DNA of 64,000 nucleotides from Mobula hypostoma (Eukaryota). The notes under the pieces are model-generated. The model was not told the origin of the DNA. It saw nothing but the letters and a program-made list of their open reading frames with translations, and did not search any database. How positions within the stretch are numbered: position 1 is the stretch's first letter; every line of letters begins with the position of its first letter. Below are positions 1-64,000 of the stretch, piece by piece. Where the stretch lies: contig NC_086121.1 in the NCBI RefSeq assembly GCF_963921235.1, positions 21,824,001 through 21,888,000 on the forward strand, given 5' to 3'. A program made the position numbers and the translations under genes.

Positions 1-88
1 AGTGCTCATTCTAGTCCACTGCCAATACTCAACAAACTACAATTATGAAGTCACTGACTTTATATGAAGAAAAATAAGAAGTGGTTGG

Positions 89-386
89 ATACCTCCCTAT
101 GGTGCTCCCTCCCCCTTCACTTCCTTCCATGGCCTTCTGACCTCTCCTATCAAAATCTCCCTTCTCCAGCCCTGTATCTCTTTCACCTATCACCTTGTGT
201 TTCTTTTGACCCTCCCCTCACCTTTTTACTCTGAATCCTCACCTTTTTTTCTCCAATCCTCATGAAGGGTCTTGGCCCGAAACTTCAACTATACTCTTTT
301 TCTATAGATGCTGTCTGGCATGCTGTGTTCCTCCAGCATTTTGTGTGTGTTGCTTGCATTTCTAGCATCTGCAGATTTTCTCTTGT
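89..386 (+). repeat. PLE terminal-repeat fragment with degenerate hammerhead
   Basis: Pyrimidine-rich tract, then CCTCATGAAGGGTCTTGGCCCGAAAC, then GATGCTG..TTCCTCCAGCATTTTGTGTGTG. Confidence 0.8.
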
Positions 387-624
387 AGGTGGTTGGATAC
401 ATATAGTTTTGCTAAAATAATTTTGATACAGCTAATGAATCACAGAATTTTGCAGTACAAGGAATCCCATGTCGGCACTGTTCAAATAACAGAAATTTGC
501 ACTTACAGAATTCACAAATAACTTCTCAAAAATTTGACATACCTAATAAAATTAGCTCTCGTGGAAAAAAAATAGGAAATAAAGACAATATCTTTTCAAC
601 TCTTGTTTCTTGGCAGAGACATAC

Positions 625-814
625 CATTGGTCCAGGGTTGTCAGCATACGCCCTATCAAATGCCTTGATGTGTTTGAACTCAAACATGTTTCTCTGCACG
701 AAGGTCTTCCTAATTTTTTGATTGGTCCACGTAATGAATAATTTATAATAATGGTTGGCTTTTTCTGTCAGTCCAGTCGAGAAATAGATTGGTGCCTTCA
801 AGTTCATTCTCTCC
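625..814 (-). CDS. INTS11: INTS11 coding exon 9 ([26 protein letters not shown]...NPGPM); gene continues beyond window start
   Basis: Within ORF 526..807. 190 nt with AG/GTATGT boundaries. Cumulative coding length 957 nt = 319 codons. Confidence 0.97.
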
Positions 815-1159
815 CTGTGTGCAGAAACAACAGTGACTTGTCAATATTGTCATGGATAATTTAACCATGGAGATTTCCCTTCTGCAGGCCTTTGGTGGAA
901 TTCATAATATGTGAATTATATGTGGTTTGTAAAAGAAATGAGTGTAATGAACTAAATTATCTTTTCTGTACATTCTGCATCAGAGTGTAGGTAGTACTGC
1001 TGGAAGTTTCTTTTCAATTCATCTCAAAATCTGAACCGTTTTGCCATTATAACTTTCACCTCTGTATCTGTTTAAATGTCAGTCAGTTTAAGGGACTTCT
1101 TCACTAACAGAGGCGCCAGATTTCAGATGGAATGTTACTTCGTACTAGCTTCTCACTTA

Positions 1160-1730
1160 GCAGGATTCTCAAAGTTGTTCAAAGATAAATAGACAAAGTC
1201 TTCCAATGTCCTGTGTAATAAGGCTACCTCTCAAAAGCACTCCAGTAACGCCCGGTGCATCCTCCTCTAATTTGGTGAGATTCAATGCAGGTTGGGGACT
1301 GCTTCATCAAACATCTTTGCTGTCTGCCACAACCGCCAGACTCTCCCTGCGGCCACCTCTTTCAATTTCACGTCTCATTCCCATAACAACTTATCTGTCC
1401 ATGGCCTCCTCTAATGCCACAAAAAGGCCAAACCCAGGCTGGAAGAACAACAAACACCCTGCTTTCTCCCCTACCCTTCTCTCTTTTTCCTACCCCATTC
1501 TGGTTACCCTCTCACCCTTCCCTTTCCCTCCCTTGCCCTCATATTCAGCCCACCACCTTCCTCTGGTTCCTTCCCTCCTTCCATTGTCCTCTCCTATTAG
1601 ATTCCTTCTTCTTCAGCCCTTTACCTCTTCCATCTGTCATCCACCCTCCCCCACCTTGTCTCATCTTCACCTGCCAACCAGGTCGCCAACCCTTCCCCTC
1701 CACCTTCTGATTCTGACATTTGCCCCTTAG
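1160..1730 (+). mobile_element. Old PLE 3' fragment
   Basis: Degenerate GIY-YIG region (AGGCTGGAAGAACAACA) followed by the same pyrimidine-rich tail. Confidence 0.6.
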
Positions 1731-2034
1731 CCTCAGCTCCTCTTTTGTGGCATTTCCCTATGGCTCTAAATACCCTGATCTTTCAAAAACGCATCTACTT
1801 CACCCTTAAATATCCCCGTGATCTACTCTCCTCAACCCTCTGAGGTAGGGAATTCCAGAGAGTGACGACACTATGCATTTCAGCTTTAAATGACACCCCC
1901 CCCCTTGTAACAATGTCCCCTTGATCAAGATTCTCCCACTAGTGGAAACATCTCCACAATTATCCTGTCATGCTCCCTAAAGACCTTATCTTTCAATAAG
2001 ATTACCGCTCATTTTCCTAAACTACGAAGAATAT

Positions 2035-2280
2035 TTATTTACTTGGTGATACTGCATGGAGAAGGCCCTTCCAGCCCTTCAATCCACACTGCCCTAGCAA
2101 CCCCAAGCAAACTACAGGACAATTTACAATGACCAATTAACCTACCCAGTATGTCTTTGGACTGTGGGAAACCCACACATTCCACAGGAAGGACATACAG
2201 AGACTCCTTACAGAACAGCACCGGAATTGAACTCCAAACTCCAGAATGCCCCAAGCTGTAGTTGCATCATGCTAACCACT
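2035..2280 (-). mobile_element. V-SINE-like element
   Basis: Reverse complement of the tRNA head plus V-domain (TTTCCCACAGTCCAAAGAC). Related copies at ~32690-32950, 33480-33735, 39233-39385 and 54860-55095. Confidence 0.65.
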
Positions 2281-2661
2281 ATGATCACACCTGATCATCT
2301 ACCGTCTTCCTGACTTACTATCAGACACATCTAATATTCCAAAACCTGTCACTTTTGAACGCAATCACTGACTGAGCTTCTACAGCCCTTGCGGAGATTC
2401 ACCACCCTCTGAATAAAGAAATTCCACATTGAAGTCCTAAAAGACCTACTCCTGTTTGACTCAAGATAAAACTGAAAAGCCTCATAATTTGTTTTAAAAA
2501 GCGATCAGCACAGAGATTGTAATGAACAGGGACTGAAACAGGAATCCGAAGCAAATACAATTGGACTTCAGATTTTTTGTAAACTTGGAAATCAGAAGCT
2601 GTCCTAAATTTTCCAATTTTTTTTAAACTGTGCTAATTATTTTAGAAAAGCTGAAATTTAC

Positions 2662-2726
2662 CAGAAGGTCTCCAGCAGGATGCAAAGTTCCTGGGCTCGT
2701 CCAAGGGCAAAGACTGGAATCAGCAC
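2662..2726 (-). CDS. INTS11: INTS11 coding exon 8 (VLIPVFALGRAQELCILLETFW)
   Basis: 65 nt with AG/GT boundaries; beta-CASP GRAQEL motif. Confidence 0.97.
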
Positions 2727-5641
2727 CTATGAACATGAAAGTTCATCAAAATACTGAACAAACCATTTCAGAAACATTATTGCAATTCACAGTTTACTCA
2801 CAGGTCGTTACTGCCTGTCTACTCAGTACAGACTGAGGGAGGTAGCAGGGACAGACCATTGGATCCCAGTTTCCTCTGATTTATGCTGAAAGTCTTTCAC
2901 CAAACAACCATGGTATGAGAGGGGAACAGTGAGGAAGGAAAATCCTGTTGCTGATCTTTCTTGGAAAGGGGTTATGTATTGATGGAGCCTATACCTTGAC
3001 TGAAACTTTGCACCAGTAGACTGAACACACAAGGTTCTGGAAGTAAGATAGCAAGGCTGATCACAGTCATTCTATCCTCTAAGACAACACTCTTAGGTTT
3101 GGTTTACCTAACGCAGGCTAGGAAGTGAAGCTGAATATTCTGCTCCTACCAAACCACTCAAAAAAGTACATCTGAAAATCAACAACATAACCCTGAATAA
3201 AAATGTTTACCTGACAAAATCAAAATTATTTTACTGGGCTTTAGCTTCTGAATAATCAACTGTGAAATAACTTCATTTTTGATTTCTATATCTAGGTGAT
3301 GTATACAGACACAAATAAAAGTTTTTAACAGAGGAAAAGACCTGAACCAACCACATTAACATGGAAAGATTGTTATCGAAGATGTCCTGCCCCCTGCAAG
3401 ACCCATCCAAACCATAAGTGCAGCTATATCCAGACAGTGAAACAAGGGGAAACTGACAGGCAGTGAGCTTCAGTGAAATCAAAACTTATACCACAAGTCA
3501 CCCCACATGAGGGGAACCAAGTTGGGAAGGAGAAAAAGAAGAAAATAGAGAGCAACTGGTTGGTATGGTAGTGTTACCAAATGCTCCAACAATGTTACCA
3601 ACTCAGTTCAGGGGCTGCAGATGACCTCCAGAGCAATCAAGATGCAGGGTTTGGCTGGATCACTCTAGAGGAAAAGAATAGTTCACAGTTCTACAGAGTG
3701 CAATATTCCAAGCAGAAAGAGATACCTGGAGTCCTCAAAGAGGCTCGTAGAAAAATTAAGGCACAAGGTAGAAGGAGAAGGAAAAGAAAATGGAACCAAT
3801 TTGGCAAACTAAAAATGGTTCTCTGCACAAACCAATGTGACAGGAGCAACACCACTTGCAACCTACTTTTGGGAAGCCAAGAACATCAATGCCAACGGCA
3901 AAATTTACCTTTGCTGGAAACCAGTGCAGAACTCCAGGCATCCCAGCTTTAGGAATCTGGGACCAGTACCACAGGAGCTCTGGGAACCCATCAAAAAGAA
4001 CAACACTCTCATGCTACTGTCGGTTCTAGGTTGAAGAGACTGAGTTTGGGAGGTAAAGTCAATGTAACCTAGGTAGTGGATTTTTAATATGATAGATACT
4101 GCCACCGCTGTGTTCTGGTGCTATAGAAAATGAATGTTCAAGGTGGTGGACTGAGCACAGTTCAAATAGACTGCTTTGTCCTAGATAATGTTCAAGTTTC
4201 TTGAGAACTTTTTGGGCTGTTCTCATCTAGACAATTGAAGAATACTTTATCAACCGCCTGACTTGTGCATTGTCAATGGAGGAAAGCTTTGGAGAGTCAC
4301 TGACTGCAAAATACCTAAATCAGTTCTTGGAGTCATGAGATTTACGTAGCTGATCCTGCTGAATTTCTTGCTAATGGACTCACCTTTCTTCCCCGAGAAT
4401 ATTGATGTTGGGGAATGTCAAGGATAGGTGGTTAGTGTGTTATTTTTCATTACAGTTCTGGTTACTCACACAGAATTCCACTACTTTTCTGATTCTCATG
4501 AACAAATGAACTAATATAATAATACTAAAGGCACTGGGGGAACTCAGTGGGTCTGGCCCCCACCTATGGAGTGATGTGGATAGTCAACATTTCTGGTTCA
4601 TCTGGATGTGAGGTAGCCGGTATAAAAATGTGGAGGGAAGGGTTGGAGCATGAACAAGCAGGTGATAGGTGGACCTAGGCTGGTGTGGGGTCTGGGGGAA
4701 GTGACAAGGAGATGAGGGCAGGAATAATGTCAGAAGCTGGGGCATGATGGGAGGGGAAAAAAGGATGAGCCATGATTTATGGTCTTATGTCTCTTGCTGA
4801 AAATCATCACTGCTTGGCACTTTCACGATGTGCATGTTACTTGTCACTTAAAATTGCATGTCTAAATCTTGCGGCATGCAAGCGTGGACTTGTTCTTTGC
4901 CGAGGAATCAAGCAAGCACAGAATCCAAATGTACTCCTGCTCATTTGTCATTATGAATAGCACACAGGTAGCATAAATGTGTGCAGCACAACGGACAGGA
5001 GACCATAAATCAACGCATGCTGAATCTACATTTGCAATTCCAGTTCAAAGACGGAGGTAGGCAGTGTAAAGGTGTCAGATAAGAAATGCACTGCATTGGC
5101 ATACCCTTGTTTTGATACCCCTCTCCTTATCCATCGTCTAACGTTATTTCGTCAGAACACTTCACAATGTCTTGGTTATCCATGGGAGACTAGCTATAAA
5201 CCAAGACTATTTTTGTTTCTTCTTTTCTCTTTCTCCATCTGTCCTAATATCCACCCCGAGTCCATGGACACCTCTTAACATCGAGAAGCTCACCTTCTTA
5301 CCTGGTACTTCAAGCAGTGAATGTCAAAGTGTTGACATTCAGATGAGTTGATACCATCCCCGCTATACATTGTTATGCCATACATTTCATACAAAAGCAC
5401 CAGATCAGGTGTGATGAGAATAAAGCTCAGAGAGCACAGTAACACTCAGATGCTCACTGTCCTAATCTACTGTGCCATCACCAAGCCTGCATGGATAATT
5501 AGTAAAGAAAAAGTTATAACCAGAGAAGACTAGGCAGAAAATGGTTCAGCACAGCCAAGAAGGGCCAAAAGGCCTGTTTCTGTGCTGTAGTTTCTATGGT
5601 TAATATATATTTCTACAGAGAGTACAATATTTAAGCCGTAC

Positions 5642-5780
5642 CTTTCCACCCCTCTCTATCGCATCATGCACTTTCTTCAGAAAATCTCTTTCTCGGCACC
5701 GCTTTGAGTCTCGGATGGTCGTGGCGTATGTAGATTCTGAGATTAATAAGTCAGGGCGACATTTGTCAATCCAAGCAGCT
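5642..5780 (-). CDS. INTS11: INTS11 coding exon 7 ([46 protein letters not shown])
   Basis: 139 nt with AG/GT boundaries. ESTY motif (catalytic Glu203 equivalent) is intact. Confidence 0.97.
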
Positions 5781-6559
5781 CTAAGACATACAAAAAGTCA
5801 AGGATTTGAGAAATCAAATATTAATCGCAGAATAACTGAGTGTTGGAAGATAGAAGTATCTCAAACAGCCCATCAACTCTGCACAGTCTAGCATTTAATC
5901 AGAAGGAGAGAATCTGCCCATTGCAAATTTGTCAGCTCTTTGAAAAATATCAGCCAATTGTTTCCACTTCCATGCTTATTAATGAAGCTCTACAATTCCA
6001 TCTTTCCAATCAAACCCGAAAGGCTCTTAAACTATAATTAATTTACACTAACATGTAGCTCTGAAGTATCAGATTTTTTTTCTGCAGAATAGCATGTGTG
6101 CTGTTTTTATTTTGATGGCAGAGCGGTAATTAAAGCCTTTGGATTTAACAGAAAAGCCTTCATTATTTCATTAGAAATGAAACTCATAGTAGGATAAGAA
6201 ACAGCACCAACTCTCTGGCTGGCAGCATGGCTATGCTAGGAAAAAACAATAATCACATCCCACATATCGAAAAATTGTACACATTTCTTAGGCTTGGGCA
6301 CCATTCTCAATGATGTCCATAGATGGCTGTTCTGATGCTCATGAGAATGGCACAAGACGTTATGCCATTGCAGAACAATGGTCTTGCAACACCTGGCATT
6401 CTTTATCCATTCCTCCTTTTCAACTATCTGCAAATTATGAAACCTGGTTTGAAAAGACCCATTTCTTTGGTCAATGGTGTTCCAACCAAATGAATCACAC
6501 ATCCAAACCAAAAGCAACAATAAAAAAGACAAGTGCAGCAAGGGGAAAAATAACGAGCT

Positions 6560-7053
6560 TAAGTGGTCTGTGTTCTACAGATGTACTATGGAGAGTATTC
6601 TAACTGGCTGCATCACTGTCTGGTGGGGAGGGGAGGGGGACCTACTGCTCAGGATCAAAATAAGCAGCAGAGAATTATAAACTTAGTCAGCTCCATCATG
6701 GGCACTAGCCTCCGTAGTAAGCAGGACATCTTCAAGGACCAGTGCCTCAAAAGGCAGTGTGGATCATTAAGGACCCCCACCACCAACTCATTGCTACCAT
6801 CAGGAAGGATGTACAGAAGCTTGAAGGAACACACTCAGTGATTCAGGAACTACTATCTGACTTCTGAATGGACATTGAACCCATGAACACTACCTCACTA
6901 CTTTTTAATTTCTATTTTTGCACGACTTATCTAATTTAACTATGGTATACATTTACAGTAATTCAGATTTTTTTCATTATGTACTGCATTGTACTGATGC
7001 TGCAAAGATTACAAATTTCACAACATATGCCAGTGAAATTAAACCAGATTCTG
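6560..7053 (+). mobile_element. Rex1/Babar-type LINE 3' fragment
   Basis: MESILTGCITVW, LLPSGRMYRSLK; same 3' tail. Confidence 0.8.
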
Positions 7054-7380
7054 AGCTGCCCTATACGAAAAATAGAAAGCTAGCAGATAAATGTCAAAAT
7101 CTATATTTATAACTAATCTCCCTGATGTCATGATGTTCAGTTTTTTTTACTACTCAACTGCACTGAACAAAAATCTATCACACCAAGGTTGAAGGCAGCA
7201 TTACCCAACACCAGTGCATCTATAGATTTAGGTACCTGCCATTTTAACTTTAATTGCTGACCATTGAGTGGAGAAAGTCCTATTTCTCCATGACCTGTAA
7301 GAAAAGCTGGCTGAGTCAGAGGTATGCTTTTTTTTACATTTAATGCTGGTGGCACTATGCCTTTGGTAGGATGGAACAAT

Positions 7381-8327
7381 CAACACTGGTACACCTCAGG
7401 GGTGTATACTTAGCCCACTGCTCTACTCTCTATATACCCAAGACTGTGTGGCTAGGCACAGCTCAATTACCATCTATAAATTTGCTGACGATACAACCAT
7501 TGTTGGTAGAATCTCAGGTGGTGACGAGAGGGTGTACAGGAGTGAGATATGCCAACTAGTGGAGTGGTGTCACAGCAACAACCTGGCACTCAATGTCAGT
7601 AAGACAAAAGAGCTGATTGTGGGCTTCAGGAAGGGCAAGACTAAGGAACACATACCAATCCTCATAGAGGGATCAGAAGTGGAGAGAGTGAGCAGCTTCA
7701 AGTTCCTGGCTGTCAAGATCTCTGAGGATCTAACCTGGTCCCAACATATCGATGGAGCTATAAAGAAGGCAAGACAGCGACTGTACTTCATTAGGAGTTT
7801 GAAGAGATTTGGTATGTCAACAAAAACACTCAAAAACTTCTATAGTTGTACTGTGGAGAGCATTCTGACAGGCTGCATCACTGTCTGGTATGGGGGTGGG
7901 GGGGTGGCTACTGCACAGGACCGAAAGAAGCTCCATCTTGGGTACTAACCTACAAAGTACCCAGGAGATCTTCAGGGAGCAGTGTCTCAGAAAGGCAACA
8001 TCCATTATTAAGGACTCCCAGCACCCAAGGCATGCCCTTTTCACATTGTTACCATCAAGTAGGAGGTACAGAAGCCTGGAGTCACATACTCAGCGATTTA
8101 GGAACAGCTTCTTCCCCTCTGCCATCCGATTCCAAAATGGACATTGAACCTGTGAACACTACCTCACTTTTTCAATATATATATTTTTTTGCATGATCTC
8201 TAATATACATATACTGTAACTGATTGATTGATTTCTTTCTATATTATGTATTGCATTGAACTGCTGCTGCCAAATTAACAAATTTCACGACACATGCTGG
8301 TGATAATAAACCTGATTCTGATTCTGA
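7381..8327 (+). mobile_element. Rex1/Babar-type LINE 3' fragment
   Basis: KFADDTTIVGRI, WCHSNNLALNVSKTKELIV, VESILTGCITVWYG, RFRNSFFPSAIR, and an (ATTCTG)n tail. Confidence 0.85.
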
Positions 8328-8401
8328 CTTAAGAGTCCTCTGGCAGCATCGGTAATCAAAAACGCTGTCAGATTTGGATATGCTGCCAATAGAAGATTAT
8401 T

Positions 8402-8843
8402 TTTATTTTTTTTTATATAATTTTTATTAAATTTTCAAAAAGAATACATGAAAAGATAAAATCTACCCACCCCCCCCTCCCCTTAACCCTCCCTCCCCCA
8501 TATATATAGTCCTACCTAAAAGAAAAAAAGAGAAAAAAAAAAGAGCCGCCTGGGTATTGGAAGGTTTCCACATGCTCCATGGGATTCAAAATAAATTTGG
8601 TATAATTATTCGTTACTTTCCCCAAGTAACCAAATTCTTTGTCGGAGCATTTAAATATGACATCCTATCTTTTGTAAATAAGGGCGCCAAATATTCAAGA
8701 ATGTTACATAATTATCTCTTAAATTATAAGTAATTTTTTTTCAAGTGGAATAGAACCAGCCATTTCATTATTCCAACGATCCATACTTAAATATGAATCA
8801 GATTTCCAAGTAACTGCTATAGTCTTCTTAGCTACTGCCAATG
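8402..8843 (-). mobile_element. 5'-truncated L1 with A-rich tail and 15-bp TSD
   Basis: TSD CAATAGAAGATTATT at 8387-8401 and 8844-8858. ORF2 C-terminus ALAVAKKTIAVTWK...PLEK...IWRPYL. Confidence 0.85.
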
Positions 8844-9329
8844 CAATAGAAGATTATTAAAATATGCTTTGGAACCATGTACCAAATGTAGCCATTCTTG
8901 TTAATAAATGTGCTGGTGAGACACCCTTTGGTTATTGGTGGTATTACTAATATTTAACAAATTGGTACTGAAGCAGCCTGACCTCCACAGGAAATCAGAA
9001 TTTACACTGTTCATGCTGCACTATATTTACACCAAAAATGTTCTATCAATCTTAACAATGCTGAAAGACAGATATAAACCACAACAAACAAGATGAAAGC
9101 AGCACATAGGAGACTGGAATAAATCATTGAACATTGCAGCATTTTCAGTAAGCCACAGCTTACAATGTCAGGAACATATCAAGAACAGCATTGGGGATGA
9201 AAAGAAAGCAATTGTTATAGAAATGCAACATTCTGTTGTCTTTATGCAGGGTCAGACGCAGCAAGTACCCGACAGGTCTCAATATGGCAGAATTTAAAAA
9301 CACAGAATATCATAATAGTTGATACAGTC

Positions 9330-10011
9330 TTCATACAGAGATCAGAAGTGGAAAGAGTGAGCAATTTCAAGTTCCTGGGCATCAGTATCTCTGAGGACTT
9401 ATCCTGGGCCCATCACATCAATGCAGTTACAGAGAAGGCACAACAGTGGCTATATTTCAATAGGGAGCAGGATTCGTATGTCACCAAAGACGCAAACAAA
9501 TTTCTACATTGTGTACCATGGAGAGCATTCTCATAGGCTGCATCACCATCTGGTGGGGGGGTGGGGGGGCTACTATACAGGATCAAAATAAGCTGCAGAG
9601 AGTTGTAAGCTTAGCTCCTTCATAGGCACTAGCCTCCGTAGTATCTAGGACATCTTCAAGGAGCAATGCCTCCAAAAGCAATGCCTCACCCAGGACATGC
9701 CCTCTTCTCATCGCTACCATCAGAAAGGAGGCACAGGAGCCTGAAGGCACACACTCAGCAATTCAGGAACAGCTTCTTCACCTCTGCTATCCGATATCTA
9801 AATGAACACTATCTCACCACCTACTTCCTTATTTTTACACTACATATAAACACACATATACGTATATATACAGACAGACACAAAGACACACACACACACA
9901 CACACACAATGTAGTTCACATTTTTTTCTCTATTATCATGTATTGCATTGGACTGCTGCCACAAAGGCAATGATTTCACAACACACACTGGTGACATTAA
10001 ACCCAATTCTG
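9330..10011 (+). mobile_element. Rex1/Babar-type LINE 3' fragment
   Basis: ERVSNFKFLGISISEDLSW, HPGHALFSSLPS, FRNSFF. Confidence 0.8.
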
Positions 10012-10287
10012 AGACTCATCCCCCTGCGTTGATGACGTGCAGCAACATGAACGGAAAATGATGAGGGAAAACCAACATCCAAATCTACATCAAAAATCAA
10101 ATTAGTGTGGTACAATCTAACAGCTTCAGAGGTGACAATCATTACTCTGAATAAATTCAAGAACATCGGAGAAGTATAACAGAACTACAACTCTGTTTTA
10201 ACCAATACCTAACTTCAACAAGAGGCAACATTTTTGGAAGAGGTATAAGCATTTACTGGGAAATTACAATTGAAACAGATAAGTTTA

Positions 10288-11893
10288 CAGTGCCTATAAA
10301 AAGTTTTCACCCTCCCCGTCCCCTGAAGTTTTCTTTTGTTGTCTTACAACATTGAATCAAAGTGGATTTAATTTGGCTTTTTTGACACTGATCAACAGAA
10401 AAAAACTCTTTCATGTCAAAGTGAAAACAAATTTAGAAAAATTGGTCTAAATTTATTACAATTATTAAACACAAAATAATTGATTGCATCATTACTCACC
10501 CCCTTCGTCAGTATTTAGCAGACGCACCTTTGGCAGCAATTACAGCCTTCAGTCTTTGTGGATAGGTCTCTATCTGCTTTGCACATCTGGACACTGGAAT
10601 TTTTCCCCATTCTTCTTTACAAAACTGCCCAAGTTCTATCAGATTGCGTGGGGATCGTGAGTGAACAGCCCTTTTCAAATCCAGTTACAAGTTCTAAATT
10701 GGATTGAGGTCTGGACTCTGACTTGGCCACTCCAGGACATTAACTTTGTTGTTTTTAAGCCAATCTTGTGTAGCTTTGGCTTTATGCTTGGGGTCACTGT
10801 CTTGCTGGAAAACAAATCTTCTTCTAAGTTGCAGTTCTCCTGCATCAGTTTTTCCTCCAGGATTTCCCAGCATTCATTTCACCCTCTCCCTTCACAAGCC
10901 TTCCAGGGCCTGCTGCAGTGAAGCATCCCCACAGCATGATGCAGCCATCACCATGCTTCACAGAAGGGATGGTGTGTTTTTGATGATGTGTGGTGTTTGG
11001 CTTACGCCAAACATAGCCTTTAGCCTGACAGCGAAAATGCTCAATTTTGGTTTCATCAGACCATAGAACCTTCTTCCAGTTGACTTCAGTCTCCCACATG
11101 CCTCTGGCAAACTCTAACCGAGATTTCATGTGAGTTTTTTTTCCAACAGAGACTTTCTCTTTGCCACTCTCCCATAAAGCTGCGACTGGTAAGCACTCAG
11201 GCAACAGTTGTTGTATACACAGTCTCTCCCATCTCAGCCACTGAAGCTTGTAACTCATCCAGAGCTGTCACAGGTTTCTTGCTGGCCTCCCTCACTAATG
11301 CCCTTCTTTCATGGTCACTCATTTTTTGAGGACGGCCTACTCTAGGCAGATTTACAGCTGTGCTATATTCTTTCCATTTGTTGATGATGGACTTAACTGT
11401 ACTCCAAGCAATATACAGTGCCTTGGATATTTTCTTGTATCCATCTCCTGACTTGTGCTTTTCAATAACCTTTTTGCGGAGTTGCTTGGAGTTTTCCTTT
11501 GTCGTCATGGTGTAGTTTTTGCCAGGATACTGATACCAACAGCTGGACCTTCCTGATGTGGGTGTATTTTCACTACTGTCAATTGAAACACCTTGACTGC
11601 ACACAGGTGATTGCCATTTAACTGGTTATGTGACTTCTAAAACCAACTGGGTGCACGAGTGATTTGGTGTGTCATATTAAAGGGCGTGAATACTTATGCA
11701 ATCAATTATTTTATGTGTTATATTTGTAATTAATTTAGAACACTTTGTAGAGATATGTTTTTACTTTGACATGAAAGAGTCTTTTTCTGTTATCAGTGTC
11801 AAAAAAGCCAAATTAAATACACTATGATTCAATGTTGTAAAACAATAAGACATGATAATTTCCAGGGTTGGTGAATACTTTTTACAGGCACTG
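10288..11893 (-). mobile_element. Full-length Tc1 (IR/DR type, DD34E) DNA transposon, inactivated
   Basis: TA target duplication (10286-10287, 11894-11895) and termini CAGTGCCT(A/G)TAAAAAGT. Inverted repeats ~200 bp with inner direct repeats. Transposase ~11508..10508 ([28 protein letters not shown]) has frameshifts and a TAG at the catalytic Glu position. Confidence 0.93.
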
Positions 11894-11929
11894 TAGTAGC
11901 ATAAAAAAAGACGCAGTGTACATTCTTAC

Positions 11930-11964
11930 CCTAGATGTCGATCTGGTGTCATGTTGTAGTCACC
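11930..11964 (-). CDS. INTS11: INTS11 coding exon 6, 35-nt micro-exon (GDYNMTPDRHLG)
   Basis: ccacag|GGT GAC TAC AAC ATG ACA CCA GAT CGA CAT CTA GG|gtaag. Phase is consistent with both neighbours. Confidence 0.96.
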
Positions 11965-12173
11965 CTGTGGATATTTAAAACCAAATAAATACCAAAGAGA
12001 ACTAAAATTACGAGCCAACTTTAAAAAAAAGACATTATATTTTATTGTCGAAGTTTCTTAGGGACTATTGTTCCTAGAGCACTTCTCATTTAAGTGAATT
12101 GAAACCCCATTCAGACAAGAATCAGAAGCTGAGAAAAACAAATCCAGCATGTCCTAAACAAGACAAAATACAC

Positions 12174-12322
12174 CACGCACAAAATGCTGGAGGAACTCTG
12201 CAGGCCAGGTAGCATCTATGGAAAAGAGTAAACAGTCACCGCTTCGGGCTGAGACCCTTCTTCAGGGTTCTTTTCCACAAATGCTGCCTGGCCCACTGAG
12301 TTCCTCCAGCATTTTGTGTGTG
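12174..12322. repeat. Palindromic PLE-derived mini-element (~54-bp inverted arms around a degenerate hammerhead)
   Basis: Arm 12174-12226 is the near reverse complement of 12269-12322. Confidence 0.8.
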
Positions 12323-12813
12323 TTCCAGCATTCCCTGGGGCCCCTGCAACCTGTTTCCCAATTATCACCAGCCCTTCCCAATTGTTACGTCAGCAACTAA
12401 TGGATGAATGAAGATATCATTGAATTTAGTTGTGTTATAGTTAGGGCTCAATATCCTACAGAACTCACAATGTAAACTAGCGCATAAACGATGGCTATTC
12501 ATCATAGCCTTTCCGTTCTTCAATCAAGTTGCAAAAGCAGACAGGTCAGAAATGGCAGCAATCTGATCATTCAGTATAGTTAATACTGCAGCAAGTGAAT
12601 ATCCTTGGTAAACTACGATACAAATCTCACTATGTTAAATCAGTTGTTCAATGTAATAAGAAACATTGTAATAACGTATTTGGGATTCAAAATAATGTGG
12701 TAATAAAAGTCAAATGACATACTAATTAGCTCTGATCCTTGAACCAACTTCTCCCAGTATTCCGTTTTAGTTATGCATGGATAGTGTAGTTGCTGAGGTT
12801 TAATCATACTTAC

Positions 12814-12912
12814 AGTATACACCACAGACTCTGAGCCCACCCGGATGTGAACCATGGCTGCACCCAGCACGTGGCCAGCGTAATATGCTTTTATTTCAAG
12901 TTCATCGTCAAC
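12814..12912 (-). CDS. INTS11: INTS11 coding exon 5 ([33 protein letters not shown])
   Basis: Within ORF 12640..12939. AGH motif; 99 nt; AG/GTAAGT boundaries. Confidence 0.98.
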
Positions 12913-13204
12913 CTGGATCATTCCAAAAATATAAATCATGTACCTTTGAACTGAGACACTTCAGACAAATCAGCAGTACTGTTTTATTGGAACTGGGTAG
13001 AGAACAGGGATATGTGAATCATTCACCTCAGGTTGAAGGGGCAGTAGAATTGATTTTTAAAAAAAATATTACTTATAACAGAACAAAATCTCCATAAAGG
13101 CCGAACTGAAACAGTGCAAGCCTGGACACCAGTGTATTAACCATGTATCCTGAGAATCCATTCCCCTAGAATGCAAATGATTATAAACAATAATAAAAAT
13201 TTTA

Positions 13205-14345
13205 AATGATAGAAATACTCAGCAGGTCAGCCAGCATTCCCTGGTGCAAGAAGCAGAGTTAATGTTTCAGGTCAAAGACCCTTTTGTCAGAAGTGGGAAT
13301 AGGAAAAAACAAATTGGTTTTAAATTGCAGAGTGGGTTGGGAAGGTACGGAAAGAACAAAGGGAATATCTCTGATAAAGTGCATAATGTGTATACAAGGA
13401 CATCCAGTCAATAGGTTCATGAGGACAGTTGGCAAAAGAGAAAACACAAACACAGGAACAGAGAAACAGTGAACTGAGGATCGTACAAAAGTGGGAACAT
13501 AAATAGATGAATATACAAGTCAGAGCTGTAAGACAAGCCCAGCAGTTCAGTCTGTGGTATTGGAAGAGAGAAAAACAGAGTCAATATCATAGATAGATCA
13601 GTCAGTACTGAACAGACAAAGACGGCAAGCTGTCTTCAGTTGTGGAGTTCAGTTTTTAATATGGGACTCTGCAATGTGCCAGACGGAAGATGAGATGCTG
13701 ATCTTCAAGGTTACACTGGGCCTCAAATCTCAGATGGACAGGTCAGAAGGGGAATGAGAAAGGGAACTGAAGAGGTGGGCAATGGGAAGCTCAAGGCCTG
13801 CCATGCAGACTTGACGCTTGTGCTCTTCAAATTTGTTTCCTCAAAGTACATTGTGAACACCAAATGCTGTACTAAAATGGAACGAGTACAAGAACATTGT
13901 TGCCCCATCTGGAAAGCCTATTTGGATCGCGGAGGGAAAGGGTTACATTTTCTGCGGCTAAATAGAAAAGTGGTGTAACATTGGAACAGGAAGTCACAAA
14001 GTGAACAGTCAATCCCTTCAAAATGCTGATAGTGTGAAGAGGATATATCTGATCTTTAGCATACTGCAGTCAATGTTCACAATATGGCCTGCTCTACTCT
14101 GCAGAAACCGAATACAGATTGGGTAGTCACTATGTGGAACACCTGCAGTATGTCCACAGAGGTGTCCCTGAGATTTCCATTAATTCTCCATCCTATTCTG
14201 ACCTGTCTGTCTCTCCCTCATCCTCTCTGCACTTCTTTCTCTGTCTGACAAAGAATCACGTTGACTCTATTTCTCATCCTGCCTGACCTCCTGAGCACTT
14301 ACAGCATTTTCTGTTTTACTTACGGATTTATGGCATCTGTCATTA
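13205..14345. mobile_element. Old PLE remnants in inverted arrangement
   Basis: Minus-oriented terminal repeat at 13205-13290, minus GIY-YIG remnants at ~13620-13960, and plus remnants with tail at ~14070-14345. Confidence 0.55.
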
Positions 14346-14851
14346 CTGTGAATACTTTTGTAACTGGCTGTATCTTTGTGCTTTTAATAAGGTATTAATT
14401 CAATTAATAAGTTATTAGCAAGAATGAATTTGTAGTTTTATTATAATTTTTATCTGGGATTTTTCACAATATGTGGTGTTAGACTCTACCTAGTGGTGGC
14501 AGAGTGGTATAACAGTTACATAACGGTTATCACCTTTCCATGCTTCATTGGCTAAGTGTTAAACAGGCTACGACCTGTTTGCCTTCTCTTGGCCCTTTGC
14601 TTATCTCAGGATTGTGGCTGTATCTCAGTATTAAAGTGTCAGTTTCTGCAAAAATTGCCATTTTATCTTTCTCTTTTCCTGAGATTCTTTCCTTTAGTTT
14701 CATATGCTCTGTATCTGCTCCTTTTGTTTAAACTTCAAATAAATGATCATAAAGCAACAAGTTTTCCCTCATTCTTGGACTCCTAAAAGAACCCGCAGAT
14801 TGAAAAATCACCAGATCCGACAACACCAAAAGGAAACAATACATTTCTTAC

Positions 14852-15080
14852 CTGGACTGTCTGATGGAGGTTGATGGCTACAACTTTCTTCATGCAGTCT
14901 TTTATCATCTGAGAAGTAAAGAAGTTGGTCTCTCCTTTCTTATCAACCGTAATCTTCCTATAGTCCTCTAAAAGAATTGGACAAATGGCTTTTGTGGGAT
15001 GAGTCATGTAAATAGGGCCGTCATAACCAATCATCTCACTCATGTAAGGAAGGGCACCACAGTGGTCTAGGTGAAAATGG
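14852..15080 (-). CDS. INTS11: INTS11 coding exon 4 ([12 protein letters not shown]...HQTVQ)
   Basis: Within ORF 14783..15142. Metallo-beta-lactamase HxHxDH motif intact; 229 nt; AG/GT boundaries. Confidence 0.98.
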
Positions 15081-15364
15081 CTGGAAAAGGCAAAGATCAT
15101 TTGGTGAGCATTGTAACCAATTGGTATTTTGAAACCTTTCAAAAATACACTTTATTCATTATATACAGTAGTAAAAATGGGATATGGCATCATCTTCATT
15201 CACTTTATGAGCATAACATTACATTTGCTTATAACTTGTTGACACAGTGTAAGTGTAACCATTGATTCAATCAAAAACATTTTGTCAATAATATTTTTAT
15301 TATATGCCAATCAACTATGTTTCTGGGTTTTCTTTCGGATTCAGTGATAGATGGGCTTTATAAA

Positions 15365-15880
15365 GACATTCCGCCCAGAGCCTTTGCAGTGACTGCATGA
15401 AGGTTCAGTGTGTCTCTCAGCAAATACCCCTGCAAACTGGAATGCGTTAGATGCCAGTGTTTGGTTCTGGATAATGCCTTGCATTGGGCAGACCAAAGTA
15501 GGCCTTTCATCATGTAATGACCTTCCAGCAGTAAACATCCCCAGAAACCGCCCACAGGGCACAGTCATTAACTACTCAGCTGCTTGGGATGAATCTTCAC
15601 AAAGACCAATACGTCCCTTTGCAGAACTTCTTGGCAAACACACAGACCATAAGGAGATGGCGGGGGGGGGGGAACCACCTCATCCACACGGCAGCCACTT
15701 CAAGAATAGCGTGCGGTGGGATTCAGACCCCAGGAGTGCACGAACCATCTGACAGGGAGGGTCCCTCTCACCATGGTCAAACAAGGTCACAATGCATTTT
15801 TGAAAGCTGTGATGATGGAGCATTTTGTCAAATAATATCTAATCAACCAAGTAAAATGCTTGCTCTTAATGCCAATCAAC
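15365..15880 (-). mobile_element. Tx1-like LINE C-terminal remnant
   Basis: LLWSAQC...HSSLQGYLLRDTLNLHAVTAKA resembles Tx1 ORF2 ends; heavily decayed. Confidence 0.55.
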
Positions 15881-16252
15881 CACATTTCCGGGTTTTCTTA
15901 AGGATTCAACAGTTTGTTCAAACCGTATGGTCTAAATAGCGGACAACTTAGAGGTTGTTAAAAAGAAGCAGAACTTGAATAGAACTAAAAATCTGCTGCA
16001 ACATACTAAAATAGGCTAACATTTTTGAAATTAAATCTTCTGGGACTAAAATCCTTAACTGAAACAGACTGCTATCACATTAAGCAAAATATTGCCACTG
16101 TTATATATCTGAAATACAAAAAACTAGAAAGCAGTAGAATTCTTAGCACATGAAGCAGTGGAAAGGACTATAGTCAGAAACTATTTCTCCTTCATACCTC
16201 TACAATGGTTCCAACAATCCAATAAATTTGAATTCAAGGGACCAAAAGTTAC

Positions 16253-16326
16253 CTGATAATGACACAGTCCAGAAATTCTGTGAGTCTTCCATTCTGGGTT
16301 ATGTAAGAGAAATCAGGAAAGCGTCT
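16253..16326 (-). CDS. INTS11: INTS11 coding exon 3 ([25 protein letters not shown])
   Basis: AG/GT boundaries, 74 nt, near-identical to vertebrate INTS11. Confidence 0.97.
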
Positions 16327-17589
16327 CTGAAGAAAAAAACGTGAAAATACCAAATAATCATGGTGTAGTTCACAGAAGCTGATAGATCAGGAAAACATTT
16401 TGTGAGGTTTGGGGATGGGAATGAGGCCATTTAGCCCATCAGATCTCTGTCCGGCTTTTTAGCAATCTCACTAAACTCTCTGTTTCCTCTGCTTCGAGGG
16501 TTCATCCACAATTCTGAGAAAGTGCATTACCTCTTGTGAAAAAGCATTTCATATTCTAAAAACCTTCTGAGCTCTTTCCTTACTCTTTTAATGACATTAT
16601 TGTTGGGAAATACTGTTGGTCTTCCCTCAAGTTCAAATTCAAGTTTAATTATCATTCAACCATACCTGAATACAGCTGAATGAAACAGCGTTCCTCTGGG
16701 GCCAAGGTGAAAAACATACACAGCATAGCATCAGGCACACAGCACATTCAAGATAGCAAGAACACAATTACACAAAAAATATTTTACAGCCCAAGTCCCT
16801 GAGTGACACGTCCCACAAATTGATGGTGCAATTCCAAACAGCCGGTAGACAAACACACAAATGTAATCCAGCTGATCGTTCCACCAATTTGACACTGGAG
16901 GTGACCAATTGTGCTCAAATTAAGTGACAGATCAGGAAGGAGTCACTACAACAAGTAATGATATCCCAGGCCAGAAATGGCCAGACAAATCAAGCTAATT
17001 CCTGTTCAACACCAAATCTGTGCCACTGCAGTAGCTGGGAATGATCAAGTTCCTCACATGTCCTTGGTTGACTTCCTTGAAGTCATTATTACCTAGTAAG
17101 TATACTTGGAAGCTTACATCCACCTGACATGGCTAAGATGTACTCTGTTTTCAAATATTCCAAGTTCACACTTGCAGACTTTCAAATGGAACAAGGCACC
17201 CAAGGATGTGAAAACATCCCCTTAGCATTTTGGGCAGTGGAAAATCTAAAACTGAAACATTTATTTAAAAAGACTGCATGGAACTACCTTGAATCTTGTG
17301 ATACAGAAACAACACAGGACTCTCAAAATCCACATTTTATATAAAAACTTCATGTTGAAAATAAAAAACTCGTTAAAATTAATTTTTATTCCCAAAGGCA
17401 ATTATTTTCTCGCTCAGTAGGATTCTATATACTGGCTAATACCTGGGCAATAACTTTCTCCTTGCAAAATGAAGTCAGAGGAAGTGACCCAAATGAGCTA
17501 GAACTGATAAAAATCCAATCTCCATTCTGCATGCACAGAAGGATATGTATCAACAAATGCTAAAGAAATTGGTTTCATCAGTCACAATA

Positions 17590-17770
17590 GCAAAGGAAAA
17601 ATGTACCCAGGATATGCTGGAGGAACTCAGCAGGCCAGGAAGATCTATGAAAAAGAGTAAACAGTCGACGTTTTGGGCCAAGGCCCTTCATCAGGAGTGT
17701 GTGAGTGTGAGTGTGTGTGCACGTGCGCTGCTTTGGATTTCCAGCATCTGCAGATTTCCTTGTGTTTTTG
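17590..17770 (-). repeat. PLE-derived short repeat with hammerhead (GAAA mutated to AAAA) and inverted tail
   Basis: GTCGACGTTTTGGGCCAAGGCCCTTCATCAGG. Confidence 0.75.
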
Positions 17771-18390
17771 ATATAGCCAGAGTTCCCTTCCTTTGTTGTA
17801 TTGTAAAACTGGTTGTACACGGCAACTGAATCAGGCTCTCAGCGTACATCCTTGCTCCGTGTAAAGTAACGGAAGAGCAGCCACAATCAATATATCACAT
17901 CGGAAGGTTCACTTCTACATACACTTGAATTTTCATTACATTCCCTTAGTGAGTGAGACTCCACACCAGAAGCAAAAAACACACACACACAGATCTATTT
18001 CATTCGTTCTTGCACTCTCCCTCTCCCACCGAGTGAACAAAACTAGAGTCTTTCTCAGATCACCCTCCCAGTTAGAAAGGCATAGTGCTCTCCCGACTGC
18101 CAGCACCACAGTCGGACAAGCTGCTTTAAAAGGCTTGTGCGCACAGAGGTCACTCAGCTCAATTATAATGTCTCCAGTACCTTGGAACGTTAAACCTAGA
18201 AACGCTGCCCTCCCACCTTCCCACTGGGGGTGCAGTGGTCCAAGAATTTCATTCTTGGGGAAGAATAACAAAAGGAAAGATAAACCATTTGAACTCTACG
18301 CTGTCCATCACGTTAAGGTACCAGACGGTGTATAAGACGATTACAGCTTTCTTGTATTTTCTTTCCACTTCAGTAACTGCATTCACTTAC

Positions 18391-18488
18391 ATCATCATTA
18401 AACCCCATGTGCATTCCGCAATCCAGCATCACATTTTTCCCACCGATTGAGACCAATATGCAGCTACGGCCCACATCTTGGCCAGCCC
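18391..18488 (-). CDS. INTS11: INTS11 coding exon 2 ([32 protein letters not shown])
   Basis: AG acceptor at 18490-18489 and GTAAGT donor. 98 nt, contains the MBL motif LDCG, and follows an 87-nt intron. Confidence 0.97.
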
Positions 18489-18575
18489 CTGAAAAATAAA
18501 AAAGCTAGTTGTTTTTATGAACTTACTGCACCATGAATTCCATTGCATAACTTGGCTTATTGTGGGATTTCTTAC

Positions 18576-18603
18576 CCAGGGGCGTGACTTTTATTTCAGG
18601 CAT
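18576..18603 (-). CDS. INTS11: INTS11 (Integrator subunit 11 / CPSF3L) coding exon 1, MPEIKVTPLG
   Basis: ATG at 18603 reads ATG CCT GAA ATA AAA GTC ACG CCC CTG G|gtaag. This matches the INTS11 N-terminus (human MPEIRVTPLG). 28 nt, ends phase 1. Confidence 0.95.
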
Positions 18604-18653
18604 TTTATTCCCGGTTTCCCTCAGCCAGATCGAAGTGAGGTCAGCCACTCATC
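18604..18653 (-). other. INTS11: 5' UTR part of the ATG-bearing INTS11 exon (putative acceptor at 18655-18654)
   Basis: About 60 nt of AG-free, T-rich sequence ending TTTAG precedes 18653 on the minus strand, and there is no CpG promoter here. This implies an upstream non-coding exon, with a candidate donor GAG|GTAGG at 22451. Confidence 0.6.
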
Positions 18654-19355
18654 CTAAATTTTGTAAATCAAGATTGTAAAGTTCAAGTAACACAATAAAA
18701 GCAAAACACAACATGAGCTATCAGTTGGTTCCCCTGCTGTGACTCTCCTTGCAGACTTGGACAGGAGAAGATGTGTCAATATACTGAGGACTAGAGAAAG
18801 AACAGTTTCTCCATATCACTCTTATAACCTTCTTTTCAATATTTTAACAACTTAATAACCATATTTAGCATATGAAAATGTATATACATAATTGGCCCAC
18901 AGAACTATGAACTGCAACACAGCACTTAACAAGTGGTGAAGTAATATAATTTAATAAGAGTACAAAATTATTTTCACAAACACAAGGGATTCTGCAGACG
19001 CAGTGTGTCTTTGTTTAAAATTATTTTGATTCTGTCAAATCTGGTGTGATTTCCGATCCTCAGGTTATTTTAGGAGGTGAAGAATGAGTTGAAAAACTTG
19101 TTACTTCACAATTGTTTACTGAAAGTTTAAAACAAAAAAAAACAGGCACAGGGCACAAATGAACAGGAACTAAAGAACTGAGAGAGCTAAAATAACTAAC
19201 ACAAAGATAGTGATTTTTGCAGAAACTGACACTTTTATAACGAGGTACAAGCAAGTTCCTGAGATAAGAGAGGGCCTATTGGAAGGCACACAGGTATGGC
19301 ATGTTTAACACAGCCAATGAAAAATGAAAAATGATAAACTGTTATATCATTTTAC

Positions 19356-19830
19356 AAGTCAAGTCAAGTGACTTTTTATTGTCATTTCAACCATAACTGC
19401 TGGCACAGAACATAGTAAAAATGAGACGACGTTTTCCAGGACCATGGTGCTACATGAAACGATACAAAAACTACACTGAACTACTGAAGAAAAAAACACA
19501 AAAACTACACTAGACTACAGACCTATCCAGGACTGCATAAAGTGCACAAAACAGTGCAGGCACTACAATAAATAATAATAAATAATAAACAAGACAATAG
19601 GCACAGTAGAGGGCAGTAGGTTGGTGTCAATCCAGGCTCTGGGTATTGAGGAGTCTGATGGCTTGAGGGAAGAAACTGTTATGTAGTCTGGTCGTGAGAG
19701 CCCGAATGCTTCGGTGCCTTTTTCCAGATGGCAGGAGGGAGAAGAGTTTGTATGAGGGGTGCGTGGGGTCCTTCATAATGCTGTTTGCTTTGCGGATGCA
19801 GCGTGTGGTGTAAATGTCTGTAATGGCGGA
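19356..19830 (-). mobile_element. Rex1/Babar-type LINE 3' fragment (different subfamily)
   Basis: KANSIMKDPTHPSYKLFSLLPSGKR...NSFFPQAIRLLN; (GACTT)n tail. Confidence 0.8.
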
Positions 19831-20534
19831 CCAGTAGTACCACCAGTAGGTGGAGTCTAACACCACATATTGTGAAAAATGCAAGTTGTATGTTAGTGAA
19901 ACTACAAATTCAGTCTTGCTAAAAACTCATTACTTCAATTAATACCTTATTAAAAAGCATAAAGAACAGGAGATTCCAACAATGCTTCCAATGGAACTGA
20001 CTATTCTAATCATATTTTTTTTCACAAATACACTTCATAAATATTTAATCTTGAAATACTGATGGTTTCCAACCTTAAAAATTACTAGTGTGATATGAGT
20101 GTGAAAACAATGGTGATAACTTTCTACATTCTTCTTCTTTTTACATTTCACTGTCTTGTTACCTTGTGAAAGCCAGTGAAGATAATCTTTTGACTGTGTA
20201 TCATCTGAAATGTCAGAATCTATCAAACTTCCTCAGTTCCAGTGAGGGTTAAAAGACCCAGAGCTTGAGACAAAGGAAACGTTGACAGTTAAGGCAGAAC
20301 CTTTGGAGTAACGAAAGCCTGGTAGTATTTCATCTTGAAACCTTGCATCCAGTCAAACGATTAACCGGTATTCTGTGTTATAATGTATTTTTGAGCCTAT
20401 TAGCTCTCAATCCAAAATATATTTATCTGATTACATTGCTGTGAAATAAGCATTGTTCAAATCGGAAGCATTATATATTTAAAACTCTTAATACGATTAC
20501 GTTCTCCTGCAAGCTCCCTTCATGCACATAGTAC

Positions 20535-21754
20535 GAATGCCACATGTGGTGAGTATCTGCTTAAATCTCAAAAGATGGTGAAAGTCTATGAGCTCTACTT
20601 TGGGTGGCAACCAAAACAAAGCATGGGCTCCTCACATTTGTTGCGTAATATGCACTGTCAGTCTGAGAGTTTGGCTCAGAGGTACTCGGAAGTCAATAAT
20701 GTTCGCTGTCCCACTCCGAGAGCAGAAGGATCATGTGACAGACTGTTACTTCTGTCTGACCAATGTAGCTGGTTTCTCTACTAAAAACAAGAAATCCTGA
20801 GTACCCCAGTCTCCCTTCAGCCATGAGACGTGTGCCACGTGACAACAGTCTTCCAGTAATGAAGCCACCAGGCACATGGAGTCTAGAGGAGGCAGACAAA
20901 AATGCCATGATGCACGAGCCAGGAATGGAAAATGACACTGATTCTGATACGGATTTTGAACCCTTTATGTCGAGTGAGCCTCATCTGATGACTCAGTCTG
21001 AATTGAATGACCTGGTCAAAGATTGGGTTTGTCAAAGGCAAAAGCAGAATTACTAGGTTCAAGACTGCACGGTGGAATTTGCTGACACCAGACACAAGTG
21101 TTTCTGTGAAGGATTTCAATACTTGAGACAGATGTCCAGAATAACTGATGCCAAGGTTAAGGAAGGCATTTTTGCTGGTCCACAAACCAAACTGGTCAAT
21201 AACAGACAATTTGAAGAACTTCTAATGGGATTGGAGAAAATCGCATGGAAGGCATTCAAGGATGTTGAAAACGTTCTTGGCAACTACAGAGCACCAAACT
21301 TTGTGCAGCTGGTTGACAAGATGCTTCAAGCATACAAAACCATGAAGCACAACATGTCACTAACGATTCATTTTCTTCCCTGCAAATCTTGCAGTCAGTG
21401 ACATGCATGGTGAAAGGTTTCACCAGGACATCGTGGACATGGACAAACAGTATCAGGGCAACTGGAATCCATCAATGCTGGCTGATTATTGTTGGCCACT
21501 TAAGCGAGAAGCCTCAGATATTGAGTACAATGTAAATCATCATGAAAACATTTTTAGTTTAGCTGAACTATTGCAAAGCATTAGCATCATTGTGCAATTA
21601 AACACATTATATTCAATAAAAGTTATTTCTTTTTTCCCCAAATTTCTATGTAATACAAGTGGTCTGAAATTATGTGTTCGGCTTCAAGCAATCTATCATA
21701 ACCACAAAAAAATTCTGACAATGCAACACTTCCAAAAAAATTTTCTGTCCAATG
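20535..21754 (+). mobile_element. Chapaev3-like (CMC superfamily) DNA transposon remnant, internally deleted
   Basis: Motifs spread across ORFs: WAPHICC, DHVTDCYFC, QSELNDLVKD, DAKVKEGIFAGPQ, NMSLTIHFL, HGERFHQDI, MLADYCW. The central catalytic core is missing between ~21095 and ~21105. Right end ...TTTCTGTCCAATG resembles a CAC-type TIR. Confidence 0.7.
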
Positions 21755-22439
21755 TTATCAAATGATTCCCCAGTACAATTAGACTGTTGACCTCACAATC
21801 TACTTTATTGCCTTGCAGCTTATTGTTCACCTGCAGTGCATTTTCCCTGTAGCTGTCATACTTTATTCTACATATTTTATTGTTTTACCTTCTTCTAATC
21901 AGTGCACTGTGTAATGATCAGTATGCAATGCAAGCTTTTCAGTGTCCTAACCTATTGTACGTGACAATAATAAACCAATTCTAGGTTCCAAGGAATGGGG
22001 AGGATATAAAGAGAAATGCTGTCAATCATTGCATTACCTGCAGGTTAGGGAATAATTGATGGCATCAAATAACTTTGTGAGAAATGTAAAAAGTGGTGGA
22101 ATCCAGGAATCCAGTTCTGTGATCCAAGAAAGTCAGACGCGACCTAAAATTCACAACAAATGTGTTTTTCAGATTAATATTCAGAGCACTTAAGCAGGGA
22201 AATAAAATAAGTTTATCTTCACAGTTTGCCCGCCACCCCGTGCTGCCATCAGTGAAAATGTAGAATGTACACCATCACCTCCCCGGCCGGCCGGGGCGCT
22301 TTGAGCTGTGAACAGCGCAACAGGTACGTCAGATTTTCCCGTTAACTGGAGGATCACGGCTCTGGACCGCTCTCCCCGCTGCGCACTGGGCAAACTCAAT
22401 GACAACATCCCCCTCCCATCCTCTACGGCAGCCCCCTGC

Positions 22440-22593
22440 TTCAGGCCTACCTCAAGCCCGGCGAATGTTACGTCACGCTGATTGACCCGCTGGAAAGCCA
22501 ATAGGATCACCGATTCCGTCGGACCGCTAGTGATAGGGCAAAGGGGAGGGGGGTGGGCCTGGCGACGGGCCGCTTCCGGGTTGAAGATGGCGG
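22440..22593. promoter_or_regulatory. Bidirectional CpG-rich promoter shared by INTS11 and CPTP
   Basis: Local CpG enrichment plus CRE/ATF-like TTACGTCA (22468-22475), CCAAT (22498-22502), GC/GT box (22543-22557), ETS CTTCCGG (22573-22579) and YY1-like AAGATGGCGG (22584-22593) overlapping the CPTP ATG. INTS11 and CPTP are also head-to-head in human. Confidence 0.8.
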
Positions 22594-22705
22594 ACGTAGA
22601 GCCGTTCAGGCTGAGTGAAGTCCTGGAGTCATTCAGGAGCTGCCTGACCGAGAGCGGGGAGCTGGTGCAGGAACATTACTTGGACGGATGGAAAGGGCTG
22701 GTGAA
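22587..22705 (+). CDS. CPTP: CPTP (ceramide-1-phosphate transfer protein, GLTPD1) coding exon 1
   Basis: MADVEPFRLSEVLESFRSCLTESGELVQEHYLDGWKGLVK; donor AA|GTGAGT at 22705/22706, phase 2. Confidence 0.93.
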
Positions 22706-23220
22706 GTGAGTGATCTAAAAGAATCCTGAAACCAAAGGAACTATGGATTCTGGGAATCTTAAAATAAAACCTGAAAATGCTGTGGAAATCCTCTGACTTT
22801 GACTTGAAACGTCGATCCGCAAAGGTGGACTAACTCACCCGCTGAGGTTTTCCAGCATTTTCCGTTTCTGTCTGAAATAATCCTGTCCTTGGAGCTGCTT
22901 TATGGTATCAGGGCAAAGTACAGTACGAGTTATTCATCGTGCAGACTATGACAATGAGCGATTATTAGGAGGGTGAGAGGGTTATGCCATTTCTGATTGT
23001 GTCTGAAGTATCTTGAATTAAATTTTTGGATGCGGGGTTCGTTAACAAGATCGACATTTAATGGCTGGCCTATACTATATTTAAAAATGTAGTGGGGAGT
23101 CGCTAGTCTCTGTTGAAGGGGGTATGTTCACTGTTGTTAGGTAGTGAGTGCAATTTTCAGATTTAGCGACAATGACAGACCGGCGATTATTTCCTCGTCA
23201 GACCCGGAGATGCTCTGGAT

Positions 23221-23265
23221 CAGGGGGTTCCCAACCTGTGGTCCGCGGACCCCTCGGTTAATGGT
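23221..23265. mobile_element. hAT/Charlie-type MITE end
   Basis: CAGGGGGTTCCCAACCTG terminal motif; partner end not found. Confidence 0.45.
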
Positions 23266-23639
23266 AATATAGATGATAATGTTCCCACCAGCCTACTCCC
23301 CTCGTCCTCGGTGATGGAAGTTTCAAGTTTGGAAAGCGTTTGGGTAGCCCGAAGGAGTAGATGTGGTGTACTCTCTGTACTGGAACTAGGGTGTGCCGGC
23401 AATGGGAGGTGTGAAAGTTTAGAATGACCAATTAAGGTTAATCACGTGAGCTGTCTCGTTCTAAGGTGGGGTTCAACATTTTGAGTGTTGTTCAGGCTGC
23501 ATTAACCAAGACTACTCACTGTAGGTAGTTAAGAGTACCGAGGTGAATTCCTCCCAGTTGAAACCCGTGAAGCAACAAATTGTTGTAATGTTTTTAAAAT
23601 GTAGACATTTAAATGAAGATATAAAATAGAGAAGTTTTC

Positions 23640-26600
23640 TCAGTAATATTTGAGTAACATTGCTTCTTTTTACAAATGGGAAAATCTGCAGCTGCTGGAA
23701 ATCCAAGCAACACACACAAAATGCTGGAGGAACTCAGCAGGCCAGACAGCATCTATGGAAAAGGGTATTGTTGACATTTTGGGCCGAAACCCTTTCTTTG
23801 TTTAATTCATTTATTCAGGGTTATATGTAAAAGTATGTGAATGGCATACGTCATTATGCCACTGTGTCATATGTGCACGCTTCACTAAAAGTAAAAAGCA
23901 CAAGCGTACATATCCTGCTGGGCTCCTGCTTTTTTCTTTCAATTAATTTCTGCAGTTACAAAACATAACAGTGGCAACGAGTATGTTTTAAAACGAACTC
24001 GTGACAACTACCTACCTGTAGAAGTGCTGCACGTATTTTTTCTTTGCAAAGGGAAAGAGACGTTCAAGTTTTTTTTAAAATGCAGCACTTTTTTTTCCAC
24101 AAGGGGGGAAGGTAGTCAAATAAAAGAAAGGCAGAAAACGGACAAAGTTCATAGGGTGTTCATAAACAGTGAGTACTGGGTGATAGTGATACTAAGAAAT
24201 AAAAGCAGAAATGGCTGGCTACATCAGAAAGATAGATATGTTCGACTGCACAACAGATAACTGCATATTGTATACTGAGCTAATTGAGCAGTATTTTCAA
24301 GCAAATGAAATAGCCAATGAAAAGTAAGTGCATTAGGTGGGAAGGCATGCAGTTTACTTAGAAGTTTGACTGCTCCAACCATACCACCCAAAATGAGCTT
24401 TGCTGATATGAAAGTAATACAGCAACATTTAGACCTGAAACCATTGTTGATTGCAGAAAGTTTTAGGTTTCATAAATGGAATCAAAAAGAAGGGGAGTCT
24501 ATTTCACCATATGTGGTTAAATTGAAGAGATTGAACATTGCCAGTTCAGTGATGGGCTTAATGATGCACAGAGAGAGTGTTTAGTTTGTGGAATCTTACA
24601 AGAAAACATTCAAAGATGGTTCCTGACTAAAGCACAACTCACATTTAAAACAGCAGATTAAGTGGGTGTATTAATGGAAACAACTGCCAGAGATACAGTT
24701 GTGTTGTGGTCAGGAATGAAAGTGAGTGAACAAAATTGCAACATCTAAACAGAAACCTTCCTGGACAGACAAGTTGTGTTCCCATTGTTACCAAGCTCCC
24801 ATACACAAAACCAATGCAGATTTAAAGGTGAAATTGCAGAAAATGCAACAAAGTAGAATGCATACAAAGAGCATGTGTTGGATGGACAAAAATAAATGGA
24901 CTACACAGGGAAGAGGAAAAAGTCGAGCTGCAGTTTCAAAAAGAGCCCTGATCTACATGCCATTGATGAAAAATCTGATGATGAGAGTGACAAGGGACTG
25001 TGTAGCCTTCAAATTTACATTGTGAAAATTAACTATAGACAAGCAATATGGATTTCAGCAGAAGTGAATAGTGCATAAATTTAAATGAAATTGGACACTG
25101 GCTCAACTGTTTCAATCATTCCACAACATGAGTTTGAACAGCATTTCAAAGATACTGACTGAACTGAAGCCTGCAGATATTCAACTAAGAACCTGTCTAG
25201 AGAAAAGGTAACTCCCATGAGAATGACGTTCTTAACAGTGAATTACAACCAACAAGCCACATTTGTTTGTATGTGGTTAAAAACAGGAAGCCAGCATTGT
25301 TGGGCTGTGATTGGCTGTGACAACTACAACTTGATTGGAGATCCATTCACTGTTTGCATGCCACACCCTCTGCAATAGTGTCAACTGAAAGCAAATTAAT
25401 AAAGGTACTGGATGGTGCCACAGCAATGTTCAAGGATGTCATTGGAAAACTCAAACATGTCAAGAGTGAAATAGTGTTAAATAAAACTGCCACACCCCAG
25501 TTTTACAAAGGTCATCGGGTTCCTTGTACCAACCAGGATAAAGTAGCCAGTCAGCTGGATTGCATGGAGACTGAAGGAACTCTTTCCAAGGTTGAGTGGA
25601 GTCCATGGGAACTGCGCAGGTTGACTCTGTGGTTAAGAAGGCATACAGTGCATTGGCCTTCATCAATCATGGGATTGAGTTTAAGAGCCAAGAGGTAATG
25701 TTGCAGCTATATAGGACCCTGGTCAGACCCCACTTGGAGTACTGTGCTCAGTTCTGGTTGCCTCACTACAGGAAGGACGTGGAAACCATAGAAAGGGTGC
25801 AGAGGAGATTTACAAGGATGTTGCCTGGATTGGGGAGCATGCCTTATGAGAATAGGTTGAATGAACTTGGCCTTTTCTCCTTGGAGTGACGGAGGATGAG
25901 AGGTGTACAAGATAATAAGGGGCATTGATCGTGTGGATAGTCAGAGGCTTCTTGTCAGGGCTGAAATGGCTAGCAGGAGAGGGCACAGTTTTAAGGTGCT
26001 TGGAAGTAGGTACAGAGGAGACGTCAGGGGTAAGTTTTTTACGCAGAGAGTAGTGAGTGCGTGGAATGGGCTGGCGGTGGTGGTGGAGGTGGAAATGATA
26101 GGGTCTTTTAAGAGACTCCTAGATGGGTACATGTAGCTTAGTAAAATAGAGGGCTATGGGTAAAGCCTAGGTAGTTCTAAGGTAGGGACATGTTCGGCAC
26201 AGTTCTGTGGGCCGAAGGGCCTGTATTGTGCTAAGGTTTTCTATGTTTCTATTCTCCCTAATGCAAATCAAAAGTCTTTTTATTACAGCAGAGGTGATCC
26301 AAAGGGAAACCAGAAAAGATCCCTCACTGTCTCAGATTTACATGGCCACCCAAAATGGCTGGAAAGTGTATCAGATTCTCCAGTTCCCCCATTTTTACCA
26401 GCACTGGGATGAACCTAACTTTGACAGCGGTTGCCTCATGTGGGGATTAAGAGTTGTTCTACCACCAAAGCTGAGAGCTAAAATGTTGAAGAAGAAGCTA
26501 CATGCCGTCATCTAGGCATGGTAAAAATGAAAGTATAAGCTCGAAGCTTTGTCTGGTGGCCTGAGGTAGATCAGCAGACTGAGGAACCTGCCATGCACTG

Positions 26601-28026
26601 TTTGGAATGCAAAAACATCCAGGTGGTGCCAAGAGCAGTGCCTCTCCATCCTGGAAATGACTTGTATTGTCCTGGCAGAGGATTCGTCTGGATTTTGCCA
26701 GACGATTCATGGGCACAAATTTCTTAGTAGTAGACAATAGGTGCAGGAGTAGAGTAGTACATACAGCTACAAAGTGGTGAGAAGCATTCCCAACAACCTC
26801 CATGACAGCCTCGCACACTGTTGATGTGTTGAGAAGCCTCTTTTCAAGGACTGGTGTTCCAGAACACTTAAGCAGTGACAGTGGATCACAGTTTGTTGCA
26901 GAACAGTTTCAGTCATTGCTGAAAATGAATGGAATAAGACATATTACATCCACACAGTACCACCCAGCTACAAATGGCTTGGTGGAAAGAATTGCCCGGA
27001 GACTAAAGAACACACTATGAACGATGTCAGCAGAGCACACTGCACTATCACTAAATCAGAAGCTCGCCAATATCCTCCATGCATATGGCAATGCAGCACG
27101 CTCCACAACTAACAGCTCACCAGATATGCTGTTCCAGGGACCTCCCTTGTGTTCACGCTTGGATTCTCCTCGACCTCAATCTCAGAAGGAGCATGCAGGA
27201 CGAACAGCTGAGACAAATTGAAGGCTCCCCGAACAAGGATGTTCAATGTTTCACTCCTGGAGGGGGACTACAGTGGTAATTAAAAGTAGGTACCTGAAAA
27301 GATTACGGACAGAACTGGACCACTCTCCTACACAGTGGAGATTGCATCTTGATATCATTGGGAGAACACACATTGATCAGTTGAGGACAACTGAGTGAAT
27401 TGTTGGAGAGGAAAGGTGTCCAGAGCTGTTAGAACCACTTACTGAAGTCCCAGAGTCGACTCCTACAACCATCACAGCCACATGTCACTCCTGCTAAGCA
27501 GAGTGATTCCGCCCAGCAACACCGCCCCCCCCCCACCAGCAATAAAAAATCAGGAAAGACTTTAATCCACAAGAATAAGAAATCCTCCAGAGAGATTAAA
27601 TCTTTAGGCCTGAATGTGGTAATTTAAAATTTACTGTGCTGTGTCATGTGTGTTCTGTATTTAATATTTCAGTAATATTGTAAATATATTGGTCAAGTAC
27701 TCTTTGTGTAAATAATTCATTAGGGGTTATATGCAAATTACGTGAATGGCATACGTCATTTTGCCACCACATTATAAGTATGTGGCTCATTAAAAGTAAA
27801 AAGAAGCATTGGTGACCATTGGGGTCCTGCGAATGGTTTCGGCCTGAAATGTCAACAATACAATAGTTGCTGCCTGGCCTGCTGAGTTCCTCCAGCATTT
27901 TGTGTGTGTGTGTGTTGCTTGGATTTCCAGCCTCTGCAGATTTTCTCTTGTTTGTAAAAAAAAACTTGTTCTCCTAGGCACCAGTCTTTTTCTTTTGATT
28001 AGTTTCTTCAGCAACAAAATATAACA
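23640..28026 (+). mobile_element. Degenerate Gypsy (Mag-like) LTR retrotransposon in the CPTP intron
   Basis: Two related LTRs (shared GGGTTATATG..GTGAATGGCATACGTCATT, ending ATAACA at 23970 and 28026). PBS TGGCAACGAG (tRNA-Ser-like). Gag AESFRFHKWNQKEGESI, protease LDTG, integrase SDSGSQF and YHPATNGLVER. Left boundary approximate. Confidence 0.8.
25609..26253 (+). mobile_element. CR1 LINE 3' fragment nested in the Mag-like element
   Basis: LYRTLVRPHLEYCAQFW, ERVQRRFTRMLPG, FFTQRVVSAWNGL and a (TTCTATGT)n tail. Confidence 0.9.
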
Positions 28027-28473
28027 GCTTATATTTTTGTATAATATTTCTCTTTGCGAATCTGCCAACATTTGTGGTTAACGAAATAATTTGAGAGGGG
28101 ACATTGCTGAAATGTGAGAATTTCATCAACAAATCTGTCCACAGCAAGCTCCCACAAATAAAACTTATTAATCACTGAGGGATTCATCTTTAATAGTTGA
28201 TTGTCATAACCGTTTTTTCCTAATAAATTTTCATGATTTGCATAATGTGATTTACTTTCTCTCTAACGTACCAATGGAAACTAAATAAATTTGGAAATTT
28301 CTTGTAATAGACTTAAGTAAATAGTTTATGAATTTGGGAACCATATTCTGCTCAAACTTATTGTGCACTTCAAAATCTTTAATTTCTAATATTAATTTTA
28401 CTTTTGTATTTCTAGTCTGAATTGTCTTGGTAGGAAAATCCAATTTTAAATTCATTGTTTGATTCTTTTTTAG

Positions 28474-28996
28474 GTTCATGAGTAGCCTTGGTGCAGCCTT
28501 TTCCTTTATTTCAAAAGATGTGGTCACTAAAATCCAAATTCTGGAAAACTACGGATGTAGTGAAAGGGGCCAGGAATACAGAACAATTCAGTCAATGGTG
28601 AAGTATGAGGTTGACAACAAGCTGGTGGACCTGAGGAAGCGAGGTGACCATTGGGATTCTGGCTGCCGTACTCTGTTGCGACTACACCGTGCCCTCAAGT
28701 GGCTGCAGCTCTTTTTGGAAAAGCTGCGGGTGGCCTCTGATGACAGCAAAACTTCAGTCTTGTGTACAGACGCCTATAATGACTCCCTGGCAAACTATCA
28801 TCCCTGGATTGTGCGCAAAGCTGCAGTTCTTGCATTTCATTTACTGCCAAGTCGGGAAGAGTTTTTTGAAGTTATGAATATGGGCACAACAGAAAAGGTT
28901 GTGGCCACACTCGAGGAAGCTGTCCCACTCATTTCTAAGACCTATGACATCACACAAGATCTGTATGCTCAACATGACCTGCTTGATCTACCTTAG
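28474..28996 (+). CDS. CPTP: CPTP coding exon 2 (GLTP fold); spliced product 213 aa
   Basis: Acceptor ttctttttag|G TTC ATG joins exon 1 in frame. Contains FSFISKDVVTK, SGCRTLLRLHRALKWLQLFLE, YHPWIVRKAA and terminal LLDLP*; C1P-binding residues are retained. Confidence 0.97.
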
Positions 28997-31849
28997 ATCT
29001 GTTCTTTTTTGAAGAGTACTACAATAGTAGCACCTTTGAATGTTTTAGATAGTAAACTTTATTTTATCAGAATCACATGACCAAAGGATAGGTTGTAAGT
29101 GTTATTTAAAAAGTAAGTCTTTCATCCATATGTTTAAATAATTAGCCTTTCTGTTTGGGGGGAGATTCAAGTCCAATCAGGATTGGCAGAGTGATGCAAT
29201 TTCCAAGTACTTGAATTGCTGAAGTGGAGTCGCTACACTGCTTGCTGAAGGGTCTGCACCACAGAACAGAACGAATTAGATAGCTCTCTGTAAGGTGGGG
29301 GTAGCAGTGTCCAAGGTGCATGTTTTTCTGCATCAAAAGATGGTAGTTCCATAACACTACCATCTCTAATCTTCAGCAAATACCTTCGGGAAGGACCTTG
29401 GTCAGGAATGGCCTTTTTCCACAAGTCATTTGGCCTGTCAGCACTTTGGTGGGATGCTTCTTCAGGAGCATTTATGTTTAAATACAGTTGAACAAATAAT
29501 TTAAAATATTTTACCATGGTCCTTCCAGGAGATTTTTTTAGTGACATTACATTTGAAATGCACCAAAAAACTTTAATCTCTGTAACTGACCACATTCAAT
29601 TGCTGTTCAAGTGAGAAGTAATAATTTGGATCTCTCTCCCATTTTCTGTACTTCTAATGGTGTAGACCTACTGATGTCCATTTCCAAGGGTGGCAGAAGG
29701 TCATACTTCGAGTGTTTATTGTTTGTATGGATGGGGTGGGTTTAGAACCTGTGCGAATCTGGAGTTATCTGACTCAGTTGACTTCAGATTGAGCATTTAC
29801 ACACTTAGGAACTGGGAGAAATGATCAGGCCTGAGATCCGTGGCTGATCGTTTTTTGTCTGTCTGTCTTATTGCATCTTCTTCAGAAACAGTAGGATCAG
29901 GTCTATCATGGCAGTGTAAGCCGTGAATGAGTTGGAGCATTTCCCTGTACAGTGATAACTCAGCAGGTCAATGTGAGAAGGCAGAGCAAAAATGTGACTA
30001 GATTTTGATTTGTTGGCCTTTCAATTTGTAAGTTAATAGAGCTTCCTTCTCAATTGCTCCTGGCAGTTTTAGGTGACCTGCTTGAAGGAGCGTTGAGAAT
30101 CAAAACACTGCAGGTGCTGGAAATCTGATCAGGCAGCATCTGTGGAAAGAGAAACATCAAAGGCCATTCATCAGAATAGGACCATGTTCTGATAAAGATT
30201 ATCTGCCCAAATGTTCTTGACATATACTGACTGATCTGTGTATTTCCAGCATCTTATTTATATAGAAGGTACCCCCTTTCCAGTTCAGGTCTGCTTTAAA
30301 TATACAGTATTTTGTTCACTGTCTGCTGTGAGATTTAAATGGCGTAAGTGAAAGAGACCTCACTGCATAAGCACAGAAGATCATCTTGAAGAATTTGCTG
30401 TGACACGTCCTCTCAGACTTGTGCAAGAGAAATGTATGGAGCTTAAAAAGTGTGGGTCCTCATAATGTTCCTGCTGTACACTTTGTTGTATAACTATGTT
30501 GGTGTATTTAATTCTGTCAGCTGAGACAAAAAGGAATTGTGCTTACAGTGCACTAATACTCAATATGTTTTTTTGTTATCTAACAAAAATGAGCTCTTCC
30601 TTTCTGTCTTTTCCCCCATCCCAACAAACATTGCTGCATCCTCTTTTTGGTGGAATTCTTTGGGCACAAATTTCTCTGTCCTATTTCAGCAGCTGATTTT
30701 CATGTGAGCCAGGACAATTCTGCACACAAAGTGACATTACACCTCGGCAAGACAAGTTTACCTCCTTAAGCTGCTGATTAACAAATCAGCTTTGATCTAG
30801 TTTTAGTCCTGACCAAGAACAATAGATTTTGCATTGGGCTGTGTGAAGGGAGTGCCCTTCACTGACTGGTCCCTGAAAAAGATTAAGCAGGATTAATGCT
30901 GGCAGAAGAACACTGGTATTGCAGTTACTGAACTTCGTAACCAACAACAGTCTGTCAGCGGGTAAAGGAGTGGAAAGGTGGCCACGGCTGCCACAGGCTC
31001 CTCCTGTTGGAAGTCACATTCTAGCTGGGTGGATCCATAATGAGCTCAGCTGTCATCTGATGTCTTCATGTAGGTCCAAAGGCATTTTACCCTGATCATT
31101 GCTTGTTACCGGCGTTTAGGGCAGCGATGAAGGTCCTCCATCTCTGGCGGTGTTCAGGGCTTCCTTTGTCGTGTAGTAGCTTCCTGTCAGTTTTCACTAC
31201 TGTCAGTCATGTAAGTCCCGGGTGGAGACTCAGGAATACCGTCACACTCAGATGTAGAAGGATTCTTCATTGTTGTTTCCGTAACAATTTTGTATTACGA
31301 ATTAGGGTTGCCAGCTCTGAGCTGAACCCCTGAACCTGGAGGACCGGTGGACCACTCTTAGTCTGGCCTCTACCCTCTGACCTGTTTGGTATGGGTGACT
31401 GTACCGAGAGCCAACACATGAAGCCCTGACTCCAGCTCGCATAGCTCTCCAGGTCATTGAGGCACACAAGCCCCCAAACCACAACAAGGTTATGGTCCTC
31501 TTGGAGGATTTTACCCGGGGACGAGGGAAAAAGAAAGCTGCAATGTGAAGTAAATTTTATCTTTAATTCTTTGAAGACCCTAGGTGTTTGTTTTCCTATT
31601 CACATTTTTAACATTAGTCTTTGGTGGCTAATTACTTGTCAAATGCTGCCACCCCAATGTACTGTTGACCTTCCATTCTAATCTTCAAACATTAAATATC
31701 TACAACCATCAATGGACAATTAGCAACATTTCTCTGTCATGAATTGTAGGTTTTAAAGTCAGAAATATTTTTAATATTTCAGGTGAAAACCAAATGTAAT
31801 TTGTAGATTTTTTATTTGCAATGTGAGTAATTATTTGCTCTATAAAAAC

Positions 31850-31855
31850 AATAAA
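31850..31855 (+). terminator. Candidate CPTP poly(A) signal AATAAA
   Basis: AATAAA at the end of an AT-rich, repeat-poor 3' region, followed by a T/GT-rich tract. Would give a ~2.9 kb 3' UTR. Confidence 0.45.
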
Positions 31856-32239
31856 TTATGATGTAGTTCATTCTGGCTTAGTTTATTGTAATTGCACAAA
31901 CAATTAGGTCCGTCATTTTTGAGAAAATTAAATGGAACAGCATTAAAGCCCTCAATAGTGGTAAATTAATGCCATACATGTTCAAAGGTTAATTTTATTG
32001 TCAAAGTATGCATGTACAATACAACTCTCGTATTCATCTTCTCCAGATAGCCATGAAATACAGGAAGATGTCTGTAAGCAAACAACACGGCAACAGTTGC
32101 ATTATTTTTTAGTTAAATTCAGGATCTGTCTGCATTGGAGAAATCTGACTTCCATACTGTAACACTGAGATGGAATAGTGCTTCTAGATCTCCTACAATA
32201 ACAGATATTAAGCCTACAGGATTCAATTTGAAGGAACAT

Positions 32240-32620
32240 TCAAAGTAAATTTATAATCAAAGTACACACATGTCACCATGTACCACCCTGAGATTCATTT
32301 TCTTGCAGGCATTCACAGTGGAACAAATCAATGAAAAACTAGAAACACTGACAACCAATGTGCAAAAGAAGGCAAATTGTGCAAATACAAAAAAAAAGTA
32401 AGTAAATAAATAATACCTGAGAACGTGAGTTGTTGAGTCCACGGGTTGTGGAATAGGTTCAGTATTGAGGTGAGTAAAGTTATTCATGCTGGATTAGGAG
32501 CCCTGATGGTCGAGGAGCAGTAACTATTCCTGAGCATGGTGGGGAGGGACCTAAAGCTTCTGTACCTCCTTCCTGCATAACCTGGATGATAGATGTTGTT
32601 TTCCTGCAGCCAAGATACTT
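32240..32620 (-). mobile_element. Old Rex1/Babar-type 3' fragment
   Basis: Degenerate 3' UTR and C-terminal coding remnants similar to the other copies. Confidence 0.55.
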
Positions 32621-33837
32621 TCCAGTGTGCATCAATAGAATGTCAGATGCAGTGTGTGATTGGAATAGGAACCAGGGCATAGGGCTTCATGGTGGGTGCA
32701 CAATGGTGTAGCAGTTCGTGCAATACTCTACAGTGCCAGCTGTAAGATTAGGGTTCAATTCCTGCTGCCGTCTAACAAGTTTCTACATTCTCCTTTCCAA
32801 GAAGACGTATGGTTAGAGTCAGTGAGTTGTAGGCATGCTATCTCGGCACAGGAAGCATGGTGACACTTCTGGGCTGCCCATCACATCTTCACTGATTTGA
32901 TTTGAATCAAACTGTGCATTTCACTGTATCTTTTGATGTACATGTGACAAAGCTATTTTTTTTTCTTTCATTCAACCAGACAACAGAACATTTTAAATAC
33001 ACCCAAGGGTTTGAAATATTACTTGAGGTCCAGGTCCCCTGATCTCACCAATAGAAGGAGTTGCAAGACCATTGTGGAAGAGCATGAAAAGCCAACGTGA
33101 AATGATTTAGTAGGTGTTAACCCAAAATCCTGGGGAGATCACTGCCATTGCCTGAATAAGATGTCTAATTGGTCCAGGAACTTTGCTGAGATCTTGAAGC
33201 TCTTGGCAGCAGCAACACATCTGACTGCCTCCCCTTGCTTAGCGTTATTATGTTTGGCGTCGTGTTTTCAGGATCTTCATGCATACCCTCAATAACAGGG
33301 CCTGCTCCAAAACTACCTCCTGGTGTGCTTCCAAAAAATAAGTTGGTCTTCTACAAAAGGAGTAACCATTGAAGTTATTAGGTCAACAGGAACATATGTA
33401 ATTTCACATTGAATTATTTGCAAGTTTATCGATGTCAGGGGTTAAAAATTTCTCTGTTCATCATGATGCAAAATGAAACGCCTAGTAGAAGATTGCTTTA
33501 CAGTGCCAGTGATCACCAATTCCTATCGCTGCCTATAAGGAGTTTGTACATTCTCCCCATGACTGAGTTTCCTCCAGAAGCTCTGGTTTCCTCCCACATT
33601 CCAAAGACGTACATTTGGGATTAGTAAATTGAAGGCATGTTATGTTGGCACTGGAAGTGTAGTGCAATCCTCGCTGATTTGAATTGATGCAGATGACGCA
33701 TTTCTCTGTATGTTTTGGTGTTCATGACAAATAACGCTAATCTTCAATTTTTTAAAAAATCTTTGATTTGGTTTAAACCAACCTGCAATTCGGCAAGTAA
33801 CCAGTAGGTGGTAGAATTTGAAAACAAAACGAGAAAA

Positions 33838-34400
33838 GCTGAAAATCAGAATCAAAATCAGGTTTTCCGGTAGCAGTGCATAGTATTACTTTACAATAAA
33901 CTACAAGTTGCATTAAGAAATATATATTTGTTTTAAATGAAATGGCAGTGCAAACAAAGAGCAAAAAAGGAAAAAAACGATGAGGTAGTGTTTATGAGTT
34001 CAATGTCCATCCAGAAATCTGATGGTAGAGGGGAAGAAGCTGTTGGCCCCTGTACCTCCACCTTGATCATGGCAATGAGAAGAAGGCGGTCCTGATGATG
34101 GGGGTCCTTAATGACGGATGCTGCCTTTTTGAGGCCCCGCCTTTTGAAGATGTCCTCTGCAGGTTGGGGAGGGCTAGTGTCCAAGGTGGAACTGTCTGAG
34201 TTCGCAACTTCCTGCATCTCTGTCCAATCCTGAGCAGTGACGCCTCCTTACCAGACGGTGGCGCAGCCAGTCAGCATGGTCTCTACCCCACCGTACATCT
34301 GGAGAAATTTGTGAGTGTCTCTGGTGACAGCAAATCTCCTCAAACTCCGAATGAACTATAGCCACTGCCGTGTCCTCTTGGTAACTGCATCAGTATTTTG
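33838..34400 (-). mobile_element. Rex1/Babar-type LINE 3' fragment
   Basis: EDIFKRRGLKKAASVIKDPHH; (ATTCTG)-type tail at the left end. Confidence 0.75.
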
Positions 34401-35640
34401 TTCAACGATCAGCAGGTCTGGATGCATCAATGGGAAGAGTCTCAGGTTTGAAAACCCTCTGTCAGACCAAGGAAAGGGGGAAAATTCGGTCTTCAATAAC
34501 ACAGATTTTAACTCCCCTGAATGTTACAGAACTCATTTATTCTTGCACCATCAGAATTAGCCCCTTTCCTCTATCCATCCTTCCCTAACCTCATACTGAA
34601 AACTAGCAGCTGCAGATTGTCTTTTTGTTCCAAGTTGGTCCCCCAGTGAAATCCAGCATCAACATAAAACACTTCAAATGCCAGAGGTACCTACAACTGA
34701 ACTTGCTGTGCCACAATAGTAATATGGAAATAAAGACAGATCATCTTTCAAAAAGAGTGCTCAGATTATATTCAGTTTTGATCAAAGCCTGGTTGCCCTG
34801 ATCACCAGTGCAAATTAAATACATTCCATCCTTGAATTAAATTGAACTGATCCTCACCAGAAGCACAGTGGGCTACCAAGGATAGTGTTGGACTCAACTG
34901 TATTCCCCCTAAAACTGAGTGTATCCAATGTGGCAGTTAAGTTGGACAAAGCTGCCATCTTCACTAGAATTTTACCCTATTAACATTGTACCTTGGGAAA
35001 GTAAAAAAAAAAATCCAAGGAAGACAAAAAAACATTGCTCTAGCATGGGAAACATCACTTCCAGGTTCCCTTTAAGACATTTACACTGACTTTGCTTCGC
35101 TACTGCAGGATCATAACCCTGGAGTGTGAAAGTTAGATATTCATCAGATTGTTTTAAAAAAAGTTTGCTGCTACTTGTCAGCGGGTTTTGCAACAAATTC
35201 TGTTTCATAAACAAATTATACTTTTTTTAAAACTCAGAAAAATATAAATGTTAGAAACATACAGGTTGAAATGTGCTTCCGAATGTTTGTTTGTATAGTA
35301 TTACTTTATTTAGTTAGTTGCAAATATGGATAAAATCACATAAATTATAATGCTAATTTATTCCAGTTGTGCTGTGCGGAAACTTTTGCATTGGCACCCA
35401 ATCTGAGCTGACATTTTCTACCAGGGGAAGCAAGATACTCCTGCTATAGGGCCTGAAGAATTGACATGAATTCCTAATCTGCTGAAAGTACGTGTGCACA
35501 TAAGGAGAAAACTCCATGGAACTTGGCTGTGATGCCTCCTAAGAAAACATGTCTGTTTCATTTTTTTCATCACTTGACAATCTATTATTATACCTAATGT
35601 AAATACAAACGTTTGTATAACTTTCCAAAAAGCATTTCAA

Positions 35641-35753
35641 TAAATGTTTACCCTCCCAATTCTGATATAAAGATCTAATTAGTTCTGTGATGTAAATGTA
35701 GTTAAGCAAAAGGGTTTCATTAAATGTTTACCCTCCCTATTCTGATATAAAGA
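35641..35753 (+). repeat. 33-bp direct repeat (80-bp period)
   Basis: TAAATGTTTACCCTCCC(A/T)ATTCTGATATAAAGA at 35641-35673 and 35721-35753. Confidence 0.9.
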
Positions 35754-35940
35754 AGTGGTTGAGGCAGGTTCGATGTTGTCATTTAAAGTTAAATTGGACA
35801 GCTATATGGACAGGAAAGGAATGGAGGGTTATGGGCTGAGTGCAGGTCGGTGGGACTAGGTGAGAGTAAGAGTTCGGCACGGACTAGAAGGGCCGAGATG
35901 GCCTGTTTCCGTGCTGTAATTGTTATATGGTTATATATGG
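35754..35940 (+). mobile_element. CR1 3' end
   Basis: Typical CR1 3' UTR (GGACTAGAAGGGCCGAGATGGCCTGTTTCCGTGCTGTA) with a short tandem tail. Confidence 0.8.
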
Positions 35941-36748
35941 TTCACTCAATCTGCTCTCACAAGGCACGAACTTTAATCCAGACAACATCCTTGTAAATCC
36001 CCTCTGCACTCTGTCTATTGTATCCACATCCTTCCTGTAGTGAGGTGACATGATCTGAAAACAGTACTCCAGTTGGGGTCTAAGTTAGTTCTTATATAGC
36101 TGTAACTTAACCTCACGGTTTTTGAACTCAATTCCACAGTTGGTGAATGCCAACATACCATACGCCTTCTTAAAAACACTGTCAACCTGCGCAGCAGCTT
36201 TGAGTTTCCTATGGACATGGACCCCAAGATCTCGTTGATCCTCCACACTGCAAAGAGTCTTACCATTAATATTATATTCTGTCTTCAAATTTGAGCTACC
36301 CAAGTGAACCACTTCACACTTATCTGGGTTGAACTCCATCTGCCGCTTCTCAGCTCAGTTCTGCATCTTATCGATGTCCCGATGTAACCTCTGACAACAC
36401 TCCAGACACTCCACAACACTCCAAACTTCTGTGTCATCAACAAACTTTCTAACCCACCCTTCTACTTCCTCATCCAGGTCACTTAAAAAAAATCACAAAG
36501 AGGAGGGATCCCAGAACAAATCCCTGCAGAACATCACTGATCATCAACCTCCATGCAGAATACAAACCATCTACAACCACTCTTTGCCTTCTGTGGGCAA
36601 GCCAGTTCTGGATCCACTAAGTAAGGTCTCCTTGGATCCCATGCTTCATTATTTTCTGAATGAACCTTGTATGGGGAACCTTATCAAATGCCTTATTGAA
36701 TTCCATATACACTACATCCATTTCTCTACCTTCATCAATGTGTTTCAA
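35941..36748 (-). mobile_element. CR1 RT fragment
   Basis: MEFNPDKCEVVHLG, DQRDLGVHVH, GIEFKNREV. Confidence 0.88.
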
Positions 36749-37382
36749 TGAACCTGGACTTCCTGGCCTTGAAGGTCATCCTAGCCCAGGTAGCCACGTT
36801 GTCCATCTTGCTTGGACATGGGTTACTGTGATGTTATCCATGAACCCCCCATGTTGCAGGGCTACAACACTGGGCCTCAGGTTATGTCTGCTGCTGCTGA
36901 TATGAGGAGGTTCATACCCATGACAAACAAGATGGGGGAGATGGTATAGCCAGGTGGAATCCCTTTTTAGAGGACTTGCCACCCGGTCGTAAAGGGGTGG
37001 GCTGAAGTGAAGCATAGCTTGAATCCTCCTAGGTAGCTAGTGATCACGTTTCGTGTCACTGGTGAGATATGGTAGTGGTCCAGGCCAACCTGAATGAGGA
37101 TATGTGGACTAAAAAGACGACTGTTCGGTTGCCTTTCTTCTGCCTGGCCTGGTGGATCAACTGGCTGATTATTGAGGTGTGTTCAAGGTACCCAGAGAAA
37201 CCTGGGCTGCCACCTTTTAGGATGGATCTGTTGATATAGAGGTTCTCCATTAAGTAACAAGTTAGCCTTCTCTCAAGCACTGGGAAGAATATCTTGCACT
37301 CCGTGCTAAGGAGGGAGATTGTCCTACACTGGGTGATTGTGGAGGAATCTTATTGCTTGGGAACAAAGCATCCTTCAGCCAT
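36749..37382 (-). mobile_element. HERO/R2-like (RLE-class) non-LTR RT fragment
   Basis: ISLLSTECKIFF, ILKGGSPGFSGYLEHTSIISQLI, FMDNITVT (FMDD motif). Confidence 0.65.
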
Positions 37383-37915
37383 TTCAAATATTATTGGACT
37401 CTGGCATGGTGCCAGAGGACTGAAAAATTGCAAATGTCAGTCCACTCTTTAAGAAAAGAGGAAGGCAGCAGAAAGGAAACTATAGATTTGTTAGGCTGAC
37501 CTCAGTGGCTGGGAAGATGTTGGTGTCAATTGCTAAGGATGAGGTTATGGAGTACTTGGTGGCACAGGGCAAGATGGGATGAAGACAGCATTGTTTCCTT
37601 AAGGAAAAATCTGACCTGATGAACCTGTTGGAATCCTTTGAGGAGATTACAGGTAGGATACATAAAGGGATGTAATGGATGTTGTATATTTGGACTTTCA
37701 GAAGGCCCTTGACAAAGTGCCACACTTAAGGCTGCTTACCACATTAAGAACAGATGGTAATGTAGGAAAGTTACTGGCATGGTTAGGGAATTGGCTGATT
37801 GGTATGAGGCAGCAAGTGGGAATGAAAGGATCCTTTTTTGGTTGGCTGCCAAGGACTAGATTCTGCAGGGGTCGATGTTGGGACCGGTTCTTTTTATGCT
37901 GTATATCAATGATTT
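37383..37915 (+). mobile_element. CR1 RT fragment
   Basis: DVVYLDFQKALDKVPH, WLGNWL. Confidence 0.85.
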
Positions 37916-38226
37916 GTGGGCACGTGGCCAAGTGGTTAAGGCATTGGACTAGCGACCTGAAAGTTGTGAGTTCAAGCCCCCCCAAGGCAACGTGTTGTGT
38001 CTTTGAGCAAGGCACTTAATCACACATTGCTCTGAGACGACACTGATGCCAAGCTGTATGGGTCCTAATGCCCTTCCCTTGGACAACATCGGTGTTGTGG
38101 AGGGGGAGACTTGCAGCATGGGCAACTGCTGGTCTTCCATACAACCTTGCCCAGGCCTGCACCCTGAAGAGTGAAGACTTTCCAGGTGCAGATCCATGGA
38201 CTAATGGATGCCTTTACTTTACTTTA
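37916..38226 (+). mobile_element. tRNA-derived SINE
   Basis: A box TGGCCAAGTGG, B box GTTCAAGCC, body TGTCTTTGAGCAAGGCACTTAA, (CTTTA)n tail. Confidence 0.75.
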
Positions 38227-39232
38227 GTTCCGTAAACCAGAAATTCTACACAAAGTTAAAATTTCTATCAGAATGTCCATATTATTTTGAAATTGGATGC
38301 CAGAGCTAAAACAGGAGAAACAAATGTTTGCAAACAGTGTAGATGGCTAGGAATTGAGGTTTTTCATTTCCCCTCTTCCCTATATGTTTCTCAGTGAAAC
38401 TTTCAAGCTAACTCTGCTAAACAAGTTCTTTTTTATGGGACAAATGTTACTTGCGAATTTTCACCTCTTGTCTAAATTCAGTCGGGGTCATGCTGACGCA
38501 GGAATGGACTGCTTCACTTGCTGAAGAGTTGCAAATGGAACTGAACATTGTGTAACTCATCACTTAACATTCCCATGTGGTCTTACAATCCAAGAGAGGA
38601 AGGACAAGCACGCAATTTTTAATTGAGAAAGTAGACAAAGAATCGTATTATTATTTTACTAGTTCTACTTTGAAACAACCCAAACTCGTCCTGCAGAGCC
38701 AGCCTAACAGCCCCCGATTGATTCCTCCTTCTTGATGATGATGATAAGATTTTGGACTAAAAAAGGCACACATCTGTGTAGAAAATACATTCACTATTTG
38801 GTGTGACTCATGTGAAAGTCTTTTGTAACAAGGAGGAGCTGTTAATTGAAGGGAGGAGGCTTGATGTCTATGATCACCCAGTTTCAGTGTGTTGAGAAGC
38901 AGAATGCTGTCACTTTAATCGCTGGTACTTTCTGCCACCCTGGTTCTTTTGGGCAAGAACTCTTCCATTGATCAATGATTCCCAAGAAACTGCTGAAAGA
39001 GGGTGTCTGGGATCATAGAGCACTGTCCATCTGGCCAGCTTTAGTGTAGGGTACACACTGAACCAAGATTCTCAATTGATTTTAAAAAAACATTTATTTT
39101 ATCACATAAGGGAAACATCAGCAAATCGGAATCTATTTTGTGATTCCAAAATTTGTACAATTATTTCCTACAGCCATCAGCTGAATGCCTTCAGACTTAT
39201 TTCCTTGGGTTAGGAAATCGAGAAATATATCC

Positions 39233-39385
39233 TGGTAGTGTAGCAGTTAGCACCATGCTATTGCTGCTTGGCATTCCAGAGTTTGGAGCCAATTCCGGTG
39301 CCATCTGTAAGGAGTTTGTCTGTTCTCCCCGTGATGCCGTGTGCTTCTTCCAAATGCTCCAGTTTCCTCTCACATCCAAAGACTA
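39233..39385 (+). mobile_element. V-SINE-like element (truncated)
   Basis: TGGTAGTGTAGCAGTTAG head; GGAGTTTGTCTGTTCTCCCCGTG...CCTCTCACATCCAAAGAC. Confidence 0.65.
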
Positions 39386-39419
39386 AGTTAAACTAACTTA
39401 AACTACATTTGGCAGTTTA

Positions 39420-41448
39420 GCCTAATAAGTTTCAACTGATTTGGCAGGGGGATGGGAACCAGAGTGATAGGGGTGTTAGTTTACAAGCAGCGGTAGTGTA
39501 TAGTGAGACTGTGAGGAAGGACAGACAGATCATAGGGAAAAATTGCAGTCAGTGGGTTGGGTTGCAGTGTAAAAGGGGACAAAATCGAGAAGGGTGGCAA
39601 ATGCAGGACTGAAAGGTGTTGTATTTGAATGCACGTGGTGTACAGAATAAAGCTGATGATCTTGTACCTCATTTAGAGATTGGTAGGTGTGACTGAGTAG
39701 TGACTGAAGGATGATTTTAGTTGGGAGATTAACATCTAAGGATACACATTGCATTGAAAGGACAAGTGGTAGGTGGAGGAGAAGGGGTGGCTCTGCTGGT
39801 AAAAATGAAATCAATTCCTTAGAAAGGGGTGACAAAGGATTGGAAAATGTAGAATCCTTGTGGGTAGAGTTAAGAAACTGCAAGGATGGGAAGATCCTGC
39901 TGGGGGTTACGTACAGGCCTCCAAACAGTAGCCAAGTTGTGGGTTACAAATTACAGTGGGAGATAGAAAAAAGCATGCCAAAAAGGCAATGTTATATTAG
40001 TCATGGGGATTTCAATATGCAGATAGATTGGTGAAATCAAGTTGATGCTGGATCCCAAGAGAAAATTTGTGGAATGCCTCTGCGATAGCTTTTTGGAGCA
40101 GCTTGTGGTTGATCCCACTAGGGGGATCAGCAATTCTGGATTGGGTGTTGAGTAAAGGACTGGATATGATTAGGGACCTAAGATACAGGAACCTGTAGGA
40201 AACAGTGATCATAGTGTGTTAGAATTCACCCTGAAGTTTGAGAAGGAGAAGTTAAAGTCAGATGTATCAGTGTTATAGTGGAGTAACAGGAATTGCAGAG
40301 GCATAAGAGAGGAGCTGGCCAAAGTTGACTGGAAGGGGACACTAGCAGGGATGACAGCAGAGCAGCAATGGCTGGGGTTTCTGAGAGCAATTCAGAAAGC
40401 ACAGGATAGATACATCCTAAAGAAGAGGAAGTATTCTAAAGGCAGGATGATGTATCTGTGGCTGATAAGGGAAGTCAAAACCAACATAAAAGCATATAAC
40501 AGCAAACATTTGTGGGAAGTTAGAGCATCGGAAAATTTTAAAAAACCAACAGAAGGCAACTAAAAAAAATAAGGGGAGAAAAGGTGAAATATGAAGGTAA
40601 GCTAACCAATAATATCAAAAATTATGCCAAAAGTTTTTCAGATTATATAAAGAGTAAAAGAGAGACGAGGGGAGATATTGGACTGCTGGAAAATGTTGCT
40701 GGAGAGATAGACAAGGAAATGGTGGATGAAATGTGTAAGTATTTTGCATCAGTCTTCACTGTGGAAGACACTAGTAGTATGTCAGAAGTTTGAGAGTGTC
40801 AGGGGGCAGAAGTGAGTGCAGTTGGTATTACTAGGGAGATGGTGCTAGGGAAACTGAAAAGTCTGAAGGTAAATAAGTCACCTGGTCCTGATAGACTATA
40901 CTCCAGGGTTCAGAAAGAAGTAGCTGAAGAGATTGTGGAGGCATTAGTAAAGACTTTTCAAGAATCAATAGTTTATGGCATGGTTCCAGAGGATTGGAAA
41001 ATTGCAAATTTCACTCTACTCTTCAAGAAGGGACAGAGGCAGTAGAAAGAGCATTTAACGTTGGTGGTTGGGAAGATATTGGAGTCAATTGTTAAGGATG
41101 TGGCTTTGGGGTACTTGGAGGCACAGTATAAAATAGGCTATGGTTTCCTTAAGGGAATATCTTGCCTAACAATCTGTTAGAATTCTTTGAAGAAATAGCA
41201 AGCCAGAATAGAGAAAGGAGAATTGGTGGATGTTGTGTACTTGGATTTTCTGCAGGTTTTGATAAGGAGCTGCACATGAGGCCGCTAAACAAGATTAAGA
41301 GTCCAGGGAAATACAGGAATGATAGTAGCATGGATAGAGCATTGGCTGATTGGCAGGAGGCAAAGAGTGGGGAAAAAGAAAGTTTCTTTGAATTGGCTGC
41401 TGGTGACTAGTAGGTTCCACAGGGGTCTGTGTTAGGACTACTCCTTTG
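39420..41448 (+). mobile_element. CR1 LINE fragment (APE endonuclease to start of RT)
   Basis: LYLNAR, ESLWVELRN, GVTYRPPN, GDFN, SDH, KSPGPD, VPEDWKIAN; many lesions. Confidence 0.9.
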
Positions 41449-41689
41449 AACATTGAGGGGGAAATGGATTAGTCAGGATGAAATGGCAGAATGGGCTCGA
41501 TGGGCTGGATGGCCTAATTGTGCTCCTATGTCTAATGGTCTTAATTGATCATTGCCAAATGTCCTGTGATTAATGTTAAATAGGAGGGTTGCTGAGCAGT
41601 GCAACCTGTTGAGCTGGAAGGGCCAGTTCTCAGCTGCGTCTCTAAATAAATAAACTAGAAGACATAGGTTTTGCTCCTGCTATTTGAAC

Positions 41690-42250
41690 AATGTTATTAA
41701 ACTGGGAAGAGTGCAGAAAAGATTTACAAGGACGTTTTGAAGACACTGGGGACTGAATTATGAGGAGACATTGGACAGGCTAAGATGGTGGAGACGAAGA
41801 TGTGATCTTATAGATGTTTATAAAATAATGAGGGGGAAAAGATAGGGTGAATGCATTCAGTCGTTTTTTTGGGGTTAGGGAATCAAGAACTAGAGGGCAT
41901 TGGTTTAAGTTAAGAGGAGAAAGATTTAATATGAACTTGATGGGCAACTTTTTTTTTTAACACAAAGGTTGATCAGTATGGGGAATGAGCTGCCAGAGGA
42001 AATAGTTGCAATCATAACTTTTAAAGCATAGTTCGACACTACTACTACGTTGACTCAGGCCAAGGGGGCCAGCGTCGGGCACGATGACGGACTCGCCACT
42101 TCTTCCTCTCCCTCATAGTTGGACAGGTAAGCGGATAGCAAAAGGTTATAAAGTTATTGGACAATTGTGAGCAGATTCAACGGGTATCTTGGTCTATATG
42201 GACCAGTTGGAGTGAAGGGCCTGTTTCTGTGTTGTATGACTTTGAACCAA
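41690..42250 (+). mobile_element. CR1 3' fragment containing a 75-bp RTE-like 3' end (42039-42113, minus) with 12-bp TSD
   Basis: RVQKRFTR motif. TSD CATAGTT(C/G)GACA at 42027-42038 and 42114-42125 flanks an insert with a (TAC)n end. Confidence 0.7.
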
Positions 42251-42279
42251 TTAATACACATCAGAAGCCACATGTAAAT

Positions 42280-42570
42280 AGAAAACGGCGTTCGGAAATC
42301 CGAGCGTCGTGAAATAAATTCAATAACAGAAATCATCAATAAAGATTAATGTGGACTCGCCGCGTAATGTACACCAGTATTACAAATCTAAAAGAAAACG
42401 GCTGCCACGCCTTTCTGTGAAAGAAAAATTACCCAGAATCCAGATCGAGCCAGAAAGCCCTCTATCTCTGCCGGTTTGGAGGCGAGAACACTGCGCATGT
42501 TCGGAAGTAGAAGCGGAGCGGTTGTCAGGGGTGAGATCGTTAGGAAGCGGACAGAAGGCTGGCGGGGTTG
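42280..42570 (+). promoter_or_regulatory. CpG-rich promoter/first exon of the zinc-finger gene
   Basis: CpG cluster with NRF1-like TGCGCATG (42492-42499) next to ETS CGGAAGT (42502-42508), followed by donor CAG|GTAAA at 42586/42587. Confidence 0.7.
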
Positions 42571-42586
42571 ATGCAGACAAAGGCAG
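42571..42586 (+). CDS. Possible short coding part of ZNF exon 1 (MQTKAG)
   Basis: ATG CAG ACA AAG GCA G|gt splices in frame to tttcag|GC CCG ATG GAG at 46945. Kozak context is weak, so ATG 46950 may be the real start. Confidence 0.4.
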
Positions 42587-44584
42587 GTAAAAGCCTTCGG
42601 TGTCAGGGCTCGGTTGTATGCAAACTGAGCGTGCAGTTTACTACAGAGGAAACAGTGACATATTTTCAAAGACACTTTATTTTAGTTTGACATTAAAAAT
42701 CAGTAGGTGCATTTTTATACTATTGGCTGAAGGGAAGTGGGCTGTTGGGCCCTGGCAGTCCCCGACGTTGTTTATATCCCGCTGCAGCCTTTCCCCGTCT
42801 ACTAGTTGCTGTAAATGCGTGTGCGTTGTCCTCGCCGTGCCGGGTCCACAGGGTGGGTGATTTTGTGTTGTACACAGAAGAGATTCTGCATGTCTCTACC
42901 AGAGCCACTCTATGCATTGGTGTCGAGAGCCAAAGAGGCAGTTTGCTAATTTCATTCAGGGAGAGGTGCTATTTCTCTCTCTCTTTTTCGTTTAGGATTG
43001 AGCTGGCCAGCTGCGTTTTACTGGTAGGAGACATGATGTACTGTTTCTGTGTTGCAGTTCGCCGACTCTGGGATTAAGTAAGGCAAAAGTCCAGCTTGCC
43101 ATTTTTGATTTGGTGACAAATATTTCAAATGCCTAAAGTTGGGATGATGCTTGGGTGTGATGCCACCCACTCCACCCTCTCTCAGTGCTCCCTTTCTGTG
43201 ATCAAGCTGCTCTCTAACTTCGCAGCTATAACCTGCCAGCATGTGCTCCTTCTTACCTCCCTCCCACCCCCATCCATTATATTATATTATTCTGGCTTCT
43301 TTCCCTTTGTTTTCCAGTCCGTTCTTGACTTGAAACGTGGAGTGCTTCAAAGTAAATTTATTATCAAAGTACAAACGTACATATGTGTCACAATATACAT
43401 CCCCGAGGCTTATTTTCTTACAGACATACTTACTAAATCCCCTCCATAGATGATTTCTGGCCTGCTGAGTTCCTCCAGCATTGTGTGTGAGTGTGTGAGT
43501 GTGTATGTGTGTATGTTGCTCTGCACTTCCAGCATCTGCAGAATCTCCTGTGTTTATGAGACCTTGCAGCTAAGTTTTTTGGAGAAGGTAAATGAAAAAT
43601 GTGGGAGAAAAGGGAACAACAAAAAAAAATACAAAGTTGGGACTGTAAATTTACCAAAACCTATAATGGCTAGAATTGGAAATGAAAGTGTGCTGAAAAT
43701 ACTCAGCAGGCCAGATATCTGTGGAGAGGGAAATATTGGCAGTGCTGTCTCAAACTGGAAAAACAGTTTATCTGAGTATCAGTTTCTATGAGTGTAGCTG
43801 AAACACCATTGTTAAAGATTGGGCTTCATTGGTATTGAGAGGGAGTGATAGAGACTAAAAAACAGGTTAGTGGGATGAAGAACGGAAGTGACCCGATACT
43901 GGAAGTTGCTGATCTTGTGGGCTTCATGAAGGTATTCTACAAAACTTGGTCTATGATCTTCCCCTATTGGATTATAAGACTATATGGGGGATGTTAATTG
44001 ATGATTACTCAGTTTTCAGTTCCATTTGCAACTCTTCAGCGTGAAGCAGCCCATTGCTGCATCAGCATGACCCACACAGAACTGAGACAAGAAGTGAAAT
44101 GTTGCAAATAACACTCATCCCGCAAGAGTGGCAGACAGTAAACATGTAATCATCTTTGTGTTATTTCTTTGTCACGTATATCCAGTCATCACAAACCTCA
44201 CTCGGACCAGCCACGCGCGCGCACGCACACACAAAGAGTCACAAAAGCACAGAGGAGGCAGCATATGCTGCAGTGATTGACTCTCCATCAAATATCTCAA
44301 AGACTTTCGCCACTTGCAAGGCTGATCTGGATAGTTCACCATTGCCTGGATGAAGGCAGCTGCAACACTGCTCTCTGAGCGTAATGCCAGTCGGTTAAAA
44401 CAGGTCTGCTTCGTTAATGTTCCATCCGCTGCAGTTTGAGCCGCCAACAAATGCATTGCAGCCACGCAGGCTATTTCAAACGCTTCTACCACCAAGAGCA
44501 ACGGCAGCAGGTGCATGGCCACGCACCTCCAACCACAGGTTGCCCTCCGAATCACTCACTGTCCTCACTACAAAATTGATAAGC

Positions 44585-44985
44585 AGGTGCTGGATATCCG
44601 AAGCAACACACGTACAGGGCACTGGAGGAAGCTCAGCAGGCCAGGCGGCATCTATGGAAACGAATAAACAGTCGACACCCTTCATCAGGAATGTGGGGGG
44701 AAAAGATGAGAAGTCAGAGCAAGAAGGTGGTGGGGGGGGAGGAAACTCAGCAGGTCAGGCAGCATCTGTGAAAATGAATAAATAATCAACGTTTCAGGCC
44801 AAGACCCTTCTTCAGGACTGGAAAGGAAGGGGGAAGAAGCCAGAATAAAAAGGTGGGGAGAGGGAAAGGAAAATAGCTGGCAGGTGAGAGGTGAAGCCAG
44901 GTGGGTGGGAAAGGTAAAGGCTGGATAAGGAGGAATCTGATAGGAGAGGAGAGTGTACCATAGGAGAAGGGGAAGGAAAAAATGT
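44585..44985 (-). repeat. Two tandem PLE terminal-repeat fragments
   Basis: CTCAGCAGG(C/T)CAGGC(G/A)GCATCT occurs twice, followed by a purine-rich tract. Confidence 0.75.
44783..44820 (-). ncRNA. Hammerhead ribozyme motif, core intact
   Basis: Minus strand CAGTC-CTGAAGA-AGGGTCTTGGCCT-GAAAC-GTT-GATTA. Confidence 0.65.
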
Positions 44986-45566
44986 GCAAGTGTTCTTGGG
45001 TCTAAATCCTATCATTCCTTACCAGCATTGTGGTAGTATCTTCAAGAAAGAACAAGTAATAAGTGCTTATTGTGCCATTACTGAATAATTCCAGCATATT
45101 AAACTGCCTTGAGGGCATCTGTCATCAATGCTGTGTGGTCTGGGTAGCCCTTAAATGCAAATTCATATTCTGCTTCAGATCTTCACCAAGCAGAAAATGT
45201 ATTACGGGCAATGCTCAAGTGGTAGCACAACATTTCTCAATGATTTTATGGAATTTAAAGCAGTCCTCATTCATGTTGTCATTTACTCTGTTTATAATGA
45301 TTGTGTGGAAATATTTCTTGGGTAAACTCTTCTCACTGCTGGCTGGTGGACTTCAAGGTGAGTGGTCCCAGGTTCAAATCCGGCCAGCTCCAATACCCCA
45401 CTTTCCATCCATGCTGTGTTGAGCATCGAGCTAGCAACTTGGCCTCATTTAAAAAAAAACACAAAATGCTAAAGAAAGTGCAAGGTTGTCACCCGATGCG
45501 TTACAGGGTGCGGAGAGGAATAATAACAACAAACTCTTCTCTAAGGCTGCATCTGTATATCCATGC

Positions 45567-46604
45567 CACACACATTAAAGTTGCTGGTGAACACAGCAGC
45601 CCAGGCAGCATCTCTAGGAAGAGGTACAGTTGACGTTTCAGGCCGAGACCCTTCATCAGGACTAACTAAAAGAAGAGCTAGTAAGAGATTCAAAGGTGGG
45701 AGGGGGAGGGGAGATCCAAAATGATAGGAGAAGACAGGAGGGGGAGAGATGGAGCCAAGAGCTGGACAGTTGATTGGCAAAAGGGATATGAGAGGATCAT
45801 GGGACAGGAGGCCCAGAGAGAAGGAAAAGGGGGAGGGGGGGGAAACCCAGAGGATGGGCAAGGGGTATAGTGAGAGGGACAGAGGGAGAAAAAGGAGAGA
45901 GAGAAAAAGAATGTGTATATAAATAAACAACAGATGGGGTACGAGGGGGAGGTGGGGCATTAGCAGAAGTTTGAGAAGTCAATGTTCATGCCATCAGTTT
46001 GGAGGCTACCCAGACGGAATGTAAAGTGTTGTTCCTCCAACCTGAGTGTGGTTTCATCTTTACAGTAGAGGAGGCCGTGGATAGACATGTCAGAATGGGA
46101 ATGGGATGTGGAATTAAAATGTGTGGCCACTGGGAGATCCTGCTTTCTCTGGCGGACAGAGTGTAGGTGTTCAGTGAAATGATCTCCCAGTCTGCGTGGG
46201 GTCTCGCGAATATATAGAAGGCCACATCAGGAGCACCAGACGCAGTATATCACCCCAGCCGACTCACAGGTGAAGTGTTGCCTCACCTGGAAGGACTGTC
46301 TGGGGCCCTGAATGGTGGTAAGGGAGGAAGTGTAAGGGCATGTGTAGCACTTGTTCCACTTACAAGGATAAGTGCCAGGAGGGAGATCAGTGGGGAGGGA
46401 TGGGGGGGACGAATGGACAAGGGAGTCGCGTAGGGAGCGATCCCTGCGGAAAGCGGGGGGGGGGGAGGGAAAGATGTGCTTAGTGGTGGGATCCTGTTGG
46501 AGGTGGCGGAAGTTACGGAGAATAATATGTTGGACCCGGAGGCTGGTGGGGTGGTAGGTGAGGACCAGGGGAACCCTATCCCTAGTGGGGTGACAGGAAG
46601 ATGG
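45567..46604 (-). mobile_element. Penelope-like element 3' part (GIY-YIG + terminal repeat)
   Basis: ORF 46227..46754 has RDRVPLVLTYHPTSL...FTCESAGVIYCVWC; homologous to 48880-49880. Confidence 0.92.
45626..45664 (-). ncRNA. Hammerhead ribozyme motif, core intact, one stem I mismatch
   Basis: Minus strand TAGTC-CTGATGA-AGGGTCTCGGCCT-GAAAC-GTC-AACTG. Confidence 0.7.
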
Positions 46605-46944
46605 ATCTGTATATCCATTCTCACTGAGCACAGATTGCAATTTGCGCAGGATGGTTCTCTGTGCATGTTCTCTGTGTTCCACTGTCTTTGAACTGGATTG
46701 TTTCTTTTGCTGGTACTGCAGGGTAATGAGCATGAATGGCAAATGATAAAGCAAAAGTTTCCTCTGTACTGGCTACCTGTGCCTCTTTGTACGTCCACAG
46801 AGTCCCCCAAAAAGGAGGGGGTTTGTGAAACGCTGTTCTCTGGTGCACCGATCTGCCATTGATAGCTGGGCTTGGGACAATGAGTTTGCCTACCTTGGAG
46901 TGTGGGTTGTGATGTGTAATCAATGCCAACGTGCTGTGTTTCAG

Positions 46945-47861
46945 GCCCGATGGAGAAGTTGCAGCAGTCACAAACTGACCCCAGTGCTGAGGACAAGAGT
47001 GCCACGCCCAGCCACGACCCAAGGCGCTTCACGTGCGGGGAGTGCGGCAAGAGCTTCAAGCAGCACTGCGACCTGAAGCGACACGGCAGGGTGCACAGCG
47101 GCGAGCGGCCGTACTGGTGCCCGGCCTGCGGCAAGCGCTTCAGCACCTCCTACAACTTGCTGATCCACCAGCTGATCCACAGCGGTGAGAAGCAGTACAA
47201 GTGCCGGGCTTGCGGCCGGGAGTTCGTGCAGCAGCACCACCTCGTCACCCACCAGCGCACCCACACGGGCGAGAAGCCCTACCCGTGCCCGGTGTGTGGC
47301 AAAGCCTTCCGCCAGTCCTCCACCATGATGGTGCACCGGCGAATCCACGGCGAGGAGCGGCCCTACCGCTGCCCTGACTGTGCCAAGAGCTTCAAGACCT
47401 CGTCCAACCTGTCTAAGCACCGGCGCATCCACACGGGCGAGCGGCGCTTCGTCTGCGAGGTGTGCTCCCGCCGCTTTCTGCACTCCCACCACCTGACCAC
47501 GCACCGCCGCACCCACGTGGGCGAGCAGCCTGCCTCCTGCCCTCTCTGCGGCCAGCACTTCGGTGACCCAGAGCAGCTCCTGGCTCACCGCCGGGCGCAC
47601 GCTGGCGAGCCTCCCTACAGCTGCGAGACCTGTGGCAAAGGCTTTGGCCAGCGCTCCACGCTGGTGCGCCACCGCCGCACGCATACCGGCGAGAAGCCTT
47701 ACGCCTGCCCCATCTGCGCCAAGACGTTCCGGCAGACTTCCACCATGCAGGTGCACTATCGCACGCACTCTGAGGATCGGCCGTACCGCTGCCTGCAGTG
47801 TGGCAAGGGCTTCAAGAGCGCCTCCAATCTGATCGGGCATCATCGTGTACACAGAAGGTAG
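46945..47861 (+). CDS. C2H2 (Kruppel-type) zinc-finger protein, 10 tandem fingers, no KRAB/SCAN/BTB domain
   Basis: ORF 46923..47861 has 10 CxxC-x12-HxxxH fingers with TGEKP-like linkers and high GC3. Acceptor tgtgtttcag at 46944; in-frame ATG at 46950. Confidence 0.93.
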
Positions 47862-48169
47862 AGCATCGCCTGACTTGTAATGGACTCATTTTCATCAGGC
47901 AGGACTGTGCGATTGTAGAGACAGTGACTCACTGGCTGAGGACTTTCTGAGTGACTAATGACATGGGTGGAGCATTTTAATTTAGTGGATGCCCTCAAAT
48001 CATTGAGCTTGGGGTATTAACAGCCAGCTAAAGCCAAAGTTTTATAACAAGTGTGAGATGGCACAGTCTTAGGATGTTTCTCTATACGGGCTAGTGCACA
48101 ACTTTCAAGCACACATTAACTTTTTGAATTGATTGAAAGTCTTTGAATGTCTCATCTTTAAGAACAGGA

Positions 48170-49882
48170 TTGGATGTCCAATCCTTATATACTTCCATTC
48201 CCCATCAAGAAGGCCTCAAAGCCCTCCGCCACTTTCTGGACAATAGACCTCACCAGTTCCCCACCACCACGACCCTCCTCTGGTTGGCAGAACTGGTACT
48301 CACACTTAATAACTTCTCTTTTAGCTCTTCCCACTTTCTTCAGACCAAGGGTGTAGCCATGGGCACTCGCATGGGCCCCAGCTATGCCTGCCTCTTCGTT
48401 GGTTATGTGGAACAGTCTATGCTCCAAACCTATACTGGTACTGCTCCCCAACTTTTCCTTCGCTACATTGACGACTACATTGGTGCTGCTTCCTGCACCC
48501 ATGCTGAGCTTGTCAATTTCATCAACTTTGCTTCTAACTTTCACCCAGCCCTCAAATTCACTTGGTCCATCTCGGACACTTCTCTCCCCTTTCTCGATCT
48601 CTTGGTCTCCATCTCTGGAGACAGACTGTCCACTGACATCTTCTATAAGCCCACTGACTCTCAAAACTACCTCGACTATATCTCTTCCCACCCTGCCACA
48701 TGCAAAGATGCTATTCCCTATTCCCAGTTCCTCCGTCTCCGCCACATCTGCTCCCAGGATGAGGCTTTCCATTCCAGGACATCTCAAATGTCCTCTTTCT
48801 TTAAGGGTCATGGTTTCCCTTCTATCGTCATCAATGACGCCCTCACCCGCATCTCCTCCATTTCCCACACTTCGGCCCTCACCCCATCCCCCCGCCACCA
48901 CAACAGGGACAGAGTTCCCCTTGTTCTCTCCTACCACCCCACCAGCCTCCGGATTCAGCACGTTATCCTCCACAACTTCTGCCACCTTCAACAGGACCCC
49001 ACCACTAAGCACATCTTTCCCTCTCCACCCCTCTCCGCTTTCCGCAGGGATCAGTCCCTCCGCAACTCACTGGTCCACACATCCCTCCCCACGGATCTCC
49101 CACCCGGCACTTATCCCTGTAAGCGTAAGTGCTACACCTGTCCCTACACCTCCTCTCTTGCCACCATTCAGGACCCCAAACAGTCCTTCCAGGTGAGGCA
49201 ACACTTCACATGTGAGTCTGTTGGGGTCATCTGTTGTATCCGGTGCTTCCGGTGTGGCCTCCTCTACATCGGTGAAACCTGACGCAGATTGGGGGACTGC
49301 TTCGTCGAGCACCTCTGCTCCGTCCGCCACAACAGACAGGATCTTCCGGTCGCCACCCACTTCAACTCTGCTTCACATTCCCATTCGGATATGTCCATAC
49401 ATGGCCTCCTCTACTTCCATGATGAGGCCAAACTCAGGTTGGAGGAGCAACACCTCATATACCGTCTGGGTAGTCTCCAGCCCCTTAGCATAAACATTGA
49501 ATTCTCCAACTTCCAGTAATTCCCTCCCCCTCCCTTCCCCTATCCCTATTTCACTCTGCCCCCTCCTCCAGCTGCCTATCACCTTCCTCATGGTTCCGCC
49601 TCCTTCTACTACCCATTGTGTTTTCCCCTATTCCTCCTTCACCTTTCCTGCCTATCACCTCCCTGCTTCCCTTCCCCCACCCCTTTATCTTTCCCCTTAC
49701 TGGTTTTTCACCTGGAACCTACCAGCCTTCTCCTTCCCACCCTCCCCCCACCTTCTTTATAGGGCCTCTGCCCCTTCCCCCTACAGTCCTGACGAAGGAT
49801 CTCGGCCTGAAACGTTGACTGTTTGTTTCCACGGATGCTGCCCGACCTGCTGAGTTCTTCCAGCGTGTTGTGTGTGTTGCTT
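48170..49882 (+). mobile_element. Penelope-like element (Neptune-like; RT + Cys linker + GIY-YIG), 5'-truncated
   Basis: LDVQSLYTSIPH, QTKGVAMGTRMGPSYA, RYIDD, LPFLD, CKRKCYTC linker, and GVICCIRC..GLLYIGET*RRLGDCFVEH. One stop at 49280; the frame ends at 49519. A pyrimidine-rich tail and a hammerhead follow. Confidence 0.93.
49783..49822 (+). ncRNA. Minimal type I hammerhead ribozyme motif (PLE-associated), core intact
   Basis: ACAGTC-CTGACGA-AGG(ATCTCGG)CCT-GAAAC-GTT-GACTGT: 6-bp stem I, CUGAnGA and GAAA core, NUH triplet GUU, palindromic AACGTT at stem III. Confidence 0.8.
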
Positions 49883-50324
49883 TAAGAACAGTGATGTACC
49901 CAGAAACTTTAAAGCTTGACTTGGTTTTTTGTAGCACTCTTTGGTTCCCTTTCAGGACACCCCAAAATACCTTGCAATGAAAATTTTTTTAATGCAGTCG
50001 CTTGCAAAACAATATGTGGGCACCTAGCTCCCTCAAACAGTGATGTGTTAATGAACAGATAATGTGTTTTACTGGTGGTAACTGAGAGATAAATATTTGT
50101 TTCTTTGTAAACTGGAATTGGTCTGTGGAACATTCCATGATGCAGACAGAGGCTGGGAAATTCCAAAGCAGAGACTGAGAATGAGAATGGAGCGAAATGT
50201 ATGTTGATGTTTTTAAAAGTGTGGAGCAATACTTCATACGCCACATGCAATGGATTTGATTGGCTTAGATACTACCACTTTATTTTCAGTTTGACAATTT
50301 TATTTGATAGAACATTAGATTTAT

Positions 50325-50617
50325 ATGCCACGAGGGGGCATTGTTTTAAGGTGCTTGGAAGTAGGTACAAGGGGGAATGTCAGACGTAGGTTTTCCACAC
50401 ACAGAGTGGTGGGTGTGTGGAATGCACTGTCAGCGAAGGTGGTAGAGGTGGATACAATAGGGTCTTTTAAGGGGCTCTTAGATTGGTACCTTGAGCTTAG
50501 AAAAATAGAGGGCTATGCGGTAAGGAAATTCTAGGCAGTTTCTAGAGTAGGTTACATGGTCAGTACAACATCGTGGGCTGAAGGGCCTGTAATGTGCTGT
50601 AGATTTCTATGTCTATG
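50325..50617 (+). mobile_element. CR1 3' fragment
   Basis: TRGHCFKVLGSRY, RVVGVWNAL, TTCTATGT tail. Confidence 0.85.
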
Positions 50618-51631
50618 TAGATTATTTATTTAAAATTGCTTCACATTTTAAGTTTGTAAGCACAAATTTTTTGAGAAGGTGAAATCTGCAGATGATGGAA
50701 ATCTGAATGTACTGTGCATTTGGTGTACATACTGTGCTCTCTTCTACACTGGAGAAACCAAATGAAGATGGAAAGATGAGCAGAACACCTCTATCCAGGA
50801 TGCCACCAACTCTGTGATTTCAGCCACTCTCCGTCACCCTCTATTGCTTCAATTCCAATGTCATCACTTTCCTCCACTGCTCTGATGATGTTTAACGTAA
50901 GCTCCACGAACGAGACTCCCTTTTATTTGGACACATTGATGCTGTTGGGCCTGAACATTGAATTTAACAATTTCAATTTACCAACCATTCCCTTTATCTG
51001 CTCCATAGATGTGGCTATACGTTTATTTCAATTTGGTGATCTCTTTATAATCCAACTTCATGTTTTTCCTTTTAATTGTCAGTTTGACAAATTAGGTTTG
51101 CACCTCATCACAGACTCACCCTCTTCTCTTGACACTCACTCACTCTGCATCTTAATGCAGACTTGTTTTCTCTCCTTCGTTCCAGTCGTTTTTCACCCAA
51201 AATGTTGACTCTGTTTCTCTCTCCACAGATGTTTTCAACATTTTTTTTGGTTTTTATCTAAGATCTACTGTTGCTGTAAAGTATTCCCACTCAGACTAGC
51301 CGATTGTTTAGCTGCATGATAGCAAGATTTAGCTTGGAGATCAAGGTACATTCATATATTCATACTTGGGAATCAAACATGAAGATAATCCAAGATATGT
51401 GAACCAATTTAATGTATTATGAAGTATAAAATGGCCTTTTTAAAAAAGCAAGTTTTCTGATTAAAAACTTCCTTCTTTGAGCCCCATCCTGGTCCCTGAA
51501 TGTTGAGTAATTAGTGTTGTTGAGTTAGAGTTTGACCCTCTTAGCATTTATCTTGAGAAGTAGGAGCTCTTTAATAAACAAGTGTTAAGACTCTCTACTG
51601 TCAGTACAGGTTTAGCAACTTCCCTGCTATA

Positions 51632-52610
51632 AGGAACTCAGCAGGCCAGGCAGCCTCTATGGAAAAGAGTAGTCGACGTTTCACGCCAAGACCCTTCTTC
51701 AGGACTGGAAAAAAAGATGAGGAGTCAGAGTGAGAGGCTGGGCGGAAGGGAGGAAGAAACACAAGGTGATAGGTGAAACCAGAAATGGGGGAAAGGGGTG
51801 AAGTAAAGAGCTGGGAAGTTGATTGGTGAAAGAGATACAGGGCTATAGAAGGGGAAATGCAATGGGAGAGGGCAGAAGACCATGGAAGAAAGAAAAGGGG
51901 GAGAAACACCAGAGGAGGCGATAGGCAGTAAGGAGATAAGGTGAGAGAAGGAAATGGGAATAGGGAATGGTGAAGGGGTTGACCATTACTGGGAGTTCGA
52001 GAAATCAATGTTCATGCCATCAGGTTGGAGGCTACCCAGATGGAATATAAAGTATTGCTGCTCTAACCTGAGTGTGGCCTCACTGCGACAGTAGAGGAAG
52101 CCGTGGTCTGACATAGGGGAATGGGAAGTGGAATTAAAATGGGTTGCCACTTGAAGATCCCACTTTTTCTGTTGGACAGAGTGTAGGTGCTCGGTGACGT
52201 AGTCTCCCAATCTGCATCAGGTCTCTCCAATATAAGGGAGGCCACACCGGGAGCACTGGATACAGTAGGTGACCCCAGTAGACTCACAGGTGAAGTGTCG
52301 CCTCATTTCGAAGGACTATTTGGGGCCCTGAATAGTGGTGAGGGAGGAGGTGTAGAGGCAGGTGTAGCACTTGTTCCGCTTGCAAGGATCATTTCGGGAG
52401 GGAGATCATTGGGGAGGCATAAATGCACAAGGGAGTCGTGTAGGGAGCGATCCCTGTGGAAAGAAGAAAGTGAGGTGGAGGGAAAGATGTGCTTGGCGGT
52501 GGGACCCTGTTGGAGATGGTGGAAGTTACAGGGAATATGTACTGAACACGGAGACTGGTGGGGTGGTAGGTGAGGACCAGAGGAAACTTATCCCTGGTGG
52601 GGTGGTGATA
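51632..52610 (-). mobile_element. Penelope-like element 3' part, left arm of an inverted pair
   Basis: RDKFPLVLTYHPTSL, ATLRLEQQYFIFHLGSLQPDGMNIDFSN, terminal repeat with hammerhead. Confidence 0.9.
51671..51707 (-). ncRNA. Hammerhead ribozyme motif, core intact, weakened stem II
   Basis: Minus strand CAGTC-CTGAAGA-AGGGTCTTGGCGT-GAAAC-GTC-GACT. Confidence 0.6.
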
Positions 52611-53515
52611 GGATCCCACCCCCCACTTTCTGCAGGGATGGCTCCCTACACGACTGTCTTGTCCATTTGTACCTCCCCACCGATCTCCCCCCGGCACTTA
52701 TTTTTGCAAACAGAAGAAGTGCTACACCTCCTCCCTCACTACCGTTCAGGCCCCGAAACAGTCCTTCCAGGTGTGGCGACACTTCACCTGTGAGTCTACT
52801 GGGGTCATTGACTGTATCCGGCGCTCCCAGTGTGGCCTCCTGTATATCGGGGAGATCCGACAGATTGGGAGACCGCTTTGTTGAGCACCTACGCTCTGTC
52901 CACCTGAAAAAGCGTGATCTCCTTCCTAGTAGCCACCCATTGAAATTCCACTTCCCATTTCCATTCCGACATGCCAATCCATGGTCTCCTGTACTGTCAC
53001 GATGAGGCCACACTCAGGTTGGAGGAGCAACACTTTATGTTCCTTCTGGGCAGCCACCAACCTGATGGCATGAACATCGATTTCTCAAACTTCCAGTACT
53101 GCTCCCCCACTTTCTCCTTCACCATTCCCCATTCCCATTTCCCTCTCTTACCTCATCTCCTTCCCTGCCCATCACCTCCCTCTGGTGCTCCTCCCCCTTT
53201 TCTTTCTTCCATGGCCTTCTGTCCTCTCCTATCAGATTCCCTTTCCTCCAGCTCTATCTCTCCTTCACCAATCAACTGACCAGCTCTTTACTCCTCCCCA
53301 CTTCCCCATTTCATCTATCACCTTGTGTTTCTTCCTGCCCTCCCTCTACTTTCTTACTGACTCCTCATCTTTTTCTCCAGTCCTGATGAAGGGTCTCAGC
53401 ACAAAACTTCAACTGTTTACTCTTTCAATAGATGCTGCCTGGCCTGCTGTGTTGCTCCAGCATTTTGTGTGTGTTGCTTGGATTTCCAGCATTTGCAGAC
53501 TTTCTCTTGTTTGTG
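52611..53515 (+). mobile_element. Penelope-like element 3' part, right arm of an inverted pair
   Basis: RLGDRFVEHLRSV, EATLRLEEQHFMFLLGSHQPDGMNIDFSNF, terminal repeat. Confidence 0.9.
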
Positions 53516-56500
53516 ATTCCCTCCTATAAGGTCAGTTTCTTCAATTTTTTGCTGCAGGACTGTCATTCAGCATAACAGTCATCCAGTTAGAAATGTTTTC
53601 CAGGGATGGGCGAATCCAGATAAATCTAACCCCAAAGCCTGAGGTCCTATCTCCACATTCAAGGCTGGCTTTGATAAGTCTCTCAGAAGCATGGTAATAG
53701 TGGGTGAGATATCTGCTCTTGCACAGTCAGTAATCAAGGTGGGTCTCCCAAGCTTATTACTAAGATAGAGTCATGTACAAAATGCTCTTTGCTTTTTGAT
53801 CGCCTCAAGTGAGAATCATCTCAATGAACGAACTTGGCACAATCTTTCCTTCTCCATAAAACAGTTTGCTACCTTCTGAAAATTAGCATGTTGAATGATG
53901 TGGGCTTGACATCTTTAATAAAACTAATCTGAAGTGACCATCCCATTTTTTTGCAACTCCAAGCCAATCTTTTGCATAATGTGGTTTGGAAGACCTATTG
54001 CTTGGCTGACGTGAACTGTAGTCTGTTTGTTTTAATTTGAGTTAAAGGATACATTCCCTGGCATGGTGTTGACATTGCTCAACATTAGCAGTCACATTCA
54101 TGAGACGGGAGATCAGGGGTTCAAACATCACGCAAGGTCATCCTGGCTGATACTTCGGGTAGAAGCTGGGCTGCATCATCTGGGGTGCTGCTTCAGGGAA
54201 GGAAATGAGGAGTGGGATGCATCGCTCTTCTCGGGCGGAGGCACAATAGGTTGAATGGCTACTTTCTGTCCTGTATCATACTTCTTGCAGTGAAATTGTT
54301 GCTCTCTTCAGGTAAGACACTGGATGTGCCACATTAATTGGGGGAGGGAAAAGTAGTCATGTGTGAATGTTGTACTGAAGCAATATGACTTCCTAAGATC
54401 TCACCAGATGCCTATTTTGTCAGTGAATATTCTAACCCAAGTGCTCTAGTAAGCAACTTAATAAAATAATACAGATGCTTAATCAAAGTAGTAAAAGTCT
54501 TATACATCTCTCTGCATTGATAATTTTGGTGTGAGGTAGCTCATTTCACTCACAGTATACCACAATCCTGTGCTTGCTCCTTCATGTCTAGTCAGTTAAT
54601 ACTTCGTTTTTGGTGCATGAGAGTTCAGTGGGAACTGTTTCAGATGTTTCCATCTTGGGTGTAAAAGATAAAATTGAGGTTAGCCCATCGATGTCCGTGC
54701 TATTGAGGTCCTGAGGCTTCAGTTCTTTGCATAAAGCCCTTTTCAATTTTTAAGATGTTTCTTGCAAGCTACTTTATTGATCTGAATACCTCAAGTGGCT
54801 TGGTTGCTCATTTTTGTGTGACAGTACTTTCACGTTGCATCCTGGGACGATTCCTAGAAAGATACAGCTCAGAAGTAGGCCTTTTGGTCCATTCAGTCTG
54901 TCGATCATAAACCACCCATTAACACTAATCCTACATTAAGCCCTTTAAAAACTTTTCCCTCACACTGTCAGTAACTCGCTCTATACTATACTACTCACTT
55001 ATACTTAGGCTCAATATACAGCACACTGGCCAATTTACCTACTGACCCCTGTGACTTTGGAACCTGGAGGAAACTCGTGGTCACAGGGAAAACATAAAAT
55101 GAAAGGAAAATTGTAGTTCACCGATCTACCTGAAATGGCACTATATCCTGTGTACAAAGGTCACCTTACTCCATCCACATCATTATCCTCAAGTAGCTCC
55201 ATTATCAACTACATTAGACTTCTCTTGGAGCATTGTCAATCAGTTCCAGGTCCCATTTCCGTTATAGAGTGAAACTGCGGGAACATATTTTATAGAAAAC
55301 CTTGTGTTGCGTAAACTTGCCTTCATTTGTAGTCTGAATGTAAGTCCACATTCTAGTTATGAGAAATACTTTCAAATCCAGTCACTTTTACCTATTTTTA
55401 TTTTACCAGATAATTTCCATTAAATGGTTATCAGTAAAACCCATAGATTACTGTTCTTTGGCAATTGTGGGCCATTATCATCATTATATGCCATGTCATA
55501 TGATGCAGATGATCATGAATGGTCTTGGCAAATTTTTCTACAGAAAGTGATTTGCCATTGCCTTCTTCTGGACAGAGTCTTTACAAGACAGGTGACCCCC
55601 CAATCATTATCAATATTCTTCAGAGATTGTCTGCCTGGCGTCAGTGGTTCCATAACCAGGACAGGTGATATGACCATGCACCACCTGCTCCCATGGCTTC
55701 ACATAACCAGGATTAAGGTCTAACCTTGCCCAAAGGTGGCCTGCAGGCTAGCGGAGGGGAGGGAAGGAGTGCCTTACATCTCCTTTGATGGAGATGTATC
55801 TCCACCCCACCAATTATGGGTACAAAATAAATATCCACCACCAGTTGAAGGAATAGAAATAACTGCTTCCATTCCAGTGGGTGAATGAGAGAGTATTTTT
55901 AAACAACTCTTTCTGAAAATTTCCTTTACTCATTGCATAGATACACCTACAATAACGAAGCCTAATTTCTTTGTAAGAAATAGAGCTGTGAAAATTCCCC
56001 ACTGAAAGCTACCGAACTAATAATTTACATTTTGTGAGGCTGATATTTTCTTATATATTGATATTATTTTTGAGCATTTGCATAAACTTCCCCTGTTTTT
56101 GGATGTGGGTAGCACAGTCAAATTGTTAAATTATTGTGCACTTTCTCCTCAAAGCTCAACTCCTACAGTAGTATTTTCAGTATTATAATATATTTTCCAG
56201 TAACTCAATAAGGTTTCAAGAAAAGATGCTGAGTGTTAAACTATTTAGGCTAATATTGTCATTCCTGTCTCCATATTGCTTATGATTCAACGAATAGTAA
56301 CTATACACCACAGCCTGGTACTGATTCCTGGCATTTGCTGAAGTGGCTCTGTAGTCTGAGTTATCGGAACCTGTGATTAGTTTAGTAAAATTGGAATCAG
56401 GTTTAATATCACAGGCATATGATGTGACGTTTGTCAACTTTACGGCAGCAGTACAATGTAATACATGATAAATAAATACAGAGAAATGGGTGCAAACTGA

Positions 56501-56829
56501 AGCCAGAGTTGGTTATGAATGATGCGTAGGAAGCTAATGGTGGGAGGAGGCACGGAGTGTATGGTTAATTTCCTGTTTGAGTCACTCAAAGGCTCCTTTT
56601 ATTCTATCTGAAAATAATCGTGTCCCAGTCTGGTCTCTCTATTTAGATGAGGCCACAAAAGGAATTTTACAAAGCATCACCAGTTTGATCACTGGGATAG
56701 ACATATTGTCGAATGAGGAGTGATTGAGCAGTCTGGGCCTGAAATCTTCAGAACTGAGCAATTAGAGATTATCTCATTGAAATGTACAAATATTTACAAT
56801 ACAGGAATGAACAATCATGGTGCTAATTT

Positions 56830-57688
56830 AAACGAATCCCATTTGTTACATGTGATCCAGTCTCTAATTCCTGCCTGCTCATGCATCTAATTAAATGCCT
56901 CTTAAATGTTGCTATCGTATCTCCTCCTACCATCTCCCCGGCAGTGCATTTCAGCCACTGACTGCTCTGTGTAAAAGAAAAACTCACTACCTTTAAACTT
57001 CTCCCCCTCTCATTTTAAAGCCATGGCCTGTAGTATTTGTTCTTTAACATTTCCACTCTTAGAAGAAAAAGGCTGTCACTATCCACCTTGTCTGTCTTCT
57101 TCCCAGGCCCTTGGCTCCCAGTGGAGCACAGGCTGTCGATGGACTGGTTGGAGTTCATCAATGTTTCTGTAATCCATTACCTTATTATCCACTGCACAGG
57201 GAATTGGCCTATACAGCTTCACCAGAGCCCTGTTAGCCGGCCTTTGGGAGGCATCTACCTTGTCTATGCGGCTCAAAATTTTATATGCTTCTATCATGTC
57301 ATTCCTCAGCTTTCCGACACTCCAGTGAAAACAACCTAAGTTAGTATAAACTCTTGCTTATAGCTGATACAGTCCAATCCTGGCAATGTTGATTAACCTC
57401 CTTTGTGCCGCCTTTAAAGCCTCCACTTCCTTTCCATGGCATGGTGACCAGAAATACACATAATTTTCCAAATGTGGCATAAACTTATACAGCTGTAATA
57501 CTTTTATACCCCTTGCCCACACCAATGGAAGCAAGTAATCTATATGCTTCTTTACTACCTTTTCCACTACTGTTGCCACTTTCAGGGAGTTATGGACACG
57601 CATAGCTCCTTGAAAGATCCCTCTGTGCATCTAACCTAAGGGTCCTGCCATTCACTGTATATTTTACTCTTGCATTTTACATCCCAAC
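56830..57688 (-). mobile_element. Older CR1 3' fragment
   Basis: PHLENYVYFWSP, IEAYKILSRIDKVD. Confidence 0.75.
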
Positions 57689-59135
57689 TGAGGTTCTAGA
57701 GGACTGGAGGGTTGCAGATGTTGTTCCCTTATTGAAGAAAGGGAGTAGAGATAGCCCAGGAAATTATAGACCAGTGAGTCTTACTTCAGTTGTTGGTAAG
57801 TTGATGGAGAAGATCCTGAGAGGCAGGATTTATGAACATTTGGAGAGGTATAATATGATTAGGAATAGTCAGCATGGCTTTGTCAAAGGCAAGTCATGCT
57901 TTACGAGCCTGATTGGATTTTTTGAGGATGTGACTAAACACATTGAAGGTAGAGCAGTAGATGTAGTGTATATGGATTTCAGGAAGGCATTTGCTAATAT
58001 ACCACCTACAAGGCTTATTGAGAAAGTAAGGAGGCATGGGATCCAAGGGGACATTGCTTTGTGGATCCAGAACTGATTTGCCCACAGAAGGCAAAGAGTG
58101 GTTGTAGATGGGTTATATTCTGCATGGAGGTCAGTGACCAGTGGTGTGCTTCAGGGATCTATTCCAGCACCCCTTCTCCTCGTGATTTTTATAAATGACT
58201 TGGATGAGGAAGTGGAGGGATGGGTTAGTAAATTTGCTGATGACACAAAGGTTGGGGGTGTTGTGAATAGTGTGGAGGGCTGTCAGAGGTTACAGCAGCA
58301 CATTGATAGGATGCAAAACTGGGCTGAGAAATTGCAGATGGAGTTCAACCCAGATAAGTGTGAGGTAGTTCATTTTGGTAGGTCAAATATGGCAGAATAT
58401 AATATTAATATAGACGTGTATATTGGCAGTGTGGAGGATCAGAGGGACCTCGGGGTCCGAGTCCATTGGACACTCAAAACTGCTGCGCAGGTTGGCTCTG
58501 TGGTTAAGAGGGCATACGGTGCATTGGCCTTCATCAACCATGGGATTGAGTTTAAGAGCCGAGAGGTAATGTTGCAGCTATATAGGACCCTGATCAGATA
58601 CCACTTGGAGTACTGTGCTCAGTTCTGGTTGCCTCACTACAGGAAGCATGTGGAAACCATGGAAAGGGTGCAGAGAAGATTTACAAGGATGTTGCCTGGA
58701 TTGGGGAGCATGCCTTATGAGAATAGGTGGAGTGAACTTGGCCTTTTCTCCTTGGAGTGGTGGAGGATGAGGGGTGACCTGATAGACGTGTATAAGATGA
58801 TGAGAGGCATTGATATTGTGGATAGTCAGAGGCTTTTTCCCAGGGCTGAAATGGCTAGCACAAGAGCACCCAGTTTTAAGGTGCTTGGAAGTAGGTACAG
58901 AGGAGATGTCATGGGTAAGTTTTTTTATGCAGAGTGGACAGTGTGTGGAATGGGCTGCTGACAATGGTGGTGGAGGCAGATACGATAGGGTCTTTTAAGA
59001 GACTCCTGGATAGGTACATGGAGCTTAGAAAAATAGAGGGCTATGGGTAACCCTAGGTAATTTCTAAGGTAGGGACATGTTTGGCACAGCTTTGTGGGCC
59101 GAGGAGTCTGTATTGTGCTGCAAGTTTTCTATGTT
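57689..59135 (+). mobile_element. CR1 LINE RT + 3' end, relatively young
   Basis: NYRPVSLTSVVGK, SQHGF, VTSGVLQGS, SKFADDTK, 287-codon open frame, TTCTATG tail. Confidence 0.95.
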
Positions 59136-59372
59136 TTATCCTGGTACATCCTCGAGGTTTTCCTTTTTGCACTCAACAACCAGAAGGTGGCAGAAGGAAA
59201 TGTACTGTTTTTCCATCATGGTCACATAGTGCCAACATTGAAAGCTTTCAGACTGGTCAAGATGTGGAACTCTCCCTTCATTTTGATCAGTAACACACTT
59301 CCAGCCAGAAACTTTGCTGTTGACTGACAATTATACTCACCCCATCCATATATGTTTGTAAATATATCAAGA

Positions 59373-59624
59373 TGTAGTCGCGCGCAAACGCACTACTAAA
59401 GAAACACACGGAGGCAGAGAGAGCTGAACTCAGAATGTCTTTACTGATTCAAAATCGTGCGCTTTAATCTCCCCTCCCATGGGCCCCTGCGACCCGCAGG
59501 GCAGACGTGACGTCAGACTGTCCCCAGAAGCTCCGCCCCGAGCAGGTAGTTCCAAACGCGCTACCGCGTGTCTACCCGCGGCTCCCCGATGGCGGTTCGA
59601 GTCCGGCGTGTGCGGGCCGCCACA
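59373..59624 (-). repeat. 3' LTR of Gypsy element
   Basis: 252 bp; about 24 substitutions and 1 indel versus 63332-63582 (counted by eye). Confidence 0.93.
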
Positions 59625-62600
59625 CCCCCCCATCCCCCAGAAACGTCCATCGGGGAGTGGAGCCCCTAGTCTGTGTGCCTTGCCTGGGTGGCCGGCCTTG
59701 CCGGCGCGGTGCGGGTACCCTCACTGGTTGCTTAATGTCCAAGTGCGCCGGTTTGAGGTGGTCCACTGTAAAAGTCTCTTCCCGGCTACCCACCTCCACG
59801 ACACACGTGGTTCTGTTGTGCTGGATCACCTTGAAGGGTCCCTCGTACGGCCGCTGTAGAGATGACCTGTGCATGCCCCTGCGAATAAAAACATACTCAC
59901 AGTCTCAGAGGTCTTTAGGGGTGAAGGATGGCGTGGGACCATGCCTGGAGGTCGGGACCGGTGCCAGGGTCCCTACCTTGTCCCGCAGCCTCGTTTGCAC
60001 TACTGTTGGAGTTTCTTCTAAACCTCGGGCCTCTGGTACGAACTCGCCTGGGACCATCGGGGGGCGCCGTAGACCAATTCTGCCGAGGAGGTGTCCAGGT
60101 CCTCCTTGGGGGCTGTGCGGATGCCCAGAAGGACCCAGGGAAGCTCATCTGTCCAGTTGGGGCCCCTGAGGTGCGCCATCAGGGCCAACTTGAGATGCTG
60201 GTGGAATCACTCTACCAAACCGTTGGACTGGGGATGGTACACAGTGGTGTGATGCAGCTGGGTGCCCAGGAGCTGCACCAGTGCTGTCCACAAACCAGGC
60301 TTGATGTCGGCGGTGATGTCTGTTGGGAGGCCGAACCTGGCGATCCAGTTTGCAATGAGCGTCCTGGCGCAAGACTCAGTGGACGTGTCTGCGAGTGGTA
60401 CAGCTTCCGGCCACCTGGTGAACCTGTCTACCATGGTAAAGATATACCTGGCAGGGGGCCAACGATGTCCACGTGGATGTGTTGGAACCTCCTGTGCATC
60501 GGCTGGAACTGCTGGAGGGGAGCCTTCACATGCTGCTGGAATTTGGTGGTCTGGCAGTGTACGCAGGTCCTGGCCCAGTGTCCGACCTGTTCGCGCAAAC
60601 CGTGCCAGATGAATCTGTCTGCTACCAGCTTGATGGATGGGTGGACCAGGTTGTGCAGCGTGTCGAACACCCGGCGCCTCTATGCTGCTGGTACCACGGG
60701 TCGGGGTTTGCCGGTAGACATGTCGCACAGGAGTCGATCCGCTGTTGGGCTGATGGAGACGTCCTCCAACTGGAGCCCCGAAATGGCGGTGCGGTAAGCC
60801 GGGATCTTGGTGTCCGACCGTTGTGCTTCTGCCAGTGCTGCGTAGTCTATTCCTGAGAACGATTTGCCTACTGAGTGGAGGCAGGGGCGAGACAGTGTGT
60901 CGGCGATGACATTGTTCTTCCCTGCGATGTAGCGGACGTCTGTGGTGAGTTCTGAAATAACGGACAGGTGCCTCTGCTGCCGAGCCGACCATGGGTCCGA
61001 TACCTTGGCCAGTGCGAAGGTGAGGGGCTTGTGGTCTGTATACACAGTGAACTTCCTTCCCTTGAGGAAGTACCGGAAATGCCGGACAGCCAGGTAGATC
61101 GCTAGCAACTCTCTGTCGAAAGCGCTGTACTTCACCTCTGGTGGCCATAGGTGGAGGCTGAAGAAAGCGAGTGGTGGCCACTGGTCCTCAACGAGCTGCT
61201 CCAGGACTCTGCCAACTGCCGTGTTGGAAGCGTCGACTGTGAGTGCCCTGGGTACATCGACTCTCGGGTGCACTAGGAGGGCCGCCTTTGCCAGCGCCTC
61301 CTCGGCCTGCTCGAACGCCTCCATGGACTCCGCGTCCCATGCCACCTCTTTGGCCTTGCCGGCCATCAGGCTGAACAAGGGTCTCATGATGCGTGCCACC
61401 GCCGGCATGAATTAATGATGAAAGTTGACCATCCCTACAGACACCTGCAGGCCCTTGACCGTGCTGGGCTTGGGGAACTGGCAGATGGCCTGGACCTCGT
61501 CCAGTGGGGGAACTGTGCCATGTCGGTTGACTCTGTGGCCCAAGAAATCCATCTCCGTCAGCCTGAACTGGCACTTTGCTGAATTGATTGCCAGTTCGTG
61601 GTCGCTCAGGCGTTGGCAGAGCTGGCGCAAATGTGCCACGTACTCTTGGTGCGAACTGCTGGCCACCAGGATATGGTCCAAGTAAATGAAAACGAAATCC
61701 AGGCCGTGTCCCACCGAGTCCATGAGCCTTTGGAAAGTTTGGGCTGCATTCTTGAGACCAAAAGGCATCCTCAGGAATTCGAACAAGCCGAACGGGGTGA
61801 CGAGGGCTGTGTTGGGCGCATCGTTGGGGTGCACTGGCATCTGATGGTATCCCCTGACCAGGTCGATTTTCGAGAAGATGGTTGCTCCGTGCAGGTTCGC
61901 CGTGAAGTCCTGGATGTGGGATACTGGGTATGTGTCAGCGGTTGGGGCATGGTTGAGCCTTCTGTAGTCGCCGCAGGGCCTCTATCCTCCAGTGAACTTG
62001 GGCACCATGTGCAGCAGAGATGCCTACGGGCTGTCTGAGCGGCATGCAATTCCCATCTCTTCCATCTTACGGAACTCTTCCTTGGCGAGGTGGAGCTTGT
62101 CGGGTGGGAGCCTGCGAGCTCGGGCATGCAGCAGCGGTCCTTGTGTGGGGATGTGGTGCTGCACGCCGTGCTTGGGGTCGGCCGTGGAGAACTGCGGGGT
62201 GACTATGGAGGGGAATTCCGCCAACACCCTGGCGAATTCATTACCCGAGAGGGTCACGGAATCCAGGTGGAGGACCGGTAGCTTGGCTTCTCCAAGCTGG
62301 AAAGTCTGGAACATCTCGGCGTGGACCAAACGCTGGCCTTTTAGGTTGACCAGGAGGCAGTTGGCTCATAGGAAATCTGCCCCGGTAGTGGCTGTGACAC
62401 CGCTGCCAACGTGAAAGTCCAAGTGAAACGGCTGGACCCAAAATGCAGTGAGATAGTTCATGGGCCGTATGTCCGAATACTGGTGCCATTTGCAGCGGTG
62501 AGTTCAGGTCCTGGGACCGCGTTACGAGTGTCCATGTTTGAGGGGGGGAGTACGCTGACTTCGGCCCTGGTATCTACCGGGAAGTGCTGCCCAGAGTGTC

Positions 62601-63331
62601 GGTCCCAGAGGTACAGGAGGCTGTCTCGGTGGCTAGCCGTCGTAGCCATTAGCGACGGCTGGCCCCGGCATTTCCTGGAAAAGTACATGGTGGACGGCAG
62701 CGGCGCGCACCTGAGCCCCAACTTTGGTGATAGAAACACCATTGTTCCGAACTTTAATCCTTTTCCCCCATGGGTCTTGACGGCTTCGGTTGCAGTGCCT
62801 GGGCTTTGGGGTGCGCGATCGTGGCTGGGCCAGTGGAAGCTGCTCTACATTGCTTGCTCTGCCAAAGGACATCTGCTTTAGCTGCGACCTCGAATGGGTC
62901 GCTGAAATCCTCACTCGCAAGGAGGAGGCGAATGTCCTCTGGCATTTGTTCGAGGAACAACTGTTCAAATAAAAGGCACGGCTCATGGCCGTCTATGAGC
63001 GCCAGCATATCATTCATGAGCTCAGATGGCGCGGATCAGGAGCGCCTTAAGCTTAGTGTACTTGTCCTCCTTTGGTGGCTGGCATAGGAAGTCTATGATC
63101 CGGCCTGCTGTCTCCTGATCGAGCGTGCTGACCACATAGTAGTACTGCGTGGCGTGGGCTGTAATGTCTCTGATATTGAACTGGGCCTCAGCCTTCTCGA
63201 ACCAGACGTGGGGCTGAGTGGCCCAGAAAGTCAGGAGCTTTAGAGAGACAGCGCTGTGCGAGTTGCTCGAACTCATGGCTGGGCGCTGAGTCGCCGGCTT
63301 CAGATGCCGTCTGGAATGTCGGGGTCACTAA

Positions 63332-63582
63332 TGTAGTCGTGCACAAACGCGCTACTAAAGAAACACATGGAGGCAGAGAGAGCTGAACTCAGAATGTCTT
63401 TACTGATTCAAAAATGTGCGCTTAAATCTCCCCTCCCATGGGCCCTTGCGACCCGCGGGGCGGACGTGACATCAGACTGTCCCCGGCAGGTCCGCCCTGA
63501 GTGGGTAGTTCCAAACGCGCTACCGTGTGTCTGCCCGCGGCTCCCGATGGCGATTTGAGTCCCGCGTGTGCGGGCCATCACA
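63332..63582 (-). repeat. 5' LTR of Gypsy element
   Basis: 251 bp; followed on the minus strand by the PBS. Confidence 0.93.
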
Positions 63583-64000
63583 AAGAGAAAATTGATTTTT
63601 TGTGATGAATCCTAATAAAAGATGTGGCCTTTAAGTTTGGTGAAAATGAACTGCTAATGAAGCCACTTCAAAATCAAGCAACAAGTGATGTACTGTTGAA
63701 TCACAAAAATCAGACACAATGAAAGAGAGTAAGCAGAACTGTTTTCCCAAAATAATTCAGACACTCCAGTTTTTCTTGTCACAATCATCAATGACAACTT
63801 TTTAATTCCATATTTTGTTATCAGTTTAAATCCCCCAGCTCACATCTCCAGATCTTTAGTCTGGGCCCCTAGGTTACAAATCCAGTGATTACTCTATGAT
63901 TTCAAGGGCCCAAGGCTGAAAGCCCATTGGATTTGCATACTGGCACCTTCTGTACTTTTTTACTTTTTCACAGTAAATCTTTGTCAACATGCTGCAGATT

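Follow-up and report, generated by a model that had tools for sequence, protein, structure and literature searches.

A solitary zinc-finger exon between two inverted, ribozyme-bearing Penelope-like elements in Mobula hypostoma: a probable product of ordinary transposition

Introduction

Inverted pairs of Alu elements are found in pre-mRNAs and in 3' untranslated regions (3' UTRs), and exons that give rise to circular RNAs can be flanked by repeats. Hammerhead ribozymes have been described in the Penelope-like elements (PLEs), in which the self-cleavage of single minimal motifs was undetectable in vitro and dimers were weak, with low activity even when intact (PMC4209133). The hammerhead of a Poseidon PLE required its own protein for cleavage, and not one RNA-seq read of Anolis started or ended at the cut site of the PLE hammerhead (PMC11167929). 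Among host genes, the Clec2 genes carry a hammerhead in their 3' UTR (Martick et al. 2008, cited in PMC6155905).

Here we analyze a stretch of 64,000 nucleotides from the ray Mobula hypostoma (contig NC_086121.1, positions 21,824,001 to 21,888,000; hereafter the window, to which all coordinates refer), in which a C2H2 zinc-finger (ZNF) coding exon lies between two PLEs of opposite orientation. A first-pass annotation of this DNA had read the arrangement as a potentially regulatory one, in which paired PLE arms could loop out the exon and a PLE hammerhead could cut the ZNF mRNA, a model that our analysis leaves unsupported.

Results

Two independent PLE insertions

The minus-strand PLE occupies positions 45565-46604 (initially placed at 45567-46604) and is a dead, 5'-truncated copy consisting of the end of the reverse transcriptase (RT), the GIY-YIG region and a 3' tail with a hammerhead. 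It is bounded by a perfect 14-bp target-site duplication, ATCTGTATATCCAT, at 45551-45564 on its left and 46605-46618 on its right. The plus-strand PLE, likewise dead and 5'-truncated, occupies positions 48168-49882 (initially 48170-49882) and is bounded by the duplication CTTTAAGAACAG, that is (CTT)TAAGAACAG, at 48156-48167 and 49880-49891; this repeat is also perfect and measures 9-12 bp, its CTT being common to the element tail. Because a separate, perfect target-site duplication flanks each PLE, the two are independent insertions, and an origin of the inverted pair in a single event was rejected on the same ground. The 1.56 kb of DNA between the elements, ZNF exon included, is unique, and the gaps reported in the first-pass annotation (~340 nt from the minus-strand PLE to the ZNF acceptor and ~310 nt from the stop codon to the plus-strand PLE) were reproduced at ~340 and 306 nt.

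The frame of the plus-strand PLE is open from 48137 to 49279, meets one in-frame stop (49280-49282) and continues in the same frame to 49519, where the 3' tail follows. The element can be aligned with a PLE protein of 554 aa that bears RT and GIY-YIG domains (P0024), across residues 94-539 of the latter and with 50% identity over 371 aa; its RVT_1 match in Pfam is borderline (E 9e-07; 29.2 bits, where the cutoff is 29.6). The GIY-YIG endonuclease lies C-terminal to the RT, with pieces aligning over P0024 residues 447-539 (the Pfam GIY-YIG match of P0024 covers 447-486), and in the plus-strand PLE this domain is broken by the in-frame stop; the 76-aa GIY-YIG piece drew no match from Pfam alone. 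The PLE-type RT, the GIY-YIG domain, the hammerhead in the 3' tail and the target-site duplication together identify the family. A search with the plus-strand PLE yielded 745 homologues, the best of them with 82% identity in Hypanus sabinus and 77% in Mobula hypostoma, and exact look-ups of two versions of the PLE open reading frame (ORF) found neither on record. PLE ORFs in rays have been annotated as isoforms of host genes. Elements of this kind are dense here, with at least 14 PLE-tail matches in the 64 kb of the window, eight of these between 44.6 and 53.5 kb, and PLE hammerheads are ubiquitous in this genome.

The inverted homology between the two copies is concentrated in an upstream arm at 45943-46604, which pairs with a downstream arm at 48884-49532 over 665 nt at 77.7% identity (E 1e-152 to 1e-154; longest exact runs of 30, 26 and 23 bp). 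A second inverted match joins 45589-45663 to 49785-49857 (75 nt, 78.7%), bringing the alignable homology to ~740 nt inside a span of ~1 kb; the inverted homology of ~1 kb previously claimed is thus present, but its length was slightly generous. The claimed potential for duplex formation stands as well, since the arms cofold at -944.5 kcal/mol with 552 intermolecular pairs, compared with about -470 kcal/mol for shuffles. On this prediction, co-transcription of the arms could give rise to a long duplex with imperfect pairing. As both duplications are perfect but the arms only 77.7% identical, the two PLE copies must have differed before their insertion and have not been kept complementary.

A solitary zinc-finger exon

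The ZNF coding exon (46944-47861, plus strand) lies in an ORF at 46923-47861 and follows a putative AG acceptor at 46942-46943. With an ATG at 46950 and a TAG stop codon at 47859-47861, the simple reading of the exon encodes 303 aa. Its ORF matches zf-C2H2 with E 3.7e-55, nine stretches passing individually, and zf-H2C2_2 with E 9.3e-67; ten fingers can be counted by eye. The exon has a GC content of 0.65, a GC3 of 0.87 and a CpG observed/expected ratio (o/e) of 0.81. A search for homologues restricted to the C-terminal piece (47298-47858) returned no match above 50% identity among database proteins of 103-327 aa, those of Mobula hypostoma included, so the actual structure of the gene may depart from the 303-aa reading; a search of representatives was dominated by giant multi-finger proteins. 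A local tblastn with the pieces 46950-47243 and 47298-47858 detected no second ZNF-like exon in the window. A ZNF cluster was rejected on this basis, and the locus is a solitary C2H2 zinc-finger gene within a local nest of PLEs.

Visual inspection of the plus-strand open frames of at least 45 aa between 39 and 46.95 kb produced no plausible candidate for an upstream N-terminal coding exon. Open frames at ~39.7-41.4 kb resemble LINE remnants. A CpG-rich stretch at 42000-42850 (CpG o/e 0.6-1.08), which contains a donor-like CAG/GTAAAA after position 42586, is a candidate for the ZNF promoter and a non-coding first exon. Followed from CPTP in the direction of the ZNF gene, the gene tables of Mobula hypostoma and M. 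birostris call no gene within 10 kb downstream of CPTP.

The 3' end of the ZNF gene

As the first-pass annotation had noted, the interval between 47862 and 51460 contains neither AATAAA nor ATTAAA; the first canonical poly(A) signals past the stop codon (51460-51578, plus strand) are those at 51460 (ATTAAA) and 51573 (AATAAA). A weak variant of the signal, TTTAAA, which precedes a U-rich stretch, lies at 49908-49913 (plus strand), 26 nt past the end of the PLE and, with the PLE removed, ~320 nt past the stop codon, and may represent the original 3' end of the gene. For the exon and its proximal flank, 0.96-0.98 of the words occur in same-species sequencing runs that are RNA-like, their RNA nature being a guess; for 46600-50600 the share is 0.41-0.61, a suggestive value that does not strictly prove the presence of PLE words in RNA contigs.

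The hammerhead motifs

The hammerhead core pattern has four matches in the window, compared with 0.00 expected from shuffles. One of them (49789-49815) lies on the plus strand, in the claimed sense orientation to the ZNF gene, and belongs to a minimal type-I hammerhead at 49783-49822. The core position agrees with the cut site predicted previously at 49816/49817. The conserved core (C3-A9, G12-A14 and U16.1-H17) is intact as CUGACGA, GAAA and GUU at 49789-49816, and helix I is perfect over 6 bp (ACAGUC/GACUGU). Its core and helix I surpass those of the other copies in the window, and to this extent the motif deserves its earlier description as best preserved, but its helix II is damaged: the successive pairs are G.U, G-C, an A x C mismatch and U.G, there is no stable helix II bearing the G10.1-C11.1 pair, and no fold forms in the family register. 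The predicted energy of this helix is +3.6 kcal/mol; the full GGGU/GCCC stem reaches -3.7 and the version most frequent in the window -2.0. An alternative register offers 3 bp at -0.2 kcal/mol. Helix III is missing, and in its place stands a palindromic ACGU, through which a dimer of the motif is possible. In accordance with what is expected of a motif without helix III, Rfam gave no match at the gathering score nor at E<=10. The hammerhead of the minus-strand PLE (45626-45665, minus strand) would be antisense in a plus-strand transcript; its core and helix II fit the family, and its helix I has a mismatch at the first pair. A core pattern search between 47862 and 51600 found no second intact sense hammerhead.

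Discussion

We consider it likely that the layout of this locus is that of an ordinary transposon neighbourhood and not a new control device. Two retrotranspositions would have occurred separately, each giving rise to a 5'-truncated, non-autonomous PLE between duplicated target sites of its own; one copy lies upstream of the coding exon in antisense, the other beyond the stop codon in sense. The downstream PLE probably inserted into, and extended, the 3' UTR of the ZNF gene, so that some ZNF transcripts may carry PLE sequence. The hammerhead is the standard tail motif of every PLE in the family, and probably a passenger and not an adaptation. Likewise, the inverted orientation would be a coincidence, with duplex formation or editing as a by-product, if any. 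Coincidence and not design is indicated by the separate duplications, the 22% divergence between the arms and the very high density of PLEs. The anatomy of the locus, the duplications, the identity of the PLEs, the features of the hammerhead and the capacity of the arms to pair are shown directly, whereas the extent of the ZNF transcript and the lack of function of the arrangement are inferred.

The length of the complementarity, with its long exact runs, and the gap in cofold energy between the arms and their shuffles make it reasonable to ask whether the PLE pair is transcribed together with the exon and forms a long imperfect duplex in the pre-mRNA, with A-to-I editing, retention in the nucleus or a change in splicing as the outcome, in the manner of inverted Alu pairs. 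Transcription from the CpG-rich candidate promoter, which has a good donor and lies 4.4 kb upstream, would make the minus-strand PLE intronic. However, the ZNF exon itself resembles a CpG island, and its ATG lies 6 nt into the exon, so that transcription could also start downstream of the minus-strand PLE, and there is no sign that the arms were kept complementary; we therefore regard this possibility as unlikely. More improbable still is that the ZNF exon is internal, spliced from a donor at 47857/47858 (AAG/GTAGAG), which would render the plus-strand PLE intronic and permit back-splicing into a circular RNA between the inverted repeats. This donor-like sequence does overlap the stop codon, the layout resembles that of repeat-flanked circular-RNA exons, and no 303-aa product was found among database proteins of 103-327 aa in spite of the species being annotated. 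Nevertheless, positions +4 to +6 of the donor do not carry the preferred bases, neither another ZNF-like exon nor any other obvious coding exon came to light downstream, and ZNF arrays are mostly located in the last exon.

The sense hammerhead poses a different question. That the ZNF mRNA is cut by its own ribozyme, as the first-pass annotation had suggested, seems unlikely from the features of the motif, which combines an unfavourable helix II with the lack of both a helix III and, within the putative 3' UTR, a sense partner, and the published record is contrary to self-cutting, both for single minimal PLE hammerheads (PMC4209133) and for the protein-dependent Poseidon motif (PMC11167929). 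A partner RNA or the PLE protein might still elicit some residual activity, since the core and helix I are intact and an alternative helix II register exists. In its extended form, the argument would have the motif cleave the ZNF mRNA from within the 3' UTR by pairing with the hammerheads of PLE transcripts, or with the help of PLE protein, thus tying ZNF dosage to PLE activity. The intact core (CUGANGA/GAAA/UH) and 6-bp helix I, an ACGU palindrome that could form an intermolecular helix III, the dimer action (PMC4209133) and protein assistance (PMC11167929) described for PLE hammerheads and the 3' UTR hammerhead of Clec2 genes (PMC6155905) are all compatible with such a scheme. It is nonetheless highly improbable in our view, because the family register of helix II is disrupted, intact dimers too show low reported activity, the Anolis reads neither start nor end at the cut site (PMC11167929), a transcript reaching 49783 is putative and the motif is a passenger present in thousands of copies. 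We give equally little credence to the broader proposal that ZNF mRNAs with a PLE hammerhead in their 3' UTR are cut when PLE RNA or protein is abundant, so that dosage tracks the transposon, or that editing or circularisation of the exon results from the inverted PLE pair.

Read as an ordinary transposon neighbourhood, the locus illustrates how gene ends in ray genomes have been reshaped by a very abundant ribozyme-bearing retrotransposon, the 3' UTR of the ZNF gene being probably 1.7 kb longer through one PLE insertion. Regulation of a host mRNA by a transposon-borne hammerhead, if true, would be the first case for the minimal PLE motif; nothing here indicates it for this weakened copy.

In comparison with known systems, the locus is like inverted Alu pairs and repeat-flanked circular-RNA exons in having two inverted copies of a single retroelement family, capable of a long imperfect duplex, that lie no more than a few kb apart and either enclose an exon or follow it. 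The PLE arms are more diverged (78% identity), and their co-transcription, editing and back-splicing are hypothetical. With the discontinuous hammerhead of rodent Clec2 genes it has in common a sense motif downstream of the stop codon of a host gene. The Clec2 motif forms a complete type-III ribozyme and occurs in these genes in several mammals (PMC6155905), whereas the motif reported here is an incomplete, transposon-borne passenger whose place in the mature mRNA is putative. The closest resemblance is to the minimal PLE hammerheads (Cervera and de la Pena 2014, PMC4209133), most of which are single motifs from truncated copies, as here. Apart from a weakened helix II and a U in place of C at position 17, nothing essential distinguishes this copy: the type-I core, the lack of helix III, the palindromic 15.2-16.2 positions (ACGU) and the location in the PLE 3' tail are common to both.

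The zinc-finger exon and its flanking Penelope-like elements

The zinc-finger (ZNF) open reading frame (46923-47861, plus strand) encodes ten tandem C2H2 fingers (Pfam zf-C2H2, E = 3.7e-55; zf-H2C2_2, E = 9.3e-67), and its coding exon (46944-47861) is preceded by an AG at 46942-46943, following a pyrimidine-rich run, with an ATG at 46950 and a TAG stop at 47859-47861. The coding part has a GC content of 0.65, a GC3 of 0.87 and a CpG o/e of 0.81, the GC content of the window being 43.5%, and the exon forms a sharp GC/CpG island amid AT-rich, CpG-poor surroundings. Local tblastn found no second ZNF-like exon in the window, and the gene is therefore solitary. Its C-terminal piece matched no database protein of 103-327 aa, M. 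hypostoma proteins included, at more than 50% identity; an annotated gene model, if any exists, may be longer or absent.

Two Penelope-like elements (PLE) flank this exon. The plus copy (48168-49882) lies between two occurrences of CTTTAAGAACAG, at 48156-48167 and 49880-49891, and the minus copy (45565-46604) between two of ATCTGTATATCCAT, at 45551-45564 and 46605-46618; since each has its own bounding duplication, they represent separate insertion events. The frame of the plus copy is open over 48137-49279 and is interrupted by one in-frame stop (49280-49282), past which it extends to 49519 without a shift. Over 371 aa this frame has 50% identity with residues 94-464 of a PLE protein of 554 aa that carries RT and GIY-YIG, and the piece past the stop aligns with residues 472-539 of that protein. 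The 5' part of the element is missing from both copies, and neither can be autonomous. The top database matches of the frame, at 82% and 77% identity, are PLE ORFs from Hypanus sabinus and M. hypostoma, respectively. Two PLE ORF matches carry host-gene isoform annotations, P0001 of H. sabinus as 'divergent protein kinase domain 1C isoform X2' and P0002 of M. hypostoma as 'chitinase domain-containing protein 1 isoform X1', from which it follows that ray gene models often include PLE sequence.

Neighboring features of the window

With the plus copy as query, blastn identified 12 PLE pieces across the window, and its tail alone gave 14 matches, 8 of them within 44.6-53.5 kb. The two members of a head-to-head inverted pair, 51634-52605 (minus) and 52616-53479 (plus), are separated by only 10 nt, and both have about 70% identity with the plus copy. 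The pair resembles a one-event inverted insertion; in a quick k-mer check its outer edges revealed no duplication clearly common to both. By eye, a LINE 3' fragment with a C-terminal RT-like stretch was recognized at 50325-50620 (plus), with similar stretches at 41700-42000 and in an ORF at 58098-58961, and ORFs resembling LTR retrotransposon integrase and reverse transcriptase at 60207-61840 (minus). Just upstream of the minus PLE, 45330-45470 (plus) resembles a tRNA on inspection by eye, with GGTTCAAATCC as T-arm motif, before an A-rich run begins; it is probably a tRNA-derived SINE. The CPTP exon at 28478-28993 (plus) is 100% identical to M. hypostoma CPTP and 98% identical to that of M. 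birostris, which places the window in M. hypostoma or in a genome almost identical to it. In both Mobula assemblies INTS11 lies upstream of CPTP on the minus strand, and there are no gene calls within 10 kb downstream of CPTP.

Extent of the transcript and complementarity of the arms

Between 42.0 and 42.85 kb the sequence is rich in CpG (o/e up to 1.08) and carries a donor-like CAG/GTAAAA after 42586; the minus PLE would be intronic if this stretch were the first exon. A local start at the ZNF exon is equally possible, because the exon is itself CpG-island-like and its ATG lies 6 nt into it. At the other end, the first-pass annotation had noted that no canonical poly(A) signal follows the stop codon for several kilobases, and indeed neither AATAAA nor ATTAAA occurs from 47862 onward before ATTAAA at 51460 and AATAAA at 51573; common variant signals are likewise absent from the 306 nt that separate the plus PLE from the stop codon. 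A weak variant, TTTAAA, occurs at 49908, 26 nt past the end of the plus PLE, followed by a U-rich run, and would lie about 320 nt after the ZNF stop if the element were absent. On a simple reading, the plus PLE may have landed within a short ZNF 3' UTR and thereby lengthened it. Four same-species runs, guessed to be RNA, contained 0.78-0.98 of the words sampled from 46945-48140 and 0.41-0.61 of those from 46600-50600. Some hundreds of bases beyond the ZNF exon are therefore represented in these RNA-like runs, although they may not be PLE bases.

The inverted homology of the arms comprises two blocks, 45943-46604 versus 48884-49532 (665 nt, 77.7%, 4 gap openings) and 45589-45663 versus 49785-49857 (75 nt, 78.7%), with longest shared exact runs of 30, 26 and 23 nt. 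Co-folding of the long arms gave -944.5 kcal/mol and 552 intermolecular pairs, compared with about -470 kcal/mol and 201-251 intermolecular pairs for five shuffles. A long but imperfect duplex could physically form, provided that one RNA carries both arms. The arms differ by 22%, whereas no change has occurred in the 26 bp of the two perfect bounding duplications, and hence the copies already differed before insertion; nothing suggests that complementarity has been maintained.

The hammerhead motif and overall interpretation

The hammerhead core pattern has 4 matches in the window, versus 0.00 expected from shuffles, only one of which (49789-49815) is on the plus strand; Rfam models detected no window hammerhead motif. 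An alignment of ten window PLE tails yielded the family layout: a helix I of 5-6 bp, CUGANGA, one unpaired A, a helix II of 4 bp with a CUYG loop, GAAA, a palindromic ACGU replacing helix III, and the cut site. The sense hammerhead in the plus PLE tail (49783-49822) has an intact core and a 6-bp helix I that is the best of those in the window. Its helix II consists of G.U, G-C, A x C and U.G. In the family register its computed energy is +3.6 kcal/mol, compared with -3.7 for a complete GGGU/GCCC stem and -2.0 for the version most common in the window, and a shifted 3-bp register reaches only -0.2 kcal/mol. No second intact sense hammerhead was found between the ZNF stop codon and 51600. A divergent PLE-like fragment near 50690-51250, in sense orientation inside the possible long 3' UTR, shows by eye a GIY-YIG-like stretch and a tail that has lost its CUGANGA box. 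Two adjoining tail fragments at 44601-44920 (minus) include one with an intact core (44789-44815) and one without the GAAA box and most of helix II.

The anatomy described in the first-pass annotation, a PLE-flanked ZNF exon with a sense hammerhead, is real and was accurately reported. Under a rough uniform model with 14 PLE tails in 64 kb, a given exon would have PLE edges no more than about 350 nt away on both sides, in opposite orientations, with a chance of about 0.25%. By this estimate a genome of this size would contain hundreds of such exons, with more of them expected inside PLE nests like that of the window. The arrangement is best explained by two independent PLE insertions around the exon, both ordinary and dead, with the sense hammerhead as a presumed passenger, weakened in this copy. 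Self-cleavage of the mRNA by this motif is unlikely, and the suggested trans coupling of ZNF dosage to PLE activity finds no support.

Published data point to a low prior for hammerhead activity. The Anolis Poseidon hammerhead cleaves only with its own protein, and no RNA-seq reads start or end at its cut site (PMC11167929). The layout of the window family matches that of the published minimal PLE hammerhead, down to the additional nucleotide ahead of 10.1 and the palindrome at 15.2-16.2; single copies of the published motif show undetectable self-cleavage, and dimers cut weakly (PMC4209133).
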